Shown piece after piece: positions 1 through 64,000 of a stretch of DNA of 64,000 nucleotides; positions within the stretch are counted from its first letter, which is position 1; each line of letters begins with the position of its first letter. Location: NCBI GenBank assembly GCA_964640295.1, contig CAZXFX010000010.1, positions 4,360 through 68,359 on the forward strand. Direction: 5' to 3'. The position numbers and the translations under genes were made by a program. This DNA is from an uncultured Dehalococcoidia bacterium (lineage in GTDB: Bacteria; Chloroflexota; Dehalococcoidia; Lucifugimonadales; UBA1123). The notes beneath the pieces were generated by a model that was not told where the DNA came from, ran no database searches, and saw nothing but the letters and a program-made list of their open reading frames with translations.

Positions 1-571
1 CCTATACCTGAAAGGAAGCATACTCTGAGCGAATTCGATCTGGGAAGCAGTCAATCTCGTCTCGTTCGGCGTCGAACGAGAGCGAGACATACTGAGAACT
101 CCCCGCACTTCAGATGGATTGCTAAGGTTACTCAATGTACGCAAATAAACTTGGCGCTCAGGTTGACTGGCGCCCTTCCGACCCAAGAAACTGCGATTCC
201 AGCCCTTCTCTCGTCTCCAGCGCATAGATTCTCTGCCTTCAGGAGTAGAGTAGTCAAATTGTAGAATGACTTCTGGCCTCTCATCCTCGCGCGCGCCAGA
301 TCTTAGGGCGATAGTCGGGGAATAGCGTTGACGGAACGAAATCCTTTATTCCCGCTCCTGGAACTTTATACGCGCAAGCGGCGGCGAACAGAACCGTAGA
401 TTTGCCACTGGCGTTGCCGCCAGCTATGACACTCACAGGGTAATCGAACACTACTCGAAGGTTGTCAATTCCACGGATACCTTCAAGAAGAACTTCCGTA
501 AGAAAATGAGGCGTGTGAAGTTTCTTGGATTGCAGGTTTTCCCATAGCGATTCCAAGCGCCTACCCATCAT
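1..571 (-). pseudogene. P-loop (AAA/ABC-type) ATPase, apparently frameshifted, runs off the window start
   Basis: ORF 281..571 has an N-terminal Walker A (VIAGGNASGKSTVLF) and stops at 281. Another minus-strand frame stays open from ~300 to base 1 (...ERPEVILQFDYSTPEGRESMRWRREKGWNRSFLGRKGASQPERQVYLRTLSNLSNPSEV...). The frame switch sits at a (CG)4 run, 288-296. Confidence 0.5.
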
Positions 572-617
572 AGTTCTTCTCCAATGCTCTTCTCAGCGCA
601 TCCTCAAAGGAATAAGG

Positions 618-1568
618 CTATCCCGCCACGACCGCTTTTATCTCGGCGCGTTCCGACTCGGATAGCTGCCAGTCGGCGGCGGCTACATTCTCCTGGATTT
701 CTTCGGGCCTGCGCGTTCCGACGAGCGCCACCGAAACTGTCGGCTCAGACGCCACCCAAGCCAGCGCGAGTTGGGCGACCGAGAATCCTCTGTCAGCCGC
801 CATCTCCTTCAGTCTGTCCACCTTCTTCAGGTTGTCCAGAAAGTTCTGTCCCTGGAATATCGGCTGGCCGAACGCCATCAGGCTTCGCCGCCAGTCGTCT
901 TCCTCGAACGTGGTGTCCGGCGTCATCGCCCCGGTCAAGAGGCCGTGCGCGAGCGATCCGTAAGCCATTATGCCCATGCCGTTGTCGGCGCAGAACGGAA
1001 TTATCTCGGGCTCGGGCCTCTGGTCGAACAGGTGATAGCCGACCTGGTTGGTGATTATGGGGAATACGTCCAGGCACTCGGACATTTGCAGCGGGCTGAA
1101 ATTGCTCACTCCGCCGTATCGTATCTTGCCCTGTTTCTGAAACTCGGCGAACGCCTCCATCGGCTCCGACATTGGCCTGGACTCATCCGGCCAGTGAACG
1201 AGAAACAGGTCGAGGTAGTCTGTTTGCAGCCGCGCCAGGCTTTCGTTCAGGGATTTTTCGAGCGACTCGCGCGAGCTGTCTCTGCGTCTGCCGCCACCCT
1301 CTTCGTCCCACGGTATCCCCGCCTTGCTGACGAGTACGACTTGGTCGCGCCTGCCCTCCAGCGCCTGGCCCAGCAGCTTTTCACCCTCTCCCCATCCATA
1401 GACCGCCGCGGTGTCAAACAAAGTCACGCCAAGGTCAATCGAGGCGTGTATCGCTCGCACGACTTCGTTGTCGTCGAAAGAGCCGTAGTGCCCGCGTCCC
1501 ATAGGCCAGCCGCCGAACCCGATTACTGAGGTTTCGAGGTCAGAGTTTCCGAACTTCTTGTAGCGCAT
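618..1568 (-). CDS. aldo/keto reductase
   Basis: 316 aa. AKR-typical N-terminus (LETSVIGFGGW...FDTAAVYGWGEGEKLLG) and HWPD motif. The long plus-strand ORFs opposite are high-GC shadow ORFs. Confidence 0.85.
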   Translation of the reverse strand: MRYKKFGNSDLETSVIGFGGWPMGRGHYGSFDDNEVVRAIHASIDLGVTLFDTAAVYGWGEGEKLLGQALEGRRDQVVLVSKAGIPWDEEGGGRRRDSSRESLEKSLNESLARLQTDYLDLFLVHWPDESRPMSEPMEAFAEFQKQGKIRYGGVSNFSPLQMSECLDVFPIITNQVGYHLFDQRPEPEIIPFCADNGMGIMAYGSLAHGLLTGAMTPDTTFEEDDWRRSLMAFGQPIFQGQNFLDNLKKVDRLKEMAADRGFSVAQLALAWVASEPTVSVALVGTRRPEEIQENVAAADWQLSESERAEIKAVVAG

Positions 1569-1584
1569 CGCTGTCTCTCCTCGT

Positions 1585-2628
1585 TCAGTTCTGGTATATC
1601 TGCACTTTTACGGATCCGCTGTTCTTGTCGTAGGCAGTCTCGAACCCCTTCTGGATATCCTCCAGAGCGTACTTGTGGGTGACCATGCTCTCTATGGATG
1701 CCTTGCCTGAGTCCATCATGTCAATCGCCACTTCATAATCATGTCGCCCGTCGAGGACGTTATAGCACGATGAAAAGACGAATTTCTGTTCCTTGAGCAT
1801 CGGGGTCAGGAAATCGAACTCGAACGGGCGACGGAAGCCGCCGACTATGACGATTCTGCCCTGAACTCGCGTCACCTCCACCGCTTGATGCATGGTGGCG
1901 GACTGGTGGCCGCCCACAGTCTCGACCGTCATGTCGGAGCCGCGTCCGTCGGTGGCCTCGGCGATGGCCTCCCAGAGTTCGGGGCCGGCGTCTGAGTAAA
2001 CTTCATCGGCCCCGACCAGTTTGGCCATAATCGCCTGCTGTTCATATCTTGCGGAGGCGATGACCTTGCCCGCGCCCAGAGCCTTGGCGGCGGCGATGGC
2101 AGTCAGTCCAATGTTGCCCGACCCAAGAACCGTGACCACTTCGCCTCCCCTGAGGTCACCCAGTCTTACGCCGTGGACCGATACGGCGAGCGGTTCGACC
2201 AGAGCCGCGGCTTCCCATGACATAGAATCCGGCACCGGGTAGCAGCCAATGGCTTTCCGCTTCATGTACTCGGCGAATCCGCCGCCCTCGGACGGGGCCA
2301 TATTCAGGCAGGCCCTGAACTGCCCCTGCCGGCAGTACCAGCAAGCGGAGCAGGCGCGTCCATGGCCAATGATCTCCACGGCGACTCGTTTGCCGAGCAG
2401 GTCGGGGGCGACTCCGGCGCCGATCTCCACGACTTCGCCGGCGACCTCGTGTCCCGCCGGAAGCTGGTCAGGCTCGGTCTTGTCCACATTCATCTGCAAG
2501 TCGGAACCGCATATTCCGACGGACCTGACACGCAGAACCATGTCGCCGGGCCCCGCCTCGGGTTTGGGTATCTCTCTAACTTCCATTCGGCCTTCGCCGT
2601 CGAAGAGTGCCGCTTTCATCATCGCCAT
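1585..2628 (-). CDS. zinc-dependent alcohol dehydrogenase (MDR family, threonine/sorbitol dehydrogenase-like)
   Basis: 347 aa. Motifs: ICGSD, GHEVAGEVVEIG, structural-Zn Cys cluster CSACWYCRQG, Rossmann VLGSGNIGL. Confidence 0.85.
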   Translation of the reverse strand: MAMMKAALFDGEGRMEVREIPKPEAGPGDMVLRVRSVGICGSDLQMNVDKTEPDQLPAGHEVAGEVVEIGAGVAPDLLGKRVAVEIIGHGRACSACWYCRQGQFRACLNMAPSEGGGFAEYMKRKAIGCYPVPDSMSWEAAALVEPLAVSVHGVRLGDLRGGEVVTVLGSGNIGLTAIAAAKALGAGKVIASARYEQQAIMAKLVGADEVYSDAGPELWEAIAEATDGRGSDMTVETVGGHQSATMHQAVEVTRVQGRIVIVGGFRRPFEFDFLTPMLKEQKFVFSSCYNVLDGRHDYEVAIDMMDSGKASIESMVTHKYALEDIQKGFETAYDKNSGSVKVQIYQN

Positions 2629-2659
2629 TTTCGCGCTCCTATTCGTTCAATGCGGCTTA

Positions 2660-3403
2660 TTATTGCGATTCCAAGTACGATCTGGCTCCGCTCAAGATGA
2701 TTTCGGGCAAGCCTACGGCGCTGGATATGTCGTATGACATCTTGCGGCCCGCCGCGTGTATTCGATCAGCGACGCTGGCCTCGGCGGCTTTGACGTCGGG
2801 GTGGTCGGGCTGGCCCGGCAACCCCATGGACTGGGCGAGGTCGTTGGATCCCCAGGCAAAGGCGTCAATGCCTTCCACCTCGAGAATCGCGTCGAGATTC
2901 TCGAACGCGGTCGCCGTCTCAAGCTGCGCCATGACAAGCATCTCTTTGTTGGCGGCTTCCATGTATTCAGTGCGCTTGAGGCCGGGTTGACCAAGCAGCC
3001 CGCCGTCGTTGTAGAATGTGCCGCGACCGCCTCCCCAGCTACGCTGTCCTTCCGGGACGAAGCGGCAGGCGTCCACAAGTTGCTTTGCCTGTTCGGCGGT
3101 GTCAACGTGGGGGCCGAGCACTCCGATCACTCCCCTGTCGAGGAACTGGTTGATGGTGGACGATTGCAGATTCGGAACGCGCGCGGTAACGGTTAGGCCG
3201 TAGCCGTCGGCCACCCTTACCATCGCGTCAATGGATTCGGGGGAGAAGAGGCCGTGCTCTCCGTCCAGATTGATGTAATCGAAGCCGCCCAGCATCCCAA
3301 CCAGTTCAACAGCCTCCGCGCTCGGGAAAACAAGACCTAGTCCGAGTCCTACTTTGCCTTCCCTGTTATTGGCGAATATATTGTTCTTTCGCAATGTTAC
3401 CAT
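2660..3403 (-). CDS. HpcH/HpaI family aldolase
   Basis: 247 aa with family-like segments (FDYINLDGEHG, AQLETATAFENLDAI, GSNDLAQSMG). Paralogue of 59376..60134. Confidence 0.75.
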   Translation of the reverse strand: MVTLRKNNIFANNREGKVGLGLGLVFPSAEAVELVGMLGGFDYINLDGEHGLFSPESIDAMVRVADGYGLTVTARVPNLQSSTINQFLDRGVIGVLGPHVDTAEQAKQLVDACRFVPEGQRSWGGGRGTFYNDGGLLGQPGLKRTEYMEAANKEMLVMAQLETATAFENLDAILEVEGIDAFAWGSNDLAQSMGLPGQPDHPDVKAAEASVADRIHAAGRKMSYDISSAVGLPEIILSGARSYLESQ

Positions 3404-3495
3404 GTGTTTTACCTCTATTTTGTGTGTTAGTTCAGTATATTATCGTCGTATAAAGCTAATTCTGGGTTTAGCGCGCCGTTGGATGGGCCTGACTA

Positions 3496-4179
3496 TCAGA
3501 CGCGCAGTGGCGGCATGACGTCGCGCAGCCAAAGCGCGAGGTCGGCTATGACTTCCTGGTTTATCTCGTGCGCCATATCGTATTCGCGATACCGAGGGGA
3601 GTAACCATGACCGACGAGAAAGTCTCTGGACTCGCGCGCGTCGGTCACCCCTATCATGGCGTCCTGGGTCCCGTGCGCGACGAAGATGGGCTGGTCGCGA
3701 TGGTCGGGCAGATTGTGGGCAAGGATATCGGGAGACGGGACTCGTCCGCTCAGTATGACAAGCCCGGCGAACATCTCCGGCCTGCGAAGTCCGAAGCGAT
3801 AGGTCATCATGCCGCCCTGTGAGAAGCCGCCCATGACTATATCGCCTTCAGTTAGGCTATGCCGTTCCATAGCCTCATCGAAGAAGCCCGCGAGAAGTTC
3901 TTCGGCGCGGATCGCGGCGTCCTCATCGCCGGGCTGTCCGGGTGGAGTCCAGGCGTATCCGGTCATTCCCATTCCCATCTGCATGCGGATGGGAGCGTTG
4001 GGGAACAGATACACATAGCCGCTCCGTTCGATGGCTGGAGCCAGACCGACCAGATCGCTCATGCTGGCGCCGAATCCGTGCAGCAGAACTATTGCCGGGC
4101 ATTCCTGGCTCTCATCGTAGTCGTCCGGCTCCACCAGAACGTAAGCCAACGAATTGCCTTCTATTTCTCGCGCTCGCAA
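3496..4179 (-). CDS. alpha/beta hydrolase (phospholipase/carboxylesterase family)
   Basis: 227 aa. LLHGFGAS and nucleophile elbow GFSQGG; C-terminal His region. Confidence 0.8.
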   Translation of the reverse strand: MRAREIEGNSLAYVLVEPDDYDESQECPAIVLLHGFGASMSDLVGLAPAIERSGYVYLFPNAPIRMQMGMGMTGYAWTPPGQPGDEDAAIRAEELLAGFFDEAMERHSLTEGDIVMGGFSQGGMMTYRFGLRRPEMFAGLVILSGRVPSPDILAHNLPDHRDQPIFVAHGTQDAMIGVTDARESRDFLVGHGYSPRYREYDMAHEINQEVIADLALWLRDVMPPLRV

Positions 4180-4294
4180 ATTAGCCCCCTCTTTGAATCG
4201 TCGGCCATAGGTTAATGCCCGCGTTTAGCTTTGGCAATAGGAATGTCTGAAGCTAAACCGTCAGAGTCTATATCAGTCCAAGAATACGCTCCTG

Positions 4295-4759
4295 TTAATC
4301 GCATGGCGAATACATCCTTGTTTTCACAGAGGCAGTCTTCAAAACAGTCTGAGTAACCATCCTAAGAGCGTCTACAAGAGTCATGCCTTCTCTGGGCGGA
4401 TCTCCCAAGACAAGAGTATATCTGCCAACTTGTTCAGCATAGACTCTACCCTGAATCGGAGAGTTTATTGGGCTGAGCACAACCTCACGGACTCTCTCGC
4501 CTGTAGGAAGAGCTATGTAGCTGAACAGTTCCGAAGGGTTTTCCTCGTCATCCTGCTTTAGATCGACCTCATACTCTAAACACCACTGGCCCTGAGACAA
4601 TTCAGATGACGATACTTCATAGTACACGTACCGAATATCGTTCGCTTCAAACTCAAGAGTGTCGTATCTGAACGGAGGTGGTTCAGGCGATTCAGTTTGA
4701 ATTTCACACCCGATAGCCACAATGAATAAGACGACGGCATACAGCTTAATTGAACACAC
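4295..4759 (-). CDS. putative lipoprotein, unknown function
   Basis: 154 aa, GTG start. Hydrophobic signal ending in a lipobox-like VAIGC. Lies in an AT-richer segment. Confidence 0.45.
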   Translation of the reverse strand: MCSIKLYAVVLFIVAIGCEIQTESPEPPPFRYDTLEFEANDIRYVYYEVSSSELSQGQWCLEYEVDLKQDDEENPSELFSYIALPTGERVREVVLSPINSPIQGRVYAEQVGRYTLVLGDPPREGMTLVDALRMVTQTVLKTASVKTRMYSPCD

Positions 4760-4894
4760 GCGTTACCCCTGGCAGTGTTCTATCGTATATCATTTCAGCC
4801 TGATTACGCTATGAAATCCTCAGCAGGTTGCATTATCGCCATTTCTAGCGACAGCGGCAATATATAGAGCACGGCCCTTGACAATGTGACTGGA

Positions 4895-5215
4895 TTATTC
4901 GGAATTGGTATTATTGTCTAACTCACCAAGAAGGTCGGAGACTATTTTCTCAATAGATCCTTCCGGGTATTCTGGAGCCTGGTTTCTCTCTTGTCTGGCA
5001 GCCATCTCTTCTTTGATTATCTCCCGAATACTATCTTCGAATTCCTGTAGTTCCTCTTCGATCTGGGGTACCTTCTCGACCCCTTCTTCTGGGGACATGT
5101 CCGGATTACGCTCAGCAAGGTGAGCCATTCTCGATACAATGAACCCTATCTCCGCATTGTGCAGTTCGCACAGAGCCGCTATCAGTCTCTCGTTTGCATC
5201 GTCAACTGAGATCAT
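4895..5215 (-). CDS. hypothetical acidic helical protein
   Basis: 106 aa, Glu-rich, no recognisable motif. Clean ORF in the AT-rich segment. Confidence 0.4.
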   Translation of the reverse strand: MISVDDANERLIAALCELHNAEIGFIVSRMAHLAERNPDMSPEEGVEKVPQIEEELQEFEDSIREIIKEEMAARQERNQAPEYPEGSIEKIVSDLLGELDNNTNSE

Positions 5216-5443
5216 AAGTCTTCCTCGCTATTGGGACTGTCCTTGTATTTGAGTGGATGTCCATGTCTGGTTTGTTGGGGTCTTGATCAAATAGGGTAAA
5301 CAGGTTGATAATGAGACTGAATAATCTGTTAGAGCAGGCAGATACGCCATTGCGGCCCTCCTATGAGCGTTGTTTTAAGAGAAGAACCGTCTCTGTCCGA
5401 TTGTGTCAAATCATTTATGCACATCCCTCACTTGGATGTAGAA

Positions 5444-5737
5444 CTAATATCGATTTCTGTCAATACGCTCAATTAATCTTTGGCAGTGATGATTATCATG
5501 ATGTCGTTCAAGCCCCAATTCCGCAACCCGCTGCGCATTATGCTCGTCGGCAAGATTCATATAAAGCCAAGCTATACGCCGCAGTTCTCGCAGAAATGGA
5601 AATCCACCAATCCTACCCAACACAAACAGGACCGCGCTATCCTGAAACGGTGTAAACGCTTGGCGCGCTGGATCAACAGACTGGCCTGTGGCGCGCCGCG
5701 TCCAGGTTGATCGAGCGAGAGAACGATCATCAGTCAA
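5444..5737 (-). CDS. hypothetical protein (coding status uncertain)
   Basis: 97-aa ORF overlapped by an equally long plus-strand ORF (5305..5655). The C-terminal half looks helical (RIAWLYMNLADEHNAQRVAELGLERH). No motif recognised. Confidence 0.25.
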   Translation of the reverse strand: MTDDRSLARSTWTRRATGQSVDPARQAFTPFQDSAVLFVLGRIGGFPFLRELRRIAWLYMNLADEHNAQRVAELGLERHHDNHHCQRLIERIDRNRY

Positions 5738-5831
5738 CCATGTCGCCGATTAGCCTGACACGGCCCCGGACGTGTATGGCGTTGATACGAGCCTCAGGTA
5801 TGCGACGGGCGTCCAAGCGCGCGGGAAATTC

Positions 5832-6182
5832 TTACGCGATCTCTTCGTATATCTCCGTTTCATGCGTGGACGCCAGCGCGGGGTAGATTCTCTCGAAGAT
5901 CTCGGTTATCGAGCGTGTGGCGCGCACCTCATTGCGCGAAGCGTCGTAGGAGGCTACTGAATCCCAGCGCTGAACCGTGACCATCGTCCCGTGGGGTCCG
6001 AGTACCTTTCGATACACGCTCAGGGGTGGAAAGCCGGCCTCGGCGGTAGCTTTCTGAAGCTCTCTCAGGTTTTGCAGAAGTCCTCCGCCACCGGGTTTTG
6101 GAGTATAGGTTCGTCTAACGATAATCAAGAGTGTCTCCTTAGTCGTCTGATGCTCTTTAGCGAGGAATATATGGGGACTCAA
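5832..6182 (-). CDS. small ferredoxin-like (NIPSNAP/ABM-like) protein
   Basis: 116 aa. Its beta-alpha-beta pattern and size resemble dimeric alpha/beta-barrel proteins. This is only a weak family impression. Confidence 0.4.
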   Translation of the reverse strand: MSPHIFLAKEHQTTKETLLIIVRRTYTPKPGGGGLLQNLRELQKATAEAGFPPLSVYRKVLGPHGTMVTVQRWDSVASYDASRNEVRATRSITEIFERIYPALASTHETEIYEEIA

Positions 6183-6186
6183 AACT

Positions 6187-7599
6187 TTAGCACACCGGCC
6201 TCTGAACGACTTCCTCGTTCACCGTCCGCGACAGCAACTTGCCGTCGTTGGGGGAGCCAGTGAAAGAGCGTCCGTCAACCATGACCTTGCCTCTGAGCAG
6301 CACAGTCTCCGGCCACCCGTGGACAGGCCAGCCTTCCCAGATGGAGTAGTCTTCCAGATGCAGATCGTCAAGCGTCAGTTCGCGCTCGAAATTCGGGTCC
6401 AGAACGCAGATGTCGGCGTCCGAGCCGGGAGCTATCGCTCCCTTCTTCGGATACATCCCAAATATCTTGGCGGCGTTGGCCGAAGTTATATCCACGAAGC
6501 GCTGAAGGCTCATGCCGAGTTGAACGACACCCACCGAGTAGGCGATTCCCATCCTGGTCTCGATGCCGTTGTGTCCGCCAGTGACGTCCGCGACGGTCTT
6601 GAAGCGTATCTTCTCCTCCCAGGTGGTGGACACAAGATCAGTAGCCACCGTGGATAATCGCCCGTCCAAGAGACCCTGCCAGAGCGACGAGCGGTCCAAC
6701 TCCGACTTGAGCGACGGGTATGTGTGGTACTTCATGCCGTTATTCTCGCGGTAGTTCTCGGCGTTGAAACAGGCGTAGTTGTGCAATGTCTCGCCATAGA
6801 TGGGTCTGCCAAGCGCGCGCGCCTGCCCCACCGCCTCGACGCCCTCGTCCGCGCTCACATGCACGAAGTAGATAGCGCACCCCGTCTTGCTCGCCAGCCT
6901 GAGCACCCGCCTAAATGACACATCTTCGGACAGGTTGCTGTGGATATCGTGCATGTGCCACCAGTCCCACTTGCCGTCTTCCTGGGCGTTGGCGTAGTTG
7001 TAGTGCACCATGTCGTCATCTTCGGAGTGAACGAGCAGAATGCCGCCCGCCTCATTGACCTTCTCCATGATCAGAGCCAACCGACCAAAGTCCGTCTTGT
7101 TATTCTGCATCTGCGGACTGGGAGGGCGTATCGAGGTGGTGAATACCTTGAAACTGGGAAAGCCTTCTTCCACCAGTTCCGGTATCTGGCCGATTGACTC
7201 GCGCGACGCGCCGTTCGTGAAAATCGGGTGGTAAGAGTAGTCCGTGTAGGCGTTGCCCTCCCAGCGTTCGGCTGCCTCGCCAAGGGCGTGGCGCAGATCG
7301 TGGCCCGGCACCTGAGTGGCAAAGTCCAGCACAGTGGTCGTTCCGCCCCAGACGGCGGCTTTCGACACAGGCTCGGCTCCGGACCGCTCAGGTTGTCGCG
7401 GTCCGCCGATGTGCGCGTGCGGCTCCACTCCGCCGGGCGCGACTATCTTTCCGGAAGCGTCAATCACCCGCGCGTTCCCATAATCCATGCTGTCCGGAGC
7501 CGCCACGGCAGATATGTTTTCTCCGGTTATGAACACGTCCAGATTCTCCACTCCGGACGGGGTCACCGTCAATCCTCCGCTTATCACTATATCCGCCAT
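6187..7599 (-). CDS. dihydropyrimidinase / D-hydantoinase (cyclic amidohydrolase)
   Basis: Metal-binding GGVEPHAHIG near the N-terminus, about 470 aa. I chose the internal ATG at 7599 because a GGAGG (complement of 7606-7610) precedes it; the ORF track extends to 7668. Confidence 0.85.
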   Translation of the reverse strand: MADIVISGGLTVTPSGVENLDVFITGENISAVAAPDSMDYGNARVIDASGKIVAPGGVEPHAHIGGPRQPERSGAEPVSKAAVWGGTTTVLDFATQVPGHDLRHALGEAAERWEGNAYTDYSYHPIFTNGASRESIGQIPELVEEGFPSFKVFTTSIRPPSPQMQNNKTDFGRLALIMEKVNEAGGILLVHSEDDDMVHYNYANAQEDGKWDWWHMHDIHSNLSEDVSFRRVLRLASKTGCAIYFVHVSADEGVEAVGQARALGRPIYGETLHNYACFNAENYRENNGMKYHTYPSLKSELDRSSLWQGLLDGRLSTVATDLVSTTWEEKIRFKTVADVTGGHNGIETRMGIAYSVGVVQLGMSLQRFVDITSANAAKIFGMYPKKGAIAPGSDADICVLDPNFERELTLDDLHLEDYSIWEGWPVHGWPETVLLRGKVMVDGRSFTGSPNDGKLLSRTVNEEVVQRPVC

Positions 7600-7609
7600 G
7601 ATTGGCCTC

Positions 7610-8674
7610 CTATCGCAGCGCGGCGACAACTGCGTCGCCCACGTCCTCTGTGCTAGATGTCCCGCCAATATCCGGGGTAAGCGTCTCTCCCAGCGCGACC
7701 ACGCTGAGCGAAGCGTTTTCTACTGACTCCGCCGCGGCTTCCTCTCCCAAATGTCGCAGCATCATCGCGCCCGACAAGATAGTCGCAAGTGGATTCGCTA
7801 TCCCCCTACCCGATATGTCAGGCGCCGATCCATGCACCGGCTCGAACATGGACGGATACCGTCGCTCTGGGTCTATATTGCCGCTCGGCGCCAAACCCAT
7901 GCTGCCCGTGATGATAGCGCCGATGTCCGTCAGTATGTCTCCAAACAGATTGCTTCCCACCACCACGTCAAACGTTTCCGGCCTGCGAATGAAGTCCATG
8001 CAGGCCGCGTCAATCAGAAGCGAGTCGGTCTCGATATCGGGATATTCCTCGGCGACCCGCTCGAAAGCCCTGTCCCACACAAGCATTCCGTATCCGAGCG
8101 CGTTCGATTTGGTGATGGACGTAACGCGCTTGGCCTTGTCGCGCCTGCGCGCCACTTCGAAAGCGTGCCGGATGATACGCTCGCAGCCCTTGCGAGTGAA
8201 AACCGCCGACTGTATTCCAAGCTCTTCTGGAAAATCCGGATAGACGAACCCGCCAACATCTGCGTACTCGCCCTCCGTATTCTCCCTGACGACCACCATG
8301 TCAATATCGCCGGGTCCGTACCCTTCCAGAGGGGACGTTATGCCCTCATACAAGGCGCTTGGACGCTCGCACACGTACTGATCGAACGACCTGCGTATAG
8401 GCAGCAGCAGCCCGCCCAGCGTGACGTGATCCTGTATGTCCGGGTGCCCGACCGCGCCCAGGAATATGGCGTCGGACTCGCTCAGCGTGTCGAGCCCGTC
8501 CGACGGCATGACCGTCCCATTCTCCATATAGTATTCGCTGCCCCAGGGGCGCTCCACCCAATTCCACGCGATTCCGTACTCTTCGCCCACGGCGTTCAGA
8601 ACCTTGACACCCTCTTCTATGACCTCCACCCCGATCCCGTCTCCCCTGATAACCGAAATCTTGTATTCCGACAT
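7610..8674 (-). CDS. isocitrate/isopropylmalate dehydrogenase family enzyme (tartrate dehydrogenase-like)
   Basis: N-terminus ISVIRGDGIGVEV; NLFGDILTD and GSAPDI motifs. Start taken at ATG 8674 (MSEYKISV...). Confidence 0.8.
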   Translation of the reverse strand: MSEYKISVIRGDGIGVEVIEEGVKVLNAVGEEYGIAWNWVERPWGSEYYMENGTVMPSDGLDTLSESDAIFLGAVGHPDIQDHVTLGGLLLPIRRSFDQYVCERPSALYEGITSPLEGYGPGDIDMVVVRENTEGEYADVGGFVYPDFPEELGIQSAVFTRKGCERIIRHAFEVARRRDKAKRVTSITKSNALGYGMLVWDRAFERVAEEYPDIETDSLLIDAACMDFIRRPETFDVVVGSNLFGDILTDIGAIITGSMGLAPSGNIDPERRYPSMFEPVHGSAPDISGRGIANPLATILSGAMMLRHLGEEAAAESVENASLSVVALGETLTPDIGGTSSTEDVGDAVVAALR

Positions 8675-8812
8675 TGGATTCACTCCAGCTAGTATCGCGT
8701 CTTTTCTCGCGCTGCTATTGTAAGACTCGCAACGCGGGATTGCATCTCGCATACTTGTGCTACAATTCTCGCTAAACTTGAATACCTAATCGCCAAACGC
8801 TAGGAAAGCGCA

Positions 8813-9757
8813 GTGAACCCATTCATAGAAGCTCTGACCAATCCACTGGGAAAAGGCATACAGGAACTTGAAATCTACTTCGCAGACCGACCTGACATTC
8901 GTTCTGAACTCAGAGCCCTGCGAGAGTCGCTACATTCGCCGTGGCGCGATTACGACGCTCAGGTCGCTCACGTTAGCAAAGATGACCCGGAAGACGCCCT
9001 GAGAATCGCGCTGTCCCTCCGCGCCTCCGCGGAGACTCTCGCAGAGGACATCGCTCAGCGGGCTCGCCCCATACTTGCCTGCGCCGAACAGGCGATAGCC
9101 GCCGACATACGCGCCACGATGGCTCCAAGTCTCGATGGAATATACATCATCGTTGACCCGGAGGCTACGCGCGGGCGTCCCGTAACCGACGTGGCGCGGC
9201 AGTCTCTGGAAGGCGGAGCGCGAGTCGTCCAGCTAAGGGACAAGCTCAATGACAAGGGGGATATGCTGAGGTCCGCCCGAGATCTGAAATCCATCTGCGA
9301 CGAATACGACGCTCTTTTCGTGATGAACGACCACGCGGATCTGGCCCGCGCCGCCGAAGCCCACGTATTGCACGTTGGGCAGACCGACCTTCCCGTTCCA
9401 GCGGCGCGCGACATACTCACTCCCACCCAGCTAATCGGCAACTCCAACAACGGACTGCCCGAAGCCGCCGAGTCCGCCAAGTTAGGGGTGGACTATCTGG
9501 CTGTTGGCGCGATCTACGCCACCGCGACTATGGGCAAGTCGGGCCGAAACGCGCTGGGTCCAGAGGAGATTACTCGCGTCAAGGAAGCGATTTCGCAACC
9601 CATAGTCGCCATTGGCGGCATAAACAAGACGAACATCGCCGACGTGGCAAAGGCGGGCGCGGACTCTGTTTGCGTCGTCAGCGCGATCACCTTCGCCAAC
9701 GATCCGGAAGCGGCCACTCGTGAACTGGTTCAACTATATGAAAACGCAAAAAGTTGA
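8813..9757 (+). CDS. thiE: thiamine-phosphate synthase with ~100-aa N-terminal extension
   Basis: C-terminal ~210 aa is ThiE-like (IYIIVDPE..., VVQLRDK, HVGQTDLP, AIGGI). GTG start. Confidence 0.8.
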   Translation: MNPFIEALTNPLGKGIQELEIYFADRPDIRSELRALRESLHSPWRDYDAQVAHVSKDDPEDALRIALSLRASAETLAEDIAQRARPILACAEQAIAADIRATMAPSLDGIYIIVDPEATRGRPVTDVARQSLEGGARVVQLRDKLNDKGDMLRSARDLKSICDEYDALFVMNDHADLARAAEAHVLHVGQTDLPVPAARDILTPTQLIGNSNNGLPEAAESAKLGVDYLAVGAIYATATMGKSGRNALGPEEITRVKEAISQPIVAIGGINKTNIADVAKAGADSVCVVSAITFANDPEAATRELVQLYENAKS

Positions 9758-9774
9758 TTTTCGGAACTAAATAT

Positions 9775-10455
9775 ATGAATAATGAACGAATTTCTACCGA
9801 GAGACTCATACAATCCATACAGTCAGCCGGAGTCGTCGCATCCGAATTGATGGCTGGAACGCACGCCGCGCGCGAACAGGCAATCGGCACGTCTCGCCAG
9901 ATCATCCGGTTTTCAGCGAACTCGATACGCGCCACTCATCGCGCCGAATACGACGAAGCGAGACGTCTCATCGCGAGGGCGACCGACCTTCGCGCAACTC
10001 TGGAAGAAGGTAGAAGAACCTACCCGGAGGTATATTACGGCGGATACGTAGAAGACGCCCTCAAGGAGTTCGTGGAAGCGCGCGCCACTCTGGCAATCGC
10101 CGAAGGATCTCGCCTGCCCACGATGGACGAACTGGACGTGGGCCCCGCCGTTTACATGAACGGTCTGGCGGAAACAATTGGGGAACTGCGTCGCATAACG
10201 CTAGACCTATTGCGCGGCGACGATTTCGCCAGATGCGAGACGCTCCTCTCCATCATGGACGAAATATACGCCGCGCTCGTCACCATTGACTATCCCGACG
10301 GCGTCACGCGCGGACTGCGACGAACGACAGACGTCATGCGAGGAGTCCTCGAGCGCACCCGCGGCGACATTACCGTGGCGCTCCGCCAGCGGCGGCTGGA
10401 AGAGCGTTTGGCGGAGTTGAACGAGAAGTTGGGGGTAACGACGATAGACAGTTAA
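9775..10455 (+). CDS. translin family (C3PO-like) protein
   Basis: Translin-like helical bundle motifs: KEFVEA (E-x-x-E) and YMNGLAETIGELRR. I preferred ATG 9775 over the TTG at 9754. Confidence 0.6.
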   Translation: MNNERISTERLIQSIQSAGVVASELMAGTHAAREQAIGTSRQIIRFSANSIRATHRAEYDEARRLIARATDLRATLEEGRRTYPEVYYGGYVEDALKEFVEARATLAIAEGSRLPTMDELDVGPAVYMNGLAETIGELRRITLDLLRGDDFARCETLLSIMDEIYAALVTIDYPDGVTRGLRRTTDVMRGVLERTRGDITVALRQRRLEERLAELNEKLGVTTIDS

Positions 10456-10589
10456 TCCGAATGACGCTGTCCGCCCTCGCCATCTTGACCAACACTACCC
10501 TAAATCGTATATTACCTCCGAACTGGGAGAGAGTTTACGCCCGTGTCATCTGACTCATGCGGGCGGCATCCACGATTGGAGGGCACACT

Positions 10590-11477
10590 ATGGCTTACGG
10601 ACAAGGCGACTACCAATACGAATTGGTAGAGAACTGGGGAAACCTTCCCGAAGGGTACGAATGGCACCAGGTAGCGGGCGTTGCGGTGGACAGCAATGAC
10701 AACGTTTACGCATATAACCGCAGCGAACACCAGTTGATGGTCTTCGACAGCGACGGCAATTTTCTGAGCGCGTGGGACGAAGTGTTCGCTGGCCCGCACG
10801 GCATCCACATCGCTCCGGACGACAGTGTCTATCTCGCCGACCGCGACGCCCACGTCATAATGAAATACTCGCCCGACGGAAATATGACGCTCAAGATTGG
10901 CACAGGAGCGGCTTCGGACACGGGCTATACCACCAACGCCGAACCAGTGCCGCGCGCCGCCGGCCCATTCAACCTGCCTACGGGAATCGCCGTTTCCGAA
11001 GAGGGAGACATCTTCATTACGGACGGCTACGGGAACGCCCGCGTGCATCGTTACACCGATACCGGTTCGCTGCTGCTATCGTGGGGACTGCCCGGCAAGG
11101 TTAATCCCGGCGACTTCCATCTTCCGCACGGAATCGGCATTGACCACGACGGCTTCGTGCTGGTGTGCGACCGCGAGAATGACCGGATACAGGTCTTCGA
11201 CCAGGAAGGCGAATTCCAGAATATGTTCACGGGTTTCCGTCAGCCTACCGACGTGTGCGTCGGCCCGGACGGAGAGATATACGTGCCGGAACTGCAAGGA
11301 AGAATGACCATCATAGACGACGAGGGCAACGTCCTGTCGCAGTGGGGCGGCGAACGCACCCATGAAGCGGGACAGTTCTGGGCGCCGCACGGAGTGGCGG
11401 TGGACTCGCGCGGCGATATGTACATTGGCGAGGTGCTGGATGGTATGCGCCTGCAGAAATTCGCAAGAGTGCGATAG
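10590..11477 (+). CDS. NHL-repeat beta-propeller protein (peptidyl-alpha-hydroxyglycine lyase-like)
   Basis: Repeated blades (PHGIHIAPDDSVYLADR, PTGIAVSEEGDIFITD, PHGIGIDHDGFVLVCDREN, PHGVAVDSRGDMYIGE). ATG 10590 is preceded by GGAGGG. Confidence 0.75.
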   Translation: MAYGQGDYQYELVENWGNLPEGYEWHQVAGVAVDSNDNVYAYNRSEHQLMVFDSDGNFLSAWDEVFAGPHGIHIAPDDSVYLADRDAHVIMKYSPDGNMTLKIGTGAASDTGYTTNAEPVPRAAGPFNLPTGIAVSEEGDIFITDGYGNARVHRYTDTGSLLLSWGLPGKVNPGDFHLPHGIGIDHDGFVLVCDRENDRIQVFDQEGEFQNMFTGFRQPTDVCVGPDGEIYVPELQGRMTIIDDEGNVLSQWGGERTHEAGQFWAPHGVAVDSRGDMYIGEVLDGMRLQKFARVR

Positions 11478-11507
11478 GCGCGTCGAATACCGCATAGTTG
11501 CTATAAT

Positions 11508-11553
11508 GAGCCATCCTCAGCCGTGTCGCTAGATGATACGGTGAGGATGGCTC
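11508..11553. repeat. perfect 12-bp inverted repeat (22-nt spacer) upstream of the HEPN-like gene
   Basis: GAGCCATCCTCA (11508-11519) pairs with TGAGGATGGCTC (11542-11553). A TATAAT sits immediately upstream (11502-11507) and an A6 run immediately downstream. Confidence 0.7.
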
Positions 11554-11581
11554 AAAAAATGTCGAGAGGAATTTCCCGCGA

Positions 11582-12031
11582 ATGACGACCATTTACGCAA
11601 CTCCGGAAGCGCTGTCCGAAGAATACAAGCAGACAGGACAACGCTATATCCGCCAGGCCGACGCCGAATTCGACAAAGGCGACTTCCTCCAAGCGTCCGA
11701 AAAAGCTTGGGGCGCGGCTTCTGAATATGTGAAATCTTTGGCATCCCTGCGTGGTATGCCCCATGAATCACATAGAGAAATCAGAATAGCCGTCAACCAC
11801 TTAGTTGTAGAGACGAACATGAGGCAAATTCGCCCCCTATTCGCGGTCGCTGAAGGAATGCATGCCAACTTCTACGAAGCATGGATGCCTGAAGAGGAAG
11901 TAAAGGATGGAATCGAGAGCGTAAAAACGCTGATAGCCCTTCTCGAAAACATCCCGTCGCCCAGCGGAGACGCTCCCATTCGCCCCCCAAGAGCGCGCCT
12001 GTTCATCCGAGACCGCGGCGATGACCAATAG
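11582..12031 (+). CDS. HEPN-like / PaREP1-like small helical protein
   Basis: 149 aa. The segment DKGDFLQASEKAWGAASEYVKSLASLRGMPHESH shares a pattern with the ORFs at 48623 and 49009 (A..GD...A......A......A..RG.....H). Confidence 0.45.
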   Translation: MTTIYATPEALSEEYKQTGQRYIRQADAEFDKGDFLQASEKAWGAASEYVKSLASLRGMPHESHREIRIAVNHLVVETNMRQIRPLFAVAEGMHANFYEAWMPEEEVKDGIESVKTLIALLENIPSPSGDAPIRPPRARLFIRDRGDDQ

Positions 12032-12080
12032 AGATTTCTGACGTCTGACTATCGAAAACTTTAACTAAGGAGAACGCAAA

Positions 12081-13727
12081 TTGAATGGAGACCAGGCAAT
12101 AGCCAAGATACTGAAGAAAGAGGGCGTGGAGTGGATCGCGGCTTTCCCCGCGCAGACGCTGATTGACGCCTGCGCCCGCGAAGGGATACGACCCATTCTC
12201 TCGCGACAGGAACGCGCCGGCGTCAATATGGCGGACGGATTCAGCCGAATCAAGAACGGCAACACCATCGGCGTGTTCACGATGCAGACCGGCCCCGGCT
12301 CTGAGAACGCGTTTGGCGGAGTCGCCCAGGCGTTCGCGGACTCCGTGCCAATACTCTGTCTGCCGGGTGGACAGCCTTCGAACAGCATGGACGTGCATCC
12401 CAACTTCGAGGCTGTCAAGAACTACGGCGGCATCACCAAGTGGATGGCGCTCGTCAACAAGGTGGAGCGAATCCCCGAACTGATGGCGATGGCGTTCACG
12501 CAGCTCAAGCACGGCAGGCTCGGCCCCGTTCTGCTTGAACTGCCGCGCGACGTGATGATCGGCGATATACCCGACGCGCTGGTTGACAGCTACAAGCCTG
12601 TGAAGAAGTTCAGGTCCGGCGCCAGCGCGGAGGATGTCCGCGATCTGGTAGCCGCGCTGCTGGCAGCCGAAAACCCCGTCATAAACGCGGGACAGGGCGT
12701 AATGTACGCCGAGGCGACCGACGAACTGGTCGAATTCGCCGAACTCACCAACATCCCTGTCATGACGACGCTCGCGGGCAAGAGCGCCTTCCCGGAAGAC
12801 CACCCGCTCGCGCTCGGAACCGGGGCTTCCTCCGGCACGCTCATGTGCCAGCATTTCCTTGAGAAGACCGACTTCGTGCTGGGCATGGGAACCAGTTTCA
12901 CGATCTCCAACTTCAACGCGCCGATGCCGTCGGGCGTCACGCTCGGCCACGCGACGAACTGCGCGGACGACGTGAATAAGGATCACCGCGCAGACTACGG
13001 CGCGATTGGCGACGCCAAGGTCGTGCTTAACCAGATGATAGAAGAGGCGAAGAGCCAGCTTGGCGAACACGGACGCGGCGACGTTCACGGCGTTCGCGAC
13101 GAGATAGCGAAGGTCAAGGGCGAATGGATGGCTGAATGGACGCCATCGCTGAACTCGGACGAAGTTCCCATCAGCCCATACCGCGTATTCACCGAGCTCA
13201 TGAAGGCGGTTGATGTCCGCGAGACTATCATTACGCACGACTCGGGCTATCCGCGCGAGCAGATAGTTCCCTTCTGGCCCGGCGTGACCCCGCGCAACTA
13301 CATCGGCTGGGGCAAATCAACTCAGCTTGGCTACGGACTGGGACTCGCGCTCGGCGCGAAGATGGCGGAGCCTGACAAGCAGGTCATCAACATCATGGGC
13401 GACGCCGCCTTCGGCATGGCCGGACTGGACATCGAGACCGCTTCCAGGTCCGAGATTCCCATACTGACTGTGGTGCTGAACAACGGCGTTATGACGCACT
13501 ACTACGACCACATGCCATACGCCACCGAACGCTGGAACAGCAACGCGCTCGGCGGAGAGTACGCTGAAGTCGCGCGCGGCCTCGGCGCCTATGGCGAGAA
13601 GGTCAGCGATCCGGACGAAATCGCGCCCGCGATTCAGCGAGCGCTCGCGGCTAACAACGAAGGCAAGCCGGCCCTGCTGGAAATGAAGACGAAGGAAGAG
13701 GAGAACGTCTCGCGCTACTGGCGCTAG
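12081..13727 (+). CDS. thiamine-diphosphate-dependent enzyme (acetolactate synthase / sulfoacetaldehyde acetyltransferase-like)
   Basis: 548 aa. ThDP motif GDAAFGM...NNG near the C-terminus. TTG start preceded by AAGGAGA. Confidence 0.85.
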   Translation: MNGDQAIAKILKKEGVEWIAAFPAQTLIDACAREGIRPILSRQERAGVNMADGFSRIKNGNTIGVFTMQTGPGSENAFGGVAQAFADSVPILCLPGGQPSNSMDVHPNFEAVKNYGGITKWMALVNKVERIPELMAMAFTQLKHGRLGPVLLELPRDVMIGDIPDALVDSYKPVKKFRSGASAEDVRDLVAALLAAENPVINAGQGVMYAEATDELVEFAELTNIPVMTTLAGKSAFPEDHPLALGTGASSGTLMCQHFLEKTDFVLGMGTSFTISNFNAPMPSGVTLGHATNCADDVNKDHRADYGAIGDAKVVLNQMIEEAKSQLGEHGRGDVHGVRDEIAKVKGEWMAEWTPSLNSDEVPISPYRVFTELMKAVDVRETIITHDSGYPREQIVPFWPGVTPRNYIGWGKSTQLGYGLGLALGAKMAEPDKQVINIMGDAAFGMAGLDIETASRSEIPILTVVLNNGVMTHYYDHMPYATERWNSNALGGEYAEVARGLGAYGEKVSDPDEIAPAIQRALAANNEGKPALLEMKTKEEENVSRYWR

Positions 13728-13781
13728 ACTGGAGTCCAATACCCCGCCAGGGGGGCGGGCAAGTCCGTCCGCCCCTCTTAA

Positions 13782-13886
13782 TCTGAGAAGGGTAGGCATT
13801 GAGGCTGAACACCCCCATCCTAGCCTTCCCGCATCGAGGTGGAAGGGGTTTTTCAGTAGGTTAGAGCGTTTACCCACCCCTGTGAG
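13782..13886 (-). repeat. repeat family R1, ~105-bp intergenic element (copy A)
   Basis: By hand alignment, the reverse complement matches 51859-51964 at most positions: CTCACA(A/G)GGGT(A/G)GG(C/T)AAACGCTCTAACC...CCCTTCCACCTCGATG(G/C)GGGAAGGCTAGGATGGGGGTG...CCTCAAT... Confidence 0.8.
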
Positions 13887-13920
13887 ACTCTTAATAGAAG
13901 AAGGATAGCCAAAATATAAA

Positions 13921-15555
13921 ATGGACATCTTCGTCGAAGGAAACGCCTGGGTCTGGATACTGTTCGTCTTCATCGCCTATTTCGCGGTTCTGATCGGAAT
14001 CGCCGTATTTCGCGGCCGCAATATGCGAGATATGTCCGACTATGTTTTGGGCGGAAGGCGAATGGGCGCAATCACCTCCGCCCTGAGTTCAGGATCGTCA
14101 GCAACCAGCGGATGGACGATGCTGGTGTTCCCCGCCCTGGCCTTCACCGGCGGCATGATGCACCTGTGGACGGTAGTAGCCATTGTACTCGGACTATGGT
14201 TTACATGGACCGTAATGGCGCGCCGATTGCGTCGCTACACAATCGCCACCGACAACTCTCTGACGATCCCCGAGTTCATCAGCAAGCGTTTCGGCGATAC
14301 CGCCGGAATACTTCGCTCTCTGTGCTCGGTCATAAGCATCTACTTCATAACCCTGTACGTCTGTTCCGGACTTATCGCCGGAGCCAAGCTGCTGGAGGAA
14401 GTCTTCGACCTGGGGCAAACAGGCTCCGGACACGATATCGGCATAATCATCAGCATGGTGGCAGTGGTGTCCTACACCTTCATCGGCGGATTTCTCGCCG
14501 TGTCGCGCACAGACGTATTTCAGGCGATCATAATGCTGGCCGGATTCATCATCATACCTGTCACTCTATTGCTGACAGTCAGTAATCCCCTTCAGGGCAT
14601 AGAGTCCACCCCCGAAGGTTTCTGGAATCCCTTCACAGACACGAATAACCAAAATCTTGGCGTCCTGTTCTTCCTGTCCACAGTTGGCTGGGGACTGGGC
14701 GCCTTTGGCGCACAGCGGATACTGTCGCGCTTTATGGCGGTGGACCGCGAGTCCAGCATAAACAGAAGCCGCAACATCGGCACATTGTGGGTCATATTCA
14801 TCTTTGGCTTCGCTCTGCTCATGGGATTGCTGGCGGCTCCGGCTCTCATCGAGCGAGGCGAAGCGCTTCCCGACGCAGAGCGTCTCTACCTGGTCGTCTC
14901 CAAGGTGTTCTTCCACCCTGTGGTGGCGGGACTACTGCTCACCGCCGTCATCGCAGCCGTGATGAGCACCGCCGACTCCCAATTGCTGCTCGCTTCGGCT
15001 ATCGCCACCGACGACGCGCCCGTCATCAGGAGACTCACATACTCGATGCAGACTCATTACAGGGTGTGGCTGGGACGTGGAATGCTGGTGATGGTCGGAC
15101 TGGTGGCGGCCATCATCTCGATGATTTCGCCGGAGTCGGTTTACGCTCTGGTGTCTCTGGCGTGGGGCGGAATGGGAGCGGCGTTCGGGCCCGTCCTGAT
15201 ACTGGCGCTTTTCTGGCGCCGCTTCAACTACTGGGGAGCGTTGGCGGGCGTCGTATCCGGAACCATGGTGTCCACTTGGTGGTGGCTGATGGGCTTGGGC
15301 TACGAGCGCGCCGAGACGCTTACGGACCTGCTCGGATTCGAGGAGACGGTGAAGCTGTGGGGCGAGATTGGTCTTTGGCAGTTAAACCCGGCTACGCCCG
15401 GATTCGTCGCGGCGACTATCATAGCCATAGCGGTAACTTTGCTCACTCGCCCACCGTCCCGCGAGATAGAAGAAGTCTTCGACCACGTGAACAGCCCCAA
15501 CTGGGCTGACCCAGCCGACGCGGAGCGGGCCGGGGCTGTCAGTCGGTCGGGGTGA
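13921..15555 (+). CDS. sodium:solute symporter (proline symporter PutP-like)
   Basis: 544 aa, about 13 hydrophobic segments. N-terminal SDYVLGGRRMG...SSGSSATSGW matches the SSS family pattern. Confidence 0.85.
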   Translation: MDIFVEGNAWVWILFVFIAYFAVLIGIAVFRGRNMRDMSDYVLGGRRMGAITSALSSGSSATSGWTMLVFPALAFTGGMMHLWTVVAIVLGLWFTWTVMARRLRRYTIATDNSLTIPEFISKRFGDTAGILRSLCSVISIYFITLYVCSGLIAGAKLLEEVFDLGQTGSGHDIGIIISMVAVVSYTFIGGFLAVSRTDVFQAIIMLAGFIIIPVTLLLTVSNPLQGIESTPEGFWNPFTDTNNQNLGVLFFLSTVGWGLGAFGAQRILSRFMAVDRESSINRSRNIGTLWVIFIFGFALLMGLLAAPALIERGEALPDAERLYLVVSKVFFHPVVAGLLLTAVIAAVMSTADSQLLLASAIATDDAPVIRRLTYSMQTHYRVWLGRGMLVMVGLVAAIISMISPESVYALVSLAWGGMGAAFGPVLILALFWRRFNYWGALAGVVSGTMVSTWWWLMGLGYERAETLTDLLGFEETVKLWGEIGLWQLNPATPGFVAATIIAIAVTLLTRPPSREIEEVFDHVNSPNWADPADAERAGAVSRSG

Positions 15556-15669
15556 GACAGGTAGCCGATGGAGCGCGCGCCGACCGTCTAGGAACACAGT
15601 GAACGCGGCGCTCACATCGCCTTTGATGGATGCTTAGCGAATGACAAGACGGGGAATTAGCTCGGCTTG

Positions 15670-16839
15670 TCATTCCCCCATTCCAATGTCAGACGCCAGC
15701 GCCTCCCTGTCCGCGTCGCCCGATTCACGCTCGGCCAGTTCGCGCCGACTCAGACGCTCGAATCGCCCGGCGTCCGCAGACTGCGGGTCGTCGGACGACA
15801 GCAGCGCGCGCGGCCCCGCCACCTGTCGCGCGGCGTCAGCCAGTTCCGTCGCCGCGCCTTGACGCCATAGAGACGCCAGCGCGCCTGAACGCTGGGCATG
15901 ATCCTCATGGCTTCGTTCCCATGTCTCCCTCATCCTGAGCAGGCGCGATACCCGGCTGGCTATATACGCCTCGACCAGTATCCGGGCGCGTATAGGATCG
16001 GCGCTGAGCGGCTTGCCGTTAGACTCAGTACGGCGCGCGTAATCGAGAAGCGCGTCCGTCTCGGTTTCAACCCAGCTTGGCAGATCGGCATTCGAGTCGA
16101 GCGAGACCCGCGCGCTTATGACGCGATCTCCGTCACCCTCCCATCCCAGCGCGTCGGTTCGCAGTACCCAGACATCATCGAACCGAACAGGGCGCGCGAC
16201 TGCTGGAGACAGCGCTCTGGAAGGTGTGAGCGCAACGCCTTCGGACGCGGGGTCCACAAGAAGGCACACAGGAAGCGATTCTGCGTCGTCGGACTGGACC
16301 AGCGCGACCGTCCATAGAATATCGGGCGCGTCTCCGAGTCCGCGGAACATACCCAGTCCATTGACTATGTACCCGTCCGCGTCGGGCGTGGCGGTCAACC
16401 CAACGGAATCGCGGTCGAGCGCGACTGCTCCATCTGAGCGTCTCGATACGGAGACCTGGTGCCGCCAGACGACCCGTTCCCCTCTCGACAGGGATCGAAC
16501 TAGTTGCGCTTGCCTTCCTTCCGTTCCCCAAGCGAGCAGCGCGGTCTTGAGAGCCTGCGCCTCGCTCTGCGCCAGCGCAAGAAGGCCGCGGCGGTTCAAC
16601 TCCTCCAGGACGACGACTGTCATGTCGGGAGACAGCGCCGCGCCGCCATCCTGGGCGGACGCAGACGGAGCCAGCCAGCCTATTTCGCCCAAATTTCGGG
16701 ATAGACGGGTGAGGGTTGACGCGCCCTCCGACGAATCGAACAGCGCGTCCGCGTTCGGCGGAGTGTTCTCATCGAGCCAGCCGATTACTGTCTCGCGGAA
16801 TTCTTGTTGTTCGGGTGTATAGTGGTAAGAGAAATCCAT
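15670..16839 (-). CDS. acyl-CoA dehydrogenase family protein
   Basis: 389 aa. N-terminal MDFSYHYTPEQQEFRETV... is typical of ACAD-family paralogues. Divergent, so catalytic competence is not judged. Confidence 0.65.
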   Translation of the reverse strand: MDFSYHYTPEQQEFRETVIGWLDENTPPNADALFDSSEGASTLTRLSRNLGEIGWLAPSASAQDGGAALSPDMTVVVLEELNRRGLLALAQSEAQALKTALLAWGTEGRQAQLVRSLSRGERVVWRHQVSVSRRSDGAVALDRDSVGLTATPDADGYIVNGLGMFRGLGDAPDILWTVALVQSDDAESLPVCLLVDPASEGVALTPSRALSPAVARPVRFDDVWVLRTDALGWEGDGDRVISARVSLDSNADLPSWVETETDALLDYARRTESNGKPLSADPIRARILVEAYIASRVSRLLRMRETWERSHEDHAQRSGALASLWRQGAATELADAARQVAGPRALLSSDDPQSADAGRFERLSRRELAERESGDADREALASDIGMGE

Positions 16840-16877
16840 GTATCAAGATAACCTTGTTATACTTTTCTACTAACGCT

Positions 16878-17144
16878 TTAATATGAAGTAGGCATCATGC
16901 AGAAATATGACTCTACCCAATCATAATCTCCATAGTGAGCGGTGTAACGACGTATAGTTCCGGCGATGATTACATCGTTCTCAGGTTCTGGCTTGAGATG
17001 AAAACGCGTCCTACGCCTATCCCATCTATGGTCTCGGGCACGTAAACCTGTTGCACGGTCATCACGTCTTATTATAGTTGCGAAATCGGCTTTACCGTCC
17101 CACACAGGTCCATCAAAACAGGTCTTTCGGAAAGTACGAGACAT
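16878..17144 (-). CDS. hypothetical small basic protein
   Basis: 88 aa, Arg-rich, in an AT-rich islet 5 nt downstream of the methyltransferase gene. No motif recognised. Confidence 0.35.
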   Translation of the reverse strand: MSRTFRKTCFDGPVWDGKADFATIIRRDDRATGLRARDHRWDRRRTRFHLKPEPENDVIIAGTIRRYTAHYGDYDWVESYFCMMPTSY

Positions 17145-17149
17145 CTAAT

Positions 17150-17887
17150 TCACTCTATCTGGTATCGCGCTGAGTCAGAGGGACGACAGAGCAATGCTGA
17201 GTTATATGTCCATCTGCTGGTTGCCCAATTTGGAAACAATCGGAGAGATATGTCCTTTATGGCAAACACTGGGTATCCTTTCGCTCCTCGTAGATAACGA
17301 TACACATCAACCGATGAATTCGTAATTACTTGCGAAATTATCTCGTAGCCACAACTTTGGATGAGAAGGCGGATACTTTTCTTCGTATAGAAATTAATGT
17401 GTCCTGTCTTGTCAAATACAAAATCATGCCCCAGACGTGAGTTGAGCTCTAAGGGGACTTCAATAAATACATGTGTGGCGACTCTGGCAGCTTCATATAA
17501 CAACTGACGAGGATGTTCTACATGTTCCAATACATGGCTCATCAGTACAAGATCAAATCTATTATCTTCATAAGGGATATTGTAGCCATCATACGTTGAG
17601 CACTCTAACAAGGATTTTATATTTTTCTTCTGTATCACATTCACCGCGGACTCAGCGATTTCAAGAGAGAACAATTCTGAATTAAATTCCAATTCAGACA
17701 GTCTCTCCAATATCGCGCCATCACCTGAACCTATCTCAAGAACTGTTTCATTCGGAATATTGCGGCAAAGAGAAACAATGTTCTTCACTTTATTCCTCGC
17801 GCCGATCCTTCTCCATTCCGGATCTGCGCCTTCATAGTAAGTCTCATAATTGGATTTAAGATTGGGACTGATTGAAGAATTTGGCAA
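17150..17887 (-). CDS. class I SAM-dependent methyltransferase
   Basis: Motif I VLEIGSGDG and post-I/II FDLVLMSHVLEHV. AT-rich relative to its flanks. Confidence 0.8.
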   Translation of the reverse strand: MPNSSISPNLKSNYETYYEGADPEWRRIGARNKVKNIVSLCRNIPNETVLEIGSGDGAILERLSELEFNSELFSLEIAESAVNVIQKKNIKSLLECSTYDGYNIPYEDNRFDLVLMSHVLEHVEHPRQLLYEAARVATHVFIEVPLELNSRLGHDFVFDKTGHINFYTKKSIRLLIQSCGYEIISQVITNSSVDVYRYLRGAKGYPVFAIKDISLRLFPNWATSRWTYNSALLCRPSDSARYQIE

Positions 17888-17918
17888 TTTCTCACGCTTT
17901 CATTTCTATGATATGAAA

Positions 17919-26651: not shown

Positions 26652-27434
26652 ATGAGACTGAGCGGCAAGGCGGCGATAGTGAGCGGCGCGGGCACATACG
26701 GAGGCAGCGGAGTGGGCAACGGGGCGGCGGCGGCAATACTGTTCGCTCGCAACGGCGCAAAAGTCGCCCTGCTCGACACCGTGGGCGAATGGGCGGACGC
26801 CACGGCGCGGATCATACGGGAAGAAGGCGGAGAGGCGATGCCGATAGCCGCCGACGCCACTAACCCGGACGACTGCCAGAGAGCGGTGGCGGCGGCTATC
26901 GAGCGATTCGGAGGTCTGCACATCCTGCACAACAATGTGGGAGGCGGAGGCGAGGGCGGGAACGTCGTCGAAGCCACGGACGAAGACTGGTTTCGCAGCG
27001 CGTCCGTCAATCTGATGAGCATGGTCAATATGTGCCGACACGTCATACCGCGCATGAAGGCGGAGGGCGGCGGCTCCATCATCAACATCTCATCGGTGAC
27101 CGCGCTCAGGCCCAAGCCGGGCAGATCGTCCGCCCAGTACACGGTCAACAAGTCAGCGGTCGTCGGACTCACCCGCGCCCTGGCGCTCGACCACGCAGAG
27201 GACAACATTCGCGTCAACTGCGTCATGCCCGGCCTGATGTGGACGCCGCGCCTGGAGCATGGCTCGCCAGACGCCCGAGAGACGCGCCGCGCCTCTACCC
27301 CGCTCCCCATCGAGGGCCAAAGCTGGGACATAGGCAACGCCGCGCTCTTCCTCGCCAGCGACGAAGCGCGCTTCATAACCGGCGTAACCCTGCCCGTTGA
27401 CGGCGGCTTCCTGCTAACCAGCGCCCCCAACTGA
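26652..27434 (+). CDS. SDR family oxidoreductase
   Basis: 260 aa. GKAAIVSGAG... glycine-rich loop, NNVG, and the Y-x3-K active site in YTVNKSAV. Confidence 0.85.
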   Translation: MRLSGKAAIVSGAGTYGGSGVGNGAAAAILFARNGAKVALLDTVGEWADATARIIREEGGEAMPIAADATNPDDCQRAVAAAIERFGGLHILHNNVGGGGEGGNVVEATDEDWFRSASVNLMSMVNMCRHVIPRMKAEGGGSIINISSVTALRPKPGRSSAQYTVNKSAVVGLTRALALDHAEDNIRVNCVMPGLMWTPRLEHGSPDARETRRASTPLPIEGQSWDIGNAALFLASDEARFITGVTLPVDGGFLLTSAPN

Positions 27435-27552
27435 GCGGCGCTCGCTTCGGATCCCTCGCTGCATACGAATCCTGGTTGCGGAGCGCGCGGAGTTAGGCTA
27501 TCCGCGCAGAATCTGGATAAGTATAATCATCTCAAACAAAATCAGTCAGGAG

Positions 27553-28635
27553 ATGAATGTGTCATCACAATTCTTGAGCAATGAAGAAATCGTTCAGCGA
27601 GCCAGGAAGAATCTGACGCAGGGAGCGTGGGACTATCTGGTGGGAGCGTCCGAGTCGGAAACGACCATGCGACGCAATCGCCTCGCTTTCGACCGCCTGG
27701 CGTTCAGGCCGCGCGTCCTCAGAGACGTATCAGAAGTGAACCCCTCGACGACATTCCTAGGCCAGGATATGCGAATACCGGCGCTGCTCGCCCCTATCGG
27801 GTCGCTTCAGGTATTCAACCCAGAGGGAGGAGCGGCCTCCACCCGCGCGGCGGCGGACTTTGGGATCATGCACGTGGTGAGTTCGGTAACTGAGCCATCC
27901 TTGGAGGAAATCGCCGCCGCCGCCGACCATCCGAAGGTGTTCCAGTTGTACATACACGGCGACTGGGGCTGGATAGAGGAGATGGTGGGACGCATCAAGG
28001 ACGCGGGCTATATTGGATTCTGCGTCACGGTTGACACCGCGCATTACAGCCGGCGCGAACGACCGATGCTCACCCGCTGGACGCCGCCCACGCGACGCGA
28101 GCCTTACGACCGCTCCTACCCCGCCTCGGTAACATGGGATACGGTGGACAAGCTCAAGAGCGTCGTCGGACTGCCCATCATGCTGAAGGGAATAGCGACT
28201 GCCGAAGACGCCAGGATTGCCGTAGACCACGGCGTTGACGTAGTGTGGGTCTCCAATCACGGCGGACGCCAGCTAGACCACGGCCAGGGCACGATGGATA
28301 TGCTTCCGGAAGTCGTAGAAGCCGTTGACGGCAAAGCGGACATCGTGCTGGACGGCGGCGTGCAGCGCGGAGCCGACATCATCAAAGCAGTGGCGCTTGG
28401 CGCGCGCGCGGTGGCGCTCGGCAAGTTGCAAGGATGGGGACTGGCTGCGGACGGTCAGGCCGGAATCGTCCGTATGCTCGAAATACTGGAAGACGAGATA
28501 ACCGTAGCGATGGGACTGATGGGAGTCACTTCCATAGGCCAACTGAATCCATCCTACGTATGCAAGGACGAATCGGTCATAGCCCCGCACGAAATGAGCG
28601 CATGGACGAATATGCCCGGCGACCGCATACTCTAG
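27553..28635 (+). CDS. FMN-dependent alpha-hydroxy-acid dehydrogenase/oxidase (LldD/glycolate oxidase family)
   Basis: 360 aa. VSNHGGRQLD and DGGVQRGADIIKA motifs. Confidence 0.85.
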   Translation: MNVSSQFLSNEEIVQRARKNLTQGAWDYLVGASESETTMRRNRLAFDRLAFRPRVLRDVSEVNPSTTFLGQDMRIPALLAPIGSLQVFNPEGGAASTRAAADFGIMHVVSSVTEPSLEEIAAAADHPKVFQLYIHGDWGWIEEMVGRIKDAGYIGFCVTVDTAHYSRRERPMLTRWTPPTRREPYDRSYPASVTWDTVDKLKSVVGLPIMLKGIATAEDARIAVDHGVDVVWVSNHGGRQLDHGQGTMDMLPEVVEAVDGKADIVLDGGVQRGADIIKAVALGARAVALGKLQGWGLAADGQAGIVRMLEILEDEITVAMGLMGVTSIGQLNPSYVCKDESVIAPHEMSAWTNMPGDRIL

Positions 28636-28677
28636 CCGCGACGACCAACTGATAACTGAATACTAAGGACTGACCCC

Positions 28678-29073
28678 ATGCCATACTCCATCAACCACGT
28701 TCATATCAGGGCGTCCGACCCGCACGCTTCAGCCGCGTGGTACTCCGAACACTTTGGAGCAAAGCTGCTTTCCTCCAGAGAGGTCATGCCCGGCACCATC
28801 ACTGTCAGCATGGACGCGGGCGGCCCCGTAAGGCTCAACATCTCGTCTAAGCCGGAGGGGACGCCTGATTATCCCGCCGTCGCCGAACTCAACAGGCTGG
28901 GACTCGAACACTTCGGCTTCGACGTGGAAGACATCGAAGCGGACATAGCGCGCCTGGAAGCCGCCGGAGTCCGCGTCGTCCTACCCATAACGGAGGTCGC
29001 GGGCGGAACGCGCCTCGCATACATCGAGGGACCGGATGACGTTCTGATAGAACTGGTGCAGCCCGCCCGCTGA
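28678..29073 (+). CDS. VOC (glyoxalase/dioxygenase) family protein
   Basis: 131 aa. INHVHIRASD...FY-type N-terminus and LEHFGFDVEDIEA second module. Confidence 0.8.
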   Translation: MPYSINHVHIRASDPHASAAWYSEHFGAKLLSSREVMPGTITVSMDAGGPVRLNISSKPEGTPDYPAVAELNRLGLEHFGFDVEDIEADIARLEAAGVRVVLPITEVAGGTRLAYIEGPDDVLIELVQPAR

Positions 29074-29138
29074 GGCGCGCCTGAAAGATACGAGAGAACC
29101 CGGAAAGAGCGGCGGCTCGTATCCAGCGAGGAAACTAC

Positions 29139-29708
29139 ATGGGAATCTTCAGCTCGATATTCGGACACGCCGAAGTCAGGGCTCCGACGAAAGAAGATTT
29201 CTTCTCGATCATCGGAGCCGCCCGTGTCTTGGAAACCAGATCGGAATTGCGCTTGACCCGCATGGCCGGACTTCTCGTCAACCCGGTCGAAGCGTCTTAC
29301 TTCGACAAACTGGACGCAGAACTCAGAAGGTTGCTTGACCTGAACGGAGCGGCGACAGGAACCCGGTTCGAGATACGAGACGACGAATTCGATACCCGCT
29401 GGATCGTACTGGACGAACCGGACTTGGAGAGACTGACAAGCCTGATACATAACGCGGCTGAAACGATCATCGAGCGCGGTTTCGCCGACCGTCTTCTCGC
29501 CGCCGCTTTCCTGTTCCACTACCGGGGCCGTCCCGCCTACTGGCTCTACGACTATAAGCTGCAACGCTTCTACCCATTCATGCCGACCGACAGCCGCAAG
29601 CGCGACTGCTCAGCCGAAATGCGACTGCTCGAAACCATGCGCGACGAGAAGATGCCCGTAGCGCGCAGGCAGGAACAGCGTCGCCCCCTGTGGGGAATAC
29701 CGTTCTGA
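29139..29708 (+). CDS. hypothetical protein
   Basis: 189 aa clean ORF with backbone-like composition. No motif recognised. Confidence 0.5.
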   Translation: MGIFSSIFGHAEVRAPTKEDFFSIIGAARVLETRSELRLTRMAGLLVNPVEASYFDKLDAELRRLLDLNGAATGTRFEIRDDEFDTRWIVLDEPDLERLTSLIHNAAETIIERGFADRLLAAAFLFHYRGRPAYWLYDYKLQRFYPFMPTDSRKRDCSAEMRLLETMRDEKMPVARRQEQRRPLWGIPF

Positions 29709-29737
29709 AGCCTCGACAGTCCTCTTGCCCCAGTCAC

Positions 29738-29913
29738 ATGGTTAGGAACACAATATCCACATGGCTTGGGGAAGTCGAATATACGGATGAATTCGAGGAC
29801 TGGTTCCTTGAACTATCACAAAGTCAACAGCGCTCCGTAAAGTGTACGTGCCGATATCCGACGACCTGTATGACATATATCTAAAAGAACTTGACAATGA
29901 GGGGTTGATATAA
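29738..29913 (+). pseudogene. remnant of a RelE/HigB-like toxin gene (internal deletion plus frameshift)
   Basis: Frame 1 gives the N-terminal piece WLGEVEYTDEFEDWFLELSQSQQRSV. A second frame gives the C-terminal piece RKVYVPISDDLYDIYLKELDNEGLI, ending in a TAA that overlaps the next ATG (TAATG at 29911-29915). Only ~58 codons remain, where the full-length toxins I recall from this family are roughly 110 aa. Confidence 0.45.
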
Positions 29914-30230
29914 TGAGCGGGCATCATCCAATCAGTAAATTGTTTGAAAAACTGACACAGGAAGACCGCCGGATCATAGAGGAAGTGAAATCGGAATTAC
30001 TCGCTGATATAGAACGGCGTGAGGCCCAAGTAAACGGCTACGCCGAGCAAGAAGACATACCTGAACCGTCCGAAGAGACAGCCAGCCCCAACAACCCGCT
30101 AAACAGTAGCCGCCTCTACCTCGGCGGCAGCGACAGCCCCTCGATGAACTCCAGATTCCCCAGTTTCTCGAGTTCCGCCGGAGCCATCTTCAGCTTGAAC
30201 GAGCGGCTGCCCCCGCCCAGTATCACGTAA
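29913..30230 (+). pseudogene. probable antitoxin remnant (lacks HTH); ORF runs into the convergent ybaK-like gene
   Basis: The N-terminal ~35 aa (ISKLFEKLTQEDRRIIEEVKSELLADIE) resemble the leader of HigA-like antitoxins. The remainder is low-complexity and overlaps 30116..30616 on the other strand. Confidence 0.25.
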
Positions 30231-30616
30231 TCCAGGTCGCGCAGTTTCGCGTCCGCGTAGATGGGCAGGTCGTCCGGCAGTCCGAAGGGCGTCACCCCGC
30301 CTATCATCATGCCTGTAAGTTCCATCGTCTCGTCCGCGCTGGCGAACGACGCGCGAGACACCTCCATCAACCTCTTTACTCGCTTATTCACGTCCAGCCT
30401 GTCCGTCGCCGCCACGATGCACACGCAATACTTCTTGGCGCCTCGCTTGGACGCGACCACGATAGTGTTCCCCGACTTCTCCAGCGGAAACCCGTACTCT
30501 TCGCAGAACTGCGCCGTGTCCGCGAAGTCAGGGTCTATCTCGAACATCTCGTACTCCGCGCCCGCGGACTCCAGCCTGGACTTCACTTCCTGCTCAATGC
30601 CGTCTGATACAGTCAT
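30116..30616 (-). CDS. YbaK/ProX-type aminoacyl-tRNA deacylase domain protein
   Basis: 166 aa. GGVTPFGLP and VILGGGSR segments are typical of the YbaK/EbsC family. Confidence 0.8.
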   Translation of the reverse strand: MTVSDGIEQEVKSRLESAGAEYEMFEIDPDFADTAQFCEEYGFPLEKSGNTIVVASKRGAKKYCVCIVAATDRLDVNKRVKRLMEVSRASFASADETMELTGMMIGGVTPFGLPDDLPIYADAKLRDLDYVILGGGSRSFKLKMAPAELEKLGNLEFIEGLSLPPR

Positions 30617-30626
30617 TCTCTATCCC

Positions 30627-31091
30627 TCACTTCAATTTCTCGATTATGCCGCGTCCGCATCTCAGCGAATCCACCTGAACCCTTCGGCCCCTGAAGCTAA
30701 TCCAGTTAGCGCGTTTTAGCAATTCCTCTCGTTCTTTCCTGTGAAACTTTCCGCCATAGACCGCAAGCGGAACAAAATTCACATCCACGTCTCGAGGAAC
30801 AATTCGCTCCACGAATCGCGCCCCGGCCCTCAACTGCTCTACTACATAACTCGCGTCGAGGTCACCCCTCTTCAACTCCATCGCCACCACCCGGTCGCCA
30901 TCGTCACTGACGAATATGAAGTCGCACCTTCTGTCCTGTCGCCCGATTCCCAGCCCGCGGCAATCCATGTTTATCAAGACGCGGTCTCCCTGGACGCCAT
31001 CCATATTGACCGAACATCCCCGCGCTCTGCACCTCGTCGCCAGACATCTCTCCGCCACCGCCAAGCGAACCGCTTCAACAAGTCCCGCCAT
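30627..31091 (-). CDS. small PD-(D/E)xK-like (restriction-endonuclease-fold) protein, partner of the upstream ATPase
   Basis: 154 aa. CDFIFVSDDGDRVVAMELKRG fits a D...(D/E)xK core. Cys-rich N-terminus. Start overlaps the ATPase stop (TAATG). Confidence 0.55.
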   Translation of the reverse strand: MAGLVEAVRLAVAERCLATRCRARGCSVNMDGVQGDRVLINMDCRGLGIGRQDRRCDFIFVSDDGDRVVAMELKRGDLDASYVVEQLRAGARFVERIVPRDVDVNFVPLAVYGGKFHRKEREELLKRANWISFRGRRVQVDSLRCGRGIIEKLK

Positions 31092-32632
31092 TAAACCTCG
31101 CTCCGCTCTAAGCGGTTAGAAATGGAGGCATAATCATTGTAGGTTCCCATAGACACCTCATCGAACCCCGACCTGAACCCACCAAATTCCTCATCGAACG
31201 CGATCTCCTTCACAACCGACCCGCGCGGCCTTTGTTTTGGCTCGAAGAGCCACACCCCCAACTGCTCTGGCGTCAGAGCGTAATCCGCCCCCCCGATGCC
31301 CTCGCGCCGCGACATCGGCAGCCCCGACACCCTCACCAAGTTAGCAAGCTCATCCAACACCCACTCACTATGCGTCGTGATTATCACCCGGACACCCGCG
31401 CGTACCACCGCAGCCAACTGCCGTGTGAACTCGACCTGCATCGCCGGGTGAAGGTGCGACTCCGGCTCCTCGATGATCAGGGTCTCCCCCGGCTGAACCA
31501 CGTGTCGCAGGTAAAGCACAACCGGAGCCAACTCCGACACCATCGAAGACGTGTTCATCAGCGGAACATCTTCCTTCCAACCTTCAGGCCTGTAATAGAA
31601 CATCGGGTAGCCCGTGATCGAATTTTCAAAACGCACAGAACCTTTCAGTATTTTTCGTTCGATTCGCGCAGGAAGTCCAGCCTCGTTATCTAAACTTCCG
31701 CCCCGAGTATTTGTCCTGATGTCCAGTTCAGTAAGCTGGCGCAAGAAATCCGCGATAACTCCGGAAAGAAGTGGTAAAGATTCTTCGCGTTGGATCCTCG
31801 AATACGAAGCGCGTTGGATCAATGAGCCTACTGCCAGCCTATGCGCGTGCATTACGCCAGCGCGGTCAGACGGGAGATAATGCGCCGGCTGATTTAGTGG
31901 GTATCGAATGTAGGATTCAACAAGCCTTACGAGATCTTCCAAGAGGAAGAGAATTTCCACTTTCTGGTCTTCTCCAAATTCTGTATGGCTCAAAGCATAT
32001 CTGACATACCGTGTGCGCTCCCTGAGATTTTCAATTTCCTCTTTGTCAATCTCTCCAAGGAATAGCGGCATACTATCAGGAATGGAAACGACGAACTCGT
32101 CCCCTTTCCGCGTTATCATATATCGGTATTCGAAAGATGTTATCTCAGTTTGGTACGAGAGTTGAGGTTTGATTGAGATATGGGCGCCATTCTTGCTGGA
32201 ATAACGGATTAGCTTGTCTGTATCCGCTATTCCGAATCCTCGAGCTATCTCACTATTCAGCCAGGCGCCGAAAGACTCTATTCTGATAAGAAATGGCCTG
32301 ATGCTAGTGCTTATAGAATCTGGGATTGGCGTATGAGCGCCTTCAGGAGAAACGCCTCTAGTCTCGAATTGCGAATGTAGAGTATCTATCCAGTGAATGA
32401 ACTCGCTTATACGTCCATCAGACATATCGGGGTCGGGAATTGAACCAATCACTCTAGTATCGTAGATACGTCGGTGAAAAAATTTGTGCAGAGCGTAGAT
32501 CAAAATCGCCAGATACGACTTCCCCGTGTTGCTTGGCCCGACGAACACGGTCAGCGGACGCAGGTCTATATCAGCCCTGGCGATGGGACCAAAATTCTTG
32601 ACGCTCAGCTCAAGATTCTTACGCTCAACCAA
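31091..32632 (-). CDS. ABC-type AAA ATPase (AAA_15/AAA_21-like, defence-associated class)
   Basis: 513 aa, TTG start. Walker A GPSNTGKS, long helical insert, YLPSDRAG, Walker B LIIEEPESHLHP, H-loop ITTHSEW. No fused nuclease domain. Confidence 0.8.
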   Translation of the reverse strand: MVERKNLELSVKNFGPIARADIDLRPLTVFVGPSNTGKSYLAILIYALHKFFHRRIYDTRVIGSIPDPDMSDGRISEFIHWIDTLHSQFETRGVSPEGAHTPIPDSISTSIRPFLIRIESFGAWLNSEIARGFGIADTDKLIRYSSKNGAHISIKPQLSYQTEITSFEYRYMITRKGDEFVVSIPDSMPLFLGEIDKEEIENLRERTRYVRYALSHTEFGEDQKVEILFLLEDLVRLVESYIRYPLNQPAHYLPSDRAGVMHAHRLAVGSLIQRASYSRIQREESLPLLSGVIADFLRQLTELDIRTNTRGGSLDNEAGLPARIERKILKGSVRFENSITGYPMFYYRPEGWKEDVPLMNTSSMVSELAPVVLYLRHVVQPGETLIIEEPESHLHPAMQVEFTRQLAAVVRAGVRVIITTHSEWVLDELANLVRVSGLPMSRREGIGGADYALTPEQLGVWLFEPKQRPRGSVVKEIAFDEEFGGFRSGFDEVSMGTYNDYASISNRLERSEV

Positions 32633-32660
32633 AATTTGCAGTCCTATTCACTCAGACAAT

Positions 32661-32885
32661 CTATATATCCACCAAACGTTCCTCAGATAGTCGCACATAC
32701 TCTTCATTAGTGTCTATACCGACATGTCGCCTGCCAAGAGACAGCGCGGCCACAGTCGTCGTGCCTGAGCCAACGAATGGGTCCAGAACTGCATCCCCTG
32801 GCTGTGTGAATAGCTTGATGAACCAAGTCGGAAGCGGAAGCGGAAACACCGCGCTATGCTTCTTGTTTGAGGACTCTGTCTTCAT
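32661..32885 (-). pseudogene. 5'-truncated DNA (N4/N6) methyltransferase fragment
   Basis: Only the C-terminal ~70 aa remain: HSAVFPLPLP...VLDPFVGSGTTTVAALSLGRRHVGID (AdoMet motif I). There is an in-frame stop ~14 codons upstream, and no DPPY-type motif is encoded upstream. Confidence 0.7.
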
Positions 32886-33163
32886 GTGGATGACATTATT
32901 CGGATACGCTAAATCTCGCCCTACCTAATTGGATTGGGAACTCTGATTTTTGAGGACCGGCATTCTAGCGGACCGCGCCGTCGGTAACGCAACACCTCGC
33001 GCAAGGCTACACTCTCGTTGCGCGCCCGGTGGATAGAACCGGATGCGCCGCTCTCCCAACGCTTCCCGACAGGTTCGCGTTGTTGTCCACAAGCCTTCGT
33101 CTGTAAGATAATAGCTGATGGCGGCGGCGCCAGATTCAAAACATTGTGAGAAGAGATACCAAT

Positions 33164-33457
33164 ATGCGACGAGACCAAGCCCTTAGAATACTCACCCAGC
33201 ACAAGGACGAACTCCGCGAGATGTTCGGGGTGACGTCCATCGCCATCTTCGGCTCCACCGCCCGTGACGAGGCAAGACCCGACAGCGACGTGGATACACT
33301 GATAGAGATAGAACGTCCCGCCGGGTTCTTCGAGGTCGCGAGAGTGAAGTTCTACCTAGAAGACTTGCTAGACACGAAAGTTGATCTTGCGACCCCGGGC
33401 GCACTGAGAGCCCCGATTCGCAAACGGATATACGAGGACCTGATCTATGTGCGATGA
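33164..33457 (+). CDS. mntA: nucleotidyltransferase, MNT-type antitoxin
   Basis: GSTARDEARPDSDVD motif. Overlaps the downstream HepT gene by 11 nt. The ORF track starts at GTG 33146. Confidence 0.85.
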   Translation: MRRDQALRILTQHKDELREMFGVTSIAIFGSTARDEARPDSDVDTLIEIERPAGFFEVARVKFYLEDLLDTKVDLATPGALRAPIRKRIYEDLIYVR

Positions 33458-33815
33458 CAGACGCGACTGGCGCCTACGCCTGAGCGACATCCGAGACTCG
33501 GCGGAGAAAATCCTCCGATACGTACATGAAATGGATTTCGACACGTTTAGCCAAGATCAGCGAACCATTGACGCCGTAGTGCGGAACTTCGAGATCATCG
33601 GAGAGGCTGCCAGACACGTCCCGGACGAGTTCAAGAGCGCTCATCCACACATATCTTGGCGAGAGATGAACGATATGAGAAACACGCTCATCCATGCGTA
33701 TTTTGGCGTTGATGTAGCTATTGTATGGGGTACGATAGTCAATAACCTGCCGCCCCTGCTTTCATCAATCCGCGAGCTAGTTGAATCTCATCCATATACG
33801 ACCGACCAAAATTAG
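33447..33815 (+). CDS. hepT: HepT (DUF86, HEPN) toxin
   Basis: 122 aa. R-x4-H motif in MRNTLIHAYFGVD. Confidence 0.85.
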   Translation: MCDDRRDWRLRLSDIRDSAEKILRYVHEMDFDTFSQDQRTIDAVVRNFEIIGEAARHVPDEFKSAHPHISWREMNDMRNTLIHAYFGVDVAIVWGTIVNNLPPLLSSIRELVESHPYTTDQN

Positions 33816-33830
33816 GAGACCCAAGCCCAA

Positions 33831-35144
33831 ATGCCCTTCGACAACATTGAACTCTTCCCCTACTCAGCCGACATAAATGACCGCGACCGACTCTCCATAG
33901 GCGGCTGCGACGCGGTCGAACTCACCGAGGAGTTCGGAACCCCGCTACTCGTCTTCGACGACGCCACTCTGCGCGGTATGTGCCGCCAGTTCGTCGAAGC
34001 CTTCGGCTCGCGGTACACGAACAGCCAAGTCCTCTACGCGTCCAAGGCGTTCGTGAACGCCGGTATCGCCAGGATAGTGGCGGAAGAGGGACTCGGACTG
34101 GACGTCGTGTCGGGCGGTGAACTAGCCGTGGCTGTCGCCGCCGGCTCAGACATGAGCAAGGTCTATTTCCACGGCAACAACAAGACGCCCTTGGAACTGG
34201 AATACGCGCTCAGCGTCGGTTGCGGTCGCATAGTAGTGGACAGTTTCTACGAACTCAATCTGCTCAACGAGATCGCCGCCCAGCGCAGCATCATACAACC
34301 CATCCTGCTCAGACTGTCGCCCAGCGTTGACCCGCACACCCACGCCCACACCACGACAGGCATACTGGACAGCAAGTTCGGCTTCTCGATAGAGACAGGC
34401 GACTCCACTCACGCCATCCGCCAGGCGCTCGCCGCCTCCAACCTCGACCTGCTCGGACTACACTTCCACCTCGGCTCGCCCATATTCGAGCTTGAGCCAT
34501 ACGCCATAGCCATAGACACCGTTCTCACATACCTGTCCCAGTTCAAGGACGAGGGCCTAGATATGAGAGAGTTCAGCCCAGGCGGCGGATTCGCCATCGG
34601 CTACGTGCGAGACCAACTTCCGCCCGCCGTCGAGGACTACGCGGAAGTGATCGTCTCCGCGTTCACCCGCCGCTGCGAAGACCTCGGGTTCGGCCATCCC
34701 ACGCTACTCCTCGAACCGGGTCGCTCCATTGTCGGCAGAGCCGGCGTCGCCCTCTACACCGTCGGCGCGATAAAGCAGATTCCCACCGTCCGCAAGTACG
34801 TCTCGCTGGACGGCGGCATGGGCGACAACATCAGGCCCGCGCTCTACGGCTCAGAGTACGAGGCAGTTCTCGCCTCCAGGATGTCAGCCAAGCCAAGCGA
34901 ACTCGTCACGCTCGCCGGCAAATACTGCGAGTCCGGCGACGTCCTCGTCCGCGACATAGAGATGCCCGCGCTCGAATCCGGCGACATCATCGCCGTACCG
35001 TCGTCCGGCGCCTACGCCCCCTCGATGGCCAGCAACTACAATCTGAATGGACGTCCCCCCATCGTGGTGGTCGCCGACGGCGAAGCCAGCCTCATTCGCC
35101 GCCGCGAATCATTCGAGGATATGATGGCGCTGGACGTAGTGTGA
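33831..35144 (+). CDS. lysA: diaminopimelate decarboxylase
   Basis: 437 aa. PLP-Lys region YASKAF, EPGRSIVG, CESGD. Confidence 0.9.
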   Translation: MPFDNIELFPYSADINDRDRLSIGGCDAVELTEEFGTPLLVFDDATLRGMCRQFVEAFGSRYTNSQVLYASKAFVNAGIARIVAEEGLGLDVVSGGELAVAVAAGSDMSKVYFHGNNKTPLELEYALSVGCGRIVVDSFYELNLLNEIAAQRSIIQPILLRLSPSVDPHTHAHTTTGILDSKFGFSIETGDSTHAIRQALAASNLDLLGLHFHLGSPIFELEPYAIAIDTVLTYLSQFKDEGLDMREFSPGGGFAIGYVRDQLPPAVEDYAEVIVSAFTRRCEDLGFGHPTLLLEPGRSIVGRAGVALYTVGAIKQIPTVRKYVSLDGGMGDNIRPALYGSEYEAVLASRMSAKPSELVTLAGKYCESGDVLVRDIEMPALESGDIIAVPSSGAYAPSMASNYNLNGRPPIVVVADGEASLIRRRESFEDMMALDVV

Positions 35145-35222
35145 GGTAACGGTGACGACCGAACGCTGATCCATTATGATCTGAATCAGCGTCTGATGAA
35201 ATCCGCTATTCGGAGTTAGAAC

Positions 35223-35972
35223 ATGGACATGGAACTGACAGGCAAGAGGGCTATCGTGACCGGCGGCAGCGTCGGAATCGGCAAGGCGACCGCGCGAGAG
35301 TTGGCTAAAGAGGGGGTGGATGTGGTGATATGCGCCCGCCGACAGGATATTCTGGAGAGAACCGCGAGCGAGCTTTCCAGCGAGACAGGTCGCAGAATCA
35401 TACCAGTCGTGGCGGACACCACAAACGCGGAATCGGTAGATGCCGTGGTGGCGAGGGCCGTTGAAGAACTCGGCGGCGTGGACATACTGGTGAACAACGC
35501 GGCCGCTCCCGGCGGTCTTGTGCAGGGCCCGCTTGACGAGTCGGACGACTCAGACCTGCTCTTCGACGTGAACACCAAAGTGGTCGGATACTTCCGCTGC
35601 GCCAAAGCGGTCGCTCCTCACATGAGAGCGCGGGGCTGGGGACGCATCATAAACATCGGTGGGCTTGCCGCTCGGAACGCGGGTACGTTCAGCGGTCTCC
35701 GAAACGCGGCTCTTTCCCACCTTACCAAGACGCTCTCTCTCCAGCTAGGCCCGCATGGAATAAACGTCAACCTCGTACATCCCGGCGGAACGCGCACCGA
35801 GCGCACCACCGAGGAGGCCGGCAACGCGCCTCAGTCCAACGACATACGCAAACTGGTTGACGCCACCGAGATAGGGTACGTAGTCGTCTTTCTATCCTCC
35901 CCCAAGGCCGCGGCGATAGCGGGAGAAACTGTCGCGGCGGGCGGCGGAGTGGGAGCCTCGGTTTACCAGTAG
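35223..35972 (+). CDS. SDR family oxidoreductase
   Basis: TGGSVGIGKA glycine loop, NNAA. Confidence 0.85.
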   Translation: MDMELTGKRAIVTGGSVGIGKATARELAKEGVDVVICARRQDILERTASELSSETGRRIIPVVADTTNAESVDAVVARAVEELGGVDILVNNAAAPGGLVQGPLDESDDSDLLFDVNTKVVGYFRCAKAVAPHMRARGWGRIINIGGLAARNAGTFSGLRNAALSHLTKTLSLQLGPHGINVNLVHPGGTRTERTTEEAGNAPQSNDIRKLVDATEIGYVVVFLSSPKAAAIAGETVAAGGGVGASVYQ

Positions 35973-35983
35973 GGTTCGCGCGC

Positions 35984-37069
35984 TTGGATATACTCTCGCT
36001 AAAGCGAAAACTGACGAATCTTCTTGACCGCGTATGCCGCGATGAGCCATTTTCCGGCGTCGTTCTTGTATCTAGGGACGACGCCGATTTATTCGTTCGC
36101 TGCTGCGGGTACGCCAACCGATCATGGAAAGTATTCAACCGGCGAAACACCAGATTCCGCATCGCCTCCGTCGGGAAGATGCACACGGCGGCGGCTGTCT
36201 TGCAACTCACCGAGCGCGGCCTGTTATCTCTCGATACTTCAATCGTGAAACTGCTGTCATTGGAGAAAACTCGAATATCTCCCGACGTAACTGTCGAGCG
36301 CCTGCTCACAATGACATCGGGCATCGCGGACTGGATAGACGAATCGCCGGACAGCGCTTGGAGTTGGAACACTTTGAGGCGAGAACATCCACTCTACCTT
36401 CTGAAAGAAGGCTCGGACTATCTTCCCCTGTTCACCAACCGCGAACCGCTGTTCGCTCCCGGAGAGTCATGGTCCTACTGCAACGCGAATTACGTACTGC
36501 TCGGCATGGCCATCCAGAAAGTGTCCGGAGTCCCCTACCCCGACTATATGAGAGCGAACGTATTCGCTCGAGCAGGAATGACAGCCACCGACTTTCTATC
36601 CGCCGACGCCGCCGCGGATAGGGTCGCCGAGGGCTACGTTCCCATACTCGACGAAGACAGAAATCTGATTGGATGGAAGAGCAACGTCTATGACTTGACG
36701 ATAGAAGGCGGAGCGGACGGCGGCTCCACATCCACGGCGGACGATCTGATAAAATTCCTTCGTCAATTTAGGAGAGGCGAAATCGCAGGCGCCGGCATGG
36801 CGCGTAAGATGACCACCCCTTTCGTCGAAATTCCACTCAGCCTGAGAGCGGGGCGCCGCCTGTGGTATGGCTATGGGATGGAGATAGTGTCTGACATGGA
36901 CGGACGCGTCATATGTTGGGGACATGGCGGCGAAGAGGCGGGCGTGAGTTGCCGTCTGTATCATTACCCTCGCGCCGGGCTCGACGTGGCTATAATGGGC
37001 AACGCCACCGAATGCGCGGGCCCGCTCGGCGCGCGCGTTGGCGCGATCATTGAAAGCGAGACGGACTAA
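35984..37069 (+). CDS. serine hydrolase (beta-lactamase/PBP4-like family)
   Basis: S-x-x-K in ASVGKMHTA; YCNANYVLLG (Y-x-N). TTG start. Confidence 0.75.
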   Translation: MDILSLKRKLTNLLDRVCRDEPFSGVVLVSRDDADLFVRCCGYANRSWKVFNRRNTRFRIASVGKMHTAAAVLQLTERGLLSLDTSIVKLLSLEKTRISPDVTVERLLTMTSGIADWIDESPDSAWSWNTLRREHPLYLLKEGSDYLPLFTNREPLFAPGESWSYCNANYVLLGMAIQKVSGVPYPDYMRANVFARAGMTATDFLSADAAADRVAEGYVPILDEDRNLIGWKSNVYDLTIEGGADGGSTSTADDLIKFLRQFRRGEIAGAGMARKMTTPFVEIPLSLRAGRRLWYGYGMEIVSDMDGRVICWGHGGEEAGVSCRLYHYPRAGLDVAIMGNATECAGPLGARVGAIIESETD

Positions 37070-37221
37070 GCGGCGCCAAGCTCGTAGGCCATGAAATCTA
37101 GCGCCGCAGTTGATTTTCGGCGCAAGCCACTCAGTGAAAGACCTGCAAAGTGGCTCTTGACATATAGCCCCATCAATGTGAAATTATTGGCAATGCGCAA
37201 AAGTTATTTCAGGGGGAAGAG

Positions 37222-38712
37222 TTGACCTCACTCGCCAATATCCTAGACAACCAACCCGCAAGCAAAGACTCTATCATCATACCGGGCGGACCTACGCTCT
37301 CCTATGGCGAACTGAAGGACGAAGTAGAGCGCGTCGCAGAAACGCTCGCGACGGTAATAGAGCCGCGGCAGGCGGTTTCCATCGTACTTCCCAACGGCCT
37401 CGAGTTCATGGTCGCGTTTCTCGCCGTCGCCCGCGCTGGCGCCATCGCCGCCCCCCTCAACCCTGCCTACACAGTGGACGAGTTCAAGTTCTTCATGGAA
37501 GACGCCGATTCGCGGCTGGCCATACTGCCAGAGGGGGATCACCCAGGCCGCGAGGCCGCGACACAGCTTGGCGTCCCCACGCTGGACGCGACGCTGGACA
37601 GGCGCGGGGAGGTTCGTCTTTCGCGCAATGGTTCCGCTCTGACCGACCGCAAAGACGCGACCGGCCCTTCTCCTGATGACGTAGCGCTGTTCCTACACAC
37701 GTCGGGAACTACCAGCAGGCCAAAGGGCGTTCCGCTAACGCACGCCAATCTTATGGCGTCGCTAAGAAATATCGGAGACACATACGCTCTCACCTCAGAA
37801 GACGTCGCCATGGTGGTCATGCCCCTGTTCCACGTGCATGGCCTGATTGGAGTCGCGCTGTCCACGCTCAACACAGGCGGCGGCGTGGTGGTCCCGTCCA
37901 GATTCAGCGCAAGCCGATTCTGGCTGGAACAGGGTTCCACCAGCGCTACATGGTACTCAGCCGTTCCGACGATTCATCAGATTTTGCTGATGCGCGCCGA
38001 TGACGACAACGCGCCACATGAAAGTTTCAGGTTCATAAGATCGTGCTCGGCCGCTCTCGCCCCCTCCGTGTTCGAAGAACTGGAATCTCGCTTCGGCGCC
38101 CCCGTTCTCGAAGCGTATGGCATGACGGAGGCGTCTCATCAGATGGCGTCCAACCCCCTGCCGCCCGGCGCCAGAAGGCCCGGCACCGTCGGAGCGGGGA
38201 CCGGAGTCGAGATCGCCATAATGGAGGACCAAGGCGCGCTGCTCGGTTCCGGGCAAACGGGCGAGGTCGTCATAAAGGGACCCAACGTGACGCCCGGATA
38301 CCATAACAACCCATCGGCAAACGAAGAGGCGTTCACCAACGGATGGTTCCGCACGGGCGATCAGGGATACCTGGACGCGGGCGGAACGCTCACGCTCACC
38401 GGAAGAATAAAGGAGCTGATCAACAGGGGCGGCGAGAAGATTTCGCCCCTGGAAGTGGACGCCGCGCTGTTGCAGCACCCCAGCGTATCTGAAGCGGTAT
38501 GCTTCGGAATGCCGGATACGAAATACGGCGAAATCGTTCAGGCGGCGGTCGTGCTGTCCGACGACGCCTCGGAAGACGATATACGCTCATTCTGCGGAGG
38601 ACGACTCGCCGACTTCAAAGTGCCTGACCGCATCTACTTGGTCGAATCTCTCCCAAGAACCGCTACCGGCAAGATACAACGCAGGAACATAGCCGCCCAG
38701 TTCGCGCTCTAA
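37222..38712 (+). CDS. AMP-dependent acyl-CoA ligase (oxalate-CoA ligase/Pcs60-like)
   Basis: AMP-binding motif LHTSGTTSRPKGV, GWFRTGD, C-terminal PRTATGKIQRR. TTG start. Confidence 0.85.
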   Translation: MTSLANILDNQPASKDSIIIPGGPTLSYGELKDEVERVAETLATVIEPRQAVSIVLPNGLEFMVAFLAVARAGAIAAPLNPAYTVDEFKFFMEDADSRLAILPEGDHPGREAATQLGVPTLDATLDRRGEVRLSRNGSALTDRKDATGPSPDDVALFLHTSGTTSRPKGVPLTHANLMASLRNIGDTYALTSEDVAMVVMPLFHVHGLIGVALSTLNTGGGVVVPSRFSASRFWLEQGSTSATWYSAVPTIHQILLMRADDDNAPHESFRFIRSCSAALAPSVFEELESRFGAPVLEAYGMTEASHQMASNPLPPGARRPGTVGAGTGVEIAIMEDQGALLGSGQTGEVVIKGPNVTPGYHNNPSANEEAFTNGWFRTGDQGYLDAGGTLTLTGRIKELINRGGEKISPLEVDAALLQHPSVSEAVCFGMPDTKYGEIVQAAVVLSDDASEDDIRSFCGGRLADFKVPDRIYLVESLPRTATGKIQRRNIAAQFAL

Positions 38713-39076
38713 CCTAATCCTCGAGCGTCAACTGGAAGAGAGCCAAACTCCCTCCGACGGCTGACGCTGCGGATTTTGGAGCGCTTCGCCGCGCTCGAAA
38801 CCCTAACCCAATCTGTTGGCTGAAGTTCCCGTCTCATAAAACCCTGCTAATGCAATTCTACTTTAGATGTGATAAATTGCCATCTGAGACAAATTCTAAT
38901 AATTTGTATTGAATTGCGACCAATTCTTTCAAACCCATAGACTGCGATCTCTTTCCGATTGAGTTTACACTCTGGCTGAATTTTGCTTGCGCGGCGCGCG
39001 TATAAGCGGTTCGTTAAATAGAATATCCGCCAGATGATTTTTAGTAGCCAGCTAAGGACAATTCAAAATAATCCCT

Positions 39077-39997
39077 ATGCCAGACACCAACTTCCACCAA
39101 TTGCTTATATTTCATAATGTCGCTCAACTGGGCAGCTTCACCAAAGCGGCCCGGGAATTGAACATCAGCCAACCGGCAGTATCCATTCAGGTTAAGGAAC
39201 TGGAACGCAACTTGGATACCGTTTTGGTCAACAGGGTGCGTAGGGGCGTTTTCCTAACGGAATCGGGCGAGGTCGTTTACGGATATACCAAGCGGATATT
39301 CTCGCTCGCTGACGAGATGCGGCTCGCCGTGCAAGACTTGGAAGGCTTGCAGGCCGGAAGACTCAGCATCGGCTCTTCTTCGACACCGGGCGAATACATA
39401 CTTCCGCTCGCCATGGGGATATTCAGGGAACGCTACCCCAAAATCGAAATATCGCTTGCCATATCCAATACCGATAAGGTTGTGGGGCAAATTCTCAGCC
39501 ACGAATTGGATCTGGGCATGGCCGGCGCAGACGTTGATATAGCCGGGTTGAGTTCATTCCCCTACGTCGAAGACGAAGTGGTAATCGTGGCCGCTCCCAC
39601 CCATGCGCTCTCCCGCAGCCGCAGATGGGTCAGCCTGGAAGAAATAGCGAGCCAACCCCTCATAATGCGCGAGGTCGGGTCGGCAACCAGAAACGCCGCG
39701 TCGGATTTCTTCAAAGCGCGCAATCTGGAAGTAAACATCGCCATGGAACTCGGAAGCAACGAGGCGGTCAAGCGAGCCGCCGCGGCAGGACTGGGTCTCG
39801 GACTGCTCTCCAAGTTCTCAGTCGGACCCGATGTCGCCGCCGGATTCCTGAACGTGCTGCGAACGCGAGGCTGGAAGTGCCAGCGTCCTCTCATAGTATT
39901 CTATCGAGACGACGGCCATATCAGCACAGTACAGCAGGCGTTCCTGAGACTGCTTCAGGTGGAAAGACCGCTTCCGTCCGTGCCGCCGCAATTCTAG
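39077..39997 (+). CDS. LysR family transcriptional regulator
   Basis: N-terminal wHTH (FHNVAQLGSFTKAARELNISQPAVSIQVKELE) plus a substrate-binding domain. Confidence 0.9.
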   Translation: MPDTNFHQLLIFHNVAQLGSFTKAARELNISQPAVSIQVKELERNLDTVLVNRVRRGVFLTESGEVVYGYTKRIFSLADEMRLAVQDLEGLQAGRLSIGSSSTPGEYILPLAMGIFRERYPKIEISLAISNTDKVVGQILSHELDLGMAGADVDIAGLSSFPYVEDEVVIVAAPTHALSRSRRWVSLEEIASQPLIMREVGSATRNAASDFFKARNLEVNIAMELGSNEAVKRAAAAGLGLGLLSKFSVGPDVAAGFLNVLRTRGWKCQRPLIVFYRDDGHISTVQQAFLRLLQVERPLPSVPPQF

Positions 39998-40028
39998 CGC
40001 CGATGTATTACTTCAGAGTGAGGCTCTC

Positions 40029-41342
40029 TTGAAGATAACGGTCATAGGGCTTGGATACGTAGGCGCAGTGGCCGCGGCCGGGCTGGCGAACGCCGGCCAC
40101 GAAGTCTTGGGCGTGGACATCAACCGCGACCGAGTGCGCTCGCTCTCATCCGGGCGCGTTCCGTTCTATGAGCCCGGGCTCGAGTCACGTATATCCGCGG
40201 GACTCTCAGCGGGCAGTCTGCGTTTCACACACCCCGACGACGCTAGCGAACCGCTCGGTGAAATAGCGCTCATCTCAACCGGAACTCCGCCAAGACAGAG
40301 CGGAGCGGCTGACCTCAGCCAGGTCAGGTCCGGCTTGGAGTGGATAAAGTCGCAGCCCCACGACAATCTCGTCGTAGTAATGAAGAGCACCGTTCCGCCA
40401 GGAACCGGCTGCAAAATCATCTCTAGCGAACTAACCGGAACCGATATACGCTACTCGTCCAACCCCGAATTCCTGCGGGAGGGACGCGCTGTTGAAGACT
40501 GGGACTCCCCTGACCGTATCGTCATCGGAGTAGAGCCGGGCGACGCCAAGACCGTCGAAGCGGTCAAGCGGATGCACTCCTCCCTATCGGCGCCGTTCAT
40601 CATTACGGACGTCACAAGCGCGGAGATGACCAAGTACGCCAGCAACGCATTCCTCGCCACCCGCATTTCGTTCATCAACGAGATAGCGTCGCTCTGCGAC
40701 CGCGTGGGCGCCTCGATTGACGCCGTAAGCGAAGGACTTGCCTTAGACCCGAGGACGGGCGGCAAAATCTACGCCGGCGTCGGCTACGGCGGCTCATGCT
40801 TCCCAAAAGACGTGCGCGCCCTCGACTACCTGGCGCTGACCAGCGGCGTCAATTTCGAGCTCCTCCGCTCAGTCATCAATGTGAACAACAAGCAGCGGCT
40901 TCTTCCTCTATACGCGCTCAGATCCCGGTTCGGCGACCCGATTTCGGGACTCAAGGTGGCTGCGCTCGGACTCGCGTTCAAGCCAGATACCGACGACGTG
41001 CGCGACGCGCCTTCGCTCGACCTCATTCGCGCGCTGCTCGACGAGGGCGTCGAAGTGCGGGCATTCGATCCGCGCGCCGCTGAAACCGCCGCCCGAGAAC
41101 TGCCAGAAGCAGCGCGCATCCTCGATGACCCAGTAGAAGCTTCGGCAGGGACGCAGGCGCTTGTCATTCTCACAGAATGGCGGCAGATCATAGAAGCGGA
41201 CTGGCAGAAAATAGCGCGCCGCATGAAGCCGCCCCGCTTCATATTCGACGGGCGAAATTGCCTGTCCCCACGCGAGATGGAATCGCTCGGCTTCGAGTAC
41301 CAAAGCGTCGGCAGGAACAGACAGCAAGTCCCGTCCATATAG
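40029..41342 (+). CDS. ugd: UDP-glucose 6-dehydrogenase family
   Basis: MKITVIGLGYVGAV Rossmann fold; catalytic GGSCFPKD. TTG start. Confidence 0.85.
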   Translation: MKITVIGLGYVGAVAAAGLANAGHEVLGVDINRDRVRSLSSGRVPFYEPGLESRISAGLSAGSLRFTHPDDASEPLGEIALISTGTPPRQSGAADLSQVRSGLEWIKSQPHDNLVVVMKSTVPPGTGCKIISSELTGTDIRYSSNPEFLREGRAVEDWDSPDRIVIGVEPGDAKTVEAVKRMHSSLSAPFIITDVTSAEMTKYASNAFLATRISFINEIASLCDRVGASIDAVSEGLALDPRTGGKIYAGVGYGGSCFPKDVRALDYLALTSGVNFELLRSVINVNNKQRLLPLYALRSRFGDPISGLKVAALGLAFKPDTDDVRDAPSLDLIRALLDEGVEVRAFDPRAAETAARELPEAARILDDPVEASAGTQALVILTEWRQIIEADWQKIARRMKPPRFIFDGRNCLSPREMESLGFEYQSVGRNRQQVPSI

Positions 41343-41352
41343 GCAGCCCACG

Positions 41353-43158
41353 TTGAACGAGTTCATCTACCTCATACGCTACCTATATTCCATGATAAGG
41401 TGGCGACTGTTCGTCTGGGTCGCGCTCCTGATGGTCGCGTCGTTGCTGGAAGGTTTCAGCGTCAGCATGATCCTGCCTATTCTGGGCGGATCAGAGTCCG
41501 CAGACACGCCTCTGTACAGATTCCTTACTCAAGGAGCCGAGTATATCGGCCTGCCCTACACCCTGCCCGTCGCCGTGGCCGGCATGGCAGTTCTGTACAT
41601 AGCGCGCACCGGCTTCATAATCTACCAGCGCGTCTATGCCGCCGACATCACCGGCAAGCTAATGGCGCAACTCAAGATAGAACTGGTGGAGCAAGTTTAC
41701 GAATCGGATTACCAATACTTCCTTCAACGCGGCCTCAGCGCGTTCACCAACGCGGTCACCATCGAACTCAGCAACGTCTCCCACGCCTTCGACAACTGCA
41801 ACAGATTCATCGTCAACGCCGGGTTCGCGCTCGTTTACATAGCGCTGCCCCTCGCCATCAACCCTGTTTTCACCAGCGTCGTCATAGTCGTCGGCGTTCC
41901 CGGCTACTTTCTGCTCAAGAGACTGCTCAGGGTACTGCGCGGATTCTCCATCAGGTCAACCCAGGCCAACCAAGGTTTGCAGTCCTATATCATCCAGGGG
42001 CTGGTCAACTTCAAATACATCAAAGCGACCAACTCGCATCAGGGCATATTCGGGCGCATCCGCGACACCAGTAGAGAGCAGGGCCGCCTTGAGTACAAGC
42101 AGACATCCCTTGCCGCGATACTCGACAATGGAACGGACCTCTTCTTCATGCTCATCATCGCCGGGCTGCTGCTCTACTCGGTCGAGATAGCGCGCAACAG
42201 CCTGATAGAAATCCTGTTCATCCTGTTCATCGTGCGGCGCGCCATGGTCAGCGCCCTCAACGCCCAGCGCTCGTTCCAGGCGTTCCTGAGATTCTCCGGC
42301 AGCGTGCGAAACTTCCAGACGCTCAGCCGCGAACTCGATGAGAGTGTGGAGCCAGTCACCGAATCCGGCGCGACCCCGGACTTCAGCCAGCCCATCACAT
42401 TCACAGACGTTTCTTTCGAATATGAAGGCTCAGGAAAAGTCTTGGACGGCGTAAGCCTTACCATACCGCCCAACGGCATGATAGCATTCGTAGGCGCGTC
42501 CGGCGCGGGCAAGTCGACCGTGGCGACGATGCTGACAGGACTGCTCACCCCGACATCGGGGCAGATTGATATAGGGAACGTTCCTTATAAAAGTCTCAAT
42601 CGGCGCAAGCTCAGAGAGGGCATCGGATACGTGACGCAGGAAAGCGTCATCTTCAACGACACGATTCACAATAACATCGCGTTGTGGTCCGCTGGCGACG
42701 ACTCGCGCAACAGAGTGAGAGCCACCGCCAGAGCCGCCGGCGCGTCCGACTTCATCGAGCGACTCCCCGACGGCTACGATTCGCCCCTCGGCGACAACGG
42801 AATAAACATCTCCGGCGGCCAGCGTCAGCGAATCTCGATAGCGCGCGAACTGTACAAGGACGCCAGCCTTCTCATATTCGACGAAGCGACCAGCGCGCTG
42901 GACACGGAGTCGGAGACCGAAGTGCAAAAGAGCATTGACGCGCTGCGCGGCGACAAGACGATAATTATGATAGCTCACAGGCTGTCAACCATCAAAAACT
43001 GCGATATGATATACGTTCTGAAAGACGGGCGCGTCGTTGAGCGAGGCCCCTATGACGCGCTCCTGGAGCAAAACGGCGAGTTCAGCCAAATGGTCGAACG
43101 ACAGGCGCTCGCGTCAGACAACGCCCGTAACGAACAACAGGAGCGGTCGCCAGCCTAA
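41353..43158 (+). CDS. ABC exporter, fused permease/ATPase (MsbA-like)
   Basis: 601 aa. Six N-terminal TM helices, Walker A GASGAGKST, signature ISGGQRQR, Walker B LLIFDEATS. Confidence 0.85.
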   Translation: MNEFIYLIRYLYSMIRWRLFVWVALLMVASLLEGFSVSMILPILGGSESADTPLYRFLTQGAEYIGLPYTLPVAVAGMAVLYIARTGFIIYQRVYAADITGKLMAQLKIELVEQVYESDYQYFLQRGLSAFTNAVTIELSNVSHAFDNCNRFIVNAGFALVYIALPLAINPVFTSVVIVVGVPGYFLLKRLLRVLRGFSIRSTQANQGLQSYIIQGLVNFKYIKATNSHQGIFGRIRDTSREQGRLEYKQTSLAAILDNGTDLFFMLIIAGLLLYSVEIARNSLIEILFILFIVRRAMVSALNAQRSFQAFLRFSGSVRNFQTLSRELDESVEPVTESGATPDFSQPITFTDVSFEYEGSGKVLDGVSLTIPPNGMIAFVGASGAGKSTVATMLTGLLTPTSGQIDIGNVPYKSLNRRKLREGIGYVTQESVIFNDTIHNNIALWSAGDDSRNRVRATARAAGASDFIERLPDGYDSPLGDNGINISGGQRQRISIARELYKDASLLIFDEATSALDTESETEVQKSIDALRGDKTIIMIAHRLSTIKNCDMIYVLKDGRVVERGPYDALLEQNGEFSQMVERQALASDNARNEQQERSPA

Positions 43159-43260
43159 AATATAGACTTGCTGGGATTCTTAGCGGTACAATTTGTCGGA
43201 ATAAGGACTCTGGATCAATCAATTATCAGACGGGCGGAATCAGCCACAGGAACTGTTTGA

Positions 43261-43749
43261 GTGAATTCACGCGAGCGGAACGGCTTATACTCGCCCCTGA
43301 GCGTAACCAAAGAGCTTTGGCCTTGGTGTTTATCGGTAATCTGCGTACTGACAGTAGCGTGGACAGCACTCGTCGCTTGGAGCGAAGTATCGAGCGGAAA
43401 TCATCCGAACGTCGTCGAGGCGTCAATAGCCGTCGGAACCAAAGCTGGGGCTGGCGTTCCGCTGATATTCATATACTCAATAATCATCGTAAGCGTTGGA
43501 AGCTTTATACGGGGAGACGGAATAATGGTAATGGGGCGAGCCGCCAGAGCGTATCTCTATGACAAGATCGAACAGCGACGTGAGCGATGGCGCGAAGAAG
43601 GGCGCGAGCAGGGGCGCGAGCAGGGGCGCGAGCAGGGGCGCAAGCAGGAACGCAGAGCGTTTGCGGAAGAGGTTGCCGACTGGAACCGCCGCCGACTGGA
43701 CGCCGAAGAGCGCGGCGAACCCTTCGACGAACCGCCCCCAGGCGCGTGA
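43261..43749 (+). CDS. membrane protein with C-terminal (EQGR)n repeat
   Basis: 162 aa, GTG start. Three hydrophobic segments, then REEGREQGREQGREQGRKQER encoded by a 12-bp tandem repeat. Confidence 0.45.
   Translation: MNSRERNGLYSPLSVTKELWPWCLSVICVLTVAWTALVAWSEVSSGNHPNVVEASIAVGTKAGAGVPLIFIYSIIIVSVGSFIRGDGIMVMGRAARAYLYDKIEQRRERWREEGREQGREQGREQGRKQERRAFAEEVADWNRRRLDAEERGEPFDEPPPGA
43595..43650 (+). repeat. 12-bp tandem repeat (GAGCAGGGGCGC, about 4 units) inside a CDS
   Basis: Direct reading: ...GGGCGCGAGCAGGGGCGCGAGCAGGGGCGCGAGCAGGGGCGCAAGCAGG..., encoding (EQGR)n. Confidence 0.85.
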
Positions 43750-43761
43750 CCGGAGTCATAG

Positions 43762-45174
43762 ATGAAAAATCTAATCATCATAACTGTTCTGACGGCGGCG
43801 GTGGCGTTCATCGTCGGCTTTGCCGTGCGTCAGTTCAGACTATTCCCATACCCGCGGCCCGTCGCCGACGCTGTGAGTACAGCCAGAAGAGCGAGGGTGG
43901 CATTCTTCTCGCGCGGCGTAGCTGAAACCAGGGACATGAAGACCATCGAAGACAACTCCCCCAGCGCGGGACGCCGATTTCGATTCACCGAAAGCGACAG
44001 CATGGCAGACCCCATAATATGGCTGGGCGGATACGGTCGATTTGGCGAGTATTCACCCGAATACGGCTGCCTCGCCGTTGAATTCTCCCGCAAGGGCGAA
44101 CCGCTCCATCCCATCCCACTGCGAATAGACGAAATAGAGCGCATGAAGCCGATTGCGCGTATGCCGTATTCGGACTTGGGGTTTTCATTTCGCAGACACA
44201 CCCATTTCTTCGGACTGGCCAAACACGACAGCGGCGACATATTCACGACGATGCACCATTATGGAGCGCCCATACATCCCTACGCCGGAGGAGTAATGCG
44301 AGTTGACAGGGATGGACATTCCGTCTGGTGGAGAAGAGATTACGGCCACCACGCTCTCTCTCTGGGGACACACCCCGAATTCGGTGAGGTACTGGTCGCG
44401 CCCAGCCTGATACTACACAAGCAAGATGTGGCTTTTAGCCTGGCCGATCAACCAATGAGTATCAGGAATAACACATCAGATATACTCATAGACGCCATCA
44501 ACATCATAAGACCTGAGGACGGCGAACTGCTCCGCCAATTTTCAGTTCTGGACGCCATAAACAACTCGCCGCACTCTGCGCTGCTTGGCGCCAACGTCAA
44601 CCCCGCAGACCCGCTGCACGTAAACTCAGTCTTCATGCTCGACGACAGCGCGAACGGCGCGGGAATCCTCTCATCCGGCGACCTCGTAATCTCCATGAGA
44701 AATGTGAGCGCGGTGGCAATCCTGGACGGACGCAGCGGTTCGCTGAAATGCCTGAGGCGCGGCAGCTTTCTCTTTCAGCACTCGGCGCGACACTGGAAAG
44801 ACTCCAAATTCCTGCTGCTCGACAATCAGGGAACTGATGGGACATACGGCCCGTCCCGCCTGATGTCCATTGACCTGACAACCGGCGCCGAGCAGACGAT
44901 ATTCCCGAACGCCGACACGCCTCCTTCCCTGCGCGCAAGGGCCGTTACAGAAATGAGGGGACACATAAGCATATCCTCCGACCTGACCAGAGCGATATGC
45001 TCGTTCCCAGACGCGCGCTTCGCCATGGAAGTGCGCCTGTCCGACGGAGAGTGCCTCAGCCTATTCGACAGCGTCCACGACATCTCCCCCTTCGGATTCC
45101 TGAACAAATACGACAACACAAAATTCGCCGCCTTCAACCTAAACGCCATCGAATACCTGCCTCCGAGAGAGTAG
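43762..45174 (+). CDS. arylsulfotransferase (ASST)-like beta-propeller protein, N-terminally anchored
   Basis: The pattern DPLHVNSVFMLDD...GDLVISMRNVSAVAILDGRSG...FQHSARHW...LLLDNQG resembles ASST-family motifs. Single N-terminal TM helix. Confidence 0.5.
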   Translation: MKNLIIITVLTAAVAFIVGFAVRQFRLFPYPRPVADAVSTARRARVAFFSRGVAETRDMKTIEDNSPSAGRRFRFTESDSMADPIIWLGGYGRFGEYSPEYGCLAVEFSRKGEPLHPIPLRIDEIERMKPIARMPYSDLGFSFRRHTHFFGLAKHDSGDIFTTMHHYGAPIHPYAGGVMRVDRDGHSVWWRRDYGHHALSLGTHPEFGEVLVAPSLILHKQDVAFSLADQPMSIRNNTSDILIDAINIIRPEDGELLRQFSVLDAINNSPHSALLGANVNPADPLHVNSVFMLDDSANGAGILSSGDLVISMRNVSAVAILDGRSGSLKCLRRGSFLFQHSARHWKDSKFLLLDNQGTDGTYGPSRLMSIDLTTGAEQTIFPNADTPPSLRARAVTEMRGHISISSDLTRAICSFPDARFAMEVRLSDGECLSLFDSVHDISPFGFLNKYDNTKFAAFNLNAIEYLPPRE

Positions 45175-45272
45175 GACACAAGTATGTTCAAGGAACTAGA
45201 TGTCATCACTCTCATGTCTGATATTTCTCGTAGCTGGACAGGCCAAATCCCCGCAAATGGACCGATACTATA

Positions 45273-54362: not shown

Positions 54363-54716
54363 TCATATAAGCATATCCACCCGGCTCAAACCACCTTTGA
54401 CAGGATCTACCGTGAAGCCCAATACCTCAAGGGCTGTGACTCCCAGTATCGGAGTATCCTCCTCATCCCCAAACACCACCGTCACCCCAGCGAATTCATC
54501 CTCGTAGCCCATGTACGCCGTTCCAACATCACGAGTAACTATCCCTCCGAACCCCTGAAACCCGCGCCTGACCCTCCTCTCGATTCCCAGTCGCTCCAGC
54601 GTACTAGCGGGAAACACGCTCAGCGTCGCGCCCGTATCCACCAGCGCTCGAATACTTTCGCTCACATCCAGGTTTGCCAGGTTCGATACATCTACGTTGA
54701 CATGAATAGATCCCAT
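54363..54716 (-). CDS. retropepsin-like (clan AA) aspartic protease
   Basis: 117 aa. Catalytic D-T-G in ALVDTGATLSVFP; C-terminal ILGVTALE flap-like region. Confidence 0.7.
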   Translation of the reverse strand: MGSIHVNVDVSNLANLDVSESIRALVDTGATLSVFPASTLERLGIERRVRRGFQGFGGIVTRDVGTAYMGYEDEFAGVTVVFGDEEDTPILGVTALEVLGFTVDPVKGGLSRVDMLI

Positions 54717-55088
54717 CTACGGCAGTCTCGTCGCGTGCCAGGAAGTCATCCGCCAATCGCCGTCGTCATTGACGTACACGACGGTGTACTCCAGCGAAAA
54801 GTGATTCCCGTTCACGTGAACGTGCGCCCCACCTCTCACTATCGCCGAATCGCTATACACTCTCACTGAACGCTCAGCGGTTGGCGTGATGGACTCGTAG
54901 TTGAGCCTGCCAGACGCCAGCCCGCTCGTCAGGCTCTCTTTGGTGTCTATCGCCGCGGTGGTGTGGACATAGCTCAGATCGTCCGCCAATATCCTGTCGA
55001 GCGCGTCAACGTCCGCGCCCACCATAGCGGCCAAGCGCTCTTTTTCCAGTCCTACGATCGTCGCTTCCAGATTTTGCGTCACAGTCAT
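54717..55088 (-). CDS. SnoaL/NTF2-like (DUF4440-like) protein
   Basis: 123 aa. The alpha+beta cone pattern and the C-terminal W..TSWHATR are typical of the family. Confidence 0.6.
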   Translation of the reverse strand: MTVTQNLEATIVGLEKERLAAMVGADVDALDRILADDLSYVHTTAAIDTKESLTSGLASGRLNYESITPTAERSVRVYSDSAIVRGGAHVHVNGNHFSLEYTVVYVNDDGDWRMTSWHATRLP

Positions 55089-55181
55089 CGTCGCTCCTTC
55101 AGGAATGTTGAGGTTTCAGAACTGACAAGTTCTGCCGATAACTGTAAACTAACTGTTGCAAACTGACAACGGAGGAGCGTC

Positions 55182-55850
55182 ATGGCCAATAAGAAAGGTA
55201 CCGGACTGCTAATGGTCTGGTGCGAAGTTCCGGCGGACATCGAGGACGAGTTCAACCGCTGGTACAACGAAGAGCATATCGAAGAGCGGCTGTCCATAAC
55301 CGGCGTCCTGAGCGCGGCGCGATACGAGGCGGCAGTCAGCGGACCCAAGCACCTGGCGGTCTATGAACTGGAGAGTTCCGCCGTCATGGAATCGGACGAA
55401 TACCTGAAAGTTCGCTCGAACCCGACGGAGTGGTCGAAGCGAATGTCGCCCGAATACACCGCGACCACCTACATTCGCAACGTGTACCAGATGATTCATC
55501 CCGACAAGCTAACCGACGAGATTGCCAACAGCCCCATGGCTCCCGCGCTCCAGATAGGCAGAATGGATATCCCCGCCGGCGTTGAAGATGAATGGAACCA
55601 CTGGTACGACACCGTTTACGTGCCCAACTACGAGACCGTGGAGGGCGTAAGGCGCGGACGACGCTACACCGCGACAGTCGGCGACCCGAAGTACCTGACG
55701 ATGTACGAATTCGATCATACCGACGTGTCCAAGGGCGAAGCATGGCTCAGACAGCAGACCGCGCACCCCGACAACGCCCGTATGCGCGAGGCGATGATCC
55801 ACCTGCCCGAATCTCCTGGCGTCTGGCGCAAGACTTTCGAGCTTGGATAG
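55182..55850 (+). CDS. hypothetical protein with two ferredoxin-like (EthD/DUF4286-like) halves
   Basis: Internal duplication is visible: (VPADIEDEFNRWYNEEHI...LAVYELES) and (IPAGVEDEWNHWYDTVYV...LTMYEFDH). Confidence 0.5.
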   Translation: MANKKGTGLLMVWCEVPADIEDEFNRWYNEEHIEERLSITGVLSAARYEAAVSGPKHLAVYELESSAVMESDEYLKVRSNPTEWSKRMSPEYTATTYIRNVYQMIHPDKLTDEIANSPMAPALQIGRMDIPAGVEDEWNHWYDTVYVPNYETVEGVRRGRRYTATVGDPKYLTMYEFDHTDVSKGEAWLRQQTAHPDNARMREAMIHLPESPGVWRKTFELG

Positions 55851-55856
55851 CCCAAC

Positions 55857-57815
55857 TTGAACCCAGAGGTGAGCAAAATGCCGACCGCCGCTCCTTACGG
55901 CTCTTGGAAGTCGCCAATAACGCCAGACATGGTAACGCAGAATTCGGTTCGCCTCGGGCCGATAACGTTGGATGGCGACGACATCTATTGGGTCGAAGAG
56001 AGACCGCAAGACGGCGCCAGAAATGTAGTCGTCAAGAGGTCGTCCAACGGAACGACTCAGGACATCACGCCGGCCCCCTACAATGTCCGCACCCGCGTCC
56101 ACGAGTACGGCGGCCTCTGCTTCTGGGTGTCGGAAGGGACGCTGCTGTTCTCCAACTTCTCGGACGGTCGAGTCTATCGTCAAGAACCGAACAGCGACCC
56201 GATCCCCATCACTCCGGAGGGAGCCGACCTGCGCTACGCCGACGGCATGATTGACCGCGCGCGCAACCGCCTGATATGCGTCCGAGAAGACCATCGCGAT
56301 TCAGACCAAGATTGCGCCAACGAGATAGTCGCGCTCAATATGAACGGATATGGCGAAGGCGATGTTCTGGTATCCGGCAACGACTTCTACGGCTACCCGT
56401 CTGTCAGCCCGAATGGGACCGCTATCTCATGGCTGTCCTGGAATCATCCGAATATGCCATGGAACAGCTCAGAGCTATGGACCGCGGCTATCCTCGCGGA
56501 CGGGTCGCTCGGAGAGCGCCGCAAGATAGCGGGAATGCCCGGCGAGTCCATATTCCAGCCAGAATGGTCGCCCGACGGCATTCTCTATTTCGTCTCCGAC
56601 CGCACTGGCTGGTGGAACTTGTATCGTTCGAAAGACGGCCACATAGAAGCGCTGGCCCCCATGATGGCGGAGTTCGGAAAGCCCGGATGGGCGCTCGGAT
56701 CGCGCGCCTATGCGTTCGAGTCCGCGAATCGCATCGTATGCGAGTATGTCGAGAATGGTTCATGGAAACTCGCCTCGCTCAATACCCATACTATGGAATT
56801 CAGCCCCGTAGATATCCCCTACACTGAAATGTCGCGCGGCGACATAAGAGCCCGCAAAGGATGCGTCGTTCTGGAAGCGGGCTCGGCAAGCCTCCCTGAC
56901 GCGCTACTGTCCCTGAACCCGGATACGGGCGAGATAAGCCTCATCAGGGAGTCCCGCGCGATTCCAGTGGACGAGGGCTACATATCAATGCCCCAGCCTA
57001 TTGAGTTCGAGACGGACGGCGGACTCACCGCCCACGCCTTCTACTATCCTGCCAAGAATTCTGACTATGAAGGCGCCAAGGGCGAAAAGCCCCCGCTGCT
57101 GGTAATCAGCCACGGCGGACCCACCGGCTCGGCCATGACATCCTTCAGCCTGTCCTACCAGTTCTGGACAAGCCGCGGCATTGCTATCGTGGATGTGAAC
57201 TATGGCGGCAGCACAGGCTACGGAACGCAGTACAGAAGGCGACTGAACGGCCAATGGGGCGTCGTTGACATCGCGGACTGCGTGAACGCGGCTCTGCATC
57301 TGGTGGACGCGGGCGAGGTTGACGGTGAGCGACTTATGATTCGAGGCGGAAGCGCGGGAGGATACACGACGCTCGCGGCGCTCACTTTCAGGGACGTGTT
57401 CAGAGTCGGCGCGAGCTACTATGGAGTGAGCGATCTGGGCGCGCTGGCGGAGCATACGCACAAGTTCGAGTCCCGCTACATGGACTCGATGGTAGGGCCG
57501 TACCCCGAGAGCCGCGACCTGTACGAAGAACGTTCGCCCATTCACCACACAGACAAACTGTCATGTCCCATCATCCTGTTCCAGGGCACGGAGGACAAGG
57601 TCGTACCCCCTCCGCAATCCGAAATGATGCTGGAGGCCCTACAACAGAAAGGGCTGCCCGTGGCGTATATCTCCTTCGAGGGCGAGGGACACGGCTTCAG
57701 GGACTCACAAAACGTGAAGCGCTCGCTGGAAGCCGAACTCTACTTCTACTCGCGCATACTCAGCTTCACTCTGGCCGACGATATAGAACCAGTCGAGATA
57801 CAGAACCTGAACTGA
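55857..57815 (+). CDS. S9 family serine peptidase (prolyl oligopeptidase/acylaminoacyl peptidase-like)
   Basis: N-terminal beta-propeller. Nucleophile GGSAGGY; C-terminal Asp/His region (GTEDKVV...GEGHGF). The start could be ATG 55878. Confidence 0.85.
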   Translation: MNPEVSKMPTAAPYGSWKSPITPDMVTQNSVRLGPITLDGDDIYWVEERPQDGARNVVVKRSSNGTTQDITPAPYNVRTRVHEYGGLCFWVSEGTLLFSNFSDGRVYRQEPNSDPIPITPEGADLRYADGMIDRARNRLICVREDHRDSDQDCANEIVALNMNGYGEGDVLVSGNDFYGYPSVSPNGTAISWLSWNHPNMPWNSSELWTAAILADGSLGERRKIAGMPGESIFQPEWSPDGILYFVSDRTGWWNLYRSKDGHIEALAPMMAEFGKPGWALGSRAYAFESANRIVCEYVENGSWKLASLNTHTMEFSPVDIPYTEMSRGDIRARKGCVVLEAGSASLPDALLSLNPDTGEISLIRESRAIPVDEGYISMPQPIEFETDGGLTAHAFYYPAKNSDYEGAKGEKPPLLVISHGGPTGSAMTSFSLSYQFWTSRGIAIVDVNYGGSTGYGTQYRRRLNGQWGVVDIADCVNAALHLVDAGEVDGERLMIRGGSAGGYTTLAALTFRDVFRVGASYYGVSDLGALAEHTHKFESRYMDSMVGPYPESRDLYEERSPIHHTDKLSCPIILFQGTEDKVVPPPQSEMMLEALQQKGLPVAYISFEGEGHGFRDSQNVKRSLEAELYFYSRILSFTLADDIEPVEIQNLN

Positions 57816-57980
57816 CAAGGTCTCTTGAAGCGCCTCCTCAGTCTAGAGTGACCCGTCTCCCCGGATCAGCCCAGGCGTCTCCCCGAGCATGGCTCCCCCA
57901 GAAGCGCGCTTCCAGTTCCATGTCGTCCACGTCCAGAGTGACGGAAGCGGTCTCTAATACAACACGTTTGCTCATCATGC

Positions 57981-58934
57981 TCACCCCGAAATTACCCGAA
58001 CCGGATTCCCAGACAGAAACGCCGCTATATTCTCCACTGCGTCGCGGTAGAAGATGCGATAGGTCTCGACGGTCACGTAGCCCAGGTGCGGCGTCAGAAC
58101 TGTATTGGGCAGATTCCGCAGCTTATGGTCGAGCGGGAGCGGCTCTATGTCGAATACGTCCAGACCCGCGCCCGCTATCGTCCCCGACTCCAGCGCCGCA
58201 ACCAGAGCGGATTCATCCACAATCGGGCCGCGAGAGGTGTTGACCAGGTAGGCCGACTTCTTCATCAGCGACAATTCCCGCTCGCCCAGCAAGCCGCGAG
58301 TCCTTTCGCTCAGTACCAAGTGTATAGTGACAAAATCCGATTCCGTAAGCAACTCGTCTTTAGATACAAGCCGCGCTCCAAATTCAGCCGCGCGTTCGGC
58401 GACGAGGTTCTGACTCCACGCGACAAGGTTCATTCCAAACGCCGCGCCTATCCGCGCCACCTGGGATCCCAGTCTGCCAAGCCCAATAACTCCAAGCGTC
58501 TTCCCCTGAAGTCCTTCTCCCACAGTTACTTGCCACTCGCCCGCCCGAGTCGCTGCGTCCTCAGTTGGAACTTTCCGCGCCAGCGCGAGGATGAGCCCCC
58601 AAGTAAGTTCCGCGGTTGGGTATGGAAGTCCGTCAGTCCCAGATACCACAACGCCGCTTTCGGTCGCCGCCGCCATGTCTATCGAGGCGTTTCTCATTCC
58701 GGTGGTGACAAGCAATCTCAGATTGGGCAGCCGCAAGAATAGAGACCGCTGAAAAGGCGTCCGCTCACGCATCGCCACCACGATTTCATAAGGCTCCAGT
58801 CTCATAACCAGGTCGTCTTCATCTGAAAGGTGGTCCCCATAGAAGTCCACGGACACATCCGGCGGCAGAGAACTCCACGCCGCCATCTCTCGCGCAACGT
58901 TCTGATAGTCATCCAGTACAGCTACTCTCGACAT
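57981..58934 (-). CDS. D-isomer-specific 2-hydroxyacid dehydrogenase
   Basis: NAD-binding GVIGLGRLG; catalytic-region R/E/H pattern (NTSRGPIVD, PHLGY). Confidence 0.85.
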   Translation of the reverse strand: MSRVAVLDDYQNVAREMAAWSSLPPDVSVDFYGDHLSDEDDLVMRLEPYEIVVAMRERTPFQRSLFLRLPNLRLLVTTGMRNASIDMAAATESGVVVSGTDGLPYPTAELTWGLILALARKVPTEDAATRAGEWQVTVGEGLQGKTLGVIGLGRLGSQVARIGAAFGMNLVAWSQNLVAERAAEFGARLVSKDELLTESDFVTIHLVLSERTRGLLGERELSLMKKSAYLVNTSRGPIVDESALVAALESGTIAGAGLDVFDIEPLPLDHKLRNLPNTVLTPHLGYVTVETYRIFYRDAVENIAAFLSGNPVRVISG

Positions 58935-59168
58935 CGGATAGACCTCCTCGAATCCCGCCCCCTCTAACCTGCGGGCTCGCTTCTATCTGCTCTCCGGCAT
59001 GGTATTCAGCCTCAGTCTGAAATATATCACATCGCCTCCCCAAATCTTGCCCCGCAACGCTTTCAGCCACTAAATCCCCCCTTTTCACCCTCCGCCTCGC
59101 TATGCTACAGTTCACACGGCAAGAACATAAGTGCGCTTGCTATTGTCAAGGATTCGTAAACGAACCTA

Positions 59169-59237
59169 CAACCGGCAAAAAAACTTCACATACAGGTAAA
59201 TACAGGTGTTTGCAGGTCAAATGCAGGCGCCAGACCC
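59169..59237 (+). promoter_or_regulatory. element E1 (copy 2)
   Basis: CAACCGGCAAAAAAACTTCACATACAGGTAAATACAGGTGTTTGCAGGTCAAATGCAGGCGCCAGACCC. Lies ~50 bp upstream of the TTGACC-N18-TATAAT promoter at 59286-59315. Confidence 0.6.
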
Positions 59238-59285
59238 TTCCTGAAGGCCGCCTGTGACACGTCTGCGGCGCGCGTACTCGAAAGT

Positions 59286-59315
59286 TTGACCGCCGTCCAA
59301 AGACGAATCTATAAT
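59286..59315 (+). promoter_or_regulatory. sigma70-like promoter for the HpcH aldolase gene
   Basis: TTGACC (59286-59291), 18-nt spacer, TATAAT (59310-59315), about 60 nt upstream of the CDS. Confidence 0.45.
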
Positions 59316-59375
59316 TGCCCCACTCAGAATCCCGGGTAGGGACTCGAATAAACCCACTAAAAAAGAGGTGTCACA

Positions 59376-60134
59376 TTGGCGTCCATGCGAGAAAACAGAG
59401 TCAAGACTAAACTCAATAACGGCGAGGTATCGGTGGTTCTCTCCGGCCACATGACCCCAGACATAGTGGACTGGCTCGGACCTCTAGGCTTCGACGGTAT
59501 CTGGATCGAGGGCGAACACGGGCCTGTGGACTTCAAGGACATCCCCGACCTCACCAGAGCGGCGGATCTGTGGGGAATGAGCTCGGTCGTAAGAGTGAAT
59601 CTAAACATTCCGGGCGTAATCTACCGAACTCTGGACGTCGGAGCGCAGGGCATCGTCGTGCCTCATGTGAACAACAAACAAGAGGCGGAAGCCGTGGTCA
59701 ATGCGGGCAAGTTCGCGCCCATCGGCGAACGCGGCATGTACGGCAGCCGACAGAGCTACGGCGTGGATGACTACTTCGCCGAAGCCAACGACCAGAGCCT
59801 GCTCATCGTCCTCATAGAAGACATCGTCGCCGTCAATAATCTGGACGAAATTCTGACGGTGGACAACATTGACGTCTTCTTCGTCGCGCCCAGCGACCTC
59901 GCCCAGTCTATGGGGTACATCGGTCAGTTGAGCCACCCCGAAGTCACCGGAGTGATAGACGGCGCGCTCGCCAAGATAGCCGCCGCCGGACGCAACCCGG
60001 GCGCGCTCGCCACGGACGCGAACGTCGAGTCCTACATCGAAAAAGGCGTCAAGTTCATGATGACCGGCTGGCCCGCCTGGGCTCAGGCCGGCGCTGAAAC
60101 GTTCAAGAGCAAGGTGGAAGCGGCGTCTTCCTGA
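59376..60134 (+). CDS. HpcH/HpaI family aldolase (second copy)
   Basis: GFDGIWIEGEHG, IEDIVAVNNLDEI, APSDLAQSMG. Start is TTG 59376 or ATG 59385. Confidence 0.8.
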   Translation: MASMRENRVKTKLNNGEVSVVLSGHMTPDIVDWLGPLGFDGIWIEGEHGPVDFKDIPDLTRAADLWGMSSVVRVNLNIPGVIYRTLDVGAQGIVVPHVNNKQEAEAVVNAGKFAPIGERGMYGSRQSYGVDDYFAEANDQSLLIVLIEDIVAVNNLDEILTVDNIDVFFVAPSDLAQSMGYIGQLSHPEVTGVIDGALAKIAAAGRNPGALATDANVESYIEKGVKFMMTGWPAWAQAGAETFKSKVEAASS

Positions 60135-60181
60135 CCCCAAACAGGTAAGGGCTTTCCAAAGTAATGGGGACCGCAGCCTCC

Positions 60182-60213
60182 CGTTCGCTCATCCTGAGCC
60201 TGTCGAAGGATAG
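60182..60213 (+). repeat. repeat family R2 hairpin (CGTTCG..TCCTGAGCYTGTCGAAGGA), copy 1
   Basis: CGTTCGCTCATCCTGAGCCTGTCGAAGGATAG. Stem ATCCT/AGGAT around the loop GAGCCTGTCGA. Confidence 0.7.
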
Positions 60214-60283
60214 GCCCATAATTAAAAAGATTTGCGCAAACTTTGAAAGCCCTACCCAGGGTCTCATTCGATTATCCAAGAAT

Positions 60284-60310
60284 CGTTCGTCCTGAGCTTG
60301 TCGAAGGACG
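60284..60310 (+). repeat. repeat family R2 hairpin, copy 2
   Basis: CGTTCGTCCTGAGCTTGTCGAAGGACG. Stem CGTCCT/AGGACG, with a compensatory A:T to G:C change relative to copy 1. Confidence 0.7.
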
Positions 60311-60385
60311 CCTGTCAGTCAGTTCGCAGTCATCTTGTAGAATAACCGAAAGACCCTGAAGCCCTGCCACAAATAGTGGGCGGCG

Positions 60386-60862
60386 TCAGGCAACCGACGC
60401 GGCCCGCAGCCTATCCAGTTCAAGCTTGCCCATAGTGAGCATCTCTTCCATGACCGCCGTCGGAGCTTTCTCCAATAGCTGGAACAGATCCGCCGGAATC
60501 ACCTGCCAGTGCACCCCGAACTTGTCCTTGATCCATCCACTCTGGATCGGAACGCCGCCGTCGGAGAAGCCATCCCAGAAGTGGTCTATCTCTTCCTGCG
60601 AGTCGCAGGCGATGACTAACGACAGAGCGGGCGTAAATTCGTATGGGGGAATGCCGTCGAAAGCGCTGAACGTCTGCCCCTCCAGCTCGAATTCCGCCAG
60701 CCCCGAACCCTTGGCGGGTCCAGTCGTGAATTCAGTCGCGCTGACAATACGCGAATTGGGAAACAGCGAAGTGTAGAACTCGGCGGCTTCAATGGCTTTC
60801 CCATCGAGCCAAAAGGACGGGCTTATCTTGGATTGGACACTAATTGTCATTCGTTTCACCAT
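60386..60862 (-). CDS. VOC/PhnB-like (3-demethylubiquinone methyltransferase-domain) protein
   Basis: 158 aa. FYTSLFPNS...CDSQEEIDHFW...GWIKDKFGVHWQV is typical of the PhnB/YjdN-like family. Confidence 0.7.
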   Translation of the reverse strand: MVKRMTISVQSKISPSFWLDGKAIEAAEFYTSLFPNSRIVSATEFTTGPAKGSGLAEFELEGQTFSAFDGIPPYEFTPALSLVIACDSQEEIDHFWDGFSDGGVPIQSGWIKDKFGVHWQVIPADLFQLLEKAPTAVMEEMLTMGKLELDRLRAASVA

Positions 60863-61044
60863 CCGTTAGCAGTAAATATGGCTGGTATTCTTAGCATGTA
60901 TGGATATTCGCTTCGTCGTAAGCCATCGCGTACTATGAATACCAATATGGTTATGTTATCGGGGTCAAGTACAACGATAATCATTTTAACGAGCCATGAG
61001 GCGAACATACAATTCGGGCTGATGTCTAAAAGGAGCGATTTAGG

Positions 61045-62301
61045 ATGTCCAACATCTCCAGCCTGATCGAGTCGCGCTTGGCGTCCGATATTGTCGCGAG
61101 CCTCCGCGCAGTTGCGATGGTGGCTGAAGAATACGAGACGAAGCCGTACTTGGTCGGCGGACTGGTCCGCGACCTCATAGTCGGCGCTTCAGCGTCGCCC
61201 GACTTGGACATCGCCTTGGTCGGAGCGACAGCCGATACTTTCGACGACATAGCCCGTCGCGTGTCCGGCGAAATCACCAAGAGATCGCAATTCAACACCG
61301 TTTCCATGAAAGTCGGACCATCCCGCTTCGACATCATCATGGCGCGCTCCGAGAGCTACCCCACGCCAGGAAGCCTGCCCGTCGTTCGACCAGGCTCAAT
61401 CCTGGAGGACCTCGCCAGGCGCGATTTCTCTGTAAACGCGATGGCGGCATCGCTGTCCGAAACCAACTGGGGGAATCTGACAGACCCACAGGGCGGACTT
61501 GCGGACCTGCGAGAAGGAACGCTGCGAATGCTGCAGCCAAACAGCTTTCAAGATGACGCCACCAGGATTCTGAGAGCGGCGCGGTACTCCAGCCGCCTCG
61601 CGCTCGCTCTCTCCCCCGAAACAGAGCGCGCGCTGCTACAATCGGTCGAATGCCTCCGCCGCATTTCGCCTGCCAGAACGCGCAATGAACTGGAACGCGT
61701 CTTTCTGGAAAAGAACGCCGCCGCCGCGCTTGGACTGCTCCATGAATGGCGCGCGCTGACCGCCATTCATCCGTCCCTAAGATACAATGCGCCCGCATGG
61801 AAGCTATTCGACGAAAGGGCGCGTTCTCTCCCTGAACGCGAACGGGTCGCCGTCGGCTACGCCATATTCGGGAGCGGCGTTTCCAAGACGGAATCGGACG
61901 CCATTCTATCCCGCCTCAGACCCGGTTACTCAGAGCGACGCGCGCTAAGGGAATCCGCCTCTCTTAGCGAGATGATTTCGGACGGCGCGCTCGATGGGAT
62001 GTCGAACAGCGAACTCTCCCAGACCCTGGACCCCCTTTCAGATAACGGAATCATCGGCTGTTCTCTCACGATAGCGACAAATCCGTTAGCGAAACGCCTC
62101 GAAGAGTATCTCCACTGTCTCAAGACGATCAAGCCCATACTCAAAGGAAACGACATCATCGCGCTCGGCGTGGAGCGCGGCCCAGATGTCGGAAAGACGC
62201 TTGCGCGCCTACGCGCCGCCAAACAAGACGGCCTGCTCAAGAACAAAGCGGAGGAAGAGGCTTTCGTTCTGGCAAGATTGAAAGCCTCTCGTGAGCGCTA
62301 G
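61045..62301 (+). CDS. CCA tRNA nucleotidyltransferase / poly(A) polymerase head-domain protein
   Basis: GGLVRDLIVG and DLDIAL (DxD); RDFSVNAMA motif. Confidence 0.75.
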   Translation: MSNISSLIESRLASDIVASLRAVAMVAEEYETKPYLVGGLVRDLIVGASASPDLDIALVGATADTFDDIARRVSGEITKRSQFNTVSMKVGPSRFDIIMARSESYPTPGSLPVVRPGSILEDLARRDFSVNAMAASLSETNWGNLTDPQGGLADLREGTLRMLQPNSFQDDATRILRAARYSSRLALALSPETERALLQSVECLRRISPARTRNELERVFLEKNAAAALGLLHEWRALTAIHPSLRYNAPAWKLFDERARSLPERERVAVGYAIFGSGVSKTESDAILSRLRPGYSERRALRESASLSEMISDGALDGMSNSELSQTLDPLSDNGIIGCSLTIATNPLAKRLEEYLHCLKTIKPILKGNDIIALGVERGPDVGKTLARLRAAKQDGLLKNKAEEEAFVLARLKASRER

Positions 62302-63743
62302 CCCAGCGCGACGCCCGATCCGAGTCCCGGTTCGGTCATCCCGGACGGATCGAGTATTTCGTCAAGCTCACCCGATGACAGATCGGTCTTGACGAGCGCC
62401 ACTTCCTTGACGGTCCGGCCCGTAGCCTGCGCCTCCTTGGCGATGTCCGCCGAAGCGTCGTATCCAATATGCGGAACCAGAGTGGTGACTATCGCCAGCC
62501 CCCTGTCAACCATGTCAGGACCTGCGGACGTCGCCTCCAGTCCTCGGACACACTGCCTGGCCAGGTTACGCGCCGAGGCGGCAAGCAGATCTATGGACTG
62601 AAGTAGATTGTACGCCGCCACTGGCATCATCACGTTGATCTCGAAGTTGCCCGACTGTCCGGCAACCGCGATAGTCGCGTCGTTCCCAATCACCTGCGCC
62701 GCCACCTGGCACACCGACTCGGGTATTACCGGGTTGACCTTGCCCGGCATTATCGAACTGCCCGGCTGAACTTCGGGCAGCATTATCTCCCCAACGCCGG
62801 CGCGCGGCCCCGAGCCCAGCCATCTAATGTCATTGCTTATCTTCATCAGGCTTACCGCCACCGTCTTCAACGCGCCGCTCGCGGCTACGATGTTGTCCAG
62901 ACTGCTCTGCGCCTGGAAATGGTTCGTCGTCTCTCTTATCTCCACGCCCAGAGACTCCGACAGCCGCGCGCAAACCCTGGACGCGAACTCCGGATGCGTA
63001 TTCACGCCCGTTCCAACCGCCGTGCCCCCCAGCGCCACTTCTCCCAACTCTCTCTCCGCCTCTCTCAGACGCGAGACGCCGCGCTCTATCTGCCCCGCGT
63101 GCCCAAGGAATTCCTGCCCCAGCCGCACAGGAGTGGCGTCCTGAAGATGAGTGCGTCCCGTCTTTATGATTGGCATGAACTCATCCGCCTTAGCGTCGAG
63201 GTCGTCTTTGAGTTCCTCCAGCGCCGGAATCAATTCGTCGTGTATCGCCTTCAGCGCGGCAATATGTATCGCGGTCGGAATGACATCGTTCGATGACTGA
63301 CCAATGTTCACATGATCGTTGGGATGAACCGGCGATCGCGACCCCTTCGCCCCGCCAAGATTCTCTATCGCCCTGTTGGAAATGACCTCGTTGGCGTTCA
63401 TATTGGTGGATGTGCCCGACCCGGTCTGGAATATGTCCACCACGAACTGGTCGTCCAAGGCGCCGTCCGCCACCTGGTTCGCAGCGACGACTATCGCCTC
63501 GGATATATCGTCCGCCAGCAGTCCAAGTTCGTTATTGACCTGGGCGGCGGCGAGCTTGATAGAGGCTATGGCGTAGATGAAAGATCGCCCGAACCTGAGA
63601 TCGCTAATCGGAAAGTTGAGAACGGCCCGCATCGTGTTGGCGCCGTAGTAGGCGTCCGCCGGCACATTGAACTCGCCCATGGAGTCGCGTTCGAGCCTGT
63701 ATTCCTGTGAGTCTGACACTTTATCGCTCCTGACTGCTGTCAA
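62298..63743 (-). CDS. aspA: aspartate ammonia-lyase (class II fumarase/aspartase family)
   Basis: Signature GSSIMPGKVNPVIPE; the V-I-P-E tail favours aspartase over FumC. TGSGTSTNMNANEV. TTG start. Confidence 0.75.
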   Translation of the reverse strand: MTAVRSDKVSDSQEYRLERDSMGEFNVPADAYYGANTMRAVLNFPISDLRFGRSFIYAIASIKLAAAQVNNELGLLADDISEAIVVAANQVADGALDDQFVVDIFQTGSGTSTNMNANEVISNRAIENLGGAKGSRSPVHPNDHVNIGQSSNDVIPTAIHIAALKAIHDELIPALEELKDDLDAKADEFMPIIKTGRTHLQDATPVRLGQEFLGHAGQIERGVSRLREAERELGEVALGGTAVGTGVNTHPEFASRVCARLSESLGVEIRETTNHFQAQSSLDNIVAASGALKTVAVSLMKISNDIRWLGSGPRAGVGEIMLPEVQPGSSIMPGKVNPVIPESVCQVAAQVIGNDATIAVAGQSGNFEINVMMPVAAYNLLQSIDLLAASARNLARQCVRGLEATSAGPDMVDRGLAIVTTLVPHIGYDASADIAKEAQATGRTVKEVALVKTDLSSGELDEILDPSGMTEPGLGSGVALG

Positions 63744-63916
63744 TAGGTGAGGTTTATCGTCTGCAAGAACAGTTTACCAGCGCAGAGGCCCAGTTGTCGC
63801 AACCGCTTTCCGGGCGCTGACAATGCCGGCGAAACGCTATAAACTAACCACCGTCACCCTATACGGAACATCCGCTCCGCCAACTCGGAACTGAAGAACA
63901 ACCCAAGGAGACCCCT

Positions 63917-64000
63917 ATGACTATCGGAAACACCATATCGGCTTCGGCACTCGAACAGGGCAACATCGGACAGCAGGCCACGGGCCGCCCGGTGGTCTAT
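63917..64000 (+). CDS. 5' end of an unidentified CDS (runs off the window)
   Basis: The ATG is preceded by AAGGAGA. Only 28 codons are visible. Confidence 0.3.
   Translation, partial: MTIGNTISASALEQGNIGQQATGRPVVY

Follow-up and report, generated by a model that had tools for sequence, protein, structure and literature searches.

Organization of the locus

The window, a 64,000-nucleotide stretch of a contig from an uncultured Dehalococcoidia bacterium, contains an intact two-gene module in which a gene for a sensor-type ABC ATPase is followed by one for a small restriction-enzyme-like nuclease (Table 1). The ATPase open reading frame (ORF) begins with a TTG codon that is kept in relatives, and the 154-aa nuclease ORF begins with ATG. 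At the junction, GTT TAA TG GCG, the stop codon of the ATPase and the start codon of the nuclease share one base (TAATG), and in the relatives of the pair the two genes likewise overlap at stop and start or are no more than 8 nt apart. The two ORFs, their overlap and all the motifs named in the original prediction (GPSNTGKS, LIIEEPESHLHP and ITTHSEW in the ATPase and CDFIFVSDDGDRVVAMELKRG in the small protein) were located where it had placed them.

Table 1. Features of the two-gene module and its surroundings in the window
Feature	Position	Strand	Basis or remarks
OLD-family ABC ATPase gene, putative sensor/regulator	31091..32632	(-)	513 aa; Pfam, PADLOC, dN/dS
Walker A GPSNTGKS, residues 32-39	32516..32539	(-)	G32 and S34-S39 invariant in 32 homologues
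YLPSDRAG, residues 252-259, Q-loop equivalent with Arg as in OLD-type ATPases	31856..31879	(-)	Y252, L253, P254, R257 and G259 invariant
ABC signature region NTSSMVSE, residues 360-367	31532..31555	(-)	N360, S362, S363, S366 and E367 invariant
Walker B LIIEEPE, residues 385-391, and D-loop SHLHP, residues 392-396	31445..31480	(-)	L385 to P396 invariant
H-loop ITTHSEW, residues 418-424	31361..31381	(-)	T419 to L426 invariant
Conserved C-terminal extension of the ATPase, residues 461-493; candidate nuclease docking surface	31154..31252	(-)	Conservation
Small PD-(D/E)xK nuclease gene, putative effector	30627..31091	(-)	AF2, Foldseek, hhalign, dN/dS
Predicted catalytic core: D43 (NMDC), C56-D57 (RCDF), E72-L-K74 (MELKRG), Q86 (EQLRAGA)	30819..30971	(-)	Conservation in 63 sequences
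N-terminal Cys motif C16-x4-C21-x4-C26	31014..31046	(-)	Conservation
N6/N4 DNA methyltransferase remnant	32661..32933	(-)	About residues 180-269 of a 306-aa enzyme; residual ORF 32661-32885
Deletion scar; relatives have an EcoO109I-like restriction endonuclease gene (about 0.8 kb)	32633..32660	(-)	Alignment
MNT/HepT toxin-antitoxin pair, flanks the hotspot	33146..33815	(+)	Pfam NTP_transf_2 8e-17, HepT-like 2e-30
Decayed Gp49/HigB-like toxin gene (29681-29910) and small partner ORF (29913-30074)	29681..30074	(+)	tblastn

The ATPase

By its sequence, the larger protein is an OLD-type ABC ATPase (AAA_15/AAA_21). It passed the Pfam cutoffs for AAA_15 (76.4 bits against a cutoff of 32.1; E = 4e-21) and AAA_21 (47.6 bits against 27; E = 3e-12), which agrees with the class predicted originally, an ATPase of this type with no Toprim or HNH domain fused to it. 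No Toprim domain was detected in either protein of the pair with Pfam and PADLOC profiles, and the matches to AriA and GajA were partial. Every ABC motif was invariant in 32 homologues. The best PDB sequence match was the OLD nuclease 6p74, which residues 385 to 396 (LIIEEPESHLHP) also matched, and the nearest structures, by sequence and by fold, were OLD, PtuA and GajA. The AF2 model, made from a 32-sequence alignment, was poor (pLDDT 59.5), and the Foldseek matches obtained with it (PtuA, OLD, GajA and SMC, at TM scores of about 0.2) serve as corroboration only.

Conservation of the C-terminal extension spanned residues 459 to 507 in the 32 homologues, with W461, L462, F463, P465, R468, P469, S472, V474-E476, G484-S488 and D491 invariant. 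By analogy with the published WonA-WonB model (PMC12137116), this extension may dock the nuclease. Because the ATPase model was poor, both the docking surface and the oligomeric state proposed here are borrowed from WonAB. The dN/dS of the ATPase gene was 0.15 to 0.21.

The small nuclease

The 154-aa protein carries a D...(D/E)xK signature on a restriction-endonuclease-like core, from which nuclease activity is predicted. Among 63 homologues, E72 and Q86 were invariant, and D43, C56, D57 and K74 were at least 90% conserved; residues 56 to 76 read CDFIFVSDDGDRVVAMELKRG. C16 and C26 were likewise at least 90% conserved, and C21 was the majority residue (consensus of at least 50%). Together with C56 and C145, these three cysteines could form a metal site. 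The AF2 model was of high confidence (pLDDT 93.4), and its top Foldseek matches were nearly all PD-(D/E)xK nucleases, with NucS among the nearest. Individually these matches were not significant (best E value 0.03 in PDB and BFVD, none below 0.001), and therefore only the consistent enrichment of PD-(D/E)xK proteins was used. The prediction that the partner is a PD-(D/E)xK-type protein is thus supported by the conserved signature, by the nuclease fold returned in the AlphaFold and Foldseek check and by homology to WonB.

No match to the small protein was found in Pfam or NCBIfam, a PDB sequence search with the 63-sequence profile gave noise only (E of about 0.8), and tblastn against 72,556 plasmids gave no match. 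The family comprises about 1,290 clusters at 50% identity, seen in Chloroflexota, Gemmatimonadota, Binatia and other uncultured lineages, and is not covered by any Pfam or NCBIfam model or by a significant PADLOC one; current defense-finding tools probably miss it. The dN/dS of the nuclease gene was 0.13 to 0.36.

Pairing and neighborhoods in other genomes

The comparison set consisted of 18 further nonredundant loci that were found via either protein. The ATPase gene was directly upstream of the small gene in 13 of 13 genomes found with the small protein. Among the loci found with ATPase homologues, the small gene was directly downstream in four (L003 and L018 to L020) and absent from this position in L021. 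The small gene thus comes after the ATPase gene in 17 of the 18 loci, and the pairing and coupling of the two are conserved, in line with the translational coupling noted in the original prediction.

The pair was inside or adjoining another defense system in 12 of 19 informative loci, the window included; the systems counted were type II, IIG or III restriction-modification (R-M), BREX-related/Hma and AIPR. The other seven had only housekeeping (metabolic) neighbors. The mod and res genes of type III systems flank the pair in L014 and L015, and the DUF499 and DUF1156 genes of BREX-related/Hma systems do so in L019 and L020; in L001, L002 and L004 it comes after methyltransferase and restriction endonuclease genes. 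In L018 it adjoins the Snf2 helicase of a BREX-related/Hma system, and L013 and L023 have the pair without any R-M system. These results indicate that the pair, found inside the operons of host R-M, BREX-related or Hma systems, is typically carried within methylation-based defense systems. Membership in MADS was also considered, on the basis of a weak match to MAD3 (21 bits against an NCBIfam cutoff of 420) and the DUF499/DUF1156 context, and was dropped because the literature assigns DUF499/DUF1156 loci to BREX-related/Hma systems.

Decay of the surroundings and constraint on the pair

In Pfam, the 74-aa ORF located 28 nt upstream of the ATPase gene aligned with the last third of the N6_N4_Mtase profile (positions 156 to 221 of 221; E = 8e-22). 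In tblastn, the remnant aligned with residues 180 to 269 of the intact methyltransferase of L001 at 86% identity. The gene order in L001 and L002 is methyltransferase, RE_EcoO109I and then ATPase, and the alignment of the window skips from the 3' end of the methyltransferase gene to a point some 25 nt upstream of the start of the ATPase gene. About 1.3 kb of upstream sequence is missing in the window, including the start and promoter region of the former R-M operon. The MNT/HepT pair is syntenic in L001 and L002. On the other side of the module, residues 2 to 58 and 124 to 147 of the intact Gp49 protein (PF05973) of L002 matched in different frames in tblastn; the HigB-like gene of the window has an internal deletion and a frameshift, and its 56-aa partner matches the L002 counterpart at 47% identity. 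The truncated methyltransferase, the flanking MNT/HepT pair and the decayed HigBA-like pair had all been recognized in the original prediction, and its view of the setting as a defense island was borne out: the setting is a small defense hotspot.

Compared with its closest relative, the pair had a dN/dS of 0.13 to 0.15. The host type II R-M system has thus decayed in the window, and the pair is intact, is under purifying selection and persists alone.

Proposed function and alternative explanations

The most likely function, by analogy with characterized systems of this class, is abortive or backup phage defense, in which the ATPase would act as a sensor that holds and then activates the nuclease effector. 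What was observed here extends to the structure and conserved pairing of the genes, their motifs and fold class, their homology and context, and the purifying selection on them; complex formation, the trigger, the nuclease substrate and the abortive outcome are inferred. The ATPase, probably a dimer or higher oligomer, would bind the small nuclease, probably via its conserved C-terminal extension, and keep it inactive. A phage cue would be sensed through the variable inserts of the ATPase, and ATP binding or hydrolysis would then activate or release the nuclease. By cutting nucleic acid, the nuclease would halt phage development, and the infected cell would probably be sacrificed. Such a module could persist alone after the decay of its host type II R-M system. 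We give a probability of roughly 70% to the explanation as a whole, mechanism included, that the pair is a self-contained anti-phage module of an OLD-ABC ATPase and a stand-alone restriction-fold nuclease.

The pair may instead be a direct restriction enzyme, an ATP-driven complex whose recognition is degenerate or modification-dependent, which cleaves phage DNA on entry and works alongside neighboring methyltransferases, as in type III or type IV restriction. This would fit the restriction-endonuclease fold of the effector, the position between mod and res in L014 and L015 and next to methyltransferases elsewhere, and the in vitro cleavage of DNA, with a degenerate preference for sites, by several nuclease-NTPase systems (bioRxiv 10.1101/2025.07.10.664194). 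However, the methylation systems that accompany the pair are of at least five unrelated kinds, and it outlives them in the window, L013 and L023; this range of hosts, together with retention after their loss, makes reliance on one methylation pattern unlikely. Among OLD-family relatives of known mechanism, PARIS and retron-Eco7 PtuAB are trigger-activated and target tRNA (PMC11464382, PMC12673091). Direct restriction is therefore considered unlikely. A silent relic, with its promoter lost and disabling mutations merely yet to accumulate, is suggested by the decay of three neighboring defense or toxin-antitoxin genes (restriction endonuclease deleted, methyltransferase truncated, HigB broken) and by the loss of the former operon start with the 1.3 kb upstream. 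A consensus promoter scan upstream of the ATPase gene gave two promoter-like sites against 2.0 expected and was uninformative. This explanation is nevertheless very unlikely: both ORFs are full length with all catalytic residues intact, the dN/dS against the closest relative is low, L013 and L023 likewise have the pair without R-M, and an identical ATPase with the same methyltransferase remnant was found on an independent contig.

The least probable explanation, which seems highly improbable, is that the pair is a housekeeping ABC ATPase and nuclease for DNA repair or recombination, similar to SbcCD or to factors of the RecN/NucS type, and that its defense neighbors are coincidental. The loci with metabolic neighbors only, the purifying selection on both genes and the presence of NucS among the nearest folds are consistent with it, as is the RecJ gene upstream of the pair in L003, where it is directly adjacent, and in L018, where the SNF2 helicase gene intervenes. 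Yet the small protein was recovered from only 13 of 185,579 species-representative genomes, in a scan with a single peptide pattern that must miss distant members. The slot of the pair holds swapped R-M or Abi cassettes in otherwise syntenic genomes. The divergence of the two genes is discordant, with a dS below that of the adjacent housekeeping gene ybaK, which points to horizontal exchange, and their constraint is weaker than that of ybaK (dN/dS of 0.06). The closest relatives of known function are defense systems.

Within the anti-phage explanation, a more specific role is possible but doubtful. The clade might be a general-purpose guard of methylation-based immunity, in which the ATPase would monitor the integrity of its host R-M, type III or BREX-related/Hma system or would detect phage anti-restriction proteins directly. 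By analogy with PrrC or PARIS, the PD-(D/E)xK effector might then be released once this first line is disabled. If so, one guard could move among five or more unrelated host systems and would be able to persist as a stand-alone sensor after loss of the host. The related loci form a natural comparison series, with the pair nested in type II, IIG or III R-M or BREX-related systems or present alone, and this series makes it practical to ask whether embedded modules depend on their hosts or guard them.

Comparison with known systems

Neither protein matched a named-system model at full length (PADLOC, NCBIfam and hhalign), and the specific clade is therefore unnamed. This is also the outcome of the profile check proposed with the original prediction, for which Pfam, NCBIfam and PADLOC models were used here. 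All PADLOC figures given below are profile E values and not calls by PADLOC thresholds or system rules.

Septu, PARIS, Gabija, OLD and AbiL share with the pair the OLD/AAA_15-AAA_21 ATPase class and the logic of a sensor ATPase with a nuclease. Their effectors are HNH (PtuB) or Toprim (AriB, GajA, OLD) proteins, whereas that of the window is of the PD-(D/E)xK type, and their PADLOC matches to the window ATPase were confined to the Walker B/H-loop region. As the partner belongs to neither the HNH nor the Toprim type, membership in Septu, AbiL, PARIS or Gabija was rejected. The divergent Septu/AbiL system that had been offered as one option thus did not hold; the NCBIfam PtuA score was 23.3 bits against a cutoff of 500, and the pair has no HNH partner.

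Modules of an OLD-ABC ATPase and a nuclease embedded in BREX-related/Hma systems have been described as the dyads HEC-01 to HEC-03 (bioRxiv 10.1101/2024.01.29.577857) and as "backup effectors" (PMC12839542). The clade has in common with them an OLD-ABC plus PD-(D/E)xK module nested in methylation-based defense. HEC-01A and HEC-02A matched the window ATPase only at about 1e-12, and the window nuclease is not of the NERD type of HEC-02B because it had no PADLOC match to HEC-02B. PrrC, which is carried in EcoprrI, has its anticodon nuclease fused within one protein, whereas the pair consists of two.

PDC-M47, an untested PADLOC candidate on which no literature was found, was the only PADLOC system matched by both components. 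The match of PDC-M47A to the window ATPase was partial and in two pieces (1.7e-28), and that of PDC-M47B to the window nuclease was weak (1.4e-4, 19.8 bits, profile positions 14 to 88 of 158). PDC-M47B was matched by 35 of 63 family members, with a best E value of 1.7e-7. Genuine PD-T4-4_A matches PDC-M47A far better (6e-92).

PD-T4-4 of E. coli was recovered when anti-phage systems were sought by functional selection (Vassallo et al. 2022, PMC9519451), and it forms higher-order complexes (bioRxiv 10.1101/2025.07.10.664194). It, too, is a two-gene operon, in which the gene for a small stand-alone PD-(D/E)xK nuclease comes after that for an OLD-type ABC ATPase. PD-T4-4_A was the best PADLOC match of the window ATPase (4.7e-36), and residues 7 to 493 of the window ATPase align end to end with a genuine PD-T4-4_A at 24% identity (E = 4e-21). 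The nuclease cores have the C-D...(D/E)-L-K...Q layout in common. However, the PD-T4-4_A model scored 123 bits on the window ATPase in two pieces (profile positions 247 to 443 of 460), against 364 to 410 bits end to end for the ATPase of the reference pair on plasmid pSCU-105-5 (L017). The window nuclease had no match to PD-T4-4_B models at an E value of 0.1 or less, the family profile aligned with PD-T4-4_B at an hhalign probability of 12.8% over the core only, and PD-T4-4_B was matched by 1 of 63 family members. The window nuclease also differs in length (154 aa versus 198 aa) and in its N-terminal Cys motif. Membership in PD-T4-4 was rejected, as the ATPase lacks a full-length match to the model and the partner is not PD-T4-4_B.

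WonAB (Adams et al. 2025, PMC12137116) represents the operons of an OLD-ABC ATPase and a small stand-alone restriction endonuclease (REase), for which PMC12137116 cites the catalogue of Krishnan et al. 2020. Its defense has been demonstrated and depends on each of the two genes, on the motifs of the ATPase and on the lysine of the nuclease; the system acts by abortive infection without lysis, and DNA is not simply degraded (PMC12137116). R182 in the IPAGRS motif of WonA, to be compared with the Q-loop equivalent YLPSDRAG of the window ATPase, is required for defense, and the K71A substitution in WonB of V. cholerae abolishes it (PMC12137116); K71 is probably the lysine of E-L-K. The pair has the same two-gene architecture as WonAB, the ATPase and small REase genes lying side by side on one strand, and the nucleases are of similar size (143 to 154 aa). 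The WonB/novel REase family, represented by eight published sequences, aligned with the 63-sequence profile at an hhalign probability of 93% (E = 3.5e-7, 87 columns). The core of the window nuclease is collinear with WonB D44, C54-D55, E70-L-K72 and Q82, and the N-terminal Cys pair, D, C-D, E-L-K and Q follow in the same order in both proteins. The relationship is distant, with about 20% identity between WonB and the window nuclease. The ATPase aligned by BLASTP with a published WonA-type ATPase only in the Walker A region and residues 317 to 433 (28% identity, E = 5e-10), and the inserts and C-terminal extensions differ. In PADLOC, WonA and WonB match AriA/PDC-M29 models and not those of PD-T4-4 or PDC-M47. 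WonAB is borne on prophages, whereas the clade of the window is mostly embedded in R-M or BREX-related systems. No Chloroflexota or Gemmatimonadota were among the rows listed of supplementary Tables 4 and 5 of the WonAB study, whose search covered complete or chromosome-level RefSeq genomes only.

Judged by sequence, the pair is a diverged, unnamed branch of the known anti-phage class that includes WonAB and PD-T4-4. The original proposal of an undescribed system of an ATPase and a trans-nuclease therefore stands for the clade, which is unnamed, and not for the kind, for which WonAB and PD-T4-4 are precedents. No new kind of mechanism is revealed by the pair; through it, a large unannotated family of small proteins can be placed in the experimentally grounded class of WonAB and PD-T4-4.

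Organization of the locus

The original prediction described an ATPase gene overlapping the start of a small downstream gene, flanked by a 5'-truncated DNA methyltransferase (MTase), an MNT/HepT pair and a decayed HigBA-like pair, and all of these were found. The junction of the two main genes reads GTT TAA TG GCG, which confirms the TAATG overlap, with one base shared by the stop codon of the ATPase gene and the ATG that follows. The quoted motifs also lie where they had been placed: GPSNTGKS at residues 32-39, LIIEEPESHLHP at 385-396 and ITTHSEW at 418-424 of the ATPase, and CDFIFVSDDGDRVVAMELKRG at residues 56-76 of the small protein. The MTase ORF matches only the final, C-terminal third of the N6_N4_Mtase profile.

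Features of the ATPase-nuclease locus and its surroundings
Feature	Window position	Strand	Remarks
Gp49/HigB-like gene	29681-29910		internal deletion and frameshift
Small partner ORF of the Gp49/HigB-like gene	29913-30074		
Small protein ORF, 154 aa	30627-31091	minus	
ABC ATPase ORF, 513 aa	31091-32632	minus	
MTase ORF, 74 aa	28 nt upstream of ATPase		N6_N4_Mtase profile 156-221 of 221, E 8e-22
MNT/HepT pair	33146-33815		

Within window 29681-30230, the broken Gp49/HigB-like toxin gene has lost about 65 codons, and its residues 2-58 and 124-147 fall in separate reading frames. The 56-aa partner ORF remains open and continues to 105 aa, entering the 3' end of ybaK. The G+C content is lower at 22001-24000 (0.46) and 46001-48000 (0.41) than elsewhere (about 0.58), and these stretches may be other acquired islands.

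The small protein

The small protein matched no model in either the Pfam or the NCBIfam library. When 1.84 billion representative proteins were searched with a profile, 1,292 clusters passed E ≤ 0.001 and 798 passed E ≤ 1e-10; judged by profile similarity, the protein is a member of a large family and no orphan. Nearly all of the best 150 of the 1,292 clusters are 150-165 aa long. Among 63 diverse family members, E72 and Q86 are invariant and C16, C26, D43, C56, D57, K74 and C145 are at least 90% conserved. These residues make up a D...D...ExK...Q restriction-fold signature together with several conserved cysteines.

The AF2 model was confident (pLDDT 93.4, pTM 0.89). No Foldseek match of this model to the PDB was individually significant (best E-value, 0.034), and the top matches were almost all PD-(D/E)xK enzymes (NucS, Bse634I, EcoO109I, MunI, MspJI, Can2/Cdn1, N.BspD6I, Hjc, SgrAI, LmuA and FokI). 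The viral library gave the same picture. The conserved signature and the dominance of these folds support the D...(D/E)xK core originally proposed for this ORF.

Four of the five cysteines C16, C21, C26, C56 and C145 (window 30654-31046) are at least 90% conserved family-wide, and the fifth is the majority residue. They may form a structural metal site. WonB-type proteins likewise have an N-terminal Cys pair and a Cys preceding the catalytic Asp.

The ATPase

The ATPase scored above the cutoffs of Pfam AAA_15 (76 bits) and AAA_21 (48 bits), and all ABC motifs are invariant in 32 homologues of 51-71% identity, in agreement with the class first assigned. The invariant set comprises Walker A, YLPxDR257, the N360-x-SS-x-x-SE signature, Walker B, the D-loop and the H-loop. 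YLPxDR257 occupies the Q-loop position, with Arg there as in WonA. The C-terminal extension (residues 459-507) is also highly conserved in these homologues. Among solved structures, sequence similarity was limited to an OLD nuclease and retron-type PtuA-like ATPases, and it was confined to the surroundings of Walker B. The AF2 model was poor (pLDDT 59.5); its nearest folds, at low TM-scores, were PtuA, OLD, GajA and SMC/Rad50 heads, which serve as corroboration only.

Conservation of the pairing and genomic context

When one genome per species was scanned, the small protein was present in 13 genomes: 10 named "Dehalococcoidia bacterium" and 1 uncultured Dehalococcoidia bacterium (all MAGs), 1 Binatia and 1 Caldilineaceae. 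The ATPase was immediately upstream in all 13, at identities down to 40% (ATPase) and 35% (nuclease). The small gene was also directly downstream of the ATPase in L003 and L018 to L020, loci found via ATPase homologues about 52% identical, including Gemmatimonadota. Across loci, the two genes consistently either overlap at stop and start (TAATG or TGATG) or lie no more than 8 nt apart. The co-occurrence expected of a module was found across genomes, L021, with the ATPase alone, being the exception.

The EcoO109I-like restriction endonuclease (REase) gene precedes the pair in L001 and L002 (N6_N4 MTase, REase, pair, ybaK). Elsewhere, the pair follows a 1,035-aa Eco57I/MmeI-like enzyme (L010) or lies between type III mod and res (L014 and L015). 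L018 to L021 are BREX-related/Hma systems, for which embedded ABC ATPase and nuclease dyads have been described (PMC12839542; bioRxiv 10.1101/2024.01.29.577857; PMC11232893). DUF499 and DUF1156 genes flank the pair in L019 and L020, and L018 has a Snf2 helicase upstream and DUF1156 downstream. A defence-system neighbour occurred in 12 of 19 informative non-redundant loci, with the window's MTase remnant counted, and only housekeeping neighbours in the other 7; these counts are descriptive only, because the loci are phylogenetically non-independent. They agree with the defence-island setting first suggested.

At L021 (8001-12437), DUF499 and DUF1156 genes flank the ATPase, which is followed directly by the DUF1156 methyltransferase gene with no small nuclease gene. 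This is either an orphan ATPase or a case in which the effector was recently lost.

The slot between MNT/HepT and the ATPase varies in otherwise syntenic Dehalococcoidia genomes. It holds an EcoO109I-type restriction-modification (R-M) cassette in L001 and L002; an MTase, a TdeIII-like REase and a 24-codon EcoO109I remnant in L004, where an HTH gene follows the pair; AIPR and HTH genes in L009; or nothing, as in L023, which has a conserved 94-aa ORF before the pair and no R-M at all. The slot behaves as a cassette-exchange hotspot, and the pair is the constant element.

Decay and constraint

Window 32633-32933 was compared with L001:6323-7997 and L002:6342-7989. A clean deletion has removed the EcoO109I-like REase gene, so that the 3' end of the MTase now abuts a point about 25 nt ahead of the ATPase start. 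Also missing are the first ~179 MTase codons, the intergenic region and about 1.3 kb upstream, the 94-aa ORF included. The type II R-M system adjoining the pair has decayed, and only the ATPase-nuclease pair is intact. An independent short contig carries an identical ATPase and the same 74-aa MTase remnant. In L013, the pair occupies the chromosomal position that it has in L015, with ilvD downstream in both, and type III mod and res are absent, indicating that the host system was lost and the pair kept; L013 thereby joins the window as another instance of host R-M loss with the pair retained.

The dN/dS values versus relatives were 0.15-0.21 for the ATPase, 0.13-0.36 for the nuclease and about 0.06 for the adjacent ybaK. 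Both genes of the pair are therefore under constraint, though a looser one than that on a housekeeping gene, which is typical of defence genes. A consensus promoter scan upstream of the ATPase was uninformative as to expression of the pair.

The ~94-aa ORF (L001:5814-6098, L002:5978-6265, L023:3-236) precedes the R-M/pair locus, has no Pfam match and could be a controller or regulator. Between the window (30116-31091) and L022, dS was 0.13 for the small gene and 0.75 for ybaK. The window ATPase and nuclease are 83% and 65% identical, respectively, to those of L023, and 71% and 78% to those of L004. This discordant divergence points to recombination, or to horizontal exchange, inside the operon.

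Proposed function

The pair joins an OLD-type ABC ATPase, predicted to be ATP-competent, to a partner with an intact predicted PD-(D/E)xK active site, in a conserved pairing and a defence context. WonAB activity depends on both genes, on the motifs of the ATPase and on the lysine of the nuclease. When WonA is inactive, WonB disappears; in the predicted complex, WonB rests on the dimerised C-terminal extensions of WonA (PMC12137116). WonAB defence is abortive without lysis and acts once phage DNA replication is under way, and DNA is not simply degraded (PMC12137116). PD-T4-4 forms higher-order complexes (bioRxiv 10.1101/2025.07.10.664194). In the window pair, the nuclease would be held by an ATPase oligomer via the conserved ATPase C-terminus, variable inserts of the ATPase would sense a phage cue, and ATP would be used to activate or release the nuclease. 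The nuclease may act on DNA or else on RNA, for example tRNA, the target in PARIS and retron-Eco7. That the pair is found again and again inside unrelated methylation-based systems suggests a putative role as a backup or guard, comparable to PrrC/PARIS. The main value of these results is the annotation of a large, hitherto unannotated nuclease family and a natural series of host-system contexts for probing the "embedded backup" idea.

Relation to named systems

A divergent Septu- or AbiL-type system had been offered as one reading; the partner has neither HNH nor Toprim character, which excludes Septu and AbiL as well as PARIS and Gabija. The top PADLOC matches of the ATPase were PD-T4-4_A (4.7e-36) and PDC-M47A (1.7e-28), followed by NsnB, AriA, GajA and Old, all partial. 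The small protein gave a weak PDC-M47B match (1.4e-4) and nothing else of note; across its family, PDC-M47B models matched 35 of the 63 members (best E-value, 1.7e-7) and PD-T4-4_B matched 1. The E. coli plasmid pSCU-105-5 carries a genuine PD-T4-4 pair (A, 3e-123; B, 1e-43). The ATPase of that pair aligns with residues 7-493 of the window ATPase (24% identity, E 4e-21), and its nuclease aligns with the small-protein profile only in the C-D...L-K...Q core (probability, 12.8%).

PD-T4-4 has been grouped with WonAB and the "OLD-ABC ATPase + novel REase" operons of Krishnan et al. 2020 (Adams et al. 2025, PMC12137116). Eight WonB/novel-REase sequences from Supplementary Tables 4 and 5 of PMC12137116 gave a profile-profile match to the small-protein profile (93% probability, E 3.5e-7), covering 87 columns that begin at the catalytic C-D and run almost to the C-terminus; the layouts are collinear (N-terminal Cys pair, D, C-D, E-L-K, Q). 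WonA-type ATPases align with the window ATPase only in the universal motifs, and PADLOC places WonA and WonB near AriA/PDC-M29. Full-length membership failed for every named system tested. The other original reading, an undescribed ATPase and trans-nuclease system, does not hold, since the operon class is known. By these profile comparisons, the pair is a separate, diverged branch of the superfamily of operons for an OLD-ABC ATPase and a small stand-alone REase, and appears nearest to PDC-M47 and PD-T4-4. It is a real, intact module and a diverged member of a known system type, not a new type.
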